IMG/VR virus record: IMGVR_UViG_2703718856_000008
Span: 1-40,953 of that record
Length of the DNA stretch: 40,953 nucleotides
Source of the DNA: a virus
Taxonomy: Duplodnaviria; Heunggongvirae; Uroviricota; Caudoviricetes
Strand: one strand, 5' to 3'
The position numbers and the translations under genes were made by a program. Below the pieces are notes generated by a model, which saw only the letters and a program-made list of their open reading frames with translations, searched no databases and had not been told where the DNA came from. Positions 1 through 40,953 of this stretch are shown piece by piece; positions within the stretch are counted from its first letter, which is position 1, and the number at the start of each line of letters is the position of its first letter.

Positions 1-1158
1 ATGCTCACCGTTAAGCAGATTGAAGCAGCAAAGCCGAAAGAAAAACCATACCGCCTTCTCGATGGTAATGGCCTGTACCTTTATGTCCCTGTATCAGGGA
101 AAAAGGTATGGCAGCTTCGCTACAAGATTGACGGTAAGGAGAAAATCCTGACCGTCGGAAAATATCCGCTTATGACTTTGCAGGAGGCAAGGGATAAAGC
201 ATGGACCGCGAGGAAAGACATCTCGGTTGGCATCGATCCGGTAAAAGCGAAAAAGGCTTCGTCTAACAACAATTCCTTTAGTGCGATTTACAAGGAATGG
301 TACGAGCACAAGAAGCAAGTCTGGTCAGTAGGCTATGCAACTGAACTTGCCAAAATGTTTGATGACGACATTTTACCTATCATCGGCGGCCTTGAAATTC
401 AGGATATTGAGCCGATGCAACTGCTGGAAGTAATCCGCAGATTTGAAGATCGCGGTGCAATGGAGCGAGCCAACAAAGCACGCAGAAGATGCGGCGAGGT
501 TTTCCGTTACGCTATTGTCACCGGAAGGGCTAAATATAACCCGGCACCTGACCTTGCAGACGCCATGAAAGGATACCGCAAGAAGAACTTCCCGTTCCTT
601 CCAGCAGACCAGATCCCTGCATTCAACAAAGCACTGGCAACATTTTCAGGAAGTATCGTATCGCTCATTGCGACAAAAGTTTTACGTTATACAGCCCTAA
701 GAACGAAAGAGCTTCGTTCCATGCTATGGAAGAACGTCGATTTTGAAAACAGGATTATCACCATCGACGCCAGTGTGATGAAGGGCCGCAAAATTCATGT
801 GGTTCCTATGTCAGACCAGGTAGTTGAACTTCTCACTACGCTAAGCTCAATCACCAAACCAGTCTCAGATTTTGTTTTTGCCGGGCGCAACGATAAGAAG
901 AAACCAATCTGCGAGAACGCGGTATTGCTTGTGATCAAACAAATCGGCTATGAGGGGCTGGAAAGCGGTCACGGGTTCAGGCATGAATTCAGCACGATTA
1001 TGAACGAGCACGAATGGCCTGCTGACGCTATTGAAGTGCAACTGGCACATGCCAACGGCGGTTCTGTGCGCGGGATTTACAACCATGCTCAGTATCTCGA
1101 TAAGCGCAGAGAAATGATGCAGTGGTGGGCGGACTGGCTTGATGAGAAGGTTAGGTAG
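1..1158 (+). CDS. int: Tyrosine integrase, P4/IntS-like (DUF4102 N-terminal arm-binding domain plus C-terminal catalytic domain)
   Basis: 385-aa ORF; N-terminus MLTVKQIEAAKPKEKPYRLLDGNGLYLYV is typical of P4-family integrases; C-terminal motifs HGFRHEF and ...RGIYNHAQY fit the catalytic H-x-x-R and Tyr; recalled as near-identical to E. coli CPS-53/KplE1 IntS. Confidence 0.9.
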   Translation: MLTVKQIEAAKPKEKPYRLLDGNGLYLYVPVSGKKVWQLRYKIDGKEKILTVGKYPLMTLQEARDKAWTARKDISVGIDPVKAKKASSNNNSFSAIYKEWYEHKKQVWSVGYATELAKMFDDDILPIIGGLEIQDIEPMQLLEVIRRFEDRGAMERANKARRRCGEVFRYAIVTGRAKYNPAPDLADAMKGYRKKNFPFLPADQIPAFNKALATFSGSIVSLIATKVLRYTALRTKELRSMLWKNVDFENRIITIDASVMKGRKIHVVPMSDQVVELLTTLSSITKPVSDFVFAGRNDKKKPICENAVLLVIKQIGYEGLESGHGFRHEFSTIMNEHEWPADAIEVQLAHANGGSVRGIYNHAQYLDKRREMMQWWADWLDEKVR

Positions 1159-1313
1159 GCAAATCCATGCCTGAGCAGAGCCTTGCCCTCTACCTGAGCC
1201 CATGCTCATTCTTTGGCCTCAACGCGAGCATGACCTCACTGGCTGGACCCAAAATGGACTATGACAGAAAGATCTGATATTTTTCCTCGCAAAAACTTAG
1301 AGGCTTTATTTTA

Positions 1314-2315
1314 ATGCATAAGAGCAACTGCTTTGACACGGCAAGGCTTGTGGCAGCTATGATGGTTCTGGTCAGTCACCACTACGCGCTCTCTGGGCAG
1401 CCGGAGCCGTACCTGTTCGGCTTTGAAAGTGCTGGCGGCATTGCAGTTATCATATTCTTTTCAATATCAGGATATCTGATTTCAAAATCAGCTATCAGGA
1501 GTGATTCCTTTATTGATTTCATGGCTAAAAGAGCGAGAAGAATATTCCCGGCGCTGGTCCCTTGCTCTATACTGACATATTTTTTATTTGGATGGATACT
1601 TAACGACTTCAGCGCAGAATATTTTAGCCATGACATTGTCAGGAAGACCATAAGCTCTATTTTTATGAGTCAGGCTCCAGATGCTGACATTACATCACAT
1701 TTAATTCATGCCGGAATTAACGGCAGTTTGTGGACCCTACCGCTTGAGTTCCTGTGTTATATAATAACGGGAGTAGCAGTTGCCCTACTAAAGAACGGAA
1801 AAGCATTCATAGTTATACTGTTGGTTTTTGTTTCTCTTTCATTAATTGGAAGTGTGTCAGAAAACAGGGATGTAATGTTCTCTATTCCGTTATGGCTGTA
1901 TCCTTTGCGTGGACTGGCGTTCTTTTTTGGTGCCACTATGGCAATGTATGAGAAGTCATGGAATGTAAGTAATGTTAAAATTACTGTAGTTTCTTTGCTT
2001 GCTATGTACGCCTACGCTAGTTATGGCAAAGGCATTGATTATACTATGACTTGCTATATCCTGGTTTCATTCTCGACAATAGCCATATGCACATCCGTTG
2101 GCGACCCACTGGTTAAGGGCAGGTTTGATTACTCGTATGGTGTGTACATTTATGCATTCCCGGTTCAGCAGGTTGTTATAAACACATTGCACATGGGTTT
2201 TTACCCGTCAATGTTGTTAAGTGCCGTGACTGTTCTTTTCTTGTCCCATCTTTCATGGAATCTGGTTGAAAAAAGATTCCTGACACGAAGTTCGCCTAAA
2301 TTATCCCTGGATTGA
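1314..2315 (+). CDS. oac: O-antigen acetyltransferase, acyltransferase-3 family (Oac-like serotype-converting enzyme)
   Basis: 333-aa polytopic membrane protein; N-terminal acyltransferase-3 motifs (RLVAAMMVLVSHH, FFSISGYLIS, RRIFPAL); sits between int and tailspike as oac does in Sf6. Confidence 0.8.
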   Translation: MHKSNCFDTARLVAAMMVLVSHHYALSGQPEPYLFGFESAGGIAVIIFFSISGYLISKSAIRSDSFIDFMAKRARRIFPALVPCSILTYFLFGWILNDFSAEYFSHDIVRKTISSIFMSQAPDADITSHLIHAGINGSLWTLPLEFLCYIITGVAVALLKNGKAFIVILLVFVSLSLIGSVSENRDVMFSIPLWLYPLRGLAFFFGATMAMYEKSWNVSNVKITVVSLLAMYAYASYGKGIDYTMTCYILVSFSTIAICTSVGDPLVKGRFDYSYGVYIYAFPVQQVVINTLHMGFYPSMLLSAVTVLFLSHLSWNLVEKRFLTRSSPKLSLD

Positions 2316-2316
2316 A

Positions 2317-2348
2317 CAATAAAAGGGGCCATATGGCCCCTAAAATAA
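2317..2348. terminator. Bidirectional intrinsic terminator between convergent oac and tailspike
   Basis: Perfect hairpin GGGGCC-ATAT-GGCCCC at 2325-2340 flanked by an A-run upstream and T/A-rich sequence downstream; the U-tract is better on the minus strand. Confidence 0.5.
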
Positions 2349-4220
2349 TCAGATGGCCAGATACTCAACCATTGAAGGCAGCGCGACTCCTACTGGGCTT
2401 GGGCGAGTAACATTAATTGTCACCCCGGAAACACTAACCTTGTCACCACTTGATGCAGGGTCACCAAAAAGGCTTCTTACTCTGTATGTCAGGTTCCCCG
2501 GGTTCGGTATAGCTGCAGATCCGCTTGTGGCACCTGCCGCAACTGGGACATAAATGATCCCATTTACAGACGGTACGCCTGAACAGCCACGATACGTATT
2601 GTATCTGCCTTCCGGTTTCTGCACCTCGGTAATGCCAGCCAAATAACAGTCAGTAACTGACACGCCACCGCTACGAAGATAGCGTAGAGGCTTAGTGAAT
2701 ATGCACTTATCGAAAGAAACACATTCATTGATGTCGACAATATTTACAGCCCATTCATCACCAGTTAACGTACAACCACTTACAAAGACGAAGATCGCCG
2801 ACTGTTCTATCGCTATACTTTGATTGTTTGCAGCCGTGTTTTTGTTTGCAGTGTTGATATGAACACCACTGACAATTTTATGTGACTGCGTTGAGGTCGG
2901 CGTTCTAAAATATATCCCCGTAAATTGTTCAGTGCCATCGGCATCTGCTGCTATCCATGAGTTTGAGAAAGAAAATCCTCCGTTTACATTCTCTATAACC
3001 ACGCCTGTTGAGCCGCAATAATCTAAATCCAGTTGTTCCATATGCAAATCAAGGCAATCATGAACATAGACGGCATTTTTAAAACCAATGCACATGGTCT
3101 CACTGTCTAAAATTATTGCTTCTGACCTAACTGCCTCTGACGACCACGCATACGTTTGAGGCTGAATCCTGATGCCAAAGCTTTCATCAGCAGAATAATT
3201 TCCTCTGCTGAAATGGCAGGAGCTGACACTAACACTTACGCACTGGCCTAAAAAGTGAAGACCGACTCTACAGGTTCCAGCCTGACATGCTATAAATTTT
3301 GAGTGCCAGAGCCCTTGCATTAAATAAGCGGTTTCAACTTCATTCACCATTACATTATCAAATACCCAGCCATAAACCTGTCTGATGACAGAGTCTTCTG
3401 CTGTAATGTTTGTGTCAATACCATTGCAGGTGTTATTACCAGTTACTCGTATATTTCTCAGATAACGGCCGATAGTGTCTGAATCATAAGACAGCCTTAA
3501 CACAGATCCTGTAAGTCCGCTTTTTGCTCGGAGTTGCGATGCCTTACCAACCCCTCTGATGTTAACACCGCCAGGAATAAGCAAAGTGGATCCAACAATA
3601 TACCCCACCGCTTGGTTGCTCGCAGGGATAAACAGCTCCCCGCCGGAGGGTAGTGAAGCAACGGCATCTATTGCATTTTGTATTGCCTGGTAATTATCTG
3701 TCACACCATCATCAATAACACCAAAATCCAGGATACTTATTGCTTCTTTATTTTTGTCATGCTGAGTTCTTAAAACTGCTTTTGGTAAAGGCTGCTTGAC
3801 GCCAATCATGGCATCGCCTTTGGTGTTATCCTGCGAATACTTACCGGATTGAGCTAGTTGCTCAATTAAATCCGGACCGAACTGATCAGGGTCGTACTTC
3901 AGCACATTCTGAAAATAGAACTGCTGCGAACCATACGCATCATATACAGCCATTGAATGGCCTTGCTCAGTTACAAATTTGGCAATCTGCCCGTTGTACA
4001 CAGGATATCCGGCAGCATTGATAACAATTGGCTGAGAAACAGGGACGTGAGATCCGTCTTCATTCTCTACATAAACCTGCACTTGATTCTGTGGGAGCGT
4101 GGGATCGGAATCTATCTTACCAATGAATATCTTGCCATTGCTTGCGGCCTGGAATTTTCTGGCTAACGTAAATAGTTGACTTGGCATTGAAATTATAACA
4201 TTTGGCACAATATTTGACAT
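2349..4220 (-). CDS. Tailspike protein, Sf6-type endorhamnosidase (O-antigen receptor-binding and cleaving)
   Basis: 623-aa ORF, same length as Sf6 tailspike; P22-like N-terminal head-binding region (GKIDSDPTLPQNQVQVYVENEDGSHVPVSQPIVINAAGYPVYNGQIAKF); last gene of the virion module. Confidence 0.85.
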   Translation of the reverse strand: MSNIVPNVIISMPSQLFTLARKFQAASNGKIFIGKIDSDPTLPQNQVQVYVENEDGSHVPVSQPIVINAAGYPVYNGQIAKFVTEQGHSMAVYDAYGSQQFYFQNVLKYDPDQFGPDLIEQLAQSGKYSQDNTKGDAMIGVKQPLPKAVLRTQHDKNKEAISILDFGVIDDGVTDNYQAIQNAIDAVASLPSGGELFIPASNQAVGYIVGSTLLIPGGVNIRGVGKASQLRAKSGLTGSVLRLSYDSDTIGRYLRNIRVTGNNTCNGIDTNITAEDSVIRQVYGWVFDNVMVNEVETAYLMQGLWHSKFIACQAGTCRVGLHFLGQCVSVSVSSCHFSRGNYSADESFGIRIQPQTYAWSSEAVRSEAIILDSETMCIGFKNAVYVHDCLDLHMEQLDLDYCGSTGVVIENVNGGFSFSNSWIAADADGTEQFTGIYFRTPTSTQSHKIVSGVHINTANKNTAANNQSIAIEQSAIFVFVSGCTLTGDEWAVNIVDINECVSFDKCIFTKPLRYLRSGGVSVTDCYLAGITEVQKPEGRYNTYRGCSGVPSVNGIIYVPVAAGATSGSAAIPNPGNLTYRVRSLFGDPASSGDKVSVSGVTINVTRPSPVGVALPSMVEYLAI

Positions 4221-4240
4221 AGTGAATCTCTATTTAAGGA

Positions 4241-4735
4241 ATGAATATGATTACTCATAAAGAATTAACCTCTTCACTCAACTACAACCCAGAAACAGGC
4301 GTCTTCACTTGGAAGATAGCTTCTGGTAGCTCCAGTATCGGAAAGGTTGCTGGATTTAAGACGAACTCACAGGCCGACTACTTATCAATACGGATTAATG
4401 GAAAATCGTATCTTTGCCACCGACTTGCTTGGTTTTATATGAAAGGATGCTGGCCTAAAGGGTTAATTGACCATATTAACGGGGTTAAAAATGACAATAG
4501 AATTTCAAACCTAAGAGAAGTAACCAGAGGTCAGAATAAAACCAACAGCGTTTCATCATCCAATACAGGTATAAAAGGAGTTCATCTTCTTAAAGGGAAA
4601 AACACATATAAAGTTATGTTCAAACTAAAAGGTAAGTCTATTTGCCTTGGGTATACCGATGATATTGAGCTGGCCGAATTAATGTCTATTGCATTCAGGG
4701 AAAAATATCATGGCGAGTTTGCTTGTTTTAGATAA
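4241..4735 (+). CDS. Free-standing HNH endonuclease (HNH_3 / AP2-like DNA-binding type)
   Basis: 164 aa; motif SYLCHRLAWFYMKG...IDHINGVKNDNRISNLREVTRGQN typical of phage HNH homing endonucleases; RBS AAGGA upstream; opposite strand to flanking tailspike and ant. Confidence 0.7.
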   Translation: MNMITHKELTSSLNYNPETGVFTWKIASGSSSIGKVAGFKTNSQADYLSIRINGKSYLCHRLAWFYMKGCWPKGLIDHINGVKNDNRISNLREVTRGQNKTNSVSSSNTGIKGVHLLKGKNTYKVMFKLKGKSICLGYTDDIELAELMSIAFREKYHGEFACFR

Positions 4736-4803
4736 TGTCTGTCATTTAATTTGCTCCAGATACAAGGAATCACCGAAGCATGGCTACGATGAATTTTGGG
4801 CAT

Positions 4804-4826
4804 AAAAAAACCCAGCCGAAGCTGGG
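4804..4826 (-). terminator. Intrinsic terminator downstream of ant
   Basis: Hairpin CCCAGC-CGAA-GCTGGG (4811-4826) followed on the minus strand by a 7-nt U-tract (the A-run at 4804-4810 on plus). Confidence 0.5.
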
Positions 4827-4845
4827 TCGTTGCGTTGGTTATCTG

Positions 4846-5748
4846 TCAGTAGTTATGTACTGAAGGAGGTAATTCTTTATTCTTAAGTCTCATCCATGCG
4901 GAAAGATTCGTTGGTCCGTCTGGCTCATTGATATCAACATCTCGTGTGTGATTAATTAAAACGTCTCTCGCCATTCCGATAACATACGAGAACTCATGAC
5001 CGTAGTCGTAGCATCTGCCGGAATAGTTCGATTGAATTTGTTTTAGCGCCGGATACAGTTCGCGGAATAATGCCTGCGAACGGTTGGCATAATCCCATAA
5101 CCATACAAGGCTGTTTGCTTCTTTTGCAGAAAGCTCGTTGGTTTTCTTCTCTTGTTTGCCGATGAACTCACCTTCAAGCACTACCCTGTGGATGTACTCT
5201 ACGGCTTGCGGTATCTGAGATGCATCAAGCTCTTCAATACTGTCCACATTGAAACGCTGATGAATCATTGCATAAGCTTCTGGGTACATTAGATGCTTTT
5301 TGCTGACTAGCATATTTACAGCATCACGAAGCGGAGTCCTGTCATCAACAGATGTTTTCTTACGTGCATTTTCTTCCTTTCCCTTTGTCCAGTAGTCATG
5401 CAGCACAGTAAAGCATTCTTCCTGGTACTGAATAAGTTTATCGCGGATGTCAGCACGAACTTTCTCAGGGTTGATGCTGAACAGCCACCCATTTAACTTC
5501 TTCAAAGGAAGGCAGAGTAACTTACGAAGCTTCCCATCAGCGGCAACCATGTTCATATGAACACAGTTGAATTTGCTAATCTGCTTCATGAGTTTTGTTT
5601 GCTGCGTTGACCAGCTCATTCCAAGGTTTTCAACGATTGGCTTCATCGCAACATATGCAACTCCGACAGCCATGGCGGTGATAATTTGCTGACCGTTGAA
5701 TGGTACGTAAGAGGTGTTCACTGCTTCTAAAATTGCTATACTATTCAT
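4846..5748 (-). CDS. ant: Antirepressor Ant (P22 AR N-terminal domain plus Ant C-terminal domain)
   Basis: ORF extends to 5814 with a GTG start, but the ATG at 5748 with GGAG upstream gives [21 protein letters not shown]... and a 300-aa product matching P22 Ant; sits in the immI context downstream of arc. Confidence 0.8.
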
Positions 5749-5810
5749 GTTGGTTTTTCTCCACGGATTTACTGACAACCGAAGCCCTGACTGTTCCCGC
5801 AGTTGGGGCT

Positions 5811-6032
5811 TCACTGTTTTTGTAAGTCACTGTAGCTATAAAGCCACTGACCACTCATTTTTGATTTGATTGACTCTACTGAATCACGGCAAGGAATGAT
5901 TCCACCTGACATCATTCTGATCTCCGTAAATTCACCACTCCTTATCGACTCAATGCCATTAACGTTAACTAAAGATTTACCTCTACCAAGTGCATTCTCA
6001 TAGCCAATCTCATCAACCTCGATAAACTTCAT
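5811..6032 (-). CDS. Hypothetical 73-aa protein inserted between arc and ant
   Basis: ORF translationally coupled to both neighbours (4-nt overlaps at each end); no recognisable domain. Confidence 0.4.
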
Positions 6033-6181
6033 ACCGTTATCCCCTCTCTCTTCAGGCTGTCCAGCAATCGCTTAATCACTTCCGAGTTAAACGACCGGCA
6101 TTCTTCTTTGGCCTTTCCTGTAATCGCATCTTTTAGCGACTGAGGCATTCTCACCAAAATTCTGCTAACTTCTTTTTCCAT
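6029..6181 (-). CDS. arc: Arc-like ribbon-helix-helix repressor
   Basis: 50 aa from the ATG at 6181 (GGTGG RBS); MPQSLKDAITGKAKEECRSFNSEVIKRLLDSLKREG resembles P22 Arc (RHH fold, NSE motif). Confidence 0.7.
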   Translation of the reverse strand: MEKEVSRILVRMPQSLKDAITGKAKEECRSFNSEVIKRLLDSLKREGITV

Positions 6182-6290
6182 ATCGCCACCACGTGAGTTA
6201 TTGTGAATCACAAACATATCACCGTGACTATATCAAGTCAAAATTTTTTTGAATACACTGTGATATCAATGTGATTATCACGGTGTAAGT
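6182..6290. promoter_or_regulatory. immI divergent promoter/operator region (Pant/Pmnt-like) with three palindromic operator candidates
   Basis: Palindromes TTGTGAATCACAA (6201-6213), TGATATCA (6261-6268) and GTGATTATCAC (6271-6281) between divergent arc and mnt. Confidence 0.55.
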
Positions 6291-6545
6291 ATGACGAAGG
6301 TTAGAGACATAGCCCCATATAGCGTAAGAATGCCAGATAGCCTCAAGCGCGACCTGACCATAAGAGCATCGAAAAACGGACGCTCATTAAATTCAGAAAT
6401 AGTTATGATCTTGCAAGCTGCTATTGATGAAGAAAAATCACCAAGATCAATAGAAGGTTTTGCTCAACAAGAATCTGAAAAATTTAGGGAGGCTCTTCTT
6501 AAGACTCTCAGCAGCATGTACGGAGAAGATAAAAAACCCACCTGA
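6291..6545 (+). CDS. mnt: Mnt-like ribbon-helix-helix repressor
   Basis: 84 aa; RMPDSLKRDLTIRASKNGRSLNSEIVMILQAAI fits the RHH motif of P22 Mnt (83 aa); transcribed divergently from arc/ant. Confidence 0.75.
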   Translation: MTKVRDIAPYSVRMPDSLKRDLTIRASKNGRSLNSEIVMILQAAIDEEKSPRSIEGFAQQESEKFREALLKTLSSMYGEDKKPT

Positions 6546-6558
6546 CGGTGGGTTTTAT
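6531..6558. terminator. Bidirectional intrinsic terminator between mnt and the convergent toxin-like gene
   Basis: AAAAAA-CCCACC-TGAC-GGTGGG-TTTTATT; hairpin with an A-run on one side and a T-run on the other; overlaps both stop codons. Confidence 0.55.
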
Positions 6559-6977
6559 TAGTGCTTGTATAGGTTGAACTCTCTATCAAGCCATATAACA
6601 AAAAATGTCGATCCAAGACGATAACCAACCATGGCTTTCAAATCATCAAATCTAAAAGCCAAGAAATGATCTACGTCTTCCGTTATATGACTGGGGATAC
6701 CTGCTTTAATTGCACCCCTTGCAATCTTCTCAAATCCAAGCTTATGCCTACCTTGCTGCTTAATATCTGCCCATGTTAGTTGACTTAATCTGTATAATTT
6801 ATCAGCTAAGCCAGCTTTCTCATCTTTTTGGCATTTCGTTATGCAGTGAGAGCTTTGGATGTAACAGAATGAAAATTTCGGTTTCTTTTGATCTGAATTC
6901 CCCCCTGACTGCGGCCCTAACTTTAACTTACCTGTAGATTCAGCAGGGGGGATAATCCTTTTAGATTTTCTTGCCAT
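6558..6977 (-). CDS. Hypothetical protein, candidate toxin partner of the upstream Panacea-domain protein
   Basis: 139 aa from the ATG at 6977, 4 nt after the upstream stop; basic low-complexity N-terminus, conserved-looking C-terminus (HFLAFRFDDLKAMVGYRLGSTFFVIWLDREFNLYKH); the ORF could also start at the TTG at 7052; function is inferred from context only. Confidence 0.4.
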   Translation of the reverse strand: MARKSKRIIPPAESTGKLKLGPQSGGNSDQKKPKFSFCYIQSSHCITKCQKDEKAGLADKLYRLSQLTWADIKQQGRHKLGFEKIARGAIKAGIPSHITEDVDHFLAFRFDDLKAMVGYRLGSTFFVIWLDREFNLYKH

Positions 6978-6981
6978 CTCG

Positions 6982-7431
6982 TTAGTTAATCCGAGTTGCA
7001 AAGTACTCTGCCATCTCCTTAGAACTAATTTCAGAACCACCAACACCCTCAATATAGTTTGATCTCCATGGTGACTCTTCGTGTGTCATGTTCCTCAGTT
7101 TCCAGGCAGAAAATTGCCCAAAAACATCCCAGACTTCTTCTAATAGCTCTAACTGTTCTTCGCTGAATTTTTCAGCATCAAAAGACTCTGGAGAAGGGAT
7201 AGCACCATTACCATATTGTTTATAACGGTGATAAAGCTCAGGGACAACAGGGCCATGCATCCAAGCTTCCATCTTATTCTGAAAAAGAGGCTCGCCAAGC
7301 AACGCCAATGAAAAACCCTGAGCATAGTAAACAAGCTTTTGTAATTTTAAATTAGAGATTGCGTCACCGCTATCCTCGTCACACCGCGACAGGAAGTAGT
7401 CGGCGACATCAAAACAAGTAAGCATGAACAC
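6982..7431 (-). CDS. Panacea (DUF4065) domain protein, putative antitoxin (GepA/SocA-like)
   Basis: 149 aa; SNLKLQKLVYYAQGFSLALLGEPLFQNKMEAWMHGPVVPELYHRYKQYG matches the DUF4065/Panacea signature (KLQKL-YYAQ ... W-HGPV-LY). Confidence 0.6.
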   Translation of the reverse strand: MFMLTCFDVADYFLSRCDEDSGDAISNLKLQKLVYYAQGFSLALLGEPLFQNKMEAWMHGPVVPELYHRYKQYGNGAIPSPESFDAEKFSEEQLELLEEVWDVFGQFSAWKLRNMTHEESPWRSNYIEGVGGSEISSKEMAEYFATRIN

Positions 7432-7799
7432 ACCTCCATCTTGATAGCCACAGCTAAGTATCCAACTATGTCAAATGTCATTTAATACTATAACAAAGCT
7501 ATCAGCAATCCTTCGGAGGCTAACTTACAACCACTTTAGCGACATGTTTAAACCATTACGTTTCACATTTACTGCATTTTCGCCGAAGTTACCTATAAGG
7601 TAATGTCACATTTCCTGCAAGTTTCATGCAATGTTGAAAAGTGAGCTATTCACTTTTCTATGACACCAAACACCAAAAATAGCACTTTTTGCTAAATCAT
7701 TCGTCCAAGTTGTGGATGGTTTGTCGTTGACACGTTTTCACACACCACTCCACCAATAAAGTATCATCTGGTATCCTGAGCAAAACTAAGGAGGTTGGT

Positions 7800-7988
7800 G
7801 TGAAGAAAAAATTTGTAAACGTTGCAAAGTGCGCAATTTTTATATTTTTTATGACCTTTTACGGATTTAGTGCCGGAGAAGGTTTCGATCGTGATGCCAA
7901 TGCATTCAGTTTCTTTTGTCTGTCTATAGTGGTCATAATTGTATGGGTGGAATTAAAGCAAACATTGTTTCATGTGCTAGGGAAATAA
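7800..7988 (+). CDS. Small hydrophobic (two predicted TM segments) membrane protein
   Basis: 62 aa, GTG start 5 nt after a perfect AAGGAGG RBS (7788-7794); hydrophobic stretches AIFIFFMTFYGF and FFCLSIVVIIVWV; lone plus-strand gene in a 570-bp AT-rich gap. Confidence 0.45.
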   Translation: MKKKFVNVAKCAIFIFFMTFYGFSAGEGFDRDANAFSFFCLSIVVIIVWVELKQTLFHVLGK

Positions 7989-8005
7989 CCATCCATGGCA
8001 TTTAG

Positions 8006-9871
8006 TCACTGCTGTGTTGCCTCAGTGGCAAGCAGCGGTCTGATGGCATTTGCAGCGTTACTTAATGCTCTTTCATAGGCTGGCGTTCCTGCTTTGGTGT
8101 TTGCCAGACGTAAGAGCGCATTCCTGGCCATAGGGCTTTCATAAACCCTCGACATAAGGCCAATCCCTGTTTCCCCAGCCAATAGCGCGCCTCCGGTTTT
8201 TAGGTTACCAATAACCCTTACCAAAGGCGAGAGTGTCATGCCAGTCTTCGTCACAACATTAGCCTCAGATGCTCTTTTGGTAGCATCGAGAATAGATAAC
8301 ATCCCCTCTATCTCTTTTCCGTTCTTCCCACCAAATACAGTTTTAAACACCTGACCATTTGCTTGTTTTTGCAGCTTGCCAAGCTCGGTCATCATTTTCT
8401 GAGGGCTGTCACCTACCTTGTCAGCTATTTTGCTGATATATGCCGCCCTTAGCATGTCTTTACCTTTTTGATCGAGTTTCCCGTACAATCGAGCTATATC
8501 TGACCCATATTGTCCATACACAATGGTATTTACAGCCTCGGGAGTTAAATCTCCTTTGTTTAGAACGTTTTTAAGGCGCGTTTGAGTTGCATGTGTTGCC
8601 ATTTTTGCATAATCAGCTTTTCCCGCTCTCCATGCTGAAGCATCTTTTGGGCTAAGTCCTTTCGCTATAGATTTACTAAGGCTATTGGTTAGCGAGTTAT
8701 AGACCCTGTCGACCATTGTTTGCGACATTGATGGCAGAACTGTACGATCGCCTTTTACGTCAATGCGGAACTGAGTTCTCAGCTTATCAAGTAACTCAAA
8801 GGCATCATCTCCATTTGTTATCTCCTGAATGGCATTCTTATAATCATTAAGCGCAGAAATGGTCTGGGTGTCAGAAACACCTTTAAGTTTCCCAAGTTCG
8901 TTTACTGCTCCGTCGATAGCTCTTATGGCGCCACTTGTATCAACTGGCTTTCCAACCATTCTTCCTGACAGGCTGTTTAGTTTTGACTTGGCTAACGATT
9001 TTTCCCTTGCAACGCCTGACTTTAGACTATCAACGACTACAGATGGATCGTAGTCGCCGTATTTTTCGGTGAAGCGATTAACAAGCTTGGTTCTGGCATC
9101 CTGCTGTGCGGCTCTCATTGGTCCAGTACCAGCTATGACTCCTTCTGAGTAACCCTGCAGTTGATTGCCAAGTTTTGTTTTTGGAGGAACTACATCCGAT
9201 GTCATAACTGGTACATCTGCCGCAGCGGCACGCTTGAGCAATTGCTGATCTGCTGGTGATATTTCGCCACGAACAGCAGTAATTCCACGCCCTATTCCCT
9301 TTGCTGCTGCGGAAAGAACCCCCTGAGCGGCAAGGTTAACTCCGGCATTTTTAGCTGCATTTTGTGCGAAATCGCCTTTCTGATTTGCGGCCTCTGCCAG
9401 TGATCCAATAGCCATGCTTCCTGCCGTTCCAACTCCTGGAACTAAATACCCGCCAATTGTTTCTCCAGCTTGCGCATAAGGGTCTGTTGGTCGATCTACT
9501 GGACGATAGACATCGTCCAAAACCTTGGGGCCACCAAGCCCCTGGCTGATTGCATTAATCAGACTTGCGCCACCCTGCAATACGTCAAATGGTATGTTTA
9601 CCAGACCGCGACCAGCCTGCTCTGCAATTTGCCCTGCACTTTGACCACCAGTGAGCCAATCGCCAGCTTGTTGCATCAATGATGGTTCTTCTTTCTGCTG
9701 CTGAGGCGGAGGGTATGCTGCATAAAACTGATCTCTTGCTTCAGCCCATTTGTCACCAGCCTTAGGGGCAACAACCTCATCAAAATATTGCGCTTGAGCC
9801 TGTGCTTTCTGTTCTTCAGTTAACGCCTGATACTGTGGAGAGGCGATAACATCTTTCCATGCTTTAGCCAT
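8006..9871 (-). CDS. Ejection (injection) protein, P22 gp16-like
   Basis: 621 aa, last of three ejection genes in the P22 order 7-20-16; Gly/Ala-rich. Confidence 0.8.
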   Translation of the reverse strand: MAKAWKDVIASPQYQALTEEQKAQAQAQYFDEVVAPKAGDKWAEARDQFYAAYPPPQQQKEEPSLMQQAGDWLTGGQSAGQIAEQAGRGLVNIPFDVLQGGASLINAISQGLGGPKVLDDVYRPVDRPTDPYAQAGETIGGYLVPGVGTAGSMAIGSLAEAANQKGDFAQNAAKNAGVNLAAQGVLSAAAKGIGRGITAVRGEISPADQQLLKRAAAADVPVMTSDVVPPKTKLGNQLQGYSEGVIAGTGPMRAAQQDARTKLVNRFTEKYGDYDPSVVVDSLKSGVAREKSLAKSKLNSLSGRMVGKPVDTSGAIRAIDGAVNELGKLKGVSDTQTISALNDYKNAIQEITNGDDAFELLDKLRTQFRIDVKGDRTVLPSMSQTMVDRVYNSLTNSLSKSIAKGLSPKDASAWRAGKADYAKMATHATQTRLKNVLNKGDLTPEAVNTIVYGQYGSDIARLYGKLDQKGKDMLRAAYISKIADKVGDSPQKMMTELGKLQKQANGQVFKTVFGGKNGKEIEGMLSILDATKRASEANVVTKTGMTLSPLVRVIGNLKTGGALLAGETGIGLMSRVYESPMARNALLRLANTKAGTPAYERALSNAANAIRPLLATEATQQ

Positions 9872-11259
9872 TAATCACCCCATAGTGAAGAAAAGTTACT
9901 GCTGGCTGCTGGCTGTGATACCTGTGCAGGTTGAGATTGCTGCCGCTGAGATTTACCAACATTAACGTTATATTGTTGGTTGTAATTGTTGGTGTATTCC
10001 TGAATCTCACGAATCGACTGCTGCATAGCCTCCGGGCTTGAATAGTCAACCTGCGGCATCCCCTGAAAATACATCTTCGCTTCTGCAACGGTGTTAATAC
10101 CACTGGCACCCATGTCCCTTGCTGCCGCCACACCCTGATTCTGCATTCTGCCCTGAATACGTTGTGCTGAGTTATATAACTGGCGCTGCTCTTTTCCTGT
10201 TAATCGGCTGCGAACATCAGCACCAATTGCTGGATTACCTGCACCGCCTGTCATTCCTGTCATGAAATCGAGAGCAGAAGCGTCTGCATTTGCGATCGCG
10301 TCGATATCCTTCTTCATGGCATAGTTTTGTGCTGATGCAGACGATGTTGCAGGCGCTGCGATTGAACTGGCAGGAACGCGAACCATATTCCCCTCGTTGT
10401 CGATGCCTTCGTAGAACGCATTAGCCCCAGCGCCGTGAAGCTTCCCGCCTACCGTTACAGTTCTGCCATCTGATAACTGAACTGTACGCTCATCATTCCC
10501 AGCGATTCGTCTTGTTGACGCTCGCTGCATTGCCAAATCCTGACCTCGTCGCGCAGTAGAAGCAGATAAGTCCTGACCGCGCATCGTGATGTTCTGACCT
10601 CGTGCTGTTAGTGCCTCTCCTGCCTGATTGCTGCGGATTGTCTCTGCCAGTCTGCCTCGGTCAATCTCACGACCAGCCATCTTGTCCTGAACATTGAAGT
10701 AGTCAATCGGACCGAGAGCAGCCATCCCAAGGTGATCAACAAACTCACCAAATCCTGAAGGATTCTGCTGATACATCTGAGCAACGCTGTTAGGGTCAAC
10801 ACCGACGCGAGTCAGTTCCTTGGCGTTGTTTTGCAGCCATGATTGCATTGCTTCTGGAGACGATGACGCAAGGCGTGCGCCAGCCGCTAAGGTGCCGATA
10901 GAATTACGCTGCTCTTCATCAATGAATCCCATGCCTTTACGAACGGATTCAATCTGGTCTGGATATTGAGTAGCCAACTGACGCAAAGCACCGCGATCAC
11001 CAGACGCATAAGCATTAGCGTATGCCTGCTGAAATTCTTTCTGCCGCTGAGCCTGCTTTTCCTGCTGAAACACCCCCGCAATACCTGAAAGGCCTTGCAA
11101 AGCAGTCAGCCCAACATTGTTAGCGCCTGAACGCTCAATATCATTGTTCTGCCTGATAAGCTGAAGCGTATTGCCGATGTCATTTACGCTCGGAGCGTTT
11201 GAGTTGACGCCGCCGATACCAGCCAACAATCCGCCGTTTGTTCCTTGCCAAGTAGCCAT
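9871..11259 (-). CDS. Ejection protein, P22 gp20-like
   Basis: 462 aa (P22 gp20 is 471 aa); position between gp7-like and gp16-like; Gln/Ala-rich. Confidence 0.8.
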
Positions 11260-11268
11260 GATTACCCC

Positions 11269-11961
11269 TTAAAACAACGAGCCAAGCAATCCGATACCAG
11301 CACCAATGCCAGCGCCCCAAGGCGTTGATGTTCCCAAAAGGCTGGCAAGACCTGCACCGGCAATCGCACCAGACGTGCCACCGCTAATAGCAGTCTGAAG
11401 ACTTGATGGTTTATTGGCATTAGCAGCAGCAAGTGCTGCGCTTTGCTGTGCAATGCTGCTCATGTTGTTGGCGTACGTCTGCCCGGCGTTTGCCTGACCT
11501 TGCAGCGCACCAAGCCCAACGTTTGCCAGATTGTTGTAATTGCTCATCTGGTTTGATAACCAAGACTGACCGAGTGTCGGCGCGATCGTAGCCAGTTGAT
11601 TGCTTGTGGCTGTCGAACCAAGCCCTCCCGTAGCCTCCGCAGCAGCAAGACTCTGGTAACGAGCCTGACCTGCAAGGTCTTTATACTGCTGAGAGTTGTA
11701 ATACTGATTAAGTGCCTGACCCTGTCCTTCTAAACTGGAAAGATTCTGAAGCTGGTTAACATACTGCTCCGCAAGCGGCGTGAAAGGAGCAAGGTTTTTC
11801 ATGATCGTCTGCCACTGCTGATTTTGCAGGTCTGCGGCATACTTCTGAGCTTCTGCTGCATACTTTGCGCTTTTATCAGAGCTGCCACCTTTCCCGCCTT
11901 TTTCAGGGCAATAAGGTTCCTCGCCGCGCAGTTTTCTGCCCAGCTTAAATGCATATAACAT
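11269..11961 (-). CDS. Ejection protein, P22 gp7-like
   Basis: 230 aa (P22 gp7 is 229 aa); C-terminal Gly/Ala-rich hydrophobic tail; syntenic position. Confidence 0.75.
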   Translation of the reverse strand: MLYAFKLGRKLRGEEPYCPEKGGKGGSSDKSAKYAAEAQKYAADLQNQQWQTIMKNLAPFTPLAEQYVNQLQNLSSLEGQGQALNQYYNSQQYKDLAGQARYQSLAAAEATGGLGSTATSNQLATIAPTLGQSWLSNQMSNYNNLANVGLGALQGQANAGQTYANNMSSIAQQSAALAAANANKPSSLQTAISGGTSGAIAGAGLASLLGTSTPWGAGIGAGIGLLGSLF

Positions 11962-11963
11962 GG

Positions 11964-12419
11964 CTATCTCCCGTGATTCAGGAAGTCGATTAGTTCTTCG
12001 CGTGTGGCGCTGTAAAAAGTCACGTCATCCACGCCTTTGAAGTATTTCTTGATGGTTCCTACACGCTTAAGGCCAATCATTGCGCAGTACATCTGCCCGT
12101 GGCGGAATTTGCGTGCAGCGAACGATGTGACGCACTGAACGGTGGTGTTAGTCAGAATGTATCGCCAGAACGCCAGCCCGATTTCCTTGCTGAAGCCGCG
12201 AATCTCTGGCAGGTACATGGCGTGGCAATCAAAGGTCAGCGGCTGAATCTCCTGATAGTAAACAATTCCGCCGAACTGCCCGTGCACGTTCACCTCAAAG
12301 TAACGGCATTCAGGTTTGTAGTCGTATCCATCACCGTTGTTGCTACCAGCGATAATGTCAGGGTGATTTCCGACTGCTTCGATCAGGTCGATGTTTCGCG
12401 TTGGTTTGAACTGAATCAT
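11964..12419 (-). CDS. P22 gp14-like virion/ejection-associated protein
   Basis: 151 aa between the tail needle and gp7 homologues, the position of P22 gene 14. Confidence 0.55.
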   Translation of the reverse strand: MIQFKPTRNIDLIEAVGNHPDIIAGSNNGDGYDYKPECRYFEVNVHGQFGGIVYYQEIQPLTFDCHAMYLPEIRGFSKEIGLAFWRYILTNTTVQCVTSFAARKFRHGQMYCAMIGLKRVGTIKKYFKGVDDVTFYSATREELIDFLNHGR

Positions 12420-13267
12420 TACTGCTCCGCGATTATCTTGATGGTTGTGGCAGTAAACGCCGCCCCATTTGACTGAATGGTTAACGTACTGCCATTTGTG
12501 GCAAGAAAGCCGTCTTTATCCACGCTGAAGAACGTAGCTAACAGGATGTTGTCGGTTGTCGTCGCCGCATTACGACTGCTGACCAGTGTGTCAGGAACAG
12601 AGCCGGAAAAGGTTAGCTGCATTGACCTGTTTGCGGTTCCGCTGGGCCACGTCCCGACAATCGACAGCTTGAAGAACAGGGTTTTGTTCTCGTTGAACAC
12701 AACCATCTTGTTGTTAACGGTGTCGAAGAATGGTGCCAACGTGCCGGATGACGGCGTTAGCGTTTTCAGCAGGCTAACAAGGTTGGTCGGCGCTGACGGG
12801 ATGGTTACAGATACGCCAGAGTAAACAACCTCTGACTTTTTGCGAGTAGTGGCATACTCCAGAGCATCGATGCGCGTTTCATGGTCTGAAACCTGCGATT
12901 CCAGCGACTGAACTCTGGTATCAAGCGACGCAATATCGCTTTCATTCTGCGCTATTCGTGTTTCATGTTCCTGAAGAGTTGATTCTGCCTGGCTGATTCG
13001 CTCCTCATGATTAACAAGCGTTGCTTCCGCAGCAGAAATTCGCTGCTCATGGTCAGCGAGAATCACATCCTGCTCATCGTTCCTGATCTGTGCATCATAA
13101 GCGCCTTGTCCGGCCTCGTTGGCCTTGTTCGCCACGTTACCAACATCAGTACCCTGTGCAATAACGTAAAGCAGATACGACTGCGAGAAGATATTGCGTG
13201 GAAGAACTGATGTATCGAGCCGCGTAGCCTGGACGATTACCGGCACATTGAGATTCGAATCAGCCAT
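12419..13267 (-). CDS. Tail needle (P22 gp26-like) with C-terminal knob domain (Sf6/HK620 type)
   Basis: 282 aa; N-terminal gp10-binding region, central heptad coiled coil ([50 protein letters not shown]), then a ~130-aa globular C-terminus. Confidence 0.8.
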
Positions 13268-14685
13268 TACTCAATCCTTATCTGGCAGCCAGAAAGAGTG
13301 ACAGGTGACTTCGTGATAACGCGCAATTTGAAGCCAACATTTTTCCTGATGCGCCCTACTCGCTTCCACAAAACACGTTTGTCGTAAACGAACGGTTCAT
13401 TCTGCTCAATCATCTGCTCACGCCCGTAATTGATGCCGTCAGTGGTTGCAGAGAGGAACAGGCGGTCGGCGTACTGAGCTACGCCAGTGGATGATTCCAC
13501 CTCCAGATCGAAGCATCTGGCATTATCCGCTTTGAACAACGGAGTAAACAGAAGGTGTTCCTGTTGCTTGTCGTACTGGCTGCTGATGTCGAACTGCAAT
13601 TTGCCGGTAACCGATTCCAGCTTATCGCCGCACGTTATCTGATTGTCTTCGTAAATGAAGTCGATAGCGCGGTACACATCGTCATACAGGCCTGTTTTCA
13701 ACACACACCAGTGCGGACCATTTGCGCTTGAAGATGCGTCGTAAACAAGAACATGGCGCGGAAGGTGGATAATCAGCAACTCATGAGCATCAAACCGCAA
13801 CGATTCCATCACGCCATCAGCCAGTTCATCAGCAGTGTAGGAGCGGAGGATTTTCTCAATGCTCGCGCTGGCGATTGGTGACACCTGGCCGGATCCGATG
13901 ATGTAAACAGACGGCGCACCTGTTGCCGGATTGCTGATGAACGCATACGAATCAGCGAATGGCGTTTTGCAGTAAGTCCCGGCGATGCCTTTTTGCACCA
14001 TCAGTGATGGCTGTGCGACATACAAAGCTGCACCAACGGTGGTTGCACCAGTCAGGGAGAAATATTCAATCGTCGATGAACCAAAGCAGACGATGAAGTC
14101 TCGCCATGTGCCGATGCCGAGGATACCGTCCGGCTGCGATTCTGCGCGATATTGTGCGCTGTAGCGGTCAGGATGCGATTCGTCTTCAAGGTCAGTGATA
14201 AACCATGAATCGGTGCCGTCTTTTGACCACGCATAACGCCCGCGTAAGCGCGTAATGTCACGAACAGAACCTAACTCATACTGCGTGAATCCGCTGTCTG
14301 TAGGCCAGTTTGAGACTGTTTTAACCGTGCCATCATAACGATACTCGACCAGTTGGCCATTAACGCCTACAGCCTGAGATATCCGACCATGCGCCATTGA
14401 TACACGACCACTTCCGGCAACATCACCGACTTCACTTTCTCCTTTGTACAGCTTGCCGCCACACACGCGATAAACAGCACTCTGCGCCATGTTGTACTCA
14501 ACTCCGCGCGATACGCCGTTCACATCAGAACGTTTGGCAATGCCCGGGAATGAGCGAAGATATCCGCTGCTGTTCAGGATTTCTTTGGGTGTAGCCAACA
14601 TATTCACTGGCAGATAGTCGATATAGTCGGCGTTTCTAAAGTCTTTGCCGACACCTTTCATAAGCGGAAGTTGCTGAATCGGCAT
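13267..14685 (-). CDS. Tail accessory factor, P22 gp10-like
   Basis: 472 aa, same length as P22 gp10; N-terminus [35 protein letters not shown] recalled as near-identical. Confidence 0.85.
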
Positions 14686-15186
14686 TTATTCGCTCCCGTT
14701 ATCGCAAGGTTCCTTTCGGTGGAAGTAATTCCAACCGTTCCACTTCGCCAACTGATTACCGCTACCAACAGGCATACGGTTTGGATAACCGGACTTACAT
14801 TTAGCGGCTTTTGCTCTGTCCATTGCAGACAGTTTGACGAGTCGCTCTTTCCCGTATCTGGCAGTGGTTATAAGTTTTGCAGACGCTTCCAGCGCATAAT
14901 CTGGAGCAATGCGGCAGGCAAGGTTGAAAATGACGGCATTGATAGCGTTATTTGACAAACCGTGCTCATCGCCAGGATCCGGAGCGACATCTGCATCAGC
15001 GAAAATGTAGCCAACGTTGATACCAGGTGACGCATCACCCCCAAGCCATTCAGCCATCATCATTTCAAGGTCGTTGACGCCGTCTTCCATAGACTGCGGT
15101 TCGACATCGGTTAACGTGGCATTTGATGCCACACCGAGCTTACGTAATGCCGCAAGGACTAAATCACCCTTCGTTGTCAGGTTCAT
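14686..15186 (-). CDS. Tail accessory factor / head completion protein, P22 gp4-like
   Basis: Start taken at the ATG at 15186 ([33 protein letters not shown]...), giving 166 aa like P22 gp4; the longer ORF to 15273 is an in-frame read-through across the hexanucleotide repeat (SQSQSQ). Confidence 0.8.
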
Positions 15187-15412
15187 CTGCTGCCGCCTTA
15201 GGTTTTCGACCAGGCTTTTTACGCTGTTTTTCTTCTGGCTCTGGCTCTGGCTCTGGCTCTGGCTCTGCAACATCCTTCAGAAGGTCATCAGGATGTGCAA
15301 ACCAGCCAGCATCCAGATATTCCTGAAGCTCTTCGGCTTTCACGATTTCAAAGTCGTATCCAACGCCTTTCCATTTCTTCATGTCGCCATGACGAAAGAT
15401 CATGTGTGTCAT
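15164..15412 (-). CDS. Small acidic protein with (Glu-Pro)5 repeat and basic tail, between coat and gp4
   Basis: 82 aa from the ATG at 15412 (GGAG RBS) just downstream of the coat terminator; [24 protein letters not shown]...[24 protein letters not shown]. Confidence 0.35.
15235..15267. repeat. Hexanucleotide tandem repeat (CTGGCT)x5.5
   Basis: Directly visible perfect tandem repeat; on the minus strand it encodes (EP)n in the small ORF frame and (SQ)n in the frame upstream of gp4. Confidence 0.9.
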
Positions 15413-15426
15413 GCTTGTCTCCAGAT

Positions 15427-15448
15427 AAAAAAGGGAGCCGAAGCTCCC
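15427..15448 (-). terminator. Intrinsic terminator immediately downstream of the coat gene
   Basis: Minus-strand RNA GGGAGC-UUCG-GCUCCC followed by UUUUUU; 9 nt after the coat stop codon. Confidence 0.65.
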
Positions 15449-15456
15449 TCTGGTTA

Positions 15457-16752
15457 TCACGCAGTCTGGTTAGGCAGACCAACACCAATTGCCTCTGGTC
15501 GTACAGCACATGCTGAATACCACACAGCAATACGGCACTTACCAGACAGAGTGTTGATATCACCCTGCGTTGCGAAGATGCCGTTAACACCAATGCCTGG
15601 AATGCTGAAGGAAGAAGTTTTCATACCAGCAAACAGTTCATGGGTTACCGGGATCGGCTGAGACAGCAGGCGGATTGAGTCATCAGCCCAGAACACGTTA
15701 GCGGTGGTTGTTGCCACGTTCAGAACGTTTACCGGAGTGGTATCAGCAAGAGAGGTGTTTACGTTAGCGTAAGCCTTCTCTTCTTTTGTCAGTGACGCGT
15801 CATCCAGTGCAATCGGTTTCGGCGTGATTTCGATGTGAGTACCATCGATCACACGGGTGATTGAGAAAGTCGCATCATCAGTTAGCACGTTCTTCGCCAT
15901 CTGAGACAGGAATTTCACACCGGTGAAACTGATTTTGTCGCCGCGCTTAAATCCGGTGGTGGAGGATACGGTCACCGTTGCAACACGGTTGTCGACGTTC
16001 TCTTTGTTACCATCGGTATCAAGGGTGTATGCCTGCGGCTTAAACTTCTGCGCACCAGAAACAGTTACACCAGTAGCGGTTGACTTGGTAACTGCCGGAA
16101 GTTTCGGTGAGCGAAGAATTTCATCAAAGCCAGCAATCTGACGCTGAATAGTACCGTTGCGATACGCTTCTTCAGGAACGCGCCCAAAGATGTCACCATC
16201 TACCAGGTTGCGGCCTGCTTTACGGTAATCGTCAGGGTTCAGGAAGTAACTGATGCCCATATCGCGGTTTAGCTCACGGGAGAACATCAGGCGCTCTGCA
16301 TCAGACACAAAATCCCAGCCAGACAGGCCAGTAGATGGACCAATTGCGCGTGTATCGTGAACAACAAGCGAGCCCATTTCAGTTGCCTGTTTGGCAATCG
16401 CTGACTCAATGTTATTCGCCAGTTTTTTGGCGGATGCCTGGATGCGGCGACGGTAAGAACGCTCATCACGCAGGTCATCTGCACGAAGCTCGAAGAAATC
16501 GTTATCCGGATCGCCCATGTTGCATTTCACGGAGAGTTCCAGAATCCCGGTTGCGTTGCCCGTTAAATCCCAGCCAGTCTGAGTTGGCGCTTCCTGCTCA
16601 ACAGGCATCCACACGGTGTTGCTTGAACGTTGCATGGATTCTGCCGGAGGGGTGTATTTTGTCACTTTGGACGCCATTGGCGTCAGGTTCTGGACGGTTT
16701 CGATGATTTCATCCAGAGCATACGTGACCAGTTGACCTTCATTTAATGCCAT
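15457..16752 (-). CDS. Major capsid (coat) protein, P22 gp5-like
   Basis: 431 aa; recalled as highly similar to P22 coat along its whole length (MALNEGQ...[20 protein letters not shown]...[25 protein letters not shown]). Confidence 0.95.
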
Positions 16753-17663
16753 TATCGAATTCCTTTATTCAGTTGCGCCTTGAGCTTGCGGTATGTCTCT
16801 ACATCCCCTTTGTTTGCTGCCGCTTCCATCTGCTTTTCAATCGCAGAGATATTTGCAGCAACAGCGTGTCCCTGAATGGGTTCATCAGGTAACGGGGCTT
16901 CTGAAACAGGCTTGGCTCGAGGCTTGAGAGTTAAACGTTCTGACAGTCGAGTGAGTTCAATCAGCGCGGATTGCCCGTCCATCGCCAGCAACTGGCGTGT
17001 TTTCTCAGGATTAGCACCAAGGTGATACATGAGAGCGGCGGATTTCTCCGGGAAGAGGCGCATGATGTCGGCACCGACTGCTGGCGGCACCAGTTGCATG
17101 AATGCATCCTCTTTCTCCTGATAGTCAGGGATATTGAGCTTTTCCGCTGCGTCGTAGTGCTTACGGGCTGCCTCGACGTATTGCGCTGATTGCTGGGTGA
17201 ACTCCTGAGTTTTGCGGCCCTGCTCTGCTACAGCCTGGCTTCGTGCGTCCATAGCCTTGATCTGCCATTCACTGTTTGCCTGCTGGAAGGCTGCCAGTGC
17301 GCGGCTCTGGTCATAGTCGTACTTAGCCAGTGCATCTTCGGAAAGATAATCGTTAGGGTCTGGTTGTTTTGGTAACTCAGGGTTCACCCGCAGGTGCTCC
17401 GGCAACTCTCCACGCTTAACCGCTTCCATCTGCTGCTCAAGCTCACGCTGGCGTTTGCGTTCGATGCGGCGACGGGCAAATTCAGCATTAGTTGCCGGGT
17501 CTTGTTTTGGTTTCTCATCGTCTTTCAGGACAATCTCGAAGCCTTCTTCCTGACCTGCGTTGTCGTTGGCATTATCGACAACTAAGCCATCAGCAGATGC
17601 CGCTGCATGATTGCCGGGCAGGGTTAATTCTTCAGAAGCCTGAATGTCGGTGGTTTGGTCCAT
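16752..17663 (-). CDS. Scaffolding protein, P22 gp8-like
   Basis: 303 aa, same length as P22 gp8; long stretches recalled as near-identical ([98 protein letters not shown]). Confidence 0.9.
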
Positions 17664-17676
17664 GGTTAACTCTCTC

Positions 17677-19845
17677 TTATTGAGGTGTCTCGGCTACTCC
17701 GCCGGAGGGGATTTGAACTTGACGCATAAGATTCGCGAAATCCATGCGTTGTGAATGAGTCTGGTCTGCATCTTTAAGAAGCAGCTCAGCGTTAGCACGA
17801 GCATCTTTGCTGCGCTGTTGCTGGAATTGACCTACGAGCTTGAGGTACTCACGCAGTTCTGCCTGCTTGTCGAGGTCCATATTGTTGAAGATTTCCGCAA
17901 TCTTCGCGGCGTTGAGTTGGTTTTGGGCTTCAACCTTGGCGGCTTCAACCTGAATCTGCGCCTGTTGGTTCTCTGCCTTGAGCAATTCAGCCTGACCTTG
18001 CAGAAGGATACCCTGCGCCTGAATTTGCTCTGCTGATGGCTGCTGCGGCTGCTGTTGAGCCTGCTGTACCATCTCCATCTCTTCAGGTGTTTCTGGTTTC
18101 TTCAGCCCCATCATCACCAGTTGCTTGTTCGCGTACTCTCGCATCATCTCGACGCCTTTACCATCAAGCAGCGTGAAGTATTGCAGCATCAGCATCTGGA
18201 ACTCTGGAGTACCTTGTGGAACCTTGGTGAGTAACTCCTGAATCTCTGCGCGGTTCTGTTCCTTCATACTCTGGAAGGATGGTCCAACGTCTGTATAGCA
18301 CTCATAGCGACCGCGAATGTCGTTGAGTGTGACCACATTGCCGGACTGGTAATCTACAACTTGCGCGTAGAGTTGAACGTCTTTCTCGCTTCCGTCTTCA
18401 AGAGTCAGCGTTACATGGCGAGGAACGTCATAAATATCGTTGACCATTGAGGCATAAATCTCGCCATCACGTCGCATTGCGGTAGCCAGGTTATCCTGAA
18501 ACACGTATGTCTCAAGGTCTGCCCGCATGTTCAGTTGATTGACGGTATCGAAAGCGACCTGACCATTTGCCGCCTGCGCATCAACGCCAAGACTAGCCAC
18601 CTCTTTCACTGCGTTGGTGGCTGCCTCAAGCATGTAAGCGTTGGCTTGCGGCACTTCAGGGTTTTCCATGTAGGAGATTGGACCAATCGGCAGGTCGTTA
18701 CCGTTTTCATCGGTCCTGTTCTGCAGATAGTACGGATAGTCATCATTTCCACCGTACATGTATTCGTAGCCTTCGATTTGCTCAGGGAAGAAGGTCGGTT
18801 TCTTCTTCGGTGAGCGAGCAACAATATCGGCGTTGAATGACATGATCATGTTACGAAGGCGTTGACCGTCTTTCGTCAGCCTTACCACGCCCTCGTAGCA
18901 CTCCTTGTCACCAGCGAATGACCATTCGCCGTACACAGGAACGATTGGAATATGCTCTCCGGCTATCTTCTCGCGGTCTTTCAGTATCTGCGTGCAGGTG
19001 ATGATCGACTTATACACACGCCGACGCTTCACCTTACGCTCTGCTACCTTAATGAATCCACGATTAGCCAGGTCGTCGATGACGTCTTTGATATCCTGCT
19101 GGTAATAGCTGACCGGCTCACCTGTCAGCGGGTCGCGGTAGATGAATACTTTCTCTTTCTTCTCTTCGACCTCGTAATACTCAGCGACGTAGACGACATC
19201 ATTCGATACCCACGGAAACAGCCATGTGTCGTTCGGATTCTGGAAAGATGGCAGGGTGTCAGGATCAATACCGTAATCCTCTGCGAACTCTTTCCAGCCA
19301 TTGCGTGACAAGGCGTTAATCACCGTGCAGTGCTTAGCGTCGCTCTTATCCATCTGCTTGCTATTGGCGTCCCATATGACGTGTGAGCAGGCTTCATGGA
19401 TTGGAAGGCGTCGGATTACCTGATTGTTGCTTGTTGGGTCGTTGTCTTCGTACTGCGTGACCAGACGCCATGCGCCAACGCCAGACTCTATCTGCTCACG
19501 AACGCCAACGTTAACGGCAATCTTTGCCGTGTTATGGCGCATATCAGTACGATACATCCCCATTAACACATCGGCAGCATCAGGATTAGCGCCATCTTTT
19601 GGTCGGAAGAGAACGTCGATAGGGTTCCGGCGCATCTCTGCGACAAGCTTCCTGACCACCGGGCGGACAACATCGAATTGTCCGCGATATTGCAGGGTGG
19701 TGTAGTTTGATAGCCAGTCATCCCATTGCGACACTCGGCTAAAATACAGGTCATTTGTCGCCTCGGTTCTGGCCTCATCGCTTGCTGCCCAATCCCTGTC
19801 AAACCGAAGGAGAATGGTTCGCAATTTGTCGTCTTGGTCGGCCAT
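17677..19845 (-). CDS. Portal protein, P22 gp1-like
   Basis: 722 aa (P22 portal 725 aa); conserved blocks such as [21 protein letters not shown] and [10 protein letters not shown]; C-terminal Gln-rich barrel helix. Confidence 0.95.
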
Positions 19846-21305
19846 TATCTACCTCTGGAAATTGGACGAATTGGAGCCGGTAATGGCTTAGTTGGTTTGT
19901 TTTTGACTACCGGGAATGCAAACGTCAGGGCTAACGCATCAGCGCGGTTTGGTGAAGGAACCCCACGGCGCTTCATGTCCTCTTTGGCCTCAAGGACGAT
20001 GCGCCCATCGAGCTTAACCCTGTACTCAGGAGCAACGATTTCGTCAGCTGTTTGCTGATCATCGATACTTCCCCCTTCTTTGAGCCATGACTTCATTGAG
20101 TTCCACATCTCACCGCGCTTGTTCAGCATGCCGGGGTCTTTGGATTCACCCCCAAAGTTAACCAGCTGCCACTTCCTTCCCCACGACCTACCTATTGAGT
20201 GAATTCCGGTGCCATACCCGAAGTCTATGAACACTGCATCTGCCTTATGCTCATCCTCAAATCCTGCGACGATTTGCGCGAACTTAACGTCGTCATCTGT
20301 TTTCGGGTAGGTGCCAAGCAGGCGCGCATGAAGACCCTGGCGAAGGTAAATTGATGCCTCATCACTACCTGTGTAAGCAGGGTCAACGCCGATTATTTTG
20401 GATGCGAATGTGTAAGACCCGGGCTCAAGCGTGCGAGACATGGCCTCATCCACATATGCCTGAGGTATGAACTGGACTTCTGATGTCGATGGGAATAGAC
20501 CGCGAACACGTACTTTAAAGAAGTCGCTGTCTTCACCGTAATCCTTGCGCCACTCTTCGATGAGCTCTTTGTTGGTCATCTTTGCCAGGCGGCTATCAAT
20601 TTGACGTCGACGCCATCGGTGTTTGAACTTGCGGAAGCACTCTCGGAATCGACCGGTGTTACGGGTCGGGTTCCCAAATGCAAACCAGAAAGGCTCGCCG
20701 TCAGTAAGGCCGCCCTCTGCTACTTCCCAAATTTTGTCAGGAACCGCTGAGGCTTCATCGAAGATGTAGAACGGGCTTGAGTTAGCTGCATGCAGGCCAG
20801 CAAATGACTCGCTGTTCTCTTCCCGACACGTCTGGCCGTCACAGCGCCATGATTCCATGTGATCCACATGGTAGATGTTCATGTTGCCTTTGCCGTTGTT
20901 GTACTCAAACCAGTGACCAGTGATGCACCGCTTCTTCCACTTGCCCAGCTCGCCCCATGTTTTGGTGCGAAGCTGTTCAGAGGTATTGGCTGTCACGACG
21001 CCCTTGCAGAAAGGACGAGTGCTGAGGATGTACAGAATGACCCAGGCAGTTAGAGCACTTTTACCGATACCGTGACCAGAGCTGGTAGCGCAACGATAGG
21101 CTTCAACAGGTTTAACACCGTCGAAGTTATTAGTCCTGATTGCGTCTCCCCAATCTGTCAGAAACTCTTTCTGCCATTCATCGGGTCCGTCAAAGCCCTC
21201 AAGCTCACCAGTTCCCCAATCAAACGCATACATAACGAAGCCAAGCGGATCGTAAAAGAATCGCCCCATATCATCGGCAAGCATTGCCTCGAATTCTGAC
21301 GACAT
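19845..21305 (-). CDS. Terminase large subunit
   Basis: 486 aa immediately upstream of portal; Walker A-like SGHGIGKS; ATPase N-domain plus nuclease C-domain architecture. Confidence 0.85.
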
Positions 21306-21742
21306 TACTCACCTCTCGCGCGTTTTCTGGCCTCCTGAATGCGCTGAATCAGGTTAACCTCTCCGGTGTGTTCAACTTCTTGCTTATCGCGCCATTTATC
21401 CTTCTGTCGGTTCTTAAGCCAGAAGATGGCGGCTGTTGTATCAGGCGGGTAATACTTCTCAAGCGGAGTTTCGACAATTCTGTTTTCAATAACACGAATA
21501 TCGATGTCTGGAGCCACGAAGCCCATAGCGCGTTGATAAAGACGATCACTAACTTCTGCATCAGCGACGGCCTTACCCTTTTTTATGGACTCCGAAAACT
21601 TAGGATAATCAAGCTTCCACTTGTTAATAGTTGACTCACTGACTTCAAAGAAATCAGCAAGTTCTGCATCGGTGTAGCCCAGCAAGCACAGTTTGCGTGC
21701 CTGTTCGGCATACGCCTCTTGATACTTTGTTGGGCGCGCCAT
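21305..21742 (-). CDS. Terminase small subunit (HTH-containing)
   Basis: 145 aa immediately upstream of TerL with overlapping stop/start; N-terminal HTH-like GYTDAELADFFEVSESTINKWK. Confidence 0.7.
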   Translation of the reverse strand: MARPTKYQEAYAEQARKLCLLGYTDAELADFFEVSESTINKWKLDYPKFSESIKKGKAVADAEVSDRLYQRAMGFVAPDIDIRVIENRIVETPLEKYYPPDTTAAIFWLKNRQKDKWRDKQEVEHTGEVNLIQRIQEARKRARGE

Positions 21743-21744
21743 GT

Positions 21745-21987
21745 TTATGCTCCGGTAGTGAACAGGTCTAACGCTTCCTTAGATTTACGCACCGCTTCGA
21801 TAGTGCGGGTCGTGATATCTGAATTAGCGCCGCCTGACTGGAAGTGAATTTTGAATAGCTCAAGCTTAAGCTCGTCAGTGCCAATGAACTGAAATGCTTC
21901 CTCTGCAGCTGCGTTCTGGTTCATGACCAGTTTGTAAATCTCTAACTGGAATTTCTGTTCTTCAGTCATGGGAATAATCTCTGCCAT
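21745..21987 (-). CDS. Hypothetical 80-aa protein upstream of terminase genes
   Basis: ORF ending 3 nt before terS; no recognisable motif. Confidence 0.4.
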   Translation of the reverse strand: MAEIIPMTEEQKFQLEIYKLVMNQNAAAEEAFQFIGTDELKLELFKIHFQSGGANSDITTRTIEAVRKSKEALDLFTTGA

Positions 21988-22339
21988 TGTTGGCTCCGTT
22001 TATCCGTTGAAAGGGATATCAGTTAAGTTATCCCGTGTATGGTATAAGCCATTGTCGAGACCATTCATTGAATGGCCTCTGCAATAACCGATGTCTTTCC
22101 ATCAGTCCGCCACCACAAAGAATCTTTTTTGCCATAAGGCAGGAGGTTCATCTTTCAGTGGCTGCCAGTGTTATTTCCCCACTTACTGGCTTGGGTTGCT
22201 TCGTGGTACTGCCGTAACTGGTGGTGCACAGATTTAGTTAAATCTGTTCTCGCCTGAACTATCTTTTACATACCCGGATTGTGGGGATGTAAATCACGGT
22301 TTCATTATCAAGCCCACCCGTAGATGGGCTTTGGAATGG

Positions 22340-22858
22340 TCACTTTGGCAGTCCGGGGATCGATATTTGCGCCTGCTGCTCAAGCCTTTTGATTCTTGCT
22401 ATGAGTTGCGGTTTTTTGATCCTGCCCCAGCGGTTCAGCAAGCGTCCTGACATACTGGCAACATCCTTTTCCTTCATGAACTCCAGCATTAACTCGTTGT
22501 GCTCTCTTTGGTATGAGTGAGCCATCTCCATCAGCCTGTCACGCATCCAATTAAATGCTTTGATAAACGCCTCTTTGATGGCGGCAGCTTTTTTGCCGGT
22601 AAACGACATGATGATGTACATCGCACCGTCTTTGGAAATTTCATATTCAACATACTGATTACCCTTGTGTTCATAGGTAACCCGCGAAAAGTTGCTGGTT
22701 AGAAATTCATCCGAACAGTCTAGCTTTTCGATTTTCTGAATGATGTGGTGATGCTGCTTGTCGAAGTAAGCTGCTACCTTGCGGGAGGTTGTGATCACGC
22801 GATCACCAGAAACAACCACCATGTCCCGGAAATCGAGATTAGCCAATTGATGATTCAT
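22340..22858 (-). CDS. rha: Rha-family phage regulatory protein
   Basis: Start taken at the ATG at 22858 (MNHQLANLDFRDMVVVSGDRVITTSRKVAAYFDKQHHHIIQKIEKL matches the Rha N-terminal signature); the track ORF continues upstream to 23065. Confidence 0.65.
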   Translation of the reverse strand: MNHQLANLDFRDMVVVSGDRVITTSRKVAAYFDKQHHHIIQKIEKLDCSDEFLTSNFSRVTYEHKGNQYVEYEISKDGAMYIIMSFTGKKAAAIKEAFIKAFNWMRDRLMEMAHSYQREHNELMLEFMKEKDVASMSGRLLNRWGRIKKPQLIARIKRLEQQAQISIPGLPK

Positions 22859-23201
22859 AGCGTCTTTACCTTTTAGAAAGTGAGCCTGTCTCACAGAAAA
22901 GCCGCCCGAGAGAGGTCGCCACCTATAACGGCATTTCTCAGGCTCGCTTACTGAAAGGCTCTCGTTAATATGCGCGTGAGATGCGCGGTGAAATTCAGAT
23001 GTAAAAAAGCCCCGCGAATGCGAGGCAAAATCCTGGTATTTGTAATGAACTGGCTCTTGTCTCAACGCAGCCCCTTACCGCGCGCCATATGCTTAAATTC
23101 AAGCATCAGCAATGAGATGTTTAATCTGGATTCGCTCCAGAAGTAAGCACCACCCTGTCTACAGAGCCAGATGTGAAGGATGATGAGTAAAATTATCGCT
23201 A

Positions 23202-23669
23202 TCATCGAAGGCATTGCGTCCTGATGTATTCCTGAAGCGTTCTCAGTGCTGTTTGGTCGCGGATAATTCCGTCCCGGATACCGAGAACGTTTCGTCCAGC
23301 AACTGGAGAGAGTTCGACGGTGGCATCATTGCCCATGCCGGAGGCGCTGGAGGTTTCGGCTGAGGATGGCACAGGGCATTTTCCTTTGACGAGCACCCTG
23401 CCACCATTATCAAGCTTGCGCCGAAGAGCATCATTTTCAGCTTTCGCATCAGCTAACTCCTTCGTGTATTTAGCATCGAGTGCATCAGCAGCACGCTGGC
23501 GCTGCTGCATGTCAGTAATGGTGGCGGTCGCCTGCTTCAGCTCACTGACTTTTTTATCACGCTGTTCTTTATAGGCGATGGCGTTATCACGGTAGTGATT
23601 AACAGCCCATGACAGGCAAACGATGATGCAGATAATCAGAGCGGAGATAATCGCGGTTAACCTGCTCAT
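23202..23669 (-). CDS. Rz: Spanin inner-membrane subunit Rz (i-spanin)
   Basis: 155 aa; N-terminus [31 protein letters not shown] and the [15 protein letters not shown] block recalled as near-identical to lambda Rz. Confidence 0.9.
23243..23449 (-). CDS. Rz1: Spanin outer-membrane lipoprotein subunit Rz1 (o-spanin), embedded in Rz in the +1 frame
   Basis: Signal peptide with lipobox (LIMVAGC) then a proline-rich segment PKPPAPPAW, as in lambda Rz1; wholly nested in Rz. Confidence 0.8.
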
Positions 23670-24142
23670 ACCTCAATCTCTCTGACCGTTCCGCCAGCCT
23701 CTTTGAATTTTGCAATCAGGCTGTCAGCCTTATGCTCGAACTGACCATAACCAGCGCCCGGCAGTGAAGCCCAGATATTGCTGCAACGGTCGATTGCCTG
23801 ACGAATATCACCGCGATCAATCATCGGCAAAGCGCCACGCTCCTTAATCTGCTGCAATGCTACAGCGTCCTGACTTTTCGGAGAGAAGTCTTTCAGGCCA
23901 AGCTGCTTGCGGTAGGCATCCCACCAACGGGAAAGAAGCTGGTAGCGTCCGGCGGCTGTTGATTTGAGTTTGGGGTTTAGCGTGACAAGTTTGCGAGGGT
24001 GATCGGAGTAATCAGTGAATAGCTCTCCGCCAACAATGACGTCATAACCATGATTTCTGGTTTTCTGTCGTCCGTTATCAGTTCCCTCTGACCACGCCAG
24101 CATATCGAGGAACGCCTTACGTTGATTATTGATTTCCACCAT
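23666..24142 (-). CDS. R: Endolysin R (lambda-type lytic transglycosylase)
   Basis: 158 aa; recalled as essentially identical to lambda R ([42 protein letters not shown]...). Confidence 0.95.
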
Positions 24143-24449
24143 CTTCTACTCCGGCTTTTTTAGCAGCGAAGCGTTTGATAAGCGAACCAATCGAGTCAGT
24201 ACCGATGTAGCCGATGAACACGCTCGTTATATAAGCGAGATTGCTACTTAGTCCGGCGAAGTCGAGAAGGTCACGAATGAACCAGGCGATAATGGCGCAC
24301 ATCGTTGCGTCGATTACTGTTTTTGTAAACGCACCGCCATTATATCTGCCGCGAAGGTACGCCATTGCAAACGCAAGGATTGCCCCGATGCCTTGTTCCT
24401 TTGCCGCGAGAATGGCGGCTAACAGGTCATGTTTTTCTGGCATCTTCAT
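24126..24449 (-). CDS. S: Holin/antiholin S (class I holin with dual-start motif)
   Basis: 107 aa [39 protein letters not shown]...; Met1-Lys2-Met3 dual start like lambda S107/S105; upstream sdi-like hairpin CCCC-AAUAA-GGGG. Confidence 0.95.
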
Positions 24450-24947
24450 GTCTTACCCCCAATAAGGGGATTTGCTCTATTTAATTAGGAATAAGGTCGA
24501 TTACTGATAGAACAAATCCAGGCTACTGTGTTTAGTAATCAGATTTGTTCGTGACCGATATGCACGGGCAAAACGGCATGAGGTTGTTAGCGCGACCTCC
24601 TTCCACCCGCTTTCACGAAGATCATATGTAGAAGTCCGCAGCATAACTATCACTGATGAGTTCAGGATAGCCAGTGGCTACGGCTCAGTTTGGATTGTGG
24701 CGACCGGTGCTGATCTCCGGTTTGCTGCAACTGCCTACAGCGGGCTACGTGGCCACACCGAATCCAGCGAAAGATTCTTGCCCTTACACATCAGCCTGTG
24801 CATTCACCACAACGATAAGAGAACTGCGCGGCACCTTTCACCAATTCCGCGAGGTCTGCGGGTTCAATGCTCTTACCTGTTGTGCAAATAAAAAAGCCAC
24901 CGTTGCAACTTAAGAGTCACTAACGGCAGCTTACCCTCTAATTATGG
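24450..24947 (-). promoter_or_regulatory. Late-operon leader region between Q and S (expected late promoter, Q-utilisation site, late terminator and S sdi structure)
   Basis: 498-nt non-coding gap in the position of lambda pR'/qut/tR'; contains a hairpin plus U-tract on the minus strand at about 24885-24930 and the sdi-like hairpin at 24464-24478; exact promoter not resolved by eye. Confidence 0.4.
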
Positions 24948-25466
24948 CTAAATGGCTAATTGCATGTCAAGGCTTTTAACAGCAACATGCTTAACTTTCT
25001 CAACACGTTTACGCATTTTGAAAGCATTTTGCATTGGCTGGTATAAAACAAATAATGACGCTTTCAGGATGTCGTCAATTTCGTTTCTACAGGTTGCCAG
25101 TGAAGGTTTTCTCCATCCCTCGCCACCACGTCCACACATCTTGCGTGGCTTTGCAGTCGCGTGATAGTAGGATGCAATTGCTCGCTTAGATGAACCATGA
25201 GCGTAGTAGCTGAGGAGGATGCCAAAGGCTTTCTTGTCAATGTACATGACGGAATCGACGACCTGAGAAATCAACATTCCATCATCATCATTACACATTG
25301 GCCTTGTCATAATTCTTCCCGGCTCTACGCTCTCCATGAACTTCGCTATTACGCTGCTCATGCGCTTTTCCAGACGACCTGAATAAACCCATGCGCCCCA
25401 CAGTTCAAGCCAGCCATTCAGCCACTCGTGCTGCTCTTTGGTGAGGTTTAGTTCTCTTATGCCCAC
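24948..25466 (-). CDS. Q: Late-gene antiterminator Q (phage 82 / QuuD-type family)
   Basis: 172 aa immediately upstream of the lysis cassette; motifs LELWGAW and [13 protein letters not shown] ... SYYAHG resemble the Q82/QuuD family. Confidence 0.75.
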
Positions 25467-26128
25467 GCGCCTTCTCCCTGTACCTGAATCAATGTGAGGT
25501 TTCCGCAGAACACTGCGCCGGTATCGATATACATCTGGTTGGCAAACTTGAGTGGTTTCACTGCTGGCGTATGACCAAAGATGAACGTGTCCGCTCCTTT
25601 GATTTCTTTCACGATCCCGTCTTGTGAGTTGCTGATTCGTTCGCGGTTCCAGATTACCTGCTGATGATCAACTGGCTTTCCAAATTCGTATTCGTCACAA
25701 GGATAATCGGCGTGGCAGATGACATATTTTTTACCTTCGCTCGCCAGTTCGATGATTAACGGAAGTTCATCTGCTTTATGGGCAAGAGCTTTAGCCAGAA
25801 TTTCTTTGTCGTAATCGAGATTAAAGAACCAGCCACCGCCATTAAACAGCCAGTGATTGACGTTTCCACGCTCTGATAAGCCATCAATCATCATTTGCTC
25901 ATGGTTTCCACGTACAGCTCTGAACCAGGGGAATGTGATTAATTCCAGGCATTCGACGTTCTCTGTACCGCGATCAACCAAATCGCCAACCGAGATAAGC
26001 AGGTCTTTTTTGGTGTCGAATCCTATCGTCTCCAGTTTTTTCATCAGGTTCGTGTAGCATCCGTGCAGATCGCCAACTACCCAAATATTTCGGTATTTGC
26101 TGCCATCAATTCTTTCGTAATAGCGCAT
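25457..26128 (-). CDS. ninI: Ser/Thr protein phosphatase NinI (lambda PPase-like)
   Basis: Start at the ATG at 26128 gives [25 protein letters not shown]... with the phosphoesterase motifs GDLHG, GDLVDRG, GNHE; recalled as near-identical to the 221-aa lambda phosphatase. Confidence 0.9.
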
Positions 26129-26312
26129 CTCTTTCACTCCATCCGCGATGAACCATGAGAACGTCGTTGACGATGGCGTGCATTTTCCCGTCTTTATCAT
26201 CAACGTATTTTCTGACCGTACCGCGACTACATTTCAGTCTGCGTGCTACTTCTGTCTGGTTTCCGTATGCTTCAACGAGCATGTCTGGAATGGTTTTTAC
26301 TGAGAACGTCAT
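26106..26312 (-). CDS. ninH: NinH
   Basis: 68 aa [37 protein letters not shown]..., recalled as identical to lambda NinH (Fis-like HTH). Confidence 0.9.
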
Positions 26313-26914
26313 GCGGCCTCACTTCTGCTATTTCGCAGGTCTTTGAGTTTCTGTTGGTACTCTGCCTTGATCGCCTTGCACTCTTCGATAGTCCAGCGAT
26401 GGCGGTTATGGTTTGATTCGATTTCGTCTACTGCTTCCTGCCCGATGCGGCTAATCAGTTCGACGCGATACGGAACGAGATTTCCGCTTTTGTGCTGGTT
26501 GCACACCACGCATTGCTTGTGAATATTGCGTTCATCAAATCGGAGTTGAGGCGCCGCAGCAGTTGTCCGGTAATGCCCGGCATCCCACTGAGCAGACGTG
26601 AGCGTTCCGCACGAGATACATGGTAAGTCGCGGTCTCTTTCTCTGATGAAGGCGTTTACGGCTTGTTGGGCTTGTTTAATCCAGTAACTGCGGGGCTTTA
26701 AGGCGAGTTTTCGAATCTTAAGTTTATCTTTCTGTTTCTGCTCCTCTCGTCGTCGTTTCTTCTCTGCTGCTTTTTCCGCTTTTTCGCGTTCTTTACTTCG
26801 TCGTTCGAGTGCTAATTGAGTTCCGTGTTCCGGGCAGCACCACCACTGATTTGAGAATGCCGGGTGAAACCATTCCTTGCATATTTTGCATTTCCTTCGC
26901 GCTGGTTTAGCCAT
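26309..26914 (-). CDS. ninG: NinG / Rap recombination-promoting endonuclease
   Basis: 201 aa; [31 protein letters not shown] and the Cys/His-rich C-terminus match lambda NinG. Confidence 0.9.
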
Positions 26915-27083
26915 TATCTTCTTCCTCGTACATTGAGCTATTCGGATCGCTCATCAGTTCTGCGCAGCAGTGCTCACACACGTGAACTTCCAGCACATGC
27001 AGCTTCTGACCGCAGTTAGCGCACGTTAAAGCCCGCTCGACGCTTTCTTTCTGGTATTGAATGGATTGGGATTGGCTAAGCAT
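26907..27083 (-). CDS. ninF: NinF (hand-translated; below the ORF-track size cutoff)
   Basis: 58-aa ORF translated by hand from the minus strand: [58 protein letters not shown]; Cys-rich; stop overlaps the ninG start. Confidence 0.7.
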
Positions 27084-27459
27084 TATTAGCGACCTGCATC
27101 ATGAGAAAGACAATCATGGCAGCGCGGAGTGGATTGTCATATGCGACACCAACATTCGGTCCGGCATCATCAAACAAGTCCCTTGCGTTGTCTGTAGCGC
27201 ACGGCATTGAGGGATTGTCTAAAATTATGCTGATGTTGTTTTCAGTGATAATCGGCAATGCGTCTGCTGGGTTTGCGCATGGGTTAAAGGAACCGCGCTC
27301 AACTTCTACTTCAACTGCGTCTCCGTTTACAATGTCTCCCTCAAATGAGACAAACACCATCGCGCCATTCTCACCTTCTTTGTAATCCGGTGATCCGTTA
27401 TGAATGGCTTCGAATACCGCCACGTTAATTTCAAAATCACTTAACTGTGAATAATCCAT
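27076..27459 (-). CDS. Hypothetical nin-region protein (acidic, about 127 aa)
   Basis: ATG at 27459 with GAGGAA RBS; occupies the ninC/ninD slot between ninE and ninF; no confident family. Confidence 0.45.
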   Translation of the reverse strand: MDYSQLSDFEINVAVFEAIHNGSPDYKEGENGAMVFVSFEGDIVNGDAVEVEVERGSFNPCANPADALPIITENNISIILDNPSMPCATDNARDLFDDAGPNVGVAYDNPLRAAMIVFLMMQVANNA

Positions 27460-27461
27460 TG

Positions 27462-27638
27462 TCATTTCCTCGCACGATTTCTTAGCCACCGGATATCCCA
27501 CAGGTGAGCTGTGTAATTGAAGGTTTTTACGTCAGATTCTTTTGGGATTGGCTTGCGTTTATTTCTGGAGCGTTTCGTTGGAAGGTATTTGCAGTTTTCA
27601 CAGATGATGTCGGTGAAACTTCGTCGCTGTCGTCTCAT
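27462..27638 (-). CDS. ninE: NinE
   Basis: 58 aa from the ATG at 27638 (AGGAGG RBS): [51 protein letters not shown]..., matching lambda NinE. Confidence 0.75.
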
Positions 27639-28057
27639 TCGTACCTCCTGTCGGTAAATCTGACACCCTGACCAATAGCCCATGCTGTCGTGTACTCAAT
27701 CAGACTTGCCATACGCTTCACACTCATCTGCGCGCTGCTTTCGCGAATGTTGACGTATTCGCCTTCAAGGCCGGGCAAAACATCAGCTTCCTGCTTTGTT
27801 GCCACTGCATGACCGCTTATCAACAAAACCTTCCATTGTTCTGGTTTTAACCATTTGCCGCACCATTGAACCTGACTTGCGATATCCGCCAGCATCGCGT
27901 GAAATTTTGCGTTCTGGTCAAGGTTGCGCTTGTAGTCAGTAATGCGGATGGTAACTGGCTTGTCTTTATCGAGTGGTGTTGCGAGGATGGCGGTGATTGC
28001 GGCTTGCTGTTGTTGCTTACTCCTGAGGAAAATTGTCTGTTTCATGGAATTCCTCAA
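27635..28057 (-). CDS. ninB: NinB (Orf-family recombination mediator)
   Basis: 140 aa; block [33 protein letters not shown] resembles lambda NinB. Confidence 0.8.
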
Positions 28058-28266
28058 TATGTGTAAAGGCTATATCCGTTTTTATTTGTCCTGGTGCCAT
28101 AGCCATATAGGCTCCAGTCATCCTGTTTTCTCTCACCAAAAATATGCTTGCGGTATTCTTCCTGCTGGCGTCTCCATATTTCCATCATGTCTGGCTGGTT
28201 CTTTTCTCGCATTTTTCGAATCTGCTCAAGGATGAACTCTATTTGCTGCTGATTTGTCATGCTCAC
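28054..28266 (-). CDS. Hypothetical 70-aa protein
   Basis: ORF in the ren slot between the replication genes and ninB; coupled overlaps with neighbours. Confidence 0.35.
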   Translation of the reverse strand: MSMTNQQQIEFILEQIRKMREKNQPDMMEIWRRQQEEYRKHIFGERKQDDWSLYGYGTRTNKNGYSLYTY

Positions 28267-28270
28267 TCCT

Positions 28271-28486
28271 TTACTTTAAATCCAGACTCCGAATAATTCT
28301 GTTGCGCTGAAACTCATTGTTGAGTTTGGACAACCGTCGAAGAACACGGTCACGCGGATAGCGTCGTGCAGCAGGTGAATGCTCATACAACTCATCAATC
28401 GGCAAACTGGACGATGAACGATACCGATACCAACGCACCAACTCTTCACGAAAATTAGCCCTGACAAGCTCAGCTATCGTACTCAT
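28271..28486 (-). CDS. Hypothetical 71-aa protein
   Basis: ORF in the same operon; basic, Arg-rich. Confidence 0.35.
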   Translation of the reverse strand: MSTIAELVRANFREELVRWYRYRSSSSLPIDELYEHSPAARRYPRDRVLRRLSKLNNEFQRNRIIRSLDLK

Positions 28487-28572
28487 TTCTTAAAGCCTCC
28501 AATTCCCTCTCCCCCAAATAAAAAGGCCTGCGATTACCAGCAGGCCTGTTATTAGCTCAGTGATGTAGATGG

Positions 28573-28863
28573 TCATTGCCTTACCTCCATAAGCGCCCTA
28601 TTAATAAACGCCGTCATTGGATTTGCACATCCCCACCCCGTACCATCTGGATTTCTTTTAATTGGCTCCTTCTTCACTTTGCGTTTTGCATAAATAACCG
28701 TCTTCCACTTACGCTCAACAACACTCAAATACCCTTGTTTCACCATATGCCTTGCTGCTTGAGCGATTCTGTTATTTGGTATTCCGGTAATCAGAGCTAA
28801 TTCATGTGGGGAGAATTGTTCATGAGTTTTCAGATATTCCAGGATGATTTCTTTTCCAGTCAC
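28573..28863 (-). CDS. Hypothetical winged-helix-like DNA-binding protein
   Basis: 96 aa; HELALITGIPNNRIAQAARHMVKQGYL resembles an HTH; stop overlaps the start of the DnaC-like gene. Confidence 0.4.
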   Translation of the reverse strand: MTGKEIILEYLKTHEQFSPHELALITGIPNNRIAQAARHMVKQGYLSVVERKWKTVIYAKRKVKKEPIKRNPDGTGWGCANPMTAFINRALMEVRQ

Positions 28864-29705
28864 GATCTGCTCCTGTAACTATCCCATGTAAACGCAAGGG
28901 TGCATCCGCCGCCATCATTCATCCTGTCAATAACACGCTCACCAATGAATGCAGACAGTTCATCTTTGCTCTGGTTGCTAATCAGGATTGTTGGCTTCAT
29001 GCGCTCGTAGCGGGTGTTGATGATTTCGAACATGATCATCTTTTCCGCCTCGCTTCCAAACTGCACACCAACCTCATCGATAATTAGCAGGTCAGGTTTA
29101 GTGAACTGTCGGATCACTTCATCCTCTGTGCGGGTGGAGTTTTTCGACCATGTTGATTTATATTCTCTGGCAATTTTCAGCGCCGTTGTGAAAATAGCTG
29201 AGCTTTGATGTTCCGTAATTGCGTGCCGGGCGATAGCCAGTGCAAGATGATTCTTTCCAGTACCAGGCTTTCCACACATAACCAGCCCACCGCCTTTCTG
29301 TAACCTCTCAGGCCATTTGCTGGCGTATGCCTGACACACCCTGAGCACTCTCTTTGCATCGTCGTTGACTGGCTCGTAGTTCTGTAGTGTGCAACCCTTG
29401 AATCGTTCAGGAATATCAAGATTATTCAACAGAAACTCGACATTGCGCTTACGTGATTCCTCGTCGCTTTTAATCTTCTCCGCCTGTAGCCGAATAAGCT
29501 CATCTCTCATGCATTCCGGGCATTCGCTAGGTCTTGAGGCAAGCTTAATTGGCCCAGTCGAGTAACGGTTACGCTGCTCAAACTCACCATGTTTTTCACA
29601 GATGCCAGTGCCAATTTCTACAGCTGTATGCTCGATAGCAATTGGCGGAGAACTCAATTCTGCAAGTTTTTTCTCCAGTTGGGAGATCTTTTCATCCAGC
29701 GTCAT
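28860..29705 (-). CDS. DnaC-like replicative helicase loader (IstB-like AAA+ ATPase)
   Basis: ATG at 29705 with AGGAG RBS; Walker A GKPGTGKNHLA, Walker B LLIIDEVG; directly downstream of the O-like initiator (lambda P slot). Confidence 0.85.
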   Translation of the reverse strand: MTLDEKISQLEKKLAELSSPPIAIEHTAVEIGTGICEKHGEFEQRNRYSTGPIKLASRPSECPECMRDELIRLQAEKIKSDEESRKRNVEFLLNNLDIPERFKGCTLQNYEPVNDDAKRVLRVCQAYASKWPERLQKGGGLVMCGKPGTGKNHLALAIARHAITEHQSSAIFTTALKIAREYKSTWSKNSTRTEDEVIRQFTKPDLLIIDEVGVQFGSEAEKMIMFEIINTRYERMKPTILISNQSKDELSAFIGERVIDRMNDGGGCTLAFTWDSYRSRS

Positions 29706-29707
29706 GT

Positions 29708-30550
29708 TCACTCCTGCGCCCATGAAGGCATTTCAGTTTGCCCGTAATCTTTGGCGGCAAAGTTTTCCTGCATAGCTCGCTGCTGCGGCCTCGGTTGAGA
29801 TTTCCCCTTTGGAGTCTTGGGCTCAAAAATCCCCTGCCAACCACTGGCGATGCTCTGGTTTATAATTTCTTCAGGTGTATATCCCTTCTCCAGACTTCTG
29901 CTTAGAACGTTGATAGCCTGAGTAACACTTTGCTTAGACTTGATCGACTTACCTATCTCCTTGCGATATGTAACCCACGACAACCATGTTTCTGCTGATA
30001 ACCAATCAGGCAACTCTGTTTCTAGCGGGTCGAACTTCTGAGAAACTTTTTTGGGGGATATAGGGGGTTTATTAATATTTTCTTTTGTCTTTAAAGAATG
30101 TCTTTTGTGTGTCTCTAACTTCGAGACATTGAGTGTCTCTAATTTGGAGACATTTTTTGTCTCTAACTTCGAGACAAAGTTGCTAACTTGGAGACACTTG
30201 CTGAATTGCCACGCAGATACCTCAATGTTTACACCGATTTGATTTCCATCCATAAACAGGCAATTCATTGAAATCAGTTCTTTTTTAGCCTTGTTAACAT
30301 TCTGCCTTGACAGTCCTGTTAACTGAGCAATTTGCTCATCGGCTATTCGATCTGTTTTCTTATTGAATCCATATGTTTTCCGGACGTAGGCCAGCATAAC
30401 TTTCAACTGGCGAGCGGTTAAATCGGCACTTGCGATAGCTTCCAGCAGCTCGTTAGCGAATCTGGTGTAACCATCATCGATATCAGCCACTCTTCGCTCC
30501 TGTTCAACAGGTTCACTCTTCGGCAGGTAAAATACTTCAGCAAGGCTCAT
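29708..30550 (-). CDS. O: Replication initiator O (lambda O-like; iterons inside the gene)
   Basis: Start taken at the ATG at 30550 (GGAGG RBS); conserved N-terminal block ERRVADIDDGYTRFANELLEA as in lambda O; ORF extends to 30583 (TTG). Confidence 0.85.
   Translation of the reverse strand: MSLAEVFYLPKSEPVEQERRVADIDDGYTRFANELLEAIASADLTARQLKVMLAYVRKTYGFNKKTDRIADEQIAQLTGLSRQNVNKAKKELISMNCLFMDGNQIGVNIEVSAWQFSKCLQVSNFVSKLETKNVSKLETLNVSKLETHKRHSLKTKENINKPPISPKKVSQKFDPLETELPDWLSAETWLSWVTYRKEIGKSIKSKQSVTQAINVLSRSLEKGYTPEEIINQSIASGWQGIFEPKTPKGKSQPRPQQRAMQENFAAKDYGQTEMPSWAQE
30111..30195. repeat. Origin of replication: four iterons inside the O gene, followed in the direction of O transcription by an AT-rich segment (30061-30105)
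   Basis: Direct repeats of the dyad GTCTC-N7-GAGAC at 30111-30127, 30135-30151, 30159-30175 and a degenerate copy ending at 30195, spaced 24 bp apart; lambda-ori-like layout. Confidence 0.75.
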
Positions 30551-31181
30551 TTCCAACCTCCGCATCAAAGCATTGGGCTTCAAGAGACTTAACCATCACC
30601 ACACTGCCATCTGTATTAATAACTATCGATGAGTTATATTTGCTTATCAGTTGCTTCGCGTAATCAATTCCGGCGCGAATAAGGAAATTTTTCACCGCAG
30701 GAAGATGACCAACTACACTACCCAGACCTTGCTCTATAAGCTCCTCATTAAGATCAAGCTCATTTTCATGGCGAAAAGAAATGAATGAGTCGTAAATTGC
30801 GTATTCTGCCGTCTCGCCATTTCTTTCAGGGCCAACCAGCGCCCTTATTTCATTTAGAGATTCAGAAAGATCATTATCTTCAAGCTTGAAAAACTCTCGA
30901 TTATCACTAAGCCTCTCTTTTGCAAAGGCTTTATGAATGAGTTTTTCATCTGATGCGGGATTATTTGAATGAAAGGCTGCTATCACCTTAAATGGCTTAG
31001 GAACGCCAGTAGAGGCTGAAATTTCTTTAGCCCTAACTTCTGGTGAATGCTTAGTCATCCCAATCTTATAAATTCCTGGCATGCACTCATTCGAAAGCAC
31101 ATAAACAAAGCCATTTGATTTAAAATCATCTGGCACCTTCATGCTCTTCAGAACCTGGAATTTGTCATTTTCGTATGTCAT
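30537..31181 (-). CDS. T5orf172 (GIY-YIG-like) domain protein with uncharacterised C-terminal domain
   Basis: 214 aa; NGFVYVLSNECMPGIYKIGMTKHSPEVRAKEIS...GVPKPFKVIAAFHSNNPASDEKLIHKAFAKERL..REFF matches the T5orf172/MUG113 signature; inserted between cII and O. Confidence 0.6.
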   Translation of the reverse strand: MTYENDKFQVLKSMKVPDDFKSNGFVYVLSNECMPGIYKIGMTKHSPEVRAKEISASTGVPKPFKVIAAFHSNNPASDEKLIHKAFAKERLSDNREFFKLEDNDLSESLNEIRALVGPERNGETAEYAIYDSFISFRHENELDLNEELIEQGLGSVVGHLPAVKNFLIRAGIDYAKQLISKYNSSIVINTDGSVVMVKSLEAQCFDAEVGNEPC

Positions 31182-31189
31182 AATTACTC

Positions 31190-31258
31190 CTGTGGATTGA
31201 TCCAGTCTTTCTACATCAGGCCTCGAAGAATTCGCCGTTCTTCGGGGCTTTTTCTTTT
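31190..31258 (+). ncRNA. oop: OOP-like antisense RNA overlapping the 3' end of cII (candidate)
   Basis: Plus-strand hairpin CGAAGAA-TTCGCCG-TTCTTCG followed by GGGCTTTTTCTTTT at 31224-31258, antisense to the cII 3' end as for lambda oop; the 5' end is not defined. Confidence 0.45.
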
Positions 31259-31494
31259 GTCAGCATTCTGGCTACTTTCTTAGCCAGTTCCGCCAACTCC
31301 TCGTCTTCAACACCCCATTCAAGAACAGCCAGAAGCATTCCCATTTTGGGGATGAAGCTGTCTTTCCATCGCGAAATTTGCGATTCATTAATCCCTAACG
31401 CGTCGGCAACCTTTCGCTGACCACGTACAGCAATTCGATTCAGGATGTTGCTTGTAATTGCATTCGCTTTCTTGCGAGTACTTGTAAGTTGCAT
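31216..31494 (-). CDS. cII: Transcriptional activator CII
   Basis: 92 aa from the ATG at 31494; ESQISRWKDSFIPKMGMLLAVLEWGVEDEELAELAKKVARMLT closely resembles lambda CII. Confidence 0.8.
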   Translation of the reverse strand: MQLTSTRKKANAITSNILNRIAVRGQRKVADALGINESQISRWKDSFIPKMGMLLAVLEWGVEDEELAELAKKVARMLTKEKAPKNGEFFEA

Positions 31495-31573
31495 ATGTAA
31501 GTATTTCCTTAGATAACAATTGATTGAATGTATGCAAATAAATGCATACACCATAGGTGTGGTTTAATTTGAT

Positions 31574-31605
31574 GCCCTTTTTCAGGGCTGGGATGTGTAA
31601 GAGCG
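31574..31605 (-). promoter_or_regulatory. nutR (N-utilisation site: boxA CGCTCTTACACA plus boxB hairpin GCCCTGAAAAAGGGC)
   Basis: Minus-strand sequence CGCTCTTACACATCCCAGCCCTGAAAAAGGGCATCAAATTAAACC between cro and cII; matches the lambda nutR consensus as recalled. Confidence 0.8.
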
Positions 31606-31613
31606 GGAATGTC

Positions 31614-31829
31614 TTAAGCGGCTTTGTGTTCCGGCGGGAACACGTCATCAAGACTGACTTTTGCGCCTAACTTGTTTAGGCACTCAACAAGAGCACGGCA
31701 TGTTTTAAGGTCTGGGAAGCGACGACCAGATTCCCAATGTCCGATAGCTCCCTGTGTGCATCCAACTGCCTTAGCAAGTGTTGTTTGAGAGATATTCAGT
31801 GACTCTCGATATTTTCGTAGGTTGCTCAT
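31614..31829 (-). CDS. cro: Cro-like HTH repressor (XRE family)
   Basis: 71 aa from the ATG at 31829 (GGAGGG RBS): MSNLRKYRESLNISQTTLAKAVGCTQGAIGHWESGRRFPDLKTCRALVECLNKLGAKVSLDDVF...; divergent from cI. Confidence 0.75.
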   Translation of the reverse strand: MSNLRKYRESLNISQTTLAKAVGCTQGAIGHWESGRRFPDLKTCRALVECLNKLGAKVSLDDVFPPEHKAA

Positions 31830-31940
31830 ATGCCCTCCATAGTAACCATGAAACAATAATACGATATGTACTTTTAGAATGCAAACAAAAAATACATCTT
31901 GTGCATGGATGGTTTTAGTACAGAGCGTAATAATAAGGGT
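31830..31940. promoter_or_regulatory. OR region: divergent PR/PRM promoters and operators between cro and cI
   Basis: 111-bp AT-rich intergenic region between divergent cro and cI; TAATAAT -10-like element ends about 7 nt before the cI ATG, suggesting a leaderless PRM transcript as in lambda; operators not resolved. Confidence 0.5.
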
Positions 31941-32600
31941 ATGAAAATGAAATGGTATGAACTGGCTAGATCCAGAATGAAAGAGCTCGGCATAACTCAA
32001 GAGAAGTTAGCTGAAGAGCTTGGTATGACGCAGGGTGGAATTGGTCACTGGTTGCGCGGATCTCGTCATCCATCTCTTGACGAGATTGGTGTGGTGTTTA
32101 AATACCTTGGTATTGATAACGTCTCATTCAACCACGACGGTACATTTTCACCTGTTGGCGAATACTCATCTGCCCCCGTTAAAAAACAATATGAGTACCC
32201 TGTTTTTTCTCATGTTCAGGCCGGGATGTTCTCGCCTGAGCTTAGAACCTTTACCAAAGGTGATGCGGAGAGATGGGTCAGCACAACCAAAAAAGCCAGT
32301 GATTGTGCGTTCTGGCTTGAAGTTGAAGGTAATTCCATGACCGCACCAACAGGATCCAAGCCAAGCTTTCCTGACGGGATGTTAATTCTCGTTGACCCTG
32401 AGCAGGCTGTTGAGCCAGGTGATTTCTGCATAGCCAGACTTGGTGGTGACGAGTTTACCTTCAAGAAACTGATCAGGGATAGCGGTCAGGTGTTCCTACA
32501 ACCACTAAACCCGCAATATCCAATGATCCCATGCAATGATAGCTGTTCCGTTGTAGGGAAAGTTATCGCCAGCCAGTGGCCAGAAGAGACGTTTGGGTGA
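31941..32600 (+). CDS. cI: CI prophage repressor, chimeric: non-lambda XRE HTH N-terminal domain fused to a lambda-type C-terminal dimerisation/autocleavage domain
   Basis: C-terminal 130 aa ([73 protein letters not shown]...[10 protein letters not shown]) recalled as near-identical to lambda CI; N-terminal 90 aa differ; alternative start ATG at 31947. Confidence 0.9.
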
Positions 32601-32625
32601 TAGGAATGGATGTTAAGGATTAAGA

Positions 32626-33672
32626 ATGTCAGCGATTGATCAACCTGCGCAATATGTTATCAAGTCAGAAGACGACTTTGTATCTTTTGTAACAGAAATG
32701 CTCGGAAGGAAGGACATCGACTCAAGCGACTTCACATTCCCTAACGTAGTTTTCAGTGGATGGCCAAAGATCAATATTAATGTAAAAGGCGATCCAAATA
32801 GATATAATTCTTCATTGACTGCGTCAATGCTTTTTGGTATGGCAGAGCTTACGCATGAAATACAAAAAGCATTTACGGTAGTCAGTCACAGCACTCATAA
32901 TCGGCAGAAGCTAAAAGATGCAGAGAAAGGTTTGCTGGATATTGTCTACCGAATAAGCGAAGGCTCAAGCCAAGCGGATGGTGACTCAGATCCGATTGTA
33001 AACGGAGTGGTGACAGTGTTTACTCAAGCGATAGGCAAAATGACAGGAAGGCAAGCACTATGCGCCGTCGCCGCTATCGTCTTAGCTGCCAGCACGGTAG
33101 GCTATAAGTGGATCAATGAGTACTACGAAACACAGCGACATGACCAAGATTCTCAGGTGCAATTGGTGGAAAAAAGCACCAAAGCGGTAAACGAAGCACA
33201 AGACAATGTGCTCAAGTTGTTGATTAGCGGTCAAACAAACATTAGCAGAGAGGTTCTGGCTCACGGCGAGGATGGTAAAAGCAAGTTGCTTAAAAAGCTT
33301 GCTCAAGACTCGTCAGTTGAGAGGGTAACAATTGGTCAGAGAGTGGTAAATAGAGAACAGTTGAATACCTTAAACCAAAGACAATCAATTGATCGAAAAA
33401 AGGAAACTAGAAGAGATAACTTTTATGTCACGGGCGTTCGTCGCTCGGGAGAAACAAATCAGGACATAAATATTGACGTCATAAGGGTTTCAAATGGTGA
33501 ATCTTTCACCATAAAAACCTCAGCCGACATAACATCTACTGATGAGCTTCTTGAGTTTTTGAATGCTGTAGCCAAAGAGTCAACTGTTGAAATTTCATAC
33601 CTAGAGGTTGTAGAAAATGGGCACATTTCAACAGGGCAATTGATAAATATATTCCCCAGCGAACCAGAGTGA
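32626..33672 (+). CDS. Uncharacterised 348-aa protein with a central hydrophobic segment, co-transcribed with cI (rexAB position)
   Basis: RBS AAGGA 7 nt upstream; begins 25 nt after cI; followed by an intrinsic terminator; no domain recognised; hydrophobic stretch ALCAVAAIVLAASTVGY around residue 150. Confidence 0.6.
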   Translation: MSAIDQPAQYVIKSEDDFVSFVTEMLGRKDIDSSDFTFPNVVFSGWPKININVKGDPNRYNSSLTASMLFGMAELTHEIQKAFTVVSHSTHNRQKLKDAEKGLLDIVYRISEGSSQADGDSDPIVNGVVTVFTQAIGKMTGRQALCAVAAIVLAASTVGYKWINEYYETQRHDQDSQVQLVEKSTKAVNEAQDNVLKLLISGQTNISREVLAHGEDGKSKLLKKLAQDSSVERVTIGQRVVNREQLNTLNQRQSIDRKKETRRDNFYVTGVRRSGETNQDINIDVIRVSNGESFTIKTSADITSTDELLEFLNAVAKESTVEISYLEVVENGHISTGQLINIFPSEPE

Positions 33673-33683
33673 TGCACTCCAAA

Positions 33684-33712
33684 CCCGGCCTCAGCGCCGG
33701 GTTTTCTTTTTC
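33684..33712 (+). terminator. Intrinsic terminator ending the cI operon (timm-like)
   Basis: Hairpin CCCGGC-CTCAGC-GCCGGG followed by TTTTCTTTTTCC, 12 nt after the stop of the 348-aa gene. Confidence 0.7.
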
Positions 33713-33776
33713 CAAAATATAAACCCATTAAATACAAAGCGTTATAAAAAACTAATTATATTTAGAACATTTTGTA

Positions 33777-33805
33777 TTGACTCGATAAAGTACAAATCGT
33801 ACTAT
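33777..33805 (+). promoter_or_regulatory. pL-like early leftward promoter
   Basis: TTGACT (-35), 17-nt spacer, TACTAT (-10), about 45 nt upstream of nutL and 270 nt upstream of N; flanking TTTGTA/TACAAA inverted repeats could be OL operators. Confidence 0.45.
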
Positions 33806-33845
33806 TTAGCCATCAGCAGGACGCACTGACCACCATTGAAGGTGA

Positions 33846-33876
33846 GGCTCTTAAAAATTTAGCCCTGAAGAAGGGC
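33846..33876 (+). promoter_or_regulatory. nutL (boxA GCTCTTAAAAA plus boxB hairpin GCCCTGAAGAAGGGC)
   Basis: Sequence GGCTCTTAAAAATTTAGCCCTGAAGAAGGGCAGCATTCAAAGCAGAAGGCTTTGGG matches lambda nutL as recalled. Confidence 0.8.
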
Positions 33877-34074
33877 AGCATTCAAAGCAGAAGGCTTTGG
33901 GATTGGATGAATGAGCAGGCTGATGCTCGACCAATGTATAAACAGCGCTCATGGCAAGCAGTAACCAATCTGCGCCTCAAGACAGCGTCACTGGTAGTGC
34001 GGGCGCTCTAACCAGTAAGCCGGGGTTCAGCGCCGGCCATCCAATCACCAAAGCTAACTGACAGGAGAATCCAG

Positions 34075-34401
34075 ATGGATGCACAAACACGCCGCCGCGA
34101 ACGTCGCGCAGAGAAACAGGCTCAATGGAAAGCAGCAAATCCCCTGTTGGTTGGGGTAAGCGCAAAACCAGTTAACCGCCCTATTCTCTCGCTGAATCGC
34201 AAACCGAAATCACGAGTAGAAAGCGCACTGAATCCGATAGACCTTACAGTGCTGGCTGAATACCACGAACAGATTGAAAGCAACCTGCAACGTATTGAGC
34301 GCAAGAATCATCGAGTTTGGTATAGCAAGCCACGCAGTGAAATGGGTGTGACTTGTGTTGGTCGCCAGAAAATGAAATTAGGCAGCAAACCACTTATTTG
34401 A
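34075..34401 (+). CDS. N: Antiterminator N
   Basis: 108 aa MDAQTRRRERRAEKQAQWKAANPLLVGVSAKPVNRPILSLNRKPKSRVESALNPIDLTVLAEYH... (arginine-rich boxB-binding motif), recalled as near-identical to lambda N. Confidence 0.95.
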   Translation: MDAQTRRRERRAEKQAQWKAANPLLVGVSAKPVNRPILSLNRKPKSRVESALNPIDLTVLAEYHEQIESNLQRIERKNHRVWYSKPRSEMGVTCVGRQKMKLGSKPLI

Positions 34402-34479
34402 GGTGAGATATGGAAGAAGAATTTGAAGAGTTCGAAGAGCATCCGCAGGATGTGATGGAGCAATACCAGGACTATCCTT

Positions 34480-34680
34480 ATGACTACGACTATTGATAAA
34501 AATCAATGGTGTGGACAATTCAAGCGATGCAATGGATGCAAACTGCAATCGGAATGCATGGTTAAGCCTGAAGAAATGCTTCCTGTAATGGAGGATGGGA
34601 AGTATGTCGATAAATGGGCAATACGAACTACGGCAATGATTGCCAGAGAACTTGGTAAACAGAATAACAAGGCTGCCTGA
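34480..34680 (+). CDS. ral: Restriction alleviation protein Ral
   Basis: 66 aa MTTTIDKNQWCGQFKRCNGCKLQSECMVKPEEM..., recalled as near-identical to lambda Ral. Confidence 0.9.
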   Translation: MTTTIDKNQWCGQFKRCNGCKLQSECMVKPEEMLPVMEDGKYVDKWAIRTTAMIARELGKQNNKAA

Positions 34681-34699
34681 CGGTGGCCTTTATTTTTGG
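34669..34699 (+). terminator. Candidate intrinsic terminator overlapping the ral stop codon
   Basis: AAGGCUGCC-UGAC-GGUGGCCUU (9-bp stem with two G-U pairs) followed by UAUUUUUGG. Confidence 0.45.
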
Positions 34700-34718
34700 C
34701 ATAACAACAGAGGCTAAC

Positions 34719-34988
34719 ATGGAATTTAAAGGTACTAGGAAAAATTGGCGAGAAGCCAATTTTGCAGGCTTAATTTTATTTTCACACCCGGGAATGGCCC
34801 TATCCGGTAAAGAAACAGAAGAGGCCGTAGCAAATGGAAGGTTGGCTATGGCTGCACCGGATTTACTTGAAGCACTTCAGTTATTACTTAAGCAAGCCGA
34901 AAATAGAACAACGACAACATATCCAGAATGGTATGGAGCTGTTAATAAGGCTCGCGAAGCTATCAAAAAAGCCCTAGGTGATGAGTAA
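34719..34988 (+). CDS. Hypothetical 89-aa protein
   Basis: ATG at 34719 with AGAGG RBS; in frame with the longer GTG-initiated ORF from 34683. Confidence 0.4.
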   Translation: MEFKGTRKNWREANFAGLILFSHPGMALSGKETEEAVANGRLAMAAPDLLEALQLLLKQAENRTTTTYPEWYGAVNKAREAIKKALGDE

Positions 34989-35278
34989 TGAATAAGAGAT
35001 ACATCGTTGAAGTTATAGAGCGAGAAACAAAAGAAGTAATTAAACATTTCGAATTTGATAATTATAGAAAAGCTGACCGAGTAGAAGAAGGATTGTTGCG
35101 ACAAAGTAATCTCGAAAAATTTGATGTTGTCATGCGATGCGAATAAGCGCCTATAGCAGATTTACGAGTCTGCTATGTGAGCAATGTCGCTCGTAACTAA
35201 ACAGGAGCCGACTTGTTCTGATTATTGGAAATCTTCTTTGCCCTCCAATGTGAGGGCAATTTTTTTGATGGAGGATAT

Positions 35279-36247
35279 ATGAGTGAAGTAACAGATTTAG
35301 TTGTTATTGAAAAAGCAAATGCAATGACTGTATTTCAGTCTGCCGACCAGATTGAAGAAATCCTTCAAAAGGTTGAACGTGAAGTTATGTCCTTTGTGCC
35401 TGATATCACAACGGCAAAGGGCAGAAAGGAGATCGCTTCTCTGGCGTATAAAGTTGCGCAGACGAAAACATATCTCGATGGTCTTGGCAAAGACCTTGTT
35501 GCTGAACTGAAGGAAATTCCAAAGCTAATTGATGCCAACCGCAAGACAGTGCGCGATCGCCTTGATGAACTGAAAGCCAAGGCACGCCAGCCTCTTACTG
35601 ATTATGAGGAGGAACAGGCGCGGATTAAAGCCGAAGAAGAAGCTAAGGCAGCAGCTGAAGCTCTCGCAAAGCAAATTGAGTCTGACCATGAAATAGCTAT
35701 TTTGATGGATCGCGAATTTGACCGCCAAAGAGAAGAGGCAAGACTCAAAGCGGAGCAGGAAAAGCGAGAGCATGAAGAACGATTAAAAAGAGAAGCTGAA
35801 GAGAAAGCCAGAGCAGAAGCCGAAGCAAAGGCAAAAGCCGAAATTGAAGCAGCAGCAAGGCGAGAAGCAGAAGCTAAGGCCGCAGCGGAACGTGCAGAGC
35901 GTGAACGCATTGAAGCCGAGCAACGAGCACAGCGCGAAGCAAAAGAGGCAGCAGAACGAGCTGAAAGAGAAAAGCAGGCAGCAATTGAAGCAGAACGCAG
36001 AAAAGCACAGGAGGAGGCTGAACGAATCCGTCGCGAGGCTGAAGCAAAAGAGCAAGCCAGAATAGCAGAAGAAAAAAGAATCAAGGACGAAGAAGAGCGT
36101 AGAGCAAAGGATAAAGCTCACCGGAAAGAAGTAAATAACAAAATACTTGCTGACCTTATCAAGGTTGGCGCATCAGAAGATGTTGCTAAAAATATCATAA
36201 CAGCCATCGTAAAAGGCGAAGTATTCGCAACAAAAATAACCTACTAA
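35279..36247 (+). CDS. Highly charged coiled-coil protein (Lys/Glu/Ala/Arg-rich repeats) upstream of the recombinase
   Basis: 322 aa from the ATG at 35279 (GGAGG RBS); about 200 residues of AEAKAKAE / EREREAE low-complexity helix-forming sequence between N- and C-terminal globular segments. Confidence 0.5.
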   Translation: MSEVTDLVVIEKANAMTVFQSADQIEEILQKVEREVMSFVPDITTAKGRKEIASLAYKVAQTKTYLDGLGKDLVAELKEIPKLIDANRKTVRDRLDELKAKARQPLTDYEEEQARIKAEEEAKAAAEALAKQIESDHEIAILMDREFDRQREEARLKAEQEKREHEERLKREAEEKARAEAEAKAKAEIEAAARREAEAKAAAERAERERIEAEQRAQREAKEAAERAEREKQAAIEAERRKAQEEAERIRREAEAKEQARIAEEKRIKDEEERRAKDKAHRKEVNNKILADLIKVGASEDVAKNIITAIVKGEVFATKITY

Positions 36248-36271
36248 TAAAACCAACATAAGGAACCACCC

Positions 36272-36403
36272 ATGATTTACGCAATCGCGGGAGGCGCTCG
36301 CATGGGTGCCTTCCAACTAAATGAATCTTTACTTGAACGAATCACCCGTAAATTACGTGACGGATGGAAAAGAGTTGAGGTCTTATTATGCGCAATGAAA
36401 TAG
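36272..36403 (+). CDS. cIII: CIII-like protease inhibitor (hand-called, 43 aa)
   Basis: MIYAIAGGARMGAFQLNESLLERITRKLRDGWKR...; the ESLLERITRKLRDGWKR core matches lambda CIII; AAGGA RBS 7 nt upstream. Confidence 0.6.
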   Translation: MIYAIAGGARMGAFQLNESLLERITRKLRDGWKRVEVLLCAMK

Positions 36404-36794
36404 CCATCAATCACCAGATGCTTCGTGCAGCACAGAACAAAGCAGTAATAGCCAGATTTATTGGTAATTCAAAAATGTGGATTGAAGCAAATAAAGCGAT
36501 GAAATCAGCTATCAACCTTCCGTGGTATCGCAGGAAATGAGTTTTACAGATAACTGGTCAGACGAAGAATTCATTCGTCAGATGAAAGAATTAATCGGTA
36601 ACGAAGGAGATATTCATGTCACTTGCAACCACAGTGAAGGAGAGCAAGTTACAGAGACGCATGTACACGCAGAAAGCTCTCTGGTATCGCCATAATGGCG
36701 ACCGCGAAGGAATGCGGGTATGCCTTAATTTGTCCCGAGTCGAAGTATTAAATCAGCGTTATTTCCTTGGGCCGTGTCCATTCTGAGGTGAATT

Positions 36795-37502
36795 ATGGAT
36801 TTGAACAAATTCGATGAGCCATTCAGCCCTGAAGATATCGAATGGCGAATACAGCAAAGCGGTAAAACACGCGATGGCAAGGTGTGGGCTATGGTGCTGG
36901 CTTATGTCACGAACCGGGCAATCATGAAGCGCCTGGACGATGTTTGCGGCAAAGCAGGATGGCGCAATGAATACCGCGATATTCCCAACAACGGCGGAGT
37001 TGAATGCGGCATATCAATCAAGATTGATTCCGAATGGGTAACCAAATGGGATGCTGCTGAAAACACGCAGGTAGAAGCCGTCAAAGGCGGTCGTTCCGGT
37101 GCAATGAAGCGCGCTGCCGTTCAGTGGGGAATCGGTCGGTATCTGTATAACCTTGAGGAAGGTTTTGCACAAACATCTCTCGATAAAAAGCAGGGATGGC
37201 ACAGGGCAAAACTCAAGGATGGAACAGGATTTTACTGGCTCCCTCCATCGCTGCCAGGCTGGGCAATCCCAGCATCAGATAACAAACCATCACCAGAAAA
37301 TACCAACCAGAAATCTCCATCGGTTGACTGCGAGCAAATCCTGAAAGACTTCAGCGATTATGTGTCAACAGAAACTGACAAGAAAAAACTCATCGAGCGT
37401 TATCAGCGTGACTGGCAATTAATGGCTGGCAACGAGGAAGCGCAGGCTAAATGCGTTCAGGTAATGAACATCAGAGTTAACGAACTAAAACAGGCGGCAT
37501 AA
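36795..37502 (+). CDS. Single-strand annealing protein, Rad52/22 family (Sak-like)
   Basis: 235 aa; IEWRIQQSGKTRDGKVWAMVLAYVTNRAIMKRLDDVCGKAGWRNEY fits the Rad52 N-domain signature; immediately upstream of ssb. Confidence 0.7.
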   Translation: MDLNKFDEPFSPEDIEWRIQQSGKTRDGKVWAMVLAYVTNRAIMKRLDDVCGKAGWRNEYRDIPNNGGVECGISIKIDSEWVTKWDAAENTQVEAVKGGRSGAMKRAAVQWGIGRYLYNLEEGFAQTSLDKKQGWHRAKLKDGTGFYWLPPSLPGWAIPASDNKPSPENTNQKSPSVDCEQILKDFSDYVSTETDKKKLIERYQRDWQLMAGNEEAQAKCVQVMNIRVNELKQAA

Positions 37503-38009
37503 ATGGCAAGCAGAGGCGTAAATAAGGTGATTATCCTTGGTCGGGTAGGACAAGACCCGGAAGTTCGATACTCACCATCAGGAACAGCGTTCGCTAACCT
37601 GACAATAGCCACGTCAGAACAATGGCGAGATAAAAATACTGGCGAGCAAAAGGAATTGACTGAATGGCATCGTGTTGCTGTATCCGGGAAACTGGCTGAG
37701 GTCGTGGGGCAGTATGTGAAAAAAGGTGATCAGATTTATTTCGAGGGAATGCTGAGAACCAGAAAGTGGAAAGACCAGTCAGGACAAGACCGTTACACAA
37801 CCGAGGTTCATGTCGGAATTAATGGCGTGATGCAAATGCTTGGCGGCATTGGCGACAGCAAACAACAAGCAGCCAGCAGGCAATCACAGAAGCCACAGCA
37901 GCAATCATCACCAGCACAACACAACGAACCACCTATGGATTTTGACGACGATATACCCTTTGCACCAGTAACTCTCCCCTTCCCTCGTCACGCTATTCAC
38001 GCAATTTAA
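37503..38009 (+). CDS. ssb: Single-stranded DNA-binding protein SSB with a 15-aa extension beyond the canonical DDDIPF tip
   Basis: OB-fold N-terminus ([44 protein letters not shown]...), Gln/Gly-rich linker, then DFDDDIPF followed by [15 protein letters not shown]. Confidence 0.9.
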
Positions 38010-38022
38010 TCAGGAGAAAATC

Positions 38023-38319
38023 ATGCCAGCGCCTCTGTATTGTGCGGATGACGCGCGCCGCTGTTCCGGCAATTCCGTATCGGAGGTGCTGGATAAATTC
38101 AGGAAAAACTACGACCGGATAATGTCGCTACCGCAGGAAACGAAAGAGGAAAAGGAGTTTCGCCACTGCATATGGCTTGCAGAGAAAGAAGAACGCGAGC
38201 GAATTTACCAGACATCAATCCGACCATTCCGCAAAGCCACATATACCCACTTCCCTGAATATATCGACCCGCGCCTGCGTAATTACCGCTCACGCTATGG
38301 CGCTATCAGTAATGACTGA
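38023..38319 (+). CDS. Hypothetical 98-aa protein
   Basis: ORF with GGAG upstream; Cys-containing N-terminus, basic. Confidence 0.4.
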
Positions 38320-38493
38320 GGAATTTACCATGAGAGGACTTGCATACAATCCCAGCATTCTTCCGGCAGAAATGATTATTCGCCAACGCGTAAAGCCAAT
38401 GCCATCGAGAGAGGAATTGCTTAAGAGAAATTCTTTTCCGTCAGTGAATCAAAACAAATATCTGAATGCGATGTGGCGCAAAGGAGGCAACCA

Positions 38494-38748
38494 GTGAGTA
38501 ATTCAGCACGACTACAGCTTGGTTTTTCACCGCTATCAAAAACTATCATGCTGGCAAAAATGCGCGATGTTGAAGGTGGACGTATGCGCGTTGGCAATGA
38601 TCCAGGTCGTGATGTTACCAATGAGGCTGCTCAATTGGTGTGGCGACTGGTCATGGCTGAAGGTGGTGAGATCGCGTGGGAGCTGGATGATGGTTCTCGC
38701 ATGGTGTTGAAGGCAGAAAAGCAGGAGGCAACCAGTGAGCAAGATTGA
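38494..38748 (+). CDS. Hypothetical 84-aa protein
   Basis: GTG start 6 nt after AAGGAGG; in frame with the longer track ORF from 38473. Confidence 0.4.
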
Positions 38749-39433
38749 TTATCAGGCACTGCGTGCTAAGGCAGAAAAAGCAACGTGTGGCGAGTGGTCG
38801 CTCGAATATGGAGAGGGCCGATTTGATGGTGATGATGCGCTAATTCATCGTGAAGTTGTTGGATATCTTCCCATTTGCAGAATTGAAGGAGCGCATCCAG
38901 AAAGCGGTTTCGATGAAGATTTCCAAATGGAACAGCAGGCCAATGCTGAATTCATCGCCGCAGCCAATCCGGCTACCGTCTTGGCGCTGCTGGATGAGCT
39001 GGAAAGAAAACAGCAATACATCAAACGCCGCGACCAGGAGAACGAGGATATTGCGCTAACGGTAGGGAAGCTGCTAATCGAAAACGGCCGGCTTGTTGCC
39101 GATACGCTACGCCACTTAGCTGATAACGAAATCGACTCTGATTATTTTGCTATCACCTCAACGAATGAGAACGGTACTGAAATTGATCATGAGATGGCTA
39201 TTACCGATTACGCACTGCAAGCTGCCGGAACTGTAGACGAATTGGTTGCGGCGCTGGAATCCGCAGAGAAGCGCATAGCAGAACTGGAAGCGCGGGAAAT
39301 ACTGCTCCCGGAACGTAGCAGTATGCTTCATCGAACAGATTTTCACGATGATTACCAAACGGTAATGGCATACAAAGTTTCTGAAGTCATCGCTGCAATC
39401 CGCGCCGCTGGCATTCGCATCAAAGGAGAGTGA
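38735..39433 (+). CDS. Ead/Ea22-like early-region protein
   Basis: 232 aa, GTG start after GCAGGAGG; N-terminus [26 protein letters not shown] resembles Ead/Ea22-like proteins of lambdoid prophages; acidic with a coiled-coil segment. Confidence 0.5.
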   Translation: MSKIDYQALRAKAEKATCGEWSLEYGEGRFDGDDALIHREVVGYLPICRIEGAHPESGFDEDFQMEQQANAEFIAAANPATVLALLDELERKQQYIKRRDQENEDIALTVGKLLIENGRLVADTLRHLADNEIDSDYFAITSTNENGTEIDHEMAITDYALQAAGTVDELVAALESAEKRIAELEAREILLPERSSMLHRTDFHDDYQTVMAYKVSEVIAAIRAAGIRIKGE

Positions 39434-39434
39434 T

Positions 39435-39644
39435 ATGGCTATCGCTGCAAGTTACACCATGCATCTCTATTGTGATTGCCTCCAGTGTACAGATGGCAAA
39501 TATAAGTCGCCAGACTTCGGTGAGTATATAGGTACGTCATGGGCTGGCTGTGCAAAAGAGGCGCGCAAGGATGGCTGGCGAATAAGCAAAGACAAAACGC
39601 GTGCTTTTGCGCCCGGGCATAAAGTTTTGAGGATTAACAAATGA
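39435..39644 (+). CDS. Hypothetical 69-aa Cys-rich protein
   Basis: ORF with CxC...C motifs (LYCDCLQCTDGKYKSPDFGEYIGTSWAGCAK); coupled to neighbours. Confidence 0.35.
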   Translation: MAIAASYTMHLYCDCLQCTDGKYKSPDFGEYIGTSWAGCAKEARKDGWRISKDKTRAFAPGHKVLRINK

Positions 39645-40345
39645 CCACTATAACCAAAGAGCGACTGCTGACAATCAAGCAGTGGCGCGAAACATACGGA
39701 CCGGGTAGCAACGTTGTACTGCCAGCAGAAGAAGCGGAAGAACTGGCACGAATTGCTCTGGCATCGCTGGAAGCAGAACCAGTTGCTTATATTTTCAAAC
39801 ATCCGGCCGGGAAATTATTCTGGGCTTTAACGGATGAAAGCAATAAAGAGCAAGCGGACGTTATTCCTGTTTATGCTGCCGCGCCTGCGTCGGTTGTGCC
39901 GGATAATGCATCAGAGCCTCTCGCTTATGCTTACAAAGAGCTTACGCCTGAGATTATGCGCAACCATTTAGCTGTATTCGAGCGATATGGAATAGCCCCA
40001 AACGATAGCTCTACCACAATTCAGGCACTGCGAATCGCGCTGGATGGCATAGAGCGGAGCGACGCCATGCTTCATGGTGCCGAACCTGTAAGCCAGACTT
40101 ACAAGTTGAACAAGCTGTCGGGCAACTCTCCGGCAACTCCGGATGGTTGGATAAGCTGTAGTGAGCGAATGCCGGATACCAAAACAGCCGTTCTTGTTGC
40201 CGTGGAGTTTGACAGGAAAGGTGACTGGCGAATGAAATGGGCGACTTACATCCCGGGGCATCCTGACGCTAATGATGGGTGGTTAATTCCTGGTGCGTCG
40301 TGGAAACCGTCACACTGGATGCCGCTACCAGAGCCTCCACTTTGA
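39641..40345 (+). CDS. DUF551-like phage protein
   Basis: 234 aa; C-terminus WISCSERMPDTKTAVLVAVEFDRKGDWRMKWATYIPGHPDANDGWLIPGASWKPSHWMPLPEPP resembles the DUF551 domain of lambdoid early-region proteins. Confidence 0.5.
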   Translation: MTTITKERLLTIKQWRETYGPGSNVVLPAEEAEELARIALASLEAEPVAYIFKHPAGKLFWALTDESNKEQADVIPVYAAAPASVVPDNASEPLAYAYKELTPEIMRNHLAVFERYGIAPNDSSTTIQALRIALDGIERSDAMLHGAEPVSQTYKLNKLSGNSPATPDGWISCSERMPDTKTAVLVAVEFDRKGDWRMKWATYIPGHPDANDGWLIPGASWKPSHWMPLPEPPL

Positions 40346-40441
40346 AAGCGAAGCTTATACATATCTTTTACATCAGCAATCTATTGTTAATCTCCAATCA
40401 ATGTTACGTTGTCATCTCTCTCATGCTTTGGAGGTAGTGAT

Positions 40442-40621
40442 ATGTCTTGTCCAAAATGCGGTTCTGGAAATATTGCAAAAGAAAAAACAATGCGTGGATG
40501 GTCTGGTGATTATGTGTGCTGCGATTGCGGATACAACGACTCTAAAGACGCATTTGGAGAGCGTGGTAAAAACGAGTTTGTCAAAATTAATAAAGAACGC
40601 GAAGGCAGCGAAAAAAGCTAA
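40442..40621 (+). CDS. Small zinc-ribbon protein
   Basis: 59 aa from the ATG at 40442 (GGAGG RBS); MSCPKCGSGN...YVCCDCGYN has two CxxC pairs. Confidence 0.45.
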   Translation: MSCPKCGSGNIAKEKTMRGWSGDYVCCDCGYNDSKDAFGERGKNEFVKINKEREGSEKS

Positions 40622-40684
40622 TTTATTTATTCATATATGAAAACAATGTAACCAATATTCGAATTGAAGAACTGAAAGAACACC

Positions 40685-40710
40685 AAGCCGCCTGATGGCG
40701 GTTTTTTATT
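40685..40710 (+). terminator. Intrinsic terminator ending the early-left operon before xis
   Basis: Hairpin GCCGCC-TGAT-GGCGG followed by TTTTTTATT. Confidence 0.6.
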
Positions 40711-40752
40711 ACCTGATTTGCAGGTTCGATTCCCTATTCGGAGATAGCACTC

Positions 40753-40953
40753 ATGCAACACGAACTACAGCCTGATTCACTGGTTGATTTGAAATTCATC
40801 ATGGCCGATACTGGCTTTGGTAAAACCTTCATCTACGACCGTATTAAGTCCGGCGACTTGCCAAAAGCCAAAGTTATCCACGGGCGAGCAAGATGGTTAT
40901 ATCGTGACCATTGTGAATTCAAAAATAAGCTCTTAAGCCGCGCTAATGGGTAA
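40753..40953 (+). CDS. xis: Excisionase / recombination directionality factor, AlpA-TorI family
   Basis: 66 aa; LKFIMADTGFGKTFIYDRIKSGDLPKAKVIHGRARWLYRDHCEF is a winged-helix AlpA-type excisionase; recalled as matching TorI of E. coli KplE1. Confidence 0.8.
   Translation: MQHELQPDSLVDLKFIMADTGFGKTFIYDRIKSGDLPKAKVIHGRARWLYRDHCEFKNKLLSRANG

Follow-up and report, generated by a model that had tools for sequence, protein, structure and literature searches.

Free-standing homing endonucleases of the T-even phages, the Seg and Mob enzymes of intronless homing, are encoded beside a conserved essential gene, show presence/absence polymorphism and carry adjacent polymorphisms along with them. They belong to nuclease families other than the one considered here (GIY-YIG or another HNH type), and their genes are intergenic, are oriented in the same sense as the neighboring gene and occur in lytic phages. 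The HNH enzymes I-HmuI and I-HmuII are encoded by introns within the DNA polymerase genes of phages SPO1 and SP82, and possess a D-H...N...N core which lacks zinc-binding cysteines. Goodrich-Blair and Shub reportedly found in 1996 that related enzymes at allelic positions in related phages compete and exclude flanking markers. Free-standing genes for HNN-AP2 endonucleases are variably present in phages Xp10, OP1, Xop411, T1, T5 and Rtp and in Jersey-like Salmonella phages. In the Xanthomonas phages, conserved flanks of these genes were not found and their insertion looked independent of sequence (PMC2248197).

The locus described here is contained in a stretch of 40,953 nucleotides (IMG/VR record IMGVR_UViG_2703718856_000008), referred to below as the window, which is a P22-like (Lederbergvirus) prophage that is reversed relative to the usual P22 map. 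An earlier note on this DNA had interpreted an isolated HNH gene near the tailspike gene as a mobile homing endonuclease insertion. Comparison with related phages supports this interpretation in that most relatives lack the gene, the junction is exact, and the inserted DNA is far less diverse than the DNA that flanks it. It is probable (roughly 75%) that the ORF is a free-standing homing-type HNN-AP2 (I-HmuI-like) gene, and that this gene and a substitute 5' end of the tailspike gene make up a mobile cassette of ~650 bp that is propagated by homing.

The locus resembles those of the T-even phages in having a free-standing gene, a conserved essential neighbor, presence/absence polymorphism and linked polymorphisms. 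Its product shares the D-H...N...N core without zinc-binding cysteines with I-HmuI and I-HmuII, but the gene lies outside any intron and on the strand opposite to the gene that it interrupts. The C-terminal module is an AP2 domain rather than the helix-turn-helix of I-HmuI. Architecture and sequence boxes are the same as those of the free-standing HNN-AP2 genes listed above. Unlike the latter, however, the insertion is within a coding sequence and comes with a compensating start, and the host phage is temperate; and in contrast to the Xanthomonas phage genes, three lineages share one junction to the nucleotide. One of these lineages is represented by Kapi1_066 of Escherichia phage Kapi1, which has the same junction and orientation and whose product is ~42% identical to that of the gene in the window.

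That the gene encodes an HNH protein is already known, as it is annotated 'HNH endonuclease' in both RefSeq (WP_047668242.1, an identical protein in E. coli prophages) and Kapi1. No discussion of an HNH gene at the ant-tailspike junction was found in the Kapi1 papers or the searchable literature, and the main text of the Kapi1 lysogen transcriptome paper does not mention the gene. The HNH fusion in the epsilon34 paper is a different one, located in the early-left operon, and the HNH gene of SEN22 is between terminase and portal. What is new is the insertion within a coding sequence with its compensating start, the three allelic lineages at one nucleotide, and the low diversity of the cassette compared with its diverse flanks. 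Lytic phages commonly encode free-standing HNH-AP2 homing endonucleases. The locus described here is a sharply bounded case from temperate P22-like phages, more a convenient experimental case than a surprise, and it alters the understanding of no system. The exact empty site is available in the model phages Sf6, P22, HK620 and epsilon34, and the three allelic endonuclease lineages could be pitted against one another experimentally.

Genetic Context of the HNH Gene

The left end of the window contains genes encoding an integrase (positions 1-1158, plus strand) and an O-antigen acetyltransferase (oac; 1314-2315, plus strand), which are followed by the tailspike gene (2349-4220, minus strand; Head_binding and Tailspike_C domains). 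The HNH ORF (4241-4735, plus strand; probable start at 4247) is antisense between the tailspike gene and ant (4846-5814, minus strand), whose product has P22_AR_N and P22_AR_C domains. An arc-like gene (6029-6217, minus strand) and a mnt-like gene (6291-6545, plus strand) follow, and sar RNA was recognized at 5749-5815 on the plus strand (Rfam RF00262, 87.7 bits). P22-like phages package DNA by headfuls from a pac site.

From 1201 to 4079, a stretch spanning oac and most of gene 14, the window is 99.9% identical to Shigella phage Sf6, and the prophage has in this match the serotype-converting acetylase and the receptor-binding domain of Sf6. The immI region (ant, arc and mnt) is present in the prophage; the Sf6 record has none, and gene 13 (injection protein) is directly upstream of the tailspike gene there.

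The HNH Protein

The intact 164-residue ORF with an HNH motif that the earlier note reported at 4241-4735 was confirmed, with matches to Pfam HNH_3 (E = 4.3e-15, amino acids 57-99) and to PHROG 99, 'HNH endonuclease' (1e-60). Translation probably starts at the second ATG, at 4247, to give a product of 162 amino acids, because the likely Shine-Dalgarno sequence AAGGA read at 4236-4240 (plus strand) directly abuts the first ATG (0 nt to 4241) and is 6 nt from the second. The identical RefSeq protein is annotated from the 4247 start.

When 41 and 63 members of the family were aligned, D75-H76 (the Asp-His pair), N88 and N100 proved invariant, and conservation of N84 and N97 was 90% or higher. All of the family boxes (HRLAW, WP, DH, DNR, NLRE and QN) are found in the protein, and the same boxes characterize phage HNN-AP2 endonucleases (PMC2248197). 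The N-terminal two thirds of the family profile matched the homing endonuclease I-HmuI (1U3E; 9e-9) and the C-terminal third matched plant AP2/ERF domains (WRI1; 1.7e-9), matches which identify the protein as an I-HmuI-like HNH ("HNN") putative nuclease with an AP2 DNA-binding module. It has the features of this well-known phage class, namely a beta-beta-alpha-metal core with an Asp-His general base and conserved Asn (H-N-N) and a C-terminal AP2 domain, in which a three-stranded sheet packs on a helix. HNH_3 and AP2 were the domains for which the earlier note had proposed a profile search, and loss of catalytic residues was to count against its interpretation; both domains were found and the residues are kept.

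The closest relatives of the protein (43-50% identity) are products of free-standing genes in siphoviruses and metagenomes. In a protein search of bacterial genome contigs, all matches were distant (33-48% identity), came from unrelated bacteria and had uninformative contexts, and a search of NCBIfam gave no match.

Anatomy of the Insertion and Restart of the Tailspike Gene

The earlier note placed the HNH gene between tailspike and ant. While both neighbors are indeed on the opposite strand, the gene actually interrupts codon 5 of the ancestral tailspike ORF. Phages without the HNH gene (epsilon34, CUS-3, HK620 and phiv205-1) match the right flank (4733-4845) at 96-98% identity, and the shared sequence reaches past the intergenic DNA to include, on the minus strand, the canonical ribosome-binding site (RBS) GGAGCAAATTAA as well as ATGACAGACATTA, the 13 nt with which the canonical tailspike gene (MTDI...) begins. 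Because the shared flank holds the old RBS and these 13 nt, the HNH gene must have been inserted within codon 5. The start of the epsilon34 tailspike CDS falls within the flank match, and the right junction was aligned with both Kapi1 and epsilon34. In this alignment the original tailspike start is orphaned at 4728-4757 on the minus strand. It consists of the RBS (4757 to 4746), the 13 nt of the old start (4745 to 4733) and a five-codon orphan ORF that results from the insertion, MTDII and a stop codon (4745 to 4728). The stop codon of the HNH gene, TAA at 4733-4735, provides the first three nucleotides in common with phages in which the tailspike gene is uninterrupted.

The tailspike and HNH genes now start divergently from either side of a 20-nt spacer (4221-4240) that carries both ribosome-binding regions, the one in the tailspike sense reading ...ATAGAGATTCACT-ATG. 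Codons 1-47 of the tailspike gene (4080-4220, minus strand; MSNIVPNVIIS...) are a replacement and are strongly diverged from all alleles without the HNH gene. Compared with Sf6, 57 of their 141 nt differ (~40%), which affects 19 codons synonymously and 17 non-synonymously and includes TCG-to-AGT serine switches. The remainder of the gene, codons 48-623 (2349-4079, minus strand), is of the Sf6 type according to both alignment and domains, and only 4 of the 1,731 nt in these 576 codons differ (99.8% identity), so that there is an abrupt edge at codon 47/48. Alignments with Sf6 and epsilon34 delimit the cassette to 4080-4732, ~650 bp which comprise the new tailspike 5' end, the spacer and the HNH gene. 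The tailspike stays intact, as the cassette brings a new RBS, an ATG and 47 diverged codons, and insertion inside an essential structural gene is tolerated because of the new translation start. For annotation, this means that carriers have an altered tailspike N-terminus (MSNIVPNV...) and a five-codon orphan ORF behind the canonical RBS.

A search of window positions 2000-8000 against Rfam (E ≤ 1) revealed no group I intron or other structured RNA at the site. An intron- or intein-encoded gene was rejected given that the ORF is opposite to the tailspike strand, Rfam detects no intron and the tailspike gene restarts from its own ATG.

Hairpins and Promoters

The earlier note described the hairpins on either side of the HNH gene as bidirectional and terminator-like, which the scan did not support. 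Intrinsic terminators are predicted on the minus strand alone (2324-2341 and 4809-4828), and in the plus-strand reading of the terminator scan both hairpins are followed by A-rich or mixed sequence. Nor do the hairpins bracket the HNH gene as a unit, as both are outside the insertion and native to relatives without the gene. The one at 4809-4828 (minus strand) is the ant/late-operon intrinsic terminator native to P22-like phages. epsilon34 annotates it as the ant terminator, a terminator is likewise listed at the match in the records of P22, HK620 and Emek, and it is within flank that is 96-98% identical in relatives lacking the HNH gene. The other hairpin (2324-2341), which Sf6 annotates as the terminator of oac, is at the distal end of the tailspike gene, 1.9 kb from the HNH gene.

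When the window, Kapi1 and the type-C carrier L083 (types A, B and C are defined below) were scanned with a promoter consensus, nothing above shuffle expectation was found for the HNH gene. The scan of the window gave a single 9/12 match at 4187-4214, which is not above that expectation, and for types B and C no promoter for the HNH gene passes the scan. In Kapi1, TGTATAAT is an extended -10-like motif seen by eye only. A tailspike-sense promoter-like site inside the HNH gene (TAGACA-18-TATCAT, 10/12; 4659-4688, minus strand) could drive separate transcription of the displaced tailspike gene, with promoter-like sites in the region being no more common than in shuffled sequences.

Occupied and Empty Junctions

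IMG/VR was scanned with 24 nt spanning the canonical tailspike start, which yielded 110 junctions with enough flank. Since this motif fixes 24 nt around the canonical start and chose the sample, conservation of that stretch among the 110 is by construction. The tailspike gene is uninterrupted in 103 of these junctions and interrupted in 7. A second IMG/VR scan, specific for occupied junctions, identified 23 loci. All occupied junctions are of three types with one orientation and an identical junction nucleotide: type A, found in the window; type B, found in Kapi1; and type C, with a product of 179-184 amino acids. Among 5,426 complete E. coli genomes, type A is present in 7, type B in 15 and type C in 15, while the flank is present in 1,104. 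Between 104 and 107 phage records match the flank, depending on the query, and among the matches listed an HNH gene is annotated at this position only in Kapi1.

The earlier note had called for a comparison of the tailspike-ant junction in relatives with and without the gene, and held that presence of the gene in all relatives would argue against mobility. The comparison revealed presence/absence polymorphism, the gene being missing from most relatives (the 103 uninterrupted IMG/VR junctions), and in E. coli the allele is found in 7 genomes as opposed to ~1,100 with the flank. E. coli ET479 (NZ_CP100950.1) has two matches to the recoded tailspike 5' segment, and its match to the HNH region ends at 95% of the query; the strain may have a second or rearranged copy of the cassette.

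Three Lineages at One Junction

In types A, B and C the shared flank starts at the TAA of TAATGTCTGTCAT. The three proteins are 29-41% identical to each other, and the types do not cluster in a neighbor-joining tree, which is star-like and compatible with either one ancient insertion or three. They differ in the extent to which the tailspike gene is altered. The tailspike is diverged through codon 47 in type A and through codon 27 in type B, while in type C only codons 3-6 are changed relative to the canonical tailspike and there is one extra codon. All three occupied alleles thus depart from the canonical tailspike at codons 2-6, and the insertion splits the site, so that the region altered in every type is the insertion point itself. 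These changes and the split site are consistent with immunity of the occupied alleles to the putative nuclease.

The HNH ORFs of types A, B and C all end in AGR-TAA, and an ATAGAGA remnant before the new tailspike start is common to types A and C. The shared ending and the remnants are hints of one ancient insertion with target duplication, followed by deep divergence. Type C keeps an imperfect direct repeat of ~20 nt, comprising the RBS and ATGACAGA, on both sides of the HNH gene. In the type-C carriers L083 (4578-4600 and about 3975-4000) and L140, the imperfect repeats that flank the gene are GAGAAATTAAAATGACAGA and GGAGCAAATTAAATGACAGA. The type-C repeat could be the footprint of the original insertion as well as a substrate for precise excision.

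Evidence for Mobility

Among ten carriers, no pair of type-A cassettes falls below 97.9% identity, and the medians are 99.3-99.6%. In the same ten carriers, identity in the left flank (DNA for the head-binding domain) falls to 91% and then to 80% before the sequences become unrelated, and identity in the right flank goes down to 54%. Flank diversity in the carriers equals that of 98 phages lacking the HNH gene, which serve as the background (92%, 85% and 53%). For the first 141 nt of the tailspike gene, phages without the HNH gene are 93.6% identical and only 3% of pairs reach at least 99%. The diverged tailspike 5' segment has 57-65% identity with 100 canonical alleles (93.6% identity among themselves), and within E. 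coli it occurs only in the same 7 genomes as the type-A HNH gene. Each HNH type occurs with 7 or more different tailspike bodies, and the type-A allele is found in flanks with or without the immI region and at two or more integration sites. Only 4 nucleotide differences, all of them synonymous, distinguish the type-A genes of different carriers. The low diversity of the cassette, the diversity of its flanks, the linkage of its parts and the restriction of differences to synonymous ones indicate that the cassette is a recently spreading and selectively maintained module.

Polymorphism at one defined site in homologous genomes and, on comparative evidence, horizontal spread with short co-converted flanks are features of homing genes, and both were found at this locus. 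The HNH ORF is intact with conserved catalytic residues in about 20 IMG/VR carriers with enough flank and in two E. coli type-A loci. Degenerate or lost copies, which would complete the classical homing cycle, were not seen among the loci examined.

Proposed Homing Mechanism

By analogy with I-HmuI-type and free-standing homing endonucleases, we infer a homing cycle that would begin when P22-like genomes with and without the cassette come together in a cell, either by co-infection or by superinfection of a lysogen. The enzyme would use its N-terminal sheet and its AP2 domain to bind an extended site, recognize the empty junction around ATGACAGACATTA/CAGCC and nick or cut at or near the tailspike start. 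Repair of the break from the carrier would copy in the HNH gene and the diverged codons. The right homology arm would be the conserved sequence upstream of the tailspike gene, a stretch which CUS-3 annotates as 'bsq1; boundary sequence', and the left arm would be the conserved patch encoding QVYVENEDGSH. The split site and the recoded 5' codons would protect the carrier allele from cutting. Alternatively, the diverged tailspike codons could be mere flanking DNA from a distant donor lineage rather than selected immunity. The low frequency of the cassette (~3% of junctions) counts against homing, being unexpected for a vigorously homing element.

A broader role for the site is conceivable but doubtful. 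The 13th nucleotide of the tailspike gene might be a long-lived battleground of three anciently diverged HNN-AP2 lineages, each with a recoded, self-immune tailspike 5' end. Because the site adjoins a host-range determinant and prophages may make the enzyme, such lineages could exclude superinfecting relatives and promote exchange of tailspike modules among temperate phages of E. coli, Shigella and Salmonella.

Alternative Explanations

The HNH gene could instead be a prophage 'moron' encoding an exclusion or defense nuclease. Expressed in the lysogen from its own promoter, antisense to the late operon, the enzyme would cut the conserved tailspike 5' region of incoming P22-like phages and so degrade or disable them, to the benefit of lysogen and prophage more than to the spread of the gene itself. 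All three types have the gene oriented against the late operon, and the region holds conversion and exclusion genes (oac, the immI region and, at 6558-7431, a pair resembling a Panacea toxin-antitoxin system). A Skunavirus study (PMC12724721) describes marker exclusion of an infecting phage by I-HmuI-like enzymes expressed alone. The scans support no promoter, however, and the sole PADLOC match of the protein is to a generic 'homing endonuclease' model (7e-7). The occurrence of a cassette of low diversity on diverse backgrounds, strictly linked to a diverged target-side segment, also fits self-propagation better, and a defense role as the primary explanation appears unlikely. It overlaps with marker exclusion by homing endonucleases, and the two explanations are not mutually exclusive.

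A passive passenger is harder still to reconcile with the data. The HNH protein would be inactive, or never have been active at this site, and its gene would be carried within a variant head-binding segment by ordinary mosaic recombination at boundary sequences. Consistent with this possibility, the cassette edges coincide with conserved recombination patches such as the annotated CUS-3 boundary sequence, tailspike bodies are exchanged freely within the P22-like group, and the HNH gene is infrequent. Yet the ORF and its catalytic residues are preserved in all full-length copies examined, the differences among type-A carriers are all synonymous, and the cassette is far less diverse than the background for the same tailspike segment (99.3% versus 93.6% identity). 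Moreover, each of three lineages that are 29-41% identical keeps an intact nuclease gene at the same nucleotide, which is hard to explain without selection on the nuclease. Passive carriage is accordingly a quite improbable account next to propagation by homing.

A terminase-associated HNH protein aiding packaging, as in HK97-like cos phages, has virtually no chance of being correct, and the earlier note had already judged it less likely from distance: nothing but the HNH motif itself favors it, the gene is ~15 kb from the packaging genes of a headful-packaging phage type with ejection, tail and head genes intervening (large minus-strand ORFs span 8006 to about 21700), most relatives with the same virion module lack the gene, and the protein belongs to the I-HmuI/AP2 class and not to the zinc-finger HNH class (a distinction drawn in PMC2248197). 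Genes of the HK97 gp74 class are beside terminase and portal of a cos phage and present in all relatives, whereas this gene is at the tailspike/immI junction and patchy in its presence.

Other Genes near the Junction

The sar antisense RNA overlaps the 5' end of ant on the opposite strand, and its placement is that of the annotated sar RNA of epsilon34. Between ant and the arc-like gene is an ORF of 73 amino acids (5811-6032, minus strand) without a match in Pfam, which would be an additional gene of the Pant operon relative to P22 and epsilon34. A protein with a SocA/Panacea antitoxin domain (Pfam, 8e-25) is encoded at 6982-7431 on the minus strand, and its gene overlaps an ORF of 164 amino acids at 6558-7052 on the same strand, which has a weak PADLOC match to NsnC (7e-6) and no match in Pfam or NCBIfam. 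The two genes are in the slot of P22 sieA and look like a toxin-antitoxin or defense pair.

Follow-up and report, generated by a model that had tools for sequence, protein, structure and literature searches.

What does a pair of minus-strand genes between the DNA transfer gene and mnt contribute to a P22-like prophage? The window (the whole 40,953-nt stretch of DNA analysed here) is, judged by its gene layout, a P22-like (Lederbergvirus-type) prophage, and annotations of E. coli STEC346 and of Salmonella phage vB_SemP_Emek (Emek below) show the same layout. An earlier note on this DNA had described the pair as a Panacea-domain toxin-antitoxin (TA)-like cassette in the slot of the P22 gene sieA, and had suggested that the second gene is a candidate toxin and that the two together may act in abortive infection. 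The cassette and its neighbors are as follows.

4846..5814: ant
5749..5815: sar antisense RNA (Rfam, 87.7 bits)
6029..6217: arc
6291..6545, plus strand: mnt (Mnt/Arc-family protein), convergent to the cassette
6558..6977, minus strand: panT-like partner gene (Kurata cluster T1), ATG start, 139 aa
6946..6951, minus strand: G6/C6 homopolymer run at partner codons 9-11, a +1 frameshift site in some E. coli isolates
6982..7425, minus strand: panA, encoding a stand-alone Panacea (DUF4065) protein of 147 aa from ATG 7425
7800..7988, plus strand: 62-aa hydrophobic ORF with a strong Shine-Dalgarno (SD) sequence (phrog_21338)
8006..9871, same strand as the cassette: gp16-like DNA transfer protein (phrog_770, E 1e-242)

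On the P22 map, sieA and orf59a lie between gene 16 and mnt, both running in the direction of mnt and opposite to gene 16. The cassette is co-directional with gene 16, so it lies antiparallel to P22 sieA, and the place and orientation of sieA are taken here by the 62-aa ORF at 7800..7988. The proposed "sieA slot" was therefore right as to the region (gene 16-mnt) but wrong as to the strand. Homology to SieA was considered and rejected, as BLASTP failed to align the two even at E<=100. SieA resides in the inner membrane and prevents the injection of DNA (PMC10883804), whereas the cassette, on the opposite strand of the same variable region, encodes two soluble-looking proteins.

The content of the gene 16-mnt interval differed among related elements. 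Emek and phiv205-1 carry the same cassette allele as the window, EC.P3 and E212 carry an allele of ~83% identity in the same interval, and UPF_BP1 has two unrelated plus-strand genes there. From these comparisons we conclude that the interval is a site of cargo exchange, and the cassette illustrates defence-type cargo swapping in this region of P22-like phages. Alignment of window segment 6200-8000 to Emek, in which query positions 330-1609 formed a single block, set the limits of the exchangeable module, and a terminator scan located a hairpin close to its mnt-proximal end.

6529..7808, no strand assigned: exchangeable module, a block at 99.9% identity to phage vB_SemP_Emek
6533..6556, no strand assigned: GC-rich terminator hairpin AAAACCCACC-GTCA-GGTGGGTTTT, flanked by an A-run and a T-run

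This hairpin shares nucleotides with the stop codon of mnt and is 2 nt away from that of the partner gene, and its counterpart in phage Emek is annotated as a rho-independent terminator. It is a convergent terminator serving the cassette on the minus strand and mnt on the plus strand, in agreement with the bidirectional terminator common to the pair and mnt that had been noticed earlier.

The product of panA matched the Pfam family PF13274 (SocA_Panacea) with E 8.1e-25 and 88.4 bits against a cutoff of 25.7, the match spanning profile positions 1-112 of 113; it also matched phrog_1281. Pfam revealed no domain in the protein in addition to Panacea, leaving it without a DNA-binding domain, and a search against the PADLOC models gave zero matches. 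A longer reading of the same frame (6982..7431) starts at a GTG, encodes 149 aa and contains the motifs KLQKLVYYAQ...WMHGPVVPELY. However, the GGAGG SD sequence at 7437-7433 is 7 nt before ATG 7425 and just 1 nt from GTG 7431, and because of this difference in spacing we preferred the ATG. Judged on that spacing, the true panA start is almost certainly ATG 7425, two codons inside the GTG reading. RefSeq calls the gene at 444 nt from the same ATG (WP_032219532.1, "Panacea domain-containing protein"), and the product is 100% identical to orf149 of phage vB_SemP_Emek (YP_006560565.1). The 149-aa Panacea ORF of the earlier note thus kept its domain, PF13274 scoring above the gathering score in the HMM search on which that assignment had been staked, but not its start.

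The partner gene begins with ATG 6977, 4 nt past the panA stop codon, and the 139-aa ORF with a basic N-terminus that had been reported at that distance downstream was confirmed at 6558..6977 on the minus strand. We regard this ORF as a real gene because its homologs are numerous: one search recovered 180, and a second, at E<=1e-3, recovered 1508 representatives of clusters built at 50% identity. The best 150 of these 1508 representatives were nearly all single-domain proteins of about 130-146 aa, with a few shorter ones, and no PanA-partner fusion protein was present among them. The family consensus is a length of 135-145 aa with a start at ATG. The partner is 100% identical to Emek orf161 (YP_006560566.1) over the last 139 residues of the latter. 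Its residues 1-32 make up a basic disordered tail, and residues 33-139 make up a BECR/RelE-like core, putatively an RNase. In three isolates the partner gene was inactivated by a frameshift while the adjacent panA was intact.

The fold of the partner had been called unknown, a description that no longer holds. We modeled the protein with AlphaFold2 from an alignment of 34 diverse homologs and obtained a mean pLDDT of 85.5 and a pTM of 0.73, with low confidence confined to the tail at residues 1-32. The modeled core was compact, with the order strand, helix, helix, four strands, and it displayed the two helices on a four- to five-stranded antiparallel sheet that define the RelE-type alpha/beta fold. 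A Foldseek search placed YoeB, YafQ, HigB and RelE at the top of the ranking, although the matches were weak (best E 0.036), and no significant match was obtained against the BFVD viral predicted structures. In the model, then, the core of the partner has a RelE/YoeB/YafQ/HigB-type (BECR) fold.

At the level of sequence, this resemblance was not apparent. None of the 34 family members belonged to a Pfam family, the family profile matched none of the PDB chain sequences at E<=10, and hhalign comparisons of the family with E. coli YoeB and YafQ were not significant, so that across Pfam and PDB the partner had no sequence-level match to the curated RelE, ParE, YoeB, YafQ or HigB families. A match to the NCBIfam "MAG6450 family" (E 0.05, with no useful literature attached) was set aside. 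The profile and structure searches that had been suggested as a check on the partner therefore returned a RelE-type fold, along with the NsnC homology described below, but no curated toxin family by sequence.

Among 35 partner sequences with a mean identity of 39%, residues H78, E83, K84, R109, R120, D131, Y137 and the C-terminal H139 were conserved in at least 90%, and the conserved polar residues fell on the expected strands and the C-terminal tail of the model. YoeB uses the set Glu46/Arg65/His83/Tyr84, and YafQ and HigB have a catalytic histidine at the C-terminus. By analogy, His78, Glu83, Arg109, Tyr137 and His139 of the partner resemble the Glu-Arg-His-Tyr and His-Arg-His catalytic sets of these RNases; the putative catalytic residues were assigned from conservation and secondary-structure position rather than by superposition.

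A closer relative of the partner was found among defence proteins. All 34 of the 34 family members matched the PADLOC model NsnC, the sole PADLOC family matched, with a best E of 1.9e-10; for the partner of the window itself, residues 31-135 aligned to positions 178-279 of the 284-position model (E 4.3e-6). NsnC belongs to Menshen, a validated antiphage system reportedly described by Millman et al. in 2022. A 2025 analysis presents the C-terminal PB-BECR1 domain of NsnC as a BECR RNase nearest to YafQ with a His-Arg-His triad, and suggests that it acts as the effector of Menshen (PMC12065111). The partner and NsnC thus have in common a BECR-fold putative RNase near YafQ-type toxins and conserved His/Arg/His residues. 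In contrast to NsnC, the partner is a stand-alone protein paired with Panacea and is devoid of the N-terminal inactive-PIN (inPIN) domain, and no NsnA (ParB/DUF262) or NsnB (ABC ATPase) gene neighbors the cassette. We considered the cassette as a Menshen system and rejected this assignment, since NsnA, NsnB and inPIN are absent and the similarity to the NsnC model is confined to its C-terminal third. The basic tail of the partner is conserved and lies outside the NsnC-homologous core, which makes it a candidate handle for PanA.

The partner also departs in several respects from the ribosome-dependent mRNA endonucleases RelE, YoeB, YafQ and HigB. Besides the lack of detectable sequence similarity, it is ~50 residues longer than RelE-type toxins and bears a basic disordered N-terminal tail, it has a Panacea protein as its mate in place of RelB, YefM, DinJ or HigA, and a protein identical to it was not toxic on over-expression (see below).

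The earlier note had named conservation of the pair as a check. Taking one genome per species, we collected 39 partner loci from Proteobacteria, Bacteroidota, Cyanobacteria, Firmicutes, Acidobacteria, Gemmatimonadota, Actinobacteria, Synergistetes and Fibrobacteres. A PanA gene was located directly upstream of the partner in 38 of the 39 loci. In 36 of them a PanA homolog (phmmer E 3e-72 to 7e-33) ended a few nt before the partner start on the same strand; the remaining three comprised two loci with PanA upstream of a disrupted partner and one without PanA. Six further loci contained the pair. Partner homologs led to an Aeromonas P2-like prophage, an acidobacterial chromosome and a Solidesulfovibrio prophage, and PanA homologs led to prophages of Serratia, Yersinia and Pseudomonas in which the partner was directly downstream. 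The partner ORF had been left uncalled in the annotation of the Yersinia and Pseudomonas loci. The pairwise divergences of PanA and partner were correlated (Mantel r 0.65, a value reached by 0 of 2000 permutations), and the elements hosting the pair included P22-like, P2-like and siphovirus-like prophages. On this comparative evidence, we conclude that panA and the partner gene have been passed on and have diverged as a unit in many phyla, for the most part as cargo of prophages, and the expectation of a conserved pair was borne out.

The sequence upstream of panA is summarized as follows.

7426..7799, minus strand: 374-nt non-coding region upstream of panA, with the SD sequence at 7437-7433 and a TTGACA at 7474-7469

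The TTGACA at 7474-7469 is conserved, but inspection by hand did not reveal a convincing -10 element to accompany it, and a scan of the sequence upstream of panA found no full sigma-70 consensus promoter. The 368-nt upstream region folded somewhat better than shuffled sequences, a mild effect with z -2.4 on the minus strand and -1.6 on the plus strand, and contained no Rfam match.

This arrangement raises the possibility that the cassette is made from late read-through transcripts and functions in the lytic cycle, in which case, during lytic growth, a PanA-modulated RNase would cut RNA of the host or of competitors, or else would counter host defence. The cassette shares the strand of gene 16, and no minus-strand terminator lies between 8006 and 7431, which together with the missing consensus promoter would suit such an origin. 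Late transcription in P22 runs on through immI to gene 9, and in prophages of Aeromonas, Serratia and Yersinia the pair is co-oriented within tail-gene clusters. In Pseudomonas, however, it adjoins the cI/Cro immunity genes, and it also occurs on chromosomes with no phage genes nearby, e.g., in Acidobacteria. The gaps of ~370-520 nt upstream of the pair are of the size usually seen in morons that carry a promoter of their own, and the Panacea literature favors roles in TA or defence. We therefore consider a lytic-cycle function quite improbable.

A search of the literature showed that the cassette is already known: the identical pair was catalogued in 2022, and it counts as a candidate TA or defence module. 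The Emek pair YP_006560565.1/YP_006560566.1 appears in Dataset S1 of Kurata et al. 2022 as a predicted PanA|PanT pair of cluster T1 (PMC8832971), where the PanA is given as "noNTD", the gap as -62 and the source as "Phage", and Table S1 labels the toxin "mRNase" (PMC8832971). Cluster T1 accounts for 217 of the 1268 rows of Dataset S1, placing it among the two largest toxin clusters (PMC8832971). We equate T1 with the family analysed here because the same Pedobacter strains occur in both sets (our loci L025 and L027 recur in the published T1 list). At the sequence level the window pair does not differ from PanAT T1 at all, and it has the marks of a PanAT pair: a 4-nt gap, co-occurrence in the 38 of 39 loci plus the six further intact loci, and the listing in Dataset S1. 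The candidate pair is thus not new, identical proteins having already been present in the T1 list (PMC8832971). What is new here is the likely 139-aa start, the evidence on fold, the homology to Menshen NsnC and the exact P22-like placement. The link between NsnC and the partner was not found stated in the PanA literature searched, nor did a literature search find a report of phage defence by any T1 PanAT; the Emek-type pair was absent from the NetFlax supplements searched, and a 2025 mBio paper on RelE/ParE defence toxins made no mention of Panacea.

The published experiments bear directly on whether the partner is a toxin. Emek YP_006560566.1 (gap -62), expressed from pBAD33 with a strong SD sequence in E. 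coli BW25113, was scored "not toxic", and so was the near-identical partner WP_077635758.1 of E. coli MOD1 (gap -20) in the same strain (PMC8832971). In contrast, the T1 protein WP_074844970.1 of Clostridium cadaveris (gap -1) was toxic in E. coli, and its cognate PanA gave no rescue; the Emek T1 pair has the status of predicted rather than validated (PMC8832971). The candidate toxin of the earlier note is supported by its BECR fold and NsnC homology, but against it stands the "not toxic" score of the identical protein in E. coli BW25113. Non-toxicity of the protein when expressed alone had been named in advance as a result that would count against the proposal, and formally this is what PMC8832971 reports, with the caveat that the constructs were N-terminally extended.

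This caveat concerns the start codons. The gap of -62 corresponds to the 161-aa annotation of the Emek partner, which starts at a TTG and adds 22 N-terminal residues, and the gap of -20 fits a TTG located 24 nt before the ATG, adding 8 residues to give a 147-aa form that is common in databases. We infer that WP_077635758.1 is this 147-aa form. Apparently, then, both non-toxic constructs began at mis-annotated upstream TTG codons and produced extended forms rather than the native 139-aa protein. The extended starts and the toxic C. cadaveris member weaken the published non-toxicity but do not cancel it.

Could the cassette nevertheless be a classical type II TA module acting in addiction or stabilisation? 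The native partner would then be constitutively toxic and PanA would bind and neutralise it stoichiometrically, the toxin would be freed once the prophage was lost or PanA was degraded, and the published non-toxicity would be an artefact of the N-terminal extensions. The tested constructs, at 161 aa and presumably 147 aa, did exceed the family consensus of 135-145 aa, and among the tested T1 members the toxic one alone had a short overlap (gap -1); however, an extension of 8 residues is unlikely to abolish activity, and both constructs retain the native internal start. The position of the antitoxin gene before its partner, with a 4-nt gap of the kind usual in translational coupling, and the RelE-superfamily fold of the partner fit a classical module, as do the three isolates with a frameshifted partner and an intact panA, decay in this direction being what one would expect of a toxin. 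Yet PanA did not rescue the cells in the sole toxic case, it has no DNA-binding domain for the usual type II autoregulation, and an integrated prophage has no obvious need of an addiction module. On balance we judge a classical module unlikely, while taking it seriously.

The Panacea domain itself suggested another mechanism. SocA, of the type VI system SocAB of Caulobacter, is the founding Panacea protein, and the domain is common to it and the panA product, whose best NCBIfam match was SocA_antitoxin (NF047745; E 1.5e-19, 70.4 bits). PanA might by this analogy be a proteolytic adaptor delivering the partner to ClpXP, with harm arising only when the partner accumulates. The match of 70.4 bits is, however, far under the equivalog cutoff of 190, and the partner is BECR-folded and unrelated to SocB, on which grounds we rejected equivalence to SocAB. 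The validated PanAT pairs behave as type II systems in that they form stable complexes, and the partner over-expressed alone was not toxic. A SocAB-like mechanism is very improbable here.

The reading that we favor, to which we give about an even chance of being correct, is that the cassette is a PanAT T1 module carried as a moron in the gene 16-immI region, and that it serves prophage-encoded defence through a latent RNase gated by PanA. The partner would be an RNase, most likely one that cuts mRNA or other translation-related RNA. PanA would bind the partner directly, possibly via the basic disordered N-terminal tail, and hold it latent; a cue such as phage infection, acting through PanA, would release or activate the RNase; and translation would stop in the infected lysogen, protecting the prophage-carrying population. 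If we speculate purely from this scheme, the function of the cassette could be abortive infection. Stand-alone Panacea domains are known to neutralise directly via the unstructured N-terminus of the toxin, and the authors of that work proposed the Panacea domain as a sensor (PMC10440598). We favored a latent, trigger-dependent effector over a constitutive toxin because the identical protein was non-toxic alone, and we ranked a latent PanA-gated effector first because the effector of Menshen, a defence system with several components that depends on a trigger, is the nearest characterised relative.

Several observations count against this favored reading. The non-toxicity of the identical and near-identical partners could equally mean that the partner is not a toxin, and the absence of rescue by the cognate PanA in the sole toxic T1 case does not sit easily with a PanA-gated RNase. 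The lack of a sequence-level match to RelE, YoeB or YafQ, the weak Foldseek E-values, the lack of an identified promoter for expression from the prophage and the lack of a PADLOC match for PanA also weigh on that side.

A broader proposal would extend the latent-effector reading to the whole cluster: T1 proteins may be latent BECR RNase effectors of the NsnC lineage, harmless alone and switched on by a phage-sensing Panacea mate, rather than classical toxins. Within T1, the cassette stands for the prophages of E. coli and Salmonella. We offer this proposal tentatively, as somewhat doubtful. If it is true, it would give the Panacea domain a demonstrated role as a sensor, it would account for the failure of the commonest PanA partners in toxicity assays, and RNase-based superinfection immunity would join the gene 16-immI cargo of P22-like phages.

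As a discovery the cassette adds little, since the PanAT catalogue already contains the identical pair, which has been bench-tested once. The TTG-extended constructs, the homology to the NsnC effector and the presence of the pair in a tractable P22-like prophage of E. coli and Salmonella are reasons to revisit T1; in such a prophage, isogenic lysogens and the classic P22 toolset could be used to test Panacea as a phage sensor. The remaining interest lies in what the large, predicted T1 cluster does, in the NsnC link and in the start-codon problem in the published constructs. Of 5426 complete E. coli genomes, 48 contained the cassette, and it was also found in many E. coli and Salmonella contigs.

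The partner gene, the ORF directly downstream of the Panacea-domain gene panA, has been annotated in public records at four different lengths (139, 147, 160 and 161 aa), all from identical DNA spanning window positions 6558-7052. The longer annotations take their starts at TTG codons that lie within panA, and these extended forms appear to be those used in the published toxicity tests of Kurata et al. (2022). Elsewhere the gene has been missed altogether. When we examined the Yersinia (loci L054/L055) and Pseudomonas (loci L056/L057) contigs, we found that the gene finder had left the T1 partner ORF directly 3′ of panA uncalled, producing a seeming gap of ~550 nt. A tblastn search together with ORF listing recovered an intact 140-aa partner homologue in these Yersinia and Pseudomonas contigs. 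The panA-partner pair will be under-counted by neighbourhood surveys that rest on gene calls.

Two features lie between the start of panA and gene 16, the DNA transfer protein gene:

7432-7799, 368-nt non-coding stretch upstream of panA

7800-7988, plus strand, 62-aa strongly hydrophobic ORF with a GTG start and an AGGAGG Shine-Dalgarno sequence (phrog_21338, E 4e-45)

The non-coding stretch is near-identical in phage EC.P3, whose panA and partner genes nevertheless show only ~83% identity to those in the window. Two readings account for this contrast: a boundary of recombination where panA starts, or a regulatory region under constraint. The stretch folds slightly better than shuffled sequence (minus strand, z -2.4), and near 7645-7667 it includes a perfect hairpin of 9 bp.

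The 62-aa ORF is convergent with gene 16, matching both the position and the orientation of sieA in P22. Comparison of its predicted product with SieA gave no significant sequence similarity. The DNA of this ORF is also present, at 98-99% identity, in phages JEP4 and UPF_BP1, where it is unannotated. Its product could be a small exclusion-type membrane protein.

Three further features were identified in and around the immI region:

5749-5815, plus strand, sar, the antisense RNA of immI in P22 (full-length match to Rfam RF00262, 87.7 bits)

5811-6032, minus strand, 73-aa ORF between arc and ant, equivalent to "orf73" of phage Emek (phrog_11805, E 6e-53)

4241-4735, plus strand, 164-aa HNH endonuclease (phrog_99, E 1e-60)

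The sar match confirms that the arc-ant regulatory unit is intact. P22 lacks the 73-aa ORF, its space there being taken up by sar and the leader of ant. In the window, the ORF and the sar region overlap on opposite strands. The HNH gene, located between the tailspike-side gene and ant and lying on the strand opposite to its neighbours, probably represents the insertion of a free-standing homing endonuclease.

Follow-up and report, generated by a model that had tools for sequence, protein, structure and literature searches.

A 670-bp cassette that carries a putative nuclease gene is present or absent between cII and O alleles that are otherwise ~99% identical. The window, which is the whole stretch of 40,953 nucleotides that was analyzed, is a P22-like/lambdoid phage genome or prophage, and its left 25 kb resembles Lederbergvirus-type structural genes. 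The cassette is tentatively read as an exchangeable unit at a mosaic module boundary whose endonuclease would be made early and may serve phage-versus-phage conflict or homing-like spread (probability of about 0.35). The early-right operon on the minus strand is arranged in the order of a cro-like gene, cII, the T5orf172-family gene, O, and a DnaC/IstB-like loader. The features of this region are as follows.

28860 to 29723, minus strand: DnaC/IstB-like helicase loader, downstream of O (Pfam IstB_IS21 and Bac_DnaA; PHROG "DnaC-like helicase loader").
29708 to 30550, minus strand: O, the replication initiator (Pfam Phage_rep_O, E = 3.3e-36).
30105 to 30199, no strand assigned: origin iterons within O (repeat search; three 24-nt direct copies plus a fourth partial copy in a 17-nt family, GTCTC-N7-GAGAC type).
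30537 to 31181, minus strand: T5orf172-family gene, 214 codons plus TGA with an ATG start (ORF list; Pfam T5orf172/MUG113).
30537 to 30561, minus strand: junction of the nuclease gene and O (sequence, alignment, and Bas106 annotation).
31179 to 31191, minus strand: start signals of the nuclease gene (ATG at 31179–31181 and AGGAG Shine-Dalgarno sequence at 31187–31191).
31216 to 31494, minus strand: cII (Pfam Phage_CII, E = 3.6e-42; PHROG "CII-like transcriptional activator").
31899 to 32600: cI, divergent from the early-right operon.

The initial annotation described a 214-aa reading frame between cII and O, at 30537 to 31181, which is embedded in the early-right operon and whose stop overlaps the O start by about 14 nt. 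All of this was confirmed. On the early-right transcript from pR, the gene follows cII as the next cistron, and a scan of its strand between cII and the gene found no promoter-like or terminator-like site. The Shine-Dalgarno sequence and ATG of the nuclease gene are the signals that serve O in alleles without the gene, as seen in the alignment of the window with phages N7 and Bas106. The nuclease gene in turn provides a new Shine-Dalgarno sequence (GGAGG, 30557–30561) and a new start (ATG, 30548–30550) for O within its last codons. The 14-nt overlap with O ends at the TGA at 30537–30539, and the same overlap of the two genes is annotated in the Bas106 record.

Alleles without the gene were used to define the limits of the cassette, which is entered in the feature list as follows.

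30506 to 31175, no strand assigned: 670-bp cassette replacing 42 bp of lambda-type O 5′ sequence (BLAST and alignment against N7 and WEM25).

The cII, O, and loader alleles of the window recur at ~99% identity, without the gene, in phage N7 (MH717096) and in E. coli prophages, WEM25 among them. Homology with these empty alleles spans positions 29000–30505 and 31176–31511 of the window. The nuclease gene begins at the exact AGGAG/ATG-ACA where O begins in the empty alleles. The N-terminus of O reads MSLAEVFYLPKSEPV in the window versus MTNTAKILNFGRGNFA in the empty alleles, and homology returns at the shared EQE codons. From the shared start signal and the different N-terminus of O, the cassette consists of the nuclease gene together with O codons 1–15 (MSLAEVFYLPKSEPV). 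The comparison of cII–O intervals that had been proposed as a check thus identified the same cII and O alleles without the gene in N7, WEM25, and other prophages. The claim of an insertion relative to lambda-type phages is upheld for the extra gene, but the event is not a simple insertion, as the 670-bp replacement includes O codons 1–15.

The O allele of the window was found in 47 of 5,426 complete E. coli genomes, 19 with the cassette and 28 without it. In all 28 cassette-free genomes, the homology breaks at exactly 30505, and the joints for presence and absence are identical at 30505 and 31176. The variant O 5′ end (codons 1–15) never appears without the nuclease gene in the 5,426 genomes. 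Among 50,697 phage records, the gene is found only in Bas106 of the BASEL collection, where it is annotated as hypothetical. Sporadic presence and absence at a single locus between near-identical flanks, as expected of a homing gene, is therefore observed both in E. coli (19 versus 28 genomes) and in phages (Bas106 versus N7). The 63-nt stretch that is replaced, which comprises the Shine-Dalgarno sequence and the 5′ end of O, keeps an identity of at least 95% across 134 phage records, among them those of lambda, 434, SfI, and Stx phages, and it is thus a conserved potential target. The conserved sequence at the upstream boundary is still present in carriers. The GC content of the cassette is 40.4%, with 35% at third codon positions, and the flanking genes are at 43.5–47.8%.

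The cassette also alters an antisense unit that overlaps the start of the nuclease gene and the 3′ end of cII.

31154 to 31258, plus strand: oop-type antisense unit (promoter and terminator scans).

In the empty N7 allele, the scan detects a promoter of the form TTGAGT-17-CATAAT with a TG extension, followed by a hairpin terminator in the 3′ end of cII. The window keeps the TG-extended −10 element CATAAT (31176–31184), with a likely start near 31192. It also keeps the terminator hairpin (31218–31250, plus strand) inside the 3′ end of cII, followed by a T-run. The antisense −35 position (31154–31160) is now located inside the nuclease reading frame at codons 8–10 and reads CCTGGAA / TGGAAT. In the scan of the window, the terminator was called and the promoter was not. 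A search of positions 29500–33000 against Rfam gave no match at E ≤ 0.1, and the oop-type unit is therefore defined by the promoter and terminator scans only. The initial annotation had assigned the oop terminator to the lambda cII–O spacer; this is corrected here, since the terminator lies inside the 3′ end of cII and the antisense −35 element in the first reading frame after cII.

The encoded protein has two domains, with coordinates as follows.

30846 to 31112, minus strand: N-terminal nuclease domain of the GIY-YIG fold (aa 24–112).
30540 to 30833, minus strand: C-terminal family-specific domain (aa 117–214; acidic, pI 4.45).

The Pfam profiles MUG113 and T5orf172 match the N-terminal domain at aa 38–111 and 24–112 with E values of 4.3e-16 and 2.3e-15 and scores of 59.7 and 57.4 bits, respectively (cutoffs of 22.3 and 20). 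Every full-length relative that was checked also scores above the gathering threshold for T5orf172/MUG113 (PF10544 / PF13455). The N-terminal domain has the alpha/beta fold of GIY-YIG enzymes, and Y27, Y38, R50, H83, and E96 are invariant in 38 sequences; catalytic roles were assigned to these five residues by motif order, not by residue-level structural superposition. The profile matches, the fold, and the conserved residues thus place the gene in the T5orf172/MUG113 family, with predicted nuclease activity, and the original assignment to T5orf172/GIY-YIG holds. A search of PDB sequences with the family profile gave no match at E ≤ 1, and NCBIfam has no family-level name for the protein or for most of the neighboring initiators.

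A word-indexed search returned 52 homologues. About 28 clusters of 211–217 aa, from E. coli, Klebsiella aerogenes, Pectobacterium, Cronobacter, and Pantoea, are 52–99% identical over the full length. A second subfamily of 225–238 aa is ~35% identical, and a third is represented by orf64 of Salmonella phage S107. At 99.5% identity, the protein matches both the "hypothetical protein" XPK40751 of phage Bas106 and a RefSeq "GIY-YIG nuclease family protein". Values of pN (0.09–0.31) and pS (0.70–0.86) reveal purifying selection in both domains, a statement that is qualitative only because synonymous sites are saturated. The 52 homologues and the low pN relative to pS in both domains show that the reading frame is more than chance.

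The initial annotation had called the C-terminal domain unrecognized, and the searches bear this out for a domain of ~100 aa. No Pfam match was obtained at E ≤ 10 for aa ~117–214, and neither a known fold nor a DNA-binding fold was matched. The structural neighbors in BFVD align over only ~95 N-terminal residues. An exhaustive search of 1.84 billion representatives with the profile of the C-terminal domain gave 16 matches, from its own family only; every full-length match among them (200–245 aa) has an N-terminal T5orf172 domain, and one match is a laminin false positive. The domain is conserved within the family, with invariant A128, G152, and G158 and a core pLDDT of 90–95. It is acidic in every member (pI 4.2–5.9), and the whole protein has a pI of 5.1. 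Such acidity is unusual for DNA recognition and makes DNA binding less likely, and the domain does not look like a DNA-binding domain. Relatives in the second subfamily have a conserved GIYGP...xF-COOH tail, and some of them end in ..DDSDIPF or DFDDAPF, which we take to resemble the C-terminal tip of SSB. This SSB-tip-like tail is absent from the protein of the window.

The interval after a CII-type gene is a general accessory slot. In other prophages, the same cII 3′ end and the same ATG are followed by a 48-aa DUF2740 reading frame or a 53-aa reading frame instead. In E. coli 0H26, the slot is occupied by a 266-aa HNH endonuclease before a phrog_17247-type initiator. An HNH domain is inserted within the initiator L054, and PHROG 8130 matches the N-terminus of initiators as well as T5orf172. 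A targeting domain common to the nuclease gene and the HNH occupant of the slot was sought using hhalign with a negative result.

The T5orf172 family is almost confined to this slot. In six of six contigs that were looked up, the T5orf172 gene is preceded by cII or a YdaT-type CII-like gene and followed by an initiator, and the same arrangement appears in phage S107. In Burkholderia phage KL4, a 132-aa gene with only the T5orf172 domain abuts "replication protein O". A survey of IMG/VR was made with the best 80 loci, which gave 65 distinct proteins. For 60 of the 65, a downstream reading frame starts ~−29 to +12 nt from the stop; 58 of these frames belong to initiator clusters (Pfam or PHROGs), one to DUF1376, and one is unknown. 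The gene is thus directly before an initiator (O-, phrog_17247-, or DnaD-type, or DUF1376) at ~59 of 60 distinct loci, with a CII-type activator gene on its other side. The nuclease is not tied to one type of initiator. Nuclease proteins that are 77% identical precede initiators with no detectable mutual similarity, and those with 56–62% identity are followed by initiators of the O, phrog_17247, and DnaD types. The placement therefore cannot be due to a target within the initiator gene.

The association of the cassette with its neighbors was analyzed in near-identical copies from E. coli and IMG/VR. The gene travels with O, but its copies lie next to four or more cII alleles and three or more loader alleles. 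In a four-gamete test, presence and absence occur in all four combinations with 13 of 18 informative SNPs in O, to within 80 bp of the joint. SNP pairs within O likewise show four gametes, so homing and ordinary recombination are not distinguished by the test. No SNP gradient of the kind left by co-conversion is seen when the flanks are compared between carrier and empty alleles; the differences are few and scattered. The cassette is not younger than the adjacent body of O; a younger age would have been a sign of recent spread. The complete linkage of the variant O codons 1–15 to the gene is consistent with co-conversion.

The preferred reading is that of an exchangeable conflict or selfish cassette at the boundary of the immunity and replication modules. 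An active DNA endonuclease would be made early in lytic growth from pR, alongside the replication proteins. Upon co-infection, or when prophages are co-induced, the nuclease would cut a related lambdoid genome that does not carry the gene, at or near the conserved lambda-type cII/O junction that the cassette replaces. Repair by recombination with the carrier would then transfer the gene and the adjacent variant 5′ end of O to the cut genome, and the outcome would be homing-like spread or the exclusion of a rival's marker. Given the acidity of the C-terminal domain, the target may be chosen with the help of a protein partner and not by a DNA-binding domain of the nuclease itself.

Four observations favor a conflict or selfish cassette. 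T5orf172 has been described as a homing family that adjoins replicase genes and occurs at boundaries of exchange (PMC10448857). The carrier and empty alleles differ exactly over a highly conserved sequence, another nuclease class (HNH) alternates at the slot, and nuclease domains invade the neighboring initiators (the HNH domain in L054 and PHROG 8130). The low GC and GC3 content, the precise presence/absence polymorphism, the several cII and loader alleles, and the four-gamete result were also counted in support of this reading. The estimate is held to the value given at the outset by the acidic C-terminal domain of unknown fold, the position before unrelated initiators, the age of the cassette, which is no less than that of O, and the purifying selection. 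The persistence of the upstream boundary sequence in carriers leaves self-immunity unexplained and counts against homing, and the four gametes found within O indicate that ordinary phage recombination suffices to account for the shuffling. Long-term purifying selection would be expected of a useful resident gene no less than of an active selfish gene.

The alternative with the next best standing, which we consider rather unlikely, is an accessory nuclease linked to replication or recombination, whose acidic C-terminal domain would dock on a protein partner. Candidate partners would be a component of the host replisome or the SSB interactome, or a phage replication protein. The GIY-YIG domain may process forks, nicks, or branched intermediates, or it may stop host replication at the onset of phage replication, in the manner of the optional structure-specific Rap and RusA of lambdoid phages or the partner-dependent SLX1. 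Such a role is favored by the position of the gene as the first cistron before an initiator, with gaps of ~−29 to +12 nt at ~59 of 60 IMG/VR loci and the same arrangement in the six contigs, S107, and KL4. The acidity of the C-terminal domain, the SLX1-like neighbors, the GIYGP...xF-COOH tail of the second subfamily with its SSB-tip-like variants, and the purifying selection on both domains point in the same direction. The gene is dispensable, however, being absent from the viable phage N7 and from 28 of the 47 prophages with the same O allele; it is bound to no initiator type, and the protein of the window does not have the SSB-tip-like tail. A core gene of the lambdoid replication module was likewise rejected, given its absence from N7, WEM25, and these 28 E. 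coli prophages. Universal conservation at this position as a replication accessory factor had been named in advance as an outcome that would contradict the initial annotation. The gene is not universal (19 of 47 genomes with this O allele carry it), but its family is almost always at this position, before several unrelated initiators, and for the latter reason a replication-linked role keeps some plausibility.

It is unlikely, although the distribution of the family would fit, that the gene is an optional component of the lambdoid replication module and not a selfish homing gene. In that case, a GIY-YIG nuclease would be recruited by a partner via the acidic C-terminal domain and would act at forks or origins, with a contribution from the SSB-tip-like C-terminal peptide in one subfamily. 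Its function may be, for example, nicking that favors the switch to rolling-circle replication or the disabling of host or rival replication. This would explain the place of the first cistron before at least four unrelated initiator families, from phages of Enterobacterales to those of Burkholderia.

An anti-defense or host-takeover nuclease, which would be made early to destroy the nucleic acid of a host defense or the host DNA, is improbable. T4 endonuclease II, a GIY-YIG enzyme, destroys host DNA. The predicted early expression from pR, the sporadic accessory distribution, the nuclease domain with intact catalytic-type residues, and a low GC content as in morons are in keeping with such a role. 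The initial annotation had preferred it, but nothing was found that points to it: the protein has no similarity to any known anti-defense protein, the matches in PADLOC are defense candidates rather than counter-defense and cover only the shared nuclease domain, and the other models account for the placement just as well. Expression of the pR operon is kept silent in the lysogen by the cI repressor. A role as a prophage-encoded defense gene like PDC-S57 or PD-Lambda-1, with the lysogen shielded from other phages, is therefore very improbable despite PADLOC matches to PDC-S57 (E = 6.4e-29; profiles of similar length, 212–245 aa) and PD-Lambda-1 (E = 8.5e-12), because the gene is downstream of cII in that operon with no promoter-like site upstream on its strand, and the match is limited to aa 21–112 with none for the C-terminal domain.

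The T5orf172-type nuclease is itself a fairly ordinary kind of phage nuclease; the orphan C-terminal domain and the near-absolute placement stand out. Lambdoid phages are the textbook example of mosaic genomes, and the cause of recombination at their module boundaries is still debated. In the window, a nuclease cassette is located exactly on the boundary between cII and the replication genes, and in other phages another nuclease class alternates there. The proposal that nuclease genes mark, and perhaps drive, exchange boundaries, so far made mostly for lytic phages (PMC10448857), is thereby extended to temperate lambdoid phages. A pair of carrier and empty phages exists for direct testing, namely the BASEL phage Bas106 and close relatives such as N7. 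The strict placement before initiators and the acidic orphan domain leave room for a replication-linked role, which would be new if true. If neither the boundary role nor the replication role holds, the gene is one more uncharacterized phage nuclease.

Several known systems can be compared with the gene described here. The Seg proteins of T4-type phages have ~200–220 aa, with an N-terminal GIY-YIG-type domain and a second domain at the C-terminus. Their genes lie between conserved genes, nuclease classes alternate at the site (SegH/Hef replacing mobC/mobE), and the flanks are co-converted. The gene in the window resembles these free-standing GIY-YIG homing genes in size, layout, and genomic behavior. 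The Seg proteins are basic, have DNA-binding C-terminal domains, and belong to GIY-YIG PF01541, whereas the protein here has a pI of 5.1 and belongs to T5orf172/MUG113. The structure-specific GIY-YIG nucleases SLX1 and HIGLE are also among the closest known systems. PDC-S57 and PD-Lambda-1 have the T5orf172 domain in common with the protein here; in PDC-S57, which is about as long, the nuclease is N-terminal, and PD-Lambda-1 has ~490 aa with the T5orf172 domain at the C-terminus. Membership in either was rejected, since only aa 21–112 align, with profile positions 3–93 of 212 and 355–449 of 496, respectively.

T5orf172 belongs to the GIY-YIG superfamily, and its key residues are Arg and Glu (PMC8263062). 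Odn (ICP1 Gp88, PMC8263062) is similar to the protein here in its T5orf172 nuclease, in the theme of origin and initiator, and in a role, proposed for the protein here, in conflict between mobile elements. The order of domains differs, as the DNA-binding domain of Odn/Gp88 is N-terminal and its nuclease C-terminal, whereas the nuclease is N-terminal here. The targeting domain of Odn is homologous to the RepA_N of the satellite, whereas the C-terminal domain here has no similarity outside its own family. An initiator domain borrowed in the manner of Odn was rejected, as BLASTP and hhalign against O were negative and the C-terminal profile finds its own family only.

T5orf172 genes have been described as a homing-endonuclease family beside essential genes, including replicase genes, at recombination boundaries (PMC10448857). 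Most of the T5orf172 proteins described there carry zinc-finger (CapR, DUF723, DUF4397) or RepA_N DNA-binding domains, in place of which the acidic family-specific domain is found here. Unlike those genes, the gene in the window resides in a temperate lambdoid phage, and its position is almost fixed across the whole family. The putative T5orf172 homing endonucleases of ICP1, T5-like, and other phages (Barth, Dunham and Seed 2023, PMC10448857) share its Pfam nuclease domain. The likeness extends to a free-standing gene that is located beside an essential replication gene, at an exchange boundary, with sporadic presence among close relatives.

The pentanucleotide CCAGG was found at nucleotides +24 to +28 of the open reading frame in every examined non-O occupant of the cII–initiator slot that shares the ..AATT-ATG start context. 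This element and the conserved sequence at the upstream boundary of the slot are located in the window as follows.

31154–31158, plus strand: CCAGG element of the T5orf172 gene, reading CCTGG; offset identical in loci L003, L007, L013, L014, L016, and L018
31192–31208, upstream of the slot: boundary sequence ACTGGATCAAT(C/T)CACAGGAGTAATT; also in loci L001, L003, L007, and L009

The occupants that carry CCAGG are the T5orf172 gene, a DUF2740 ORF of 48 aa, a 53-aa ORF, and an HNH endonuclease, and these four are unrelated to one another. At this offset the antisense oop-type promoter has its −35 position, where lambda-type O genes read ACTCAA (TTGAGT on the other strand). GCAAG or GCAAC is found at the same offset in the subfamily-2 genes, which encode relatives of 225–238 aa. 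CCAGG appears to be a conserved DNA element that restricts codons 8–10 of any gene in the slot. The boundary sequence is retained even when a YdaT-type gene replaces cII upstream, and it contains CTG-N10-CAG, which is LexA-box-like. The pO promoter of lambda is regulated by LexA.

The subfamily-2 proteins (P0031, P0035, P0039, and P0040; loci L038–L094) share a conserved C-terminal peptide, G(I/V/A)YGP...x(E/D/P)xF-COOH, that is absent from the T5orf172 protein of the window. The endings ..QSDDSDIPF or ..PDFDDAPF of several of these proteins resemble the C-terminal tip of SSB, DDDIPF. The tail is found ahead of phrog_17247- and DnaD-type initiators and not ahead of O-type initiators.

Two nuclease genes were located beside initiator genes in the comparison loci.

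L018, 3108–3908: HNH endonuclease of 266 aa in the cII–initiator slot of the E. coli 0H26 prophage
L100, 3007–3405: T5orf172-only gene of 132 aa in the temperate Burkholderia phage KL4, abutting "replication protein O"

In E. coli 0H26 the HNH gene is followed by an initiator of the phrog_17247 type and by a DnaC-like loader almost identical to the loader of the window. The KL4 gene is annotated as a "putative helicase" in GenBank and as a GIY-YIG nuclease in RefSeq; given its neighbor, the arrangement of T5orf172 before an initiator reaches beyond Enterobacterales. In locus L054 the downstream ORF, a phrog_17247-type initiator of 340 aa, has an HNH domain inserted at residues 137–176, and in the 434-position profile of PHROG 8130, positions 11–102 match an initiator N-terminus and positions 181–257 match T5orf172. 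Nuclease domains therefore also occur inside initiator-type proteins. In the predicted metagenomic protein P0032 (202 aa), the final ~65 residues of the nuclease are joined in frame to O, which is probably a frameshift or an assembly error at the overlapping junction.

Two additional features of the window lie outside the slot.

30105–30199, within O: origin iterons, with three direct copies of 24 nt each and a partial fourth in a 17-nt family
32626–33672, plus strand: ORF of 348 aa that directly follows cI and shares its strand

Each iteron copy contains GTCTC-N7-GAGAC, and the iterons encode the repeated VSKLET peptide of O. The 348-aa ORF had no PADLOC match at E ≤ 0.01; its position is that of exclusion genes expressed in the lysogen, such as rex in lambda.

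Follow-up and report, generated by a model that had tools for sequence, protein, structure and literature searches.

The cI gene of a P22-like mosaic phage and its probable place in the VT2-Sakai immunity group

How did a phage repressor that is almost identical to lambda CI along its C-terminal part come to carry a very different N-terminal HTH domain, and is this combination peculiar to the phage in which it was found? The question is raised by the cI gene (31941..32600, + strand) of a viral sequence of 40,953 nucleotides that was analyzed along its whole length and is called here the window. The initial annotation of this locus described a chimera. It claimed a lambda-type C-terminal part, a heterologous N-terminal HTH, a recombination joint inside cI, a non-lambda Cro sharing a recognition motif with CI, non-lambda operators, and lambda-type N, nutL and nutR. 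The whole was read as a swap of the immunity specificity module inside an otherwise lambda-like control circuit, and it was proposed to locate the joint by alignment to lambda and to search the OR and OL regions for operators. Our analysis indicates that cI, cro and the operators very probably make up the immunity region that is standard in VT2-Sakai and the Stx1-converting phages, present here on a P22-like mosaic E. coli phage.

We have analyzed the repressor by domains. The translated ORF has 219 aa from the ATG at 31941 and 217 aa from the ATG at 31947, the latter being the form annotated in phage 1717. Pfam detects an HTH_3 domain (residues 11-58, E 8.3e-11) and a Peptidase_S24 domain (E 8.9e-29). 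In BLASTP, residues Y84-G219 align to residues 102-237 of lambda CI with 134/136 identities, and the similarity N-terminal of Y84 is weak. Domain-wise global alignment gave the same picture, with ~20% identity for residues 1-83 and 99% for the C-terminal part. At the nucleotide level, the segment coding for the autocleavage and oligomerisation module (32190..32600, +; cleavage-site region plus S24 core, equivalent to lambda CI mature residues 101-236) is 93.9% identical to lambda, and the segment coding for the VT2-Sakai-type HTH DNA-binding part (31941..32189, +) has no DNA similarity to it. The Ala-Gly site (A94-G95) and Ser132 (within GNSM) are identical to the aligned lambda residues, and so is the FKKL motif (174-177), whose lambda counterpart contains the catalytic Lys. 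The near-identity to lambda claimed for this part, Ala-Gly and Ser/Lys regions included, was thus borne out. The C-terminal part also matches residues 101-236 of PDB 3bdn and residues 1-136 of 8gmu; lambda residues 101-236 are the fragment used in crystallography of the self-cleaving module. CI has the sequence features of LexA/lambda-CI-type S24 repressors, namely an HTH domain, the S24 dyad motifs and a preceding Ala-Gly site, and is a two-domain, LexA-like repressor. As for the N-terminal HTH, it is indeed different as far as identity is concerned (~20% to lambda), but the term heterologous goes too far. The domain gave weak matches to the structures of the lambda repressor N-terminal domain and, judged by sequence, belongs to the lambda-repressor-like HTH superfamily as a diverged member, so that its fold is not foreign.

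The cro gene (31614..31829, - strand) codes for a 71 aa protein of the HTH_3 type (Pfam HTH_3, E 1.5e-12). An alignment to lambda Cro was sought and none was obtained, in agreement with the description of this Cro as non-lambda. It is identical to the Cro of phage 1717 at 70/71 positions, and the PDB chains of the P22 C2 N-terminal domain match it weakly (E ~6e-3). The identity between the N-terminal domain of CI and Cro is 35% (E 8e-13), and the two have in common the motif G-x-T-Q-G-x-I-G-H-W-x-x-G-x-R-x-P, so the shared recognition motif that had been pointed out (GxxQGxIGHW..G.R.P) is present. The situation resembles that of 434 and P22, in which repressor and Cro are likewise related HTH_3 domains with similar recognition helices acting on one operator set. 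The sequence similarity to 434 and P22 is weak (the C-terminal domain of P22 C2 is 47% identical to that of the window CI), and the operator sequences of these two phages differ from those of the window.

The OR region spans ~31830-31940, beginning just after the end of cro at 31829. We assigned to it three putative 17-bp operators, OR1 (31857-31873, TAATACGATATGTACTT), OR2 (31890-31906, AAATACATCTTGTGCAT) and OR3 (31916-31932, TAGTACAGAGCGTAATA), and another three to OL, OL3 (33730-33746, AAATACAAAGCGTTATA), OL2 (33763-33779, TAGAACATTTTGTATTG) and OL1 (33788-33804, AAGTACAAATCGTACTA). The assignment was based on conservation, dyad symmetry and the annotation of the Stx1-converting phage AP005153, in which three 17-bp sites in OR and three in OL are listed as putative operators. 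All six of these are conserved in place in the window, and the spacers between them diverge. OR1, with an exact TACN5GTA core, coincides with a putative operator of AP005153, OR2, OR3, OL3 and OL2 align with others, and OL1 has the best dyad. The half-site consensus is W-A-R-T-A-C-R, in which A5 and C6 are invariant and positions 2, 5 and 6 as a set almost so. The exact TACN5GTA sequence is found six times along the 41-kb window, three of them in OR or OL. When OR and OL were scanned for strict 5+5 dyads, OL1 alone was recovered; since the operators are imperfect dyads, the assignment rested on conservation against the AP005153 annotation. A position-weight scan, which ranks the six sites at the top of the window, was rejected as evidence because it is circular, the matrix having been trained on the same six sites. 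The OR spacers are 75-81% identical to those of the Stx phages, compared with 93-100% for the operators and the flanking genes, a pattern that fits constraint on the sites themselves. No lambda match was found by blastn across OR (31830-31940) or OL (33710-33810). The proposed operator search therefore gave three predicted sites in each region, and their non-lambda character was confirmed.

The putative operators overlap the candidate promoters. A consensus scan located a PR candidate for cro (31856..31885, - strand; TTTGCA, 18-nt spacer, TATTAT) at the position of the PR annotated in AP005153, with OR1 over its -10 and spacer. In the same way, a PL candidate was found at 33777-33805 (+ strand; TTGACT, 17-nt spacer, TACTAT), with OL2 over the -35 and OL1 over the spacer and -10. 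For PRM, the hexamer AATAAT at 31929-31934 (+ strand), read from the sequence, is the probable -10 and overlaps OR3. This hexamer is found 7 nt upstream of the ATG at 31941. PRM would then start near this ATG, with the centre of OR2 at about -43, i.e. ~43 bp upstream of the cI start, much as in lambda (42 bp). This suggests that the cI mRNA from PRM is leaderless, as in lambda, and the ATG at 31947, with a better Shine-Dalgarno spacing, could serve PRE transcripts. The centre-to-centre spacing of the operators is 33/26 bp in OR and 33/25 bp in OL, whereas the lambda values are 24/23 and 24/20. As these spacings are unlike those of lambda despite a cooperativity domain that is 98.5% identical, the lambda scheme of cooperative pairing is not simply transferable. 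The short, lambda-like spacing corresponds to OR2-OR3 at OR but to OL1-OL2 at OL, and cooperative pairing may differ between both regions.

From these data we infer the DNA-binding specificity, the cooperativity, the RecA-mediated cleavage and the promoter assignments in the following terms. The CI HTH and the related HTH of Cro would read the six 17-bp dyad operators through the half-site described above, OR1-3 being located between cI and cro and OL1-3 upstream of N, over PR, PRM and PL. CI dimers on OR and OL would act as repressors of PR and PL, and PRM would probably be autoregulated. The lambda-type C-terminal module would provide dimerisation, cooperative binding and, together with activated RecA, self-cleavage at the Ala-Gly site leading to prophage induction, the RecA-stimulated cleavage being expected because 134 of its 136 residues are those of the lambda module that performs it. 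CII would drive a PRE-like promoter and N would act on the lambda-type nut sites.

We have also examined the genes at both sides of the immunity block. Downstream of cI the order is a 348-aa ORF, a terminator hairpin, OL/PL, nutL and N; downstream of cro it is nutR/tR1 and cII. The N antiterminator (34075..34401, + strand; Pfam N36, E 1.8e-26) has 89% identity to its lambda counterpart and no differences from it up to residue 63. The nutR/tR1 segment (31492..31607, - strand) is 99% identical to lambda 38247-38362 by blastn, with boxB GCCCTGAAAAAGGGC at 31574-31588, and the nutL segment (33811..33901, + strand) is 96.7% identical to lambda, with boxB GCCCTGAAGAAGGGC at 33862-33876. The lambda-type character attributed to N, nutL and nutR is therefore correct, with an N that has the lambda arginine-rich N-terminus and boxB hairpins in both nut sites. 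The boxA of nutL (33847-33854) reads GGCTCTTA, one base away from the lambda sequence, CGCTCTTA.

Other parts of the region are less close to lambda. The cII gene (31216..31494, - strand) codes for a 92 aa protein (Pfam Phage_CII, E 1.8e-42) with 53% identity to its lambda counterpart. A PRE-like box TTGCN6TTGT is found at 31472-31485 (+ strand), 13 nt upstream of AAGTAT, a spacing read from the sequence. In the position of rexAB there is instead the gene for the 348-aa protein (32626..33672, + strand), followed by the lambda-like terminator hairpin at 33681-33704. This protein had no match in Pfam or PADLOC, and its AlphaFold2 model, of moderate quality, contains just a generic C-terminal OB fold. 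DNA matching lambda amounts to ~4.7 kb of the window and corresponds to the lysis genes, part of the nin region, the C-terminal part of cI, N and ral. Positions 1-24000 are P22-like virion DNA (portal, coat, DNA-transfer proteins and tailspike), and this P22-like virion half is ~95% identical to phiv205-1, IME10 and APC_JM3.2. To describe the background as an otherwise lambda-like control circuit was thus an overstatement, given a CII of 53% identity, the replaced rexAB, ~4.7 kb of lambda DNA and the P22-like virion genes. The lambda-type pieces lie around the immunity block as in a typical lambdoid patchwork. Phage phi458 has 31492-33899 in common with the window at 99.3% identity and little else.

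In order to establish whether the combination found in CI belongs to this genome or to a group, we compared the immunity block with the databases. A tblastn search with the N-terminal 83 residues of CI retrieved 59 phage records at 95-99% identity, many of them of Stx1- or Stx2-converting phages. The Stx1-converting phage AP005153, phage 1717, the PA-series phages and others have 96.4% identity over residues 1-83; the set also includes PA-series Stx2a phages, 2B8 and the PhiR phages, and four records reach at least 99%, among them phi458 and vB_EcoP-720R6. The whole CI is 97% identical to those of AP005153 and of the Stx2 phage 1717 (NC_011357), and the C-terminal part of VT2-Sakai CI is 97.1% identical to that of the window. 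The DNA from cro through OR to cI (31614-32598) gives a single continuous match of 93.6% to AP005153 and phage 1717. At a threshold of at least 80% coverage, this block was detected in 776 of the 5,426 complete E. coli genomes, about one in seven, and the 90%-identity protein cluster that contains the window CI has 1,686 member sequences. The locus therefore has what defines the VT2-Sakai type (CI DNA-binding domain 96.4% identical, Cro 70/71, six operators aligned) and lacks what would define imm lambda, its N-terminal domain being 20% identical, its Cro unaligned and its OR and OL without a lambda blastn match. A distinct, undescribed immunity type was ruled out by the near-identical CI, Cro and operators that tblastn and megablast found in many phages.

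There are previous reports of this type of repressor. Fattah et al. [quoted passage not shown] The binding of lambda CI to VT2-Sa operators was measured as micromolar (PMC10742460). In epsilon34, the C-terminal domain is ~80% identical to lambda/HK97 and the N-terminal domain ~50% to L, VT2-Sa and Nil2 (PMC2629481), and predicted OR1-3 and OL1-3 were identified in the genomes of the PST1 (Sakai-type) and PST3 clusters (PMC4587872). The repressor type with a lambda-like C-terminus is thus already known, having been described in 2000, and is common to all members of the immunity group.

The joint inside cI was located by the proposed alignment to lambda. The sliding DNA identity jumps from 0.3-0.45 to 0.97 at base 32190, where the lambda match begins (TATGAGTACCC...). 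The joint is therefore at 32189/32190, in the interdomain linker and at lambda mature residue 101, and the switch takes place within a few bases. The identity profile of the Stx1-converting phage against lambda has the joint at the identical position. Since the same architecture and the same joint are found in this phage and its relatives, the chimera characterizes the immunity group as a whole and is not peculiar to this genome. The N-terminal domain belongs to an immunity type already known and has the C-terminal partner usual for it and, at the same time, an abrupt change in identity is seen at 32190; the first observation goes against the initial reading and the second one agrees with it.

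The nucleotide change ratios indicate that the joint is a true product of recombination. Along the C-terminal 136 codons there are 22 nucleotide differences with lambda and 2 amino acid changes (dN 0.006, dS 0.27), and in the N-terminal part dN is 0.92 and dS is saturated. A dS of 0.27 in one half and a saturated value in the other imply greatly different coalescence times, so recombination is required, and the joint inside cI that had been proposed is supported. When cI was compared to that of the Salmonella phage g341c, dS was 1.6 for the N-terminal part and saturated for the C-terminal part. Both halves are old with respect to g341c, hence the combination of the two, an N-terminal domain of the window type and a C-terminal one of the lambda class, is ancient. 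The near-identity of the C-terminal part to lambda is the result of homologous recombination among E. coli lambdoid phages, and a joint located in the interdomain linker leaves a self-contained functional unit on either side. A second breakpoint, near 32420-32495 within the C-terminal coding part (maximum chi-square, p = 0.003), indicates another exchange; between 32237 and ~32453 the informative sites follow lambda, and from ~32496 on they follow the Stx1-converting phage. The C-terminal part of the window cI is nearer to lambda (dS 0.27) than to its own immunity group (dS 0.37).

We surveyed the pairing of domains in 120 database CI homologues. Window-type N-terminal domains (43-87% identity) are paired with C-terminal domains of 76-86% identity; for the C-terminal domains of the lambda-type 237-aa proteins the range is 82-87%, and for those of a third N-terminal class (212-215 aa) it is 79-89%. 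In a neighbour-joining tree of the C-terminal domain, a short domain analyzed without bootstrap, the three N-terminal classes are thoroughly interleaved. Domains have thus been exchanged repeatedly across this boundary, and because of the interleaving the attempt to read the direction of exchange from the tree was rejected. The reading of a standard VT2-Sakai-type region leaves the direction open, and is as such compatible with a reversed one, in which the lambda-class C-terminal domain would be native to the Sakai/epsilon34 lineage and would have been acquired by the lambda-immunity phages. This is possible, though we lean against it. It would agree with the finding that in Citrobacter, Salmonella, Enterobacter and Kluyvera the window-type N-terminal domains come with a C-terminal domain of the lambda class, and with the graded co-divergence of both domains that the survey ranges reflect. 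However, the lambda-type N-terminal domains are paired with C-terminal domains just as similar in several genera, and the tree nests neither class in the other.

Much less probable is the interpretation of the initial annotation, i.e. that the specificity module (N-terminal domain, cro and operators) was swapped on a single occasion within a lambda genome or control circuit, generating a hybrid new in this phage. It would account for the sharp joint at 32190 and for the lambda-type N, nutL, nutR and terminator after the gene in the rex slot. Against it, the architecture and joint recur in the Stx1-converting phage, in 1717 and in hundreds of E. coli prophages, and the 6-7% nucleotide divergence of the other carriers makes their descent from this genome implausible. 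Besides, the ancient pairing of the two domains indicated by g341c and the limited extent of the lambda likeness around the locus (CII, rexAB, ~4.7 kb, virion genes) speak against such a swap. A swap peculiar to this genome is thus contradicted by a unit of known type found in 776/5,426 E. coli genomes. Least of all could the N-terminal domain simply have diverged fast under selection for a new specificity with purifying selection holding the C-terminal domain, since, even if C-terminal domains are the more conserved ones family-wide (55% against ~80% in the comparison with g341c), constraint alone as the cause of the boundary is ruled out by the split in dN/dS, with a C-terminal dS of just 0.27 facing a saturated N-terminal part devoid of detectable DNA similarity, by a transition within few bases and by the interleaving of N-terminal classes on the C-terminal tree.

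Placed in the VT2-Sakai group, the window can be compared to the known systems in some detail. VT2-Sakai (Sp5), AP005153, 1717 and the PA-series PST1 phages have the same two-domain CI, the same Cro, the six operators in the same order and the same joint. In the N-terminal domain, three residues differ from the Stx-phage CI, none of them in the recognition helix (D47, E48 and V61 here, S, D and I there), and the few operator positions that differ are mostly central. N and nut are of the lambda type here, whereas N is annotated as HK97/Nil2-like in the Stx phages, and the gene downstream of cI is another one. Lambda CI, as well as those of HK97 and the wild lambda-immunity phages HK544/HK106/mEp234, is 98.5% identical to the window CI over residues 101-236, with the cleavage-site region, the S24 Ser/Lys core and the dimer and cooperativity surfaces conserved. 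The divergent orientation of cI and cro and the tripartite OR and OL are also as in lambda; the differences are the N-terminal domain, the sequence and spacing of the operators, the HTH_3 Cro and the replacement of rexAB. The C1 repressors of the Salmonella phages epsilon34 and g341c combine the same N-terminal class with a lambda-class C-terminal domain, and the operator core proposed there, WTACRAWWTGTAT, resembles the half-sites of the window. However, their host is Salmonella, and the deep divergence of the two domains predicts another specificity for these repressors.

A module boundary that coincides with a protein-domain boundary is textbook lambdoid mosaicism, and carries little weight as a discovery. 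The annotation has practical value. A phage with VT2-Sakai-type immunity is expected to be homoimmune with a prophage group that is very common in E. coli and includes Stx phages, and this one should be SOS-inducible through its lambda-type cleavage module. The window CI and lambda CI might in addition form mixed dimers or cooperative assemblies in cells carrying both prophages, giving cross-talk, because the dimerisation and cooperativity module of the two repressors is 98.5% identical. We consider this rather unlikely. If true, mixed assembly could lead to partial cross-immunity, as has been reported for VT2-Sa and lambda, dominant-negative destabilisation or synchronised induction, and would be either a selective reason for the repeated exchange of C-terminal domains or a consequence of it.

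At the other end of the region, between cII and the O-like replication gene, we found a gene for a T5orf172 / MUG113 (GIY-YIG-like) protein of 214 aa (30537-31181, - strand). In PADLOC it hits PDC-S57, a candidate defence family (E 6e-29), and a part of PD-Lambda-1.

Follow-up and report, generated by a model that had tools for sequence, protein, structure and literature searches.

A gene family of temperate phages in place of lambda rexA-rexB: a candidate for a new anti-phage function

In lambdoid phages, the segment between the repressor gene cI and the terminator tImm is an exchangeable address. In the virus sequence analyzed here (40,953 nucleotides, hereafter the window), mapping at the nucleotide level shows that this address is held by a 348-aa gene that is a cassette in place of lambda rexA-rexB. 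The gene is real and under strong purifying selection, with a dN/dS of about 0.04 in comparison with a homologue of 87% identity. Its family is large, and members repeatedly occupy accessory ("moron") positions in temperate phages and also the edge of a satellite-like element. The family is a good candidate for a new anti-phage function, the nature and mechanism of which we infer from the locus, from the relatives and from structural models.

The features of the locus are collected in Table 1. The ORF preceding the gene matches Peptidase_S24 (8.8e-29) and HTH_3 (8.3e-11) in Pfam. Its start codon is uncertain and may be the ATG at 31941 or that at 31947. The original prediction, made from the sequence letters, placed the 348-aa ORF 25 nt after cI, with an AAGGA ribosome-binding site of its own, and the coordinates agree: the repressor frame ends at 32600, the next one begins at 32626 with no terminator in between, and AAGGA occupies 32615-32619, 6 nt upstream of the ATG. 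A cassette swap in the rex slot had also been proposed and is borne out by blastn of the window against lambda, in which homology ends at 32614, 13 nt beyond the cI stop codon, and restarts at 33682. The 1,067 bp of the cassette, located between the cI stop codon and tImm, take the place of lambda rexA-rexB (lambda 37213-35827) and contain one ORF, the product of which has one hydrophobic segment. The flanks are lambda-like, as first described: the C-terminal part of cI (32190-32614) is 93.9% identical to lambda 37637-37214 by blastn, and the identities of the pL start with nutL and of N are given in Table 1.

Table 1. Features of the immunity region and of the 348-aa gene (positions in the window)
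Feature	Position	Strand	Basis and remarks
cI-type prophage repressor, HTH_3 + Peptidase_S24	31941..32600	+	Pfam; C-terminal part lambda-like
Swapped cassette, without lambda counterpart	32615..33681	+	blastn of window against lambda; starts at the AAGGA ribosome-binding site
348-aa gene	32626..33672	+	ATG start; large uncharacterized family, full-length match to phrog_6191
N-terminal alpha/beta domain, aa 8-138	32647..33039	+	Best-conserved part; AF2 and family conservation
Single hydrophobic, probably membrane-spanning helix, aa 143-163	33052..33114	+	Hydrophobicity scales, family profile
Helical hairpin, aa 181-227	33166..33306	+	AF2 helices 181-201 and 205-226; sequence variable
C-terminal beta-rich region, aa 231-343, OB fold about 257-343	33316..33654	+	Sequence variable
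Rho-independent terminator, lambda tImm equivalent	33681..33712	+	Right-hand cassette boundary
pL-like promoter	33777..33805	+	TTGACT-17-TACTAT; just 5' of the lambda-like pL transcript start
pL transcript leader with nutL	33811..33901	+	96.7% identical to lambda 35583-35494
Antiterminator N	34075..34401	+	phrog_271, 1.5e-26; DNA 92.4% identical to lambda N
Ral	34480..34680		phrog_1055, 7e-49

On the right-hand side, the terminator begins 8 nt after the ORF. Its stem (33681-33704; 9 bp, 6 GC) is followed by TCTTTTT, its fold reaches -19.9 kcal/mol (z = -4.3, with 0 of 200 shuffles equally stable), and window positions 33682-33709 are identical to lambda 35826-35799 (tImm) over 28 of 28 nt, all of which bears out the strong intrinsic terminator that had been predicted. 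The same hairpin, or a variant of it, is found 3' of the family gene at the other rex-slot loci. The expected placement before pL, nutL and N is confirmed by the promoter motif, by the boxB hairpin of nutL (GCCCTGAAGAAGGGC, 33862-33876) and by the phrog_271 match of N. The gap, the terminator and the lambda alignment thus support the architectural reading that had been proposed, from cI through the gene to tImm in the rex slot.

Because the gap behind cI is so short and free of terminators, the 348-aa gene is expected to be transcribed with cI from PRM, and therefore would be produced continuously in the lysogen, like rexAB and bstA. Judged by this architecture, the evidence supports a lysogen-expressed accessory gene. 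The content of the slot varies from phage to phage. It is empty in phages with the same immunity; phage 2B8 has an NYN-domain gene there, HK544 a pair of small ORFs, and lambda rexAB. In BTP1, the slot carries bstA, cI and bstA forming one operon according to RNA-seq (PMC8585504; PMC7067206). With rexAB in lambda and bstA in BTP1, the slot holds experimentally validated defenses.

The protein matches phrog_6191 over its full length (aa 7-342 against profile positions 5-331 of 338, E = 5.8e-36). This PHROG has no functional annotation, so that membership supplies a name and not an explanation. The family comprises 932 clusters at 50% identity, with a uniform length of about 330-350 aa; a further large-scale search of proteins with this profile brought almost no additional members, and viral contigs were scanned with a closer alignment. 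The gene is not unique to the window's phage: phi458 encodes an identical protein, as do at least 1000 contigs. Carriers are rare among complete E. coli genomes (18 of 5,426). Three subfamilies, mutually only 16-25% identical, can be distinguished, namely that of this gene and phi458, that of PhiR12_x, and that of mEp332. All three occupy the cI-to-tImm slot of E. coli phages, and hhalign joins both distant subfamilies, PhiR12_x and mEp332, with a probability of 100%. The distant homologues of mEp332 had previously been labeled "conserved hypothetical" in the same slot. In GenBank, the PhiR12_x and mEp332 homologues bear the label T2SS GspM. An assignment to GspM was rejected, neither the query nor the homologues from PhiR12_2, mEp332, Pmp14, Pseudoalteromonas and P. 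putida giving a Pfam T2SS-M/GspM match at E <= 1.

No domain had been recognized in the protein, and searches of Pfam, NCBIfam, PADLOC (PADLOC-DB v2.0, 2023) and PDB sequences with the 348-aa query agree, as they gave no significant match. Across 63 diverse relatives, Pfam and PADLOC revealed no common family, PADLOC returning only four scattered matches, one member each. In ten relatives with C-terminal halves outside the profile, Pfam gave no other domain that would fix the topology. Pfam matches to FtsH_ext and fvmX3 (E 0.16-0.93) were treated as noise. Searches of the PDB by sequence and profile gave nothing beyond weak matches to transmembrane anchors. In the literature on mEp332, phi458, PhiR12, the rex-slot hotspot and prophage defense screens, no study of or experiment on the family was found. 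The DefensePredictor supplements list none of the six WP accessions checked for cluster members (one in the 90% cluster of this protein, the other five in subfamilies of the PhiR12 and mEp332 types).

The family gene is found behind at least five different repressor types. At prophage edges, it lies between icd and int-xis (loci L012, L044-47 and L058) or beside smpB at the prophage end, and elsewhere beside invertase and tail-fibre genes. In a P2-like phage, it occupies an accessory slot 5' of a predicted baseplate-V-type gene, and in a satellite-like element it sits at the edge, adjoining a RES-Xre toxin-antitoxin pair. Other neighbors are of the defense type: HNH/mREase_IV-like and Helicase_II/MzaC-like genes flank the family gene in P. 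putida, a NERD-domain protein adjoins it in Pseudoalteromonas, and in Pasteurella phage Pmp14 it directly follows a type VI retron (RT_VI, 2e-88). It was nevertheless rejected as a retron component, since the adjacency occurs in one locus only and type VI retrons are reported to comprise a small protein toxin, an HTH antitoxin and the RT.

The AlphaFold model of the protein is confident (pLDDT 87) and is divided into four parts (Table 1). The pLDDT of the N domain is mostly above 90, with 73-84 over aa 111-140. Conserved residues of the N-terminal part (F43, W46, P47, the invariant G55, L96, G113, S114 and M139) are mostly glycines and hydrophobic residues, and therefore give no catalytic clue. 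The structural matches listed are OB-fold proteins, and none of them supplies a known fold for the N domain. Median identity is 26% in the N domain, 12% to the query in the hairpin, and 12-15% over the hairpin and OB parts. In the model, the OB domain forms a closed barrel of five beta-strands into which a helix is inserted, and its structural superposition is significant; its top matches, among those listed, are periplasmic or secreted proteins. CusF-like metal binding was considered and discarded: with no Met and only one His in the OB region, the CusF-type Met/His site is absent. Foldseek found nothing at E <= 1e-3 in the PDB, and two full-length uncharacterized phage proteins in BFVD, one of them from Leptospira phage LE1.

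A single hydrophobic helix-like segment between two soluble regions had been predicted, and indeed ALCAVAAIVLAASTVGY (aa 144-160) is the sole hydrophobic segment of the protein. With a KD19 of 1.72 and a Hessa-scale sum of 2.98, it is surpassed by only two segments in the 35 window proteins and itself exceeds the window's putative holin, the SieB of mEp332 and every window ORF without a strongly hydrophobic segment. In absolute terms, this Ala-rich helix is of no more than moderate hydrophobicity (Hessa-scale sum +3). At the same position, KD exceeds 1.6 in 140 of 183 family members, hydrophobicity being kept across the family while the sequence varies. The helix is followed by an aromatic-rich GYKWINEYY stretch, and a second transmembrane helix and a signal peptide are both absent from the family. 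Its profile weakly matches the membrane anchors of MotB and PBP5 in the PDB, and a PHROG annotated "membrane protein" is among the profile matches. As for orientation, the net charge of the flanks favors N-in by 113:56 family-wide, whereas K+R alone is almost unbiased (85 vs. 68). The second AF2 model reached a pTM of 0.76, which suggests that the relative placement of the N- and C-terminal halves is a confident one. If the halves truly touch, this is hard to square with a membrane between them and may count against a membrane-spanning protein. From hydrophobicity, charge and models, we consider that the 348-aa protein is probably a single-pass inner-membrane protein, with the conserved 140-aa N domain probably cytoplasmic and the variable hairpin and OB-fold domain, about 185 aa, probably periplasmic.

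Position and neighborhood make an anti-phage function of some kind reasonably likely. As to the mechanism, we tentatively put forward one of the superinfection-exclusion type, in which the lysogen would be shielded when superinfecting phages are at the envelope or bring in their genome. In this reading, the hairpin and OB module, fast-diverging and periplasmic, would bind either a component of the injection apparatus of the incoming phage or the host factor of the inner membrane through which that phage enters, and the conserved cytoplasmic domain would anchor the protein, oligomerize or couple it to a host partner. The slot position, the mobility of the gene, its defense neighbors, the membrane helix and the domain pattern all argue for such entry blocking. 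It is weakened by the generic character of the OB fold, which would equally suit cytoplasmic nucleic-acid binding, as well as by the moderate hydrophobicity of the helix, the near-even K+R, the absence of a PADLOC 2023 match and the rarity of the gene. A bolder variant, which we regard as speculative and quite improbable, is a single-chain outside-in immune receptor of a new class, which would sense infection before any phage gene expression. Here, tail-tip, ejection or tape-measure proteins crossing the periplasm would be recognized there by the fast-evolving hairpin and OB module, and a signal passing through the one transmembrane helix would lead the conserved cytoplasmic domain to execute the response.

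Other explanations have to be weighed against entry blocking. The gene may have no anti-phage role and may be an envelope or fitness accessory (lysogenic conversion, like bor or lom) or belong to the prophage's own lysis-lysogeny switch. Accessory-slot genes are not always defenses, no defense model of PADLOC 2023 was matched, and a membrane site with a periplasmic OB domain recalls proteins like YgiW and CusF, which serve in envelope stress or as chaperones. Moreover, RexA and RexB are reported to push the lambda switch in the lytic direction (bioRxiv 10.1101/2021.04.19.439022; PMC11077077), a precedent for a switch role. We nevertheless find an accessory or switch function rather unlikely, because the family recurs in slots typical of defense hotspots, beside a retron, an HNH-type nuclease with a helicase, and a NERD-domain protein, because a fast-diverging C-terminal half next to a conserved N domain is a pattern typical of conflict proteins, and because the metal site that would make it CusF-like is missing. 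An abortive-infection effector, a one-polypeptide analogue of RexA plus RexB, would fit the slot, which is that of the two known systems rexAB and bstA, the predicted transmembrane segment with its large cytoplasmic domain, and the defense-gene neighbors at other family loci. Its conserved N domain would respond to some phage product or to an intermediate of replication, the protein would oligomerize by way of the transmembrane helix and hairpin and depolarize the inner membrane, and the infected cell would be killed or arrested before phage release. Such an effector is unlikely, however: there is one transmembrane helix of modest hydrophobicity where RexB is multi-pass, the 185-aa well-folded domain past the helix would be left without a role, and the protein shows no similarity to RexA, RexB or any PADLOC transmembrane effector. 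Finally, the protein could be soluble or peripheral in the cytoplasm, its helix being buried or an oligomer interface and its OB fold binding single-stranded DNA or RNA of the phage, which would make it a nucleic-acid-sensing defense or a replication-interfering protein. This is very unlikely in view of a helix that exceeds two proteins taken as membrane proteins, the putative holin and mEp332 SieB, as well as the window ORFs without a strongly hydrophobic segment. The conservation of hydrophobicity without that of sequence, the aromatic-rich stretch, the profile matches to PDB membrane anchors and to an annotated membrane protein, and the periplasmic or secreted nature of the top OB matches listed likewise speak against a soluble protein.

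Two abortive-infection systems validated by experiment, RexAB and BstA, are already known from the cI-N slot of lambdoid phages, which here is filled by an unrelated protein through a swap precise to the nucleotide. With 932 clusters, and with neither an entry in Pfam, NCBIfam or PADLOC nor a relative among PDB sequences, the family lies outside the catalogues checked. It occurs in several independent accessory or defense-type hotspots: lambdoid, P2-like, integrase-adjacent, at a satellite-like edge and beside a retron. If it is a defense, it would offer a new membrane-based mechanism in an easily testable single-gene system; if not, the gene would still be among the commoner unexplained lysogen-expressed genes of enterobacterial prophages.

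The lambda Rex system aborts infections by T4 rII and further phages. Compared with lambda RexA/RexB, the gene has the same address after cI, the same tImm, and the same position 5' of pL, nutL and N; PRM presumably drives its transcription in the lysogen, and a membrane component is likely here too. In contrast, there is one gene instead of two, one predicted transmembrane helix instead of the several of RexB, and a large OB-fold domain that is missing from Rex. The lack of resemblance to RexA and RexB noticed in the original prediction holds in profile comparison: hhalign of the 63-sequence family profile gave a probability of 0.2% (E = 0.27) with lambda RexA, the DNA-binding sensor in the cytoplasm, and of 0.3% with lambda RexB, which rules out homology to either.

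P22 SieA, lambda/P22 SieB, HK97 gp15 and T4 Imm/Sp are phage or prophage membrane proteins that block a second phage at genome entry or close to it. These proteins are small (about 80-190 aa) and mostly devoid of large folded domains. The likeness to Sie-type proteins concerns SieB, the hydrophobicity of the helix being comparable, and the comparison is limited to this property.

BstA of BTP1 and relatives is, like our gene, a single gene after the repressor in the cI-N slot with its own terminator (PMC8585504). It shares the repressor's promoter, as the 348-aa gene probably does given its gap and position, and its family is widespread and tightly linked to prophages (PMC8585504). BstA differs by a KilA-N-like DNA-binding N-terminal domain and by its localization to phage DNA, with no transmembrane segment described, whereas the 348-aa protein has a helix of transmembrane grade and an OB fold. 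KilA-N had no Pfam match in the query or the 63 relatives and no PADLOC match, a weak test since the BstA domain was originally found with HHpred.

SNIPE (PD-lambda-1) is a membrane-anchored nuclease that cuts phage DNA during injection, a bitopic protein acting at the site of genome entry (PMC13190303). Its N-terminal transmembrane helix is followed by cytoplasmic DUF4041 and GIY-YIG domains (PMC13190303); neither these nor T5orf172 had a Pfam match in the query or the 63 relatives. The predicted topology and domain order differ from those of the 348-aa protein, which would share with SNIPE a single-protein, single-pass inner-membrane architecture if it is indeed bitopic.

The layout claimed in the original prediction (cI, RBS, terminator, pL, nutL, N, and Ral) is found in full around the 348-aa gene (table). 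RNA folding of the terminator gives -19.9 kcal/mol (z = -4.3), and 0 of 200 shuffles are as stable. In BTP1, cI and bstA form a single operon across an 88-bp gap, as shown by RNA-seq (PMC7067206). By analogy with this operon, it is therefore a safe inference that the gene, only 25 nt from the end of the cI ORF, is transcribed together with cI. To judge from its sequence, the ORF is a real gene. Comparison with an 87%-identical homologue (L027) gives a dN of 0.073, similar across all three parts of the protein, and, with dS saturated at ~2, a dN/dS of ~0.04.

Features of the locus, blastn matches to lambda, a distant family member, and parts of the protein in the AlphaFold2 model
Feature	Position	Strand	Remarks
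cro, cII, T5orf172 gene, O-like and DnaC-like replication genes		opposite	upstream, cI side
214-aa gene	30537-31181	-	between cII and O-like gene; T5orf172/MUG113 (GIY-YIG-type) domain, Pfam 2e-15 and 4e-16; phrog_8430
cI-type repressor ORF	ends 32600		directly upstream of 348-aa gene; Pfam Peptidase_S24 8.8e-29, HTH_3 8.3e-11
cI C-terminal part + 13 nt past stop	32190-32614		lambda 37637-37214, 93.9% identity
RBS AAGGA	32615-32619		inside the 25-nt gap, 6 nt ahead of ATG
348-aa gene	32626-33672	+	ATG start
Terminator	33681-33712		9-bp stem (6 GC pairs) + T-run; begins 8 nt past the gene's stop codon
tImm terminator at rexB end	33682-33709		lambda 35826-35799, 28/28
pL-like promoter	33777-33805		TTGACT-17-TACTAT
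Lambda-like leader with nutL boxB hairpin			downstream of pL-like promoter
pL leader + nutL	33811-33901		lambda 35583-35494, 96.7%
N	34075-34401		downstream of gene
N, lambda match	34046-34376		lambda 35389-35062, 92.4%
Ral	34480-34680		downstream of gene
340-aa protein gene	35225-36247	+	after Ral, early-left operon; phrog_1376 (unknown function)
P0075, distant member	L057 4867-5840 and 9256-15308		edge of satellite-like element
Alpha/beta domain	aa 8-138
Hydrophobic helix	from aa 141
Two-helix hairpin	aa 181-226
Beta-rich region ending in OB fold	OB aa 257-343

Homology with lambda stops at 32614 and restarts at 33682. Hence, the segment devoid of it is 32615-33681, running from the gene's own RBS to tImm and replacing lambda 37213-35827, that is, rexA-rexB. 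The cassette swap proposed earlier is thus borne out and its bounds are mapped. The cI-N region is a known mosaic hotspot holding rexAB and bstA (PMC8585504; PMC7067206). The slot carries an NYN-domain gene in phage 2B8 and two small ORFs in HK544; it is empty (~400 bp) in vB_EcoP-683R2, whose immunity region is the same, cI and N being near-identical (98%). Phages Louie and Dewey show the same partial match as vB_EcoP-683R2, covering 54-55% of the query. Phages of this type would serve as natural isogenic-like controls for the cassette. Elsewhere in the window, lambda has no gene at the cII/O position that holds the 214-aa gene, whose nuclease class is also that of the SNIPE defence effector. 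The 340-aa protein, without Pfam match, has a long Glu/Ala/Lys/Arg-rich low-complexity middle.

The gene is not new in itself, since it is in databases as a hypothetical protein, within phrog_6191, and as mEp33204 of mEp332. The protein is identical to Orf11 of Escherichia phage phi458 and is found on at least 1000 E. coli and Salmonella contigs, always named "hypothetical protein"; among 5,426 complete E. coli genomes, just 18 carry the gene. A first protein search gave 56 relatives spread over Enterobacterales, and when 1.84 billion cluster representatives were searched with the profile, 932 clusters matched at E <= 1e-3, of which 573 reached E <= 1e-10; their lengths are almost always 310-360 aa. 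Members with an organism name are Gammaproteobacteria. In annotated libraries, the protein matches phrog_6191 alone, a family of unknown function, over the full length (E = 5.8e-36). As the original prediction had it, no domain is recognised: Pfam, NCBIfam, and PADLOC (PADLOC-DB of 2023) return nothing for the query, and 63 diverse relatives share no Pfam or PADLOC (2023) family. PDB sequence and profile searches do no more than match the hydrophobic segment weakly to the MotB and PBP5 membrane anchors. Six WP accessions of cluster members, one from the 90% cluster of the window protein and five from the PhiR12-type and mEp332-type subfamilies, are absent from the DefensePredictor supplements. 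The "T2SS GspM" label of GenBank relatives was not reproduced in Pfam searches. Many NCBI models (P0005, P0006, P0044, P0046, P0047, P0051, and cluster members) have 279-281 aa and start at the internal Met68, so that the best-conserved motifs of the N terminus (GWP, G55) are missing; these starts are probably mis-called. An 88%-identical copy, 2 nt longer (L034 3060-4105, IMG/VR UViG_2713897197_000016), reads through six stop codons and represents a frameshifted pseudogene or, alternatively, a sequencing error.

Three E. coli phage subfamilies (window gene/phi458, PhiR12_x, and mEp332), only 16-25% identical yet full-length homologues (hhalign probability 100%, E 1e-46 to 1e-52), occupy the same cI-to-tImm slot, and in mEp332 the depositors annotated tImm immediately after the family gene. 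At least five different repressor types precede family genes in IMG/VR and genome loci. Every repressor-linked locus has a GC-rich hairpin with a T-run within ~40 nt of the gene; in lambda-like loci it corresponds to the tImm core, in identical or variant form. Other members lie at prophage edges between icd and int-xis, at a prophage end beside smpB, next to Hin-type invertase and tail-fibre genes, or after a DUF6246 gene; in a P2-like phage, the family gene precedes a predicted baseplate-V-type gene. Such a distribution is that expected for a mobile, lysogen-expressed accessory gene. The contexts are also enriched for defence company. In Pasteurella phage Pmp14, a member directly follows, on the same strand, an HTH gene and a type VI retron RT (2665-5029; RT_VI, PADLOC 2e-88), a group that is probably a small defence cluster. 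In P. putida, a member stands between HNH/mREase_IV-like and Helicase_II/MzaC-like genes, and in Pseudoalteromonas one adjoins a NERD-domain protein. P0075 borders a satellite-like element with a capsid gene, an AAA_25/Toprim primase, and AlpA; ~2 kb upstream, on the side of the host genes, is a RES-Xre toxin-antitoxin pair.

With 63 diverse sequences, the AlphaFold2 model reaches pLDDT 87 (65 with a shallow alignment), and confidence is low at aa 161-178 alone. The N domain is the better conserved, with a median of 26% identity to the query against 12-15% for the hairpin and OB parts, and the near-invariant positions (F43, W46, P47, G55, L96, G113, S114, M139) are all in the N-terminal half. 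No catalytic motif is evident in the 348-aa protein. Segment 143-163 (KD19 1.72, Hessa-scale sum 2.98) is more hydrophobic than the putative holin of the window (4.3) or mEp332 SieB (4.4). Among 35 window proteins, it is outscored by just two ORFs with strongly hydrophobic segments, and ORFs devoid of such a segment all have less hydrophobic sums of at least 4.4. Of 183 full-length relatives, 140 have a KD above 1.6 at this position, the hydrophobicity being kept while the sequence varies, and an aromatic-rich stretch follows. A second hydrophobic segment occurs in none of the 183, nor does an N-terminal signal sequence. The N-side flank is the more positive in 113 relatives and the C-side in 56. 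Against a membrane span, the helix is Ala-rich and borderline, K+R counts alone are almost unbiased (85 vs. 68), and the predicted pTM of 0.76 suggests that the relative placement of the two halves is confident. On balance, a single-pass protein with N-in/C-out topology is probable, and a soluble protein binding nucleic acid is very unlikely.

For the anti-phage role that we infer, we tentatively favor a block of superinfecting phage at the envelope or genome-entry step. Recognition of the incoming phage, or of its entry factor, would fall to the variable hairpin and OB module in the periplasm, with the conserved domain in the cytoplasm serving either to anchor the protein or to link it with a partner. 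An abortive, depolarizing effector of the Rex type would fit the rexAB slot; hhalign excludes homology to RexA and RexB, upholding the dissimilarity first seen by eye, and we regard this mechanism as unlikely. An accessory or switch-modulating role outside defence seems rather doubtful.

The gene is a concrete anti-phage candidate, cheap to test and not a surprise. If defensive, it would be, as a functional class, a new variation on repressor-linked prophage defence cassettes. It shares its genomic address with RexAB and BstA and is a member of neither. SNIPE, a single-pass membrane defence (PMC13190303), has no domain in common with it but is conceptually near. By architecture, the closest known systems are the inner-membrane exclusion proteins.

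Follow-up and report, generated by a model that had tools for sequence, protein, structure and literature searches.

An argW-identical, non-att element in the xis/torI leader of an HK620/Sf6/KplE1-type provirus and its putative role in gating the recombination directionality factor

Introduction

The transcription of int and that of xis are uncoupled in the phage family of prophage KplE1 of Escherichia coli. KplE1 has a copy of the 16-nt att core at each end, and its excision switch was concluded to rest on the expression of the recombination directionality factor (RDF), the control of which is not understood (Panis et al., 2010; PMC2951348). According to the same study, both IntS and TorI repress PintS through their recombination sites, the TorI sites in attL being GTTCG, GATCG or GTCCG and the IntS arm-type sites containing TAAA. 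In vitro, a 135-bp attR beginning within the final 20 nt of torI is sufficient for excision (PMC3509656). Hence, the xis leader is not required for in vitro excision, since this fragment recombines without it. In phages HK620 and Sf6, the annotated attP core is located between hkaC/gene 18, whose products are identical or near-identical to TorI, and int. Likewise, the Kapi1 paper places the att core between xis and int and describes its duplication at the prophage ends.

The window analysed here, i.e., the whole 40,953-nucleotide stretch of IMG/VR record IMGVR_UViG_2703718856_000008, is a provirus of the HK620/Sf6/KplE1 type, cut off at the int ATG on one side and at the xis stop codon on the other. 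An initial annotation, made from the sequence without database searches, had pointed to a 16-nt tRNA T-arm-like motif between a terminator and xis, within 40711-40740, and had proposed it as a possible attP core or att remnant. The nearest prior statements on this element are the predicted 'pI' and 'boundary sequence' annotations of HK620 and Sf6, and no description of such a leader element was found in the literature searched.

Results

The two genes of the recombination module occupy the ends of the window, both on the + strand. The intS gene (1-1158) encodes a P4-type tyrosine integrase with arm-binding, central and catalytic domains (Pfam PF13356, PF22022 and PF00589), and xis/torI (40753-40953) encodes the RDF, a 66-aa protein which is 100% identical both to TorI of E. 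coli K-12 (prophage KplE1/CPS-53) and to PDB 1z4h; intS and torI are the names under which these genes are annotated in E. coli genomes. The initial description of the module as KplE1/IntS-type, with int and xis at opposite prophage ends, is confirmed. Both window ends cut attP-arm features. At the right end, 40948-40953 (+ strand) are the opening 6 nt of the first in the series of IntS arm-type repeats (GGGTAA, continued by AAT outside the window; GGGTAAAAT); past 40953, its continuation is seen in E. coli genomes, HK620 and Sf6, together with the remaining P arm and the attR core. At the left end, an inverted TTTTACCC repeat is found immediately upstream of the int ATG, already beyond the window. 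As dozens of IMG/VR proviruses have a terminus at the same xis stop codon, the window ends result from trimming to gene boundaries. Downstream of int, an acyltransferase-family gene runs from 1314 onward on the same strand; it is O-antigen acetylase-like, as Sf6 oac, and the position after int is the usual seroconversion position in this phage group.

Upstream of xis, a terminator scan detected an intrinsic terminator at 40685-40710 (+ strand; hairpin at 40685-40704 followed by a T-run), which closes an eaG-type early-left segment. The Shine-Dalgarno (SD) region of xis, GGAGATA, is located at 40740-40746 on the + strand, and its GGAG (40740-40743) is invariant across the aligned leaders and is also kept in leaders that have lost the element described below. 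The terminator hairpin (40685-40705) has the sequence to which the P22 annotation assigns termination of the antisense aI RNA and may therefore act bidirectionally; it also drives a weak minus-strand match to the Rfam family STnc130 (24 bits for a gathering score of 55). Inside xis, CGAAC, i.e., inverted GTTCG, is present at 40761-40765 over codons 3-5 (His-Glu-Leu), 37 bp from the GTTCG of the leader, and likewise at codons 2-4 of g341c-type genes, which could be a coincidence of conserved Glu-Leu codons.

The 16-mer TTGCAGGTTCGATTCC occurs only once in the window, at 40718-40733 on the + strand, beginning 8 nt past the terminator T-run and ending 20 nt ahead of the xis ATG (40753). Its alignment to tRNA genes, as suggested in the initial annotation, revealed an exact match to positions 46-61 of the 75-nt argW gene (tRNA-Arg CCU; L004, 1023-1038), the argW sequence being taken from an E. 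coli lysogen with the same prophage (NZ_CP190333.1). These positions run from the last two bases of the variable loop, through the 5' T-stem and the T-loop, to the second base of the 3' T-stem, and they are directly 5' of the att core: in argW, the 16-nt core CTGCAGGGGACACCAT starts on the final base of TTGCAGGTTCGATTCC, the two overlapping by 1 nt. When both strands of the window were compared with argW, this 16-nt stretch was the longest exact match. Among 1000 simulated windows (first-order Markov), the maximum was 15 nt (4 cases) and 16 nt was reached in 0/1000; the analytical expectation for a 16-nt match is about 1e-3. The tRNA resemblance of the element thus exceeds a generic T-loop and is specific to the integration target of the phage itself, argW, which had been mentioned as one possible candidate.

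The identity to argW ends after position 61. As no tRNA gene was found in the window by ARAGORN, the match is fragment-like, in agreement with the earlier view of a piece of tRNA instead of a whole one. Rfam models gave nothing near thresholds for a tRNA-like or RNA-family structure at the element, and a tRNA gene or pseudogene was ruled out from the negative ARAGORN and Rfam results. In the xis frame, no ATG, GTG or TTG is present upstream before the preceding stop, and the stretch is not coding in E. coli. The conserved core GTTCGATTCCC (40724-40734, + strand) contains the pentamer GTTCG (40724-40728) and is identical to the putative left (B) core-type half-site of attB. A 5-nt spacer, CTATT (40735-40739), separates it from GGAG in the window.

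The position of the genuine att cores was obtained from lysogens. In E. coli genomes, the 3' end of argW contains the attL core, which precedes the int ATG by about 160 bp; the attR core is about 75-90 bp past the xis/torI stop codon, adjoining dsdC. Direct repeats, which the initial annotation had suggested looking for, do flank the prophage, but they consist of the 16-nt core CTGCAGGGGACACCAT, duplicated at both prophage ends, and not of the motif itself. CTGCAGGGGACACCAT was not found in the window, where its best match has 3 mismatches (at 39445), nor in 1159-1313 downstream of int, the region that had been named as an alternative location for the att core. Since the cores are located outside both gene-boundary ends, the window is devoid of both att regions. 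Two layouts had been envisaged, a circular genome cut at the xis-int junction with attP nearby or att sites just outside the window; the lysogen junctions support the latter. That the element could be an attP core or a functional att site was suggested by its tRNA-like sequence, its position adjoining xis and the use of tRNA 3' ends by IntS-type integrases. However, it is CTGCAGGGGACACCAT that is duplicated on either side of the prophage, beyond the window, and that HK620, Sf6 and Kapi1 have between xis and int; the window contains no copy of the core, and the 135-bp attR without the leader recombines in vitro, so that this proposal has practically no probability left. Indeed, the junction sequences of E. 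coli genomes and phage records refute an att core identity for an element that is upstream of xis and shares only its last base with the core. This case illustrates that tRNA-like fragments in proviruses trimmed at gene boundaries should not be read as att, the real cores being situated here beyond both the int and the xis ends.

The DNA preceding the element is mosaic. The homology of the window to P22, Sf101, Stx phages and others stops at 40710, the 3' end of the terminator, and the homology to K-12 KplE1 starts at about 40703. Among E. coli proviruses (n = 80), three unrelated upstream contexts were encountered, each closing with a hairpin and a T-run and joining the module at TTTTTATT(G/A)CCTGATTTGCAGG (start of the joint: TTTTTATT(G/A)CCTG). 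Because this joint is shared by unrelated upstream contexts, the element is placed at the extreme left edge of the conserved xis-attP-int module. A G/A polymorphism distinguishes TTGCCTGATTTGC, found in HK620 and Sf6, from TTACCTGATTTGC, found in the window and K-12 (40711-40722 compared with 2909-2922 of L001), and both alleles are common in E. coli proviruses.

Then, the xis leaders of 107 IMG/VR loci with g341c-type and Edwardsiella-type Xis, about 35-75% identical to TorI, were surveyed, giving 62 distinct leaders. The sequence GTTCGATT(C/T)C(C) was present in 48 of them, starting 26-30 nt (mostly 29) ahead of the xis ATG, the remaining 14 consisting of 4 degenerate copies, 6 clean deletions (ttattgcctgg joined directly to agataatgatATG) and 4 unrelated leaders. 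The element was found in Escherichia, Salmonella phage g341c (leader AAGTTCGATTCCC), Citrobacter, Serratia, Pantoea and Edwardsiella (the copies of these last four being from GTDB genomes) and Erwinia phages. It is tandemly duplicated in Erwinia-type leaders with a 16-bp period (L008, 1786-1815; L217, L218 and L220) and in L214 with a 13-bp period, periods which do not fit a helical repeat; Erwinia phage Midgardsormr38 carries cAGGTTCGATTCCC twice in tandem. The element is missing in Klebsiella phage RCIP0114, Erwinia phage 49, Dryocola, Tatumella and Rouxiella. The more distant AlpA-like loci (L035-L038) are without this leader arrangement, and no T-loop-like copy was found in P4, where vis is far from attP. 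A search of viral contigs with the pattern GTTCGAATCC-N-GGAG-N-ATG returned at least 120 loci, with no TorI-like ORF downstream among the matches listed, and a protein search yielded only Enterobacterales relatives belonging to these same clades. The att core is of the tRNA-Arg(CCU) type in every lineage found, leaving no target variation to compare.

The family consensus of the element is TTcCAG-GTTCGATTCC-C. Its 5' flank TT(C)CAG is equal to TTGCAG of argW at 5 of 6 positions and, therefore, the family consensus, and not the window copy alone, resembles the 5' half of the argW T-arm. Most lineages have 7 bp between GTTCGATTCC and GAG, compared with 5 bp in the Erwinia type, 8 bp in Pantoea L020 and 14 bp in Serratia. 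Over these lineages, 10-11 nt of the element remain intact where Xis is only 35-45% identical and the flanking non-coding DNA is unalignable, and such conservation argues for selection and against a decaying relic. A vestigial site or att remnant, as considered in the initial annotation, is a poor description of an element that different genera keep at a nearly constant distance from the xis start. The clean deletions in at least six leader contexts and the absence from several relatives show that the element is accessory.

The relation of the element to the integration target was examined through the half-sites. The 51 distinct C half-sites of attP/attR, left of TGCAGGG, read ATT(A/C/T)GATGT(C/A) directly followed by TGCAGGG. 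In argW, GTTCGATTCC abutting TGCAGGG shares TTnGAT with the C half-sites in the same register and, right of TGCAGGG, GACACC is an imperfect inverse of GATGTC. From this register and this inverted symmetry, we infer that TGCAGGG (7 bp) is the overlap region and that its flanks are core-type half-sites. With these predicted positions, GTTCGATTCC corresponds to -10 to -1 of argW relative to TGCAGGG, and the leader element would be an exact copy of the B half-site. The only free position of the C sites is -7, and most natural single-base variants of the leader element are also at -7, GTTAGAT having arisen in 4 lineages and GTTTGAT in 1. Besides, a conserved CCCCTGC(A), the core overlap TGCAGGGG in inverted form, was observed in the P arm of every lineage examined (HK620: L001, 3205-3211). 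It is located to the left of the att core, at a distance of about 17-25 nt, and might represent an additional core-type site or the partner in a hairpin.

A different set of sites varies in the P' arm, i.e., from the att core to the int ATG. In the L181, L184, L188 and L190 lineage, repeats CATTACCC, CATTTCCC or CGTTACCG occupy the positions of the TorI sites, where the comparison loci L001, L008 and L009 have (C)AGTTCG(C/T). The Xis recognition region of this lineage is AGFTAKYFY, compared with GFGKTFIY. Together, the changes in the P'-arm repeats and in Xis look like a natural specificity swap inside one recombination-module family. One CATTACCC and GTTACGG are present in the left flank of the leader of L181, L159, L162 and L182, about 9 nt upstream of the element, and a flank with both is also seen beside GKTF-type Xis genes. 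Besides, GTTCG(T/C) repeats are found downstream of the AlpA-like gene in L036 and L038 (Synechococcus contigs), which suggests that GTTCG recognition is old in the AlpA/TorI-like protein family.

Discussion

From these comparisons, it is likely that the sequence upstream of xis is a conserved functional leader element of the RDF gene distinct from att, and it probably helps to control the timing of prophage excision. TTGCAGGTTCGATTCC is the E. coli-lineage form of a conserved non-coding element located in the xis/torI leader of the IntS/TorI (KplE1-HK620-Sf6) module, and its invariant GTTCGATTCC would correspond base for base to the left (B) half-site of attB, i.e., the argW T-loop region abutting TGCAGGG. 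The element may act at the DNA level, as an operator or a roadblock between the terminator and the xis SD, gating the expression of the RDF. The likeliest ligand would be the core-binding/catalytic part of IntS, which must recognise the same sequence in attB and attL. Protomers sitting on the arm-type repeats GGGTAAAAT, about 220 bp away where xis ends, could bring IntS to the element, and IntS, constitutively made in the lysogen, would thereby keep xis down. Taken as a whole, i.e., a conserved RDF-leader element that would be a DNA-level site gating xis with IntS as its most plausible ligand, this statement is advanced tentatively, with a probability somewhat short of even. Considered separately, the identification of IntS as the putative ligand is possible, yet rather doubtful. 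A fuller scheme, in which a decoy of the attB left half-site placed in the xis leader would let lysogen-level IntS block or loop out xis, perhaps by bridging from the arm-type repeats, such that the recombinase would directly gate its RDF, is still more speculative and would be considered unlikely as it stands.

Several observations are in line with IntS binding. The argW target is constant in all lineages, and the leader keeps GTTCGATTCCC in the lineage in which the P'-arm RDF sites changed (L181/L184/L188/L190). The TTnGAT register shared by the C half-sites and argW, and the variation at -7 common to the C sites and the leader element, also speak for this reading, as does the known repression of PintS by IntS and TorI through their recombination sites. 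Other observations count against it. The C half-sites drift, with GT at -3/-2, whereas the leader element always keeps the B-type TC, and therefore IntS binding alone would not explain the invariance of the element. A candidate inverted partner half-site, GAGAT, is found at 7 bp in most lineages but at 5, 8 or 14 bp in others; GAGAT is also the SD and is kept where the element is lost. In addition, core-type sites are usually of low affinity, the element is dispensable in the at least six leader contexts with a clean deletion, and P4 is without an equivalent element. Recognition by IntS is nevertheless the explanation retained here, as a working proposal with less than even chances, since no other explanation appears to fit better.

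The presence of GTTCG in the element led to a TorI operator being considered first. TorI would bind GTTCG (40724-40728) in its own leader and limit its own synthesis, as it represses PintS via such sites (PMC2951348). The pentamer never varies within the element, the conservation sets in at its left edge, GTTCG repeats also follow the distant AlpA-like genes of Synechococcus, and L181-type leaders have CATTACCC, their RDF-type repeat, 9 nt upstream of the element. However, GTTCGATTCCC itself is unchanged in the lineage whose P'-arm RDF sites switched to CATTACCC-type repeats, and ATTCC, the invariant 3' half, is not in any mapped TorI site, these sites being followed by C or T and then by variable bases. 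Moreover, TorI binds phased arrays cooperatively, whereas the element is usually in single copy and its duplicated copies are spaced by 13 or 16 bp and not by 10 or 20 bp. Autoregulation by TorI is hence unlikely. The nearly constant distance to the SD would be accounted for by an effect at the RNA level, in which the element in the xis mRNA would pair with the SD-to-ATG segment (GUU..AUUYCC with GGAGAU..AAC) and sequester the ribosome-binding site. UUCC often pairs with GGAG in single-sequence folds, and in a hand-drawn 10-pair hairpin 83% of the cells are paired, compared with 35-65% in slid registers. Nonetheless, this hairpin has 0 compensatory pairs, RNAalifold gave no consensus structure from 16 diverse leaders, the folding energies are ordinary (z from -0.3 to -0.9), and shuffling the 11-mer barely alters SD pairing (0.82 vs. 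0.71) or the MFE. The invariant CG would fall in an internal loop, and the MFE structures vary by lineage. A pairing potential with the SD does exist but is indistinguishable from conservation, and such a sequestration mechanism is improbable.

The location of the element, 8 nt into the recombination module from its left edge, at which P22-like homology ends, and the label 'boundary sequence' given to this region in Sf6 are compatible with a neutral fossil, i.e., a piece of argW or an old att junction carried at a mosaic boundary without present function; so are the match to the tRNA only 5' of the core and the loss of the element in several lineages without obvious harm. A fossil would however hardly have kept 10-11 nt intact, and its position relative to the ATG, over a range in which Xis falls to 35-45% identity and the flanks become unalignable. 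Its 3' side resembles neither the overlap nor the right half-site found at real att junctions, and 16 nt is too short for gene conversion from argW. A relic of this kind accordingly has little likelihood. Even less probable is a function as part of a cII-activated 'pI' promoter serving integration, an annotation of HK620 that homology extends to Sf6. The HK620 annotation places a promoter and a cII-binding site over the equivalent of 40708-40746, with TTGC-CTGAT-TTGC at that spot, and the Sf6 'pI' is there as well. The canonical spacing of the lambda cII repeat is N6, whereas it is N5 here. The first TTGC is TTAC in the window, in K-12 and in many proviruses, and the second is missing in other genera that keep the element. 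A sigma-70 promoter scan of 40300-40953 found none. Furthermore, a promoter upstream of xis would be expected to supply the RDF along with Int, an output unsuited to integration. A cII-dependent promoter of the lambda pI/pRE type was consequently rejected, given the N5 spacing, the TTAC of the window, the unconserved repeat and the absence of a predicted promoter.

Situated directly upstream of the RDF start codon, the element provides a concrete, mutable candidate control point for excision. This candidate would apply to Sf6, HK620, Kapi1 and CUS-3-like phages and to the common argW prophages of E. coli, the torI region matching 2952 of 5426 complete E. coli genomes. Gating of xis by IntS, if true, would be a control point common to the phages and prophages that integrate into argW.

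Regarding known systems, the element is the same DNA as the 'pI' and 'boundary sequence bsq2' of HK620 and Sf6 (about 98% identical), annotations which are predictions. The cII repeat and any promoter hexamers are, however, not conserved where the element is, and its identity to argW is not annotated in these records. As a phage-borne copy of part of the target tRNA gene, it is reminiscent of the tRNA-derived identity blocks of attP. Those blocks hold the 3' part of the tRNA, so that the tRNA gene is restored after integration, whereas the leader copy corresponds to the part 5' of the crossover region, which never needs replacement, and is about 300 bp from attP. The closest sequence relative is the B-side half of the IntS site of attB/attL in argW, identical over 16 nt in the window and over 10-13 nt in the family consensus; unlike it, the leader element is followed by neither the overlap TGCAGGG nor the right half-site GACACC, lies away from the prophage junctions and is dispensable for in vitro excision. 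With the PintS operators of attL, the element would have in common a candidate site for a recombination protein ahead of a recombination gene, and both contain GTTCG. The former are arm-type TAAA IntS sites and TorI arrays ahead of intS, and the latter would be a single core-type-like half-site ahead of torI. The PintS system shows that the sites of recombination proteins can serve as operators (PMC2951348).
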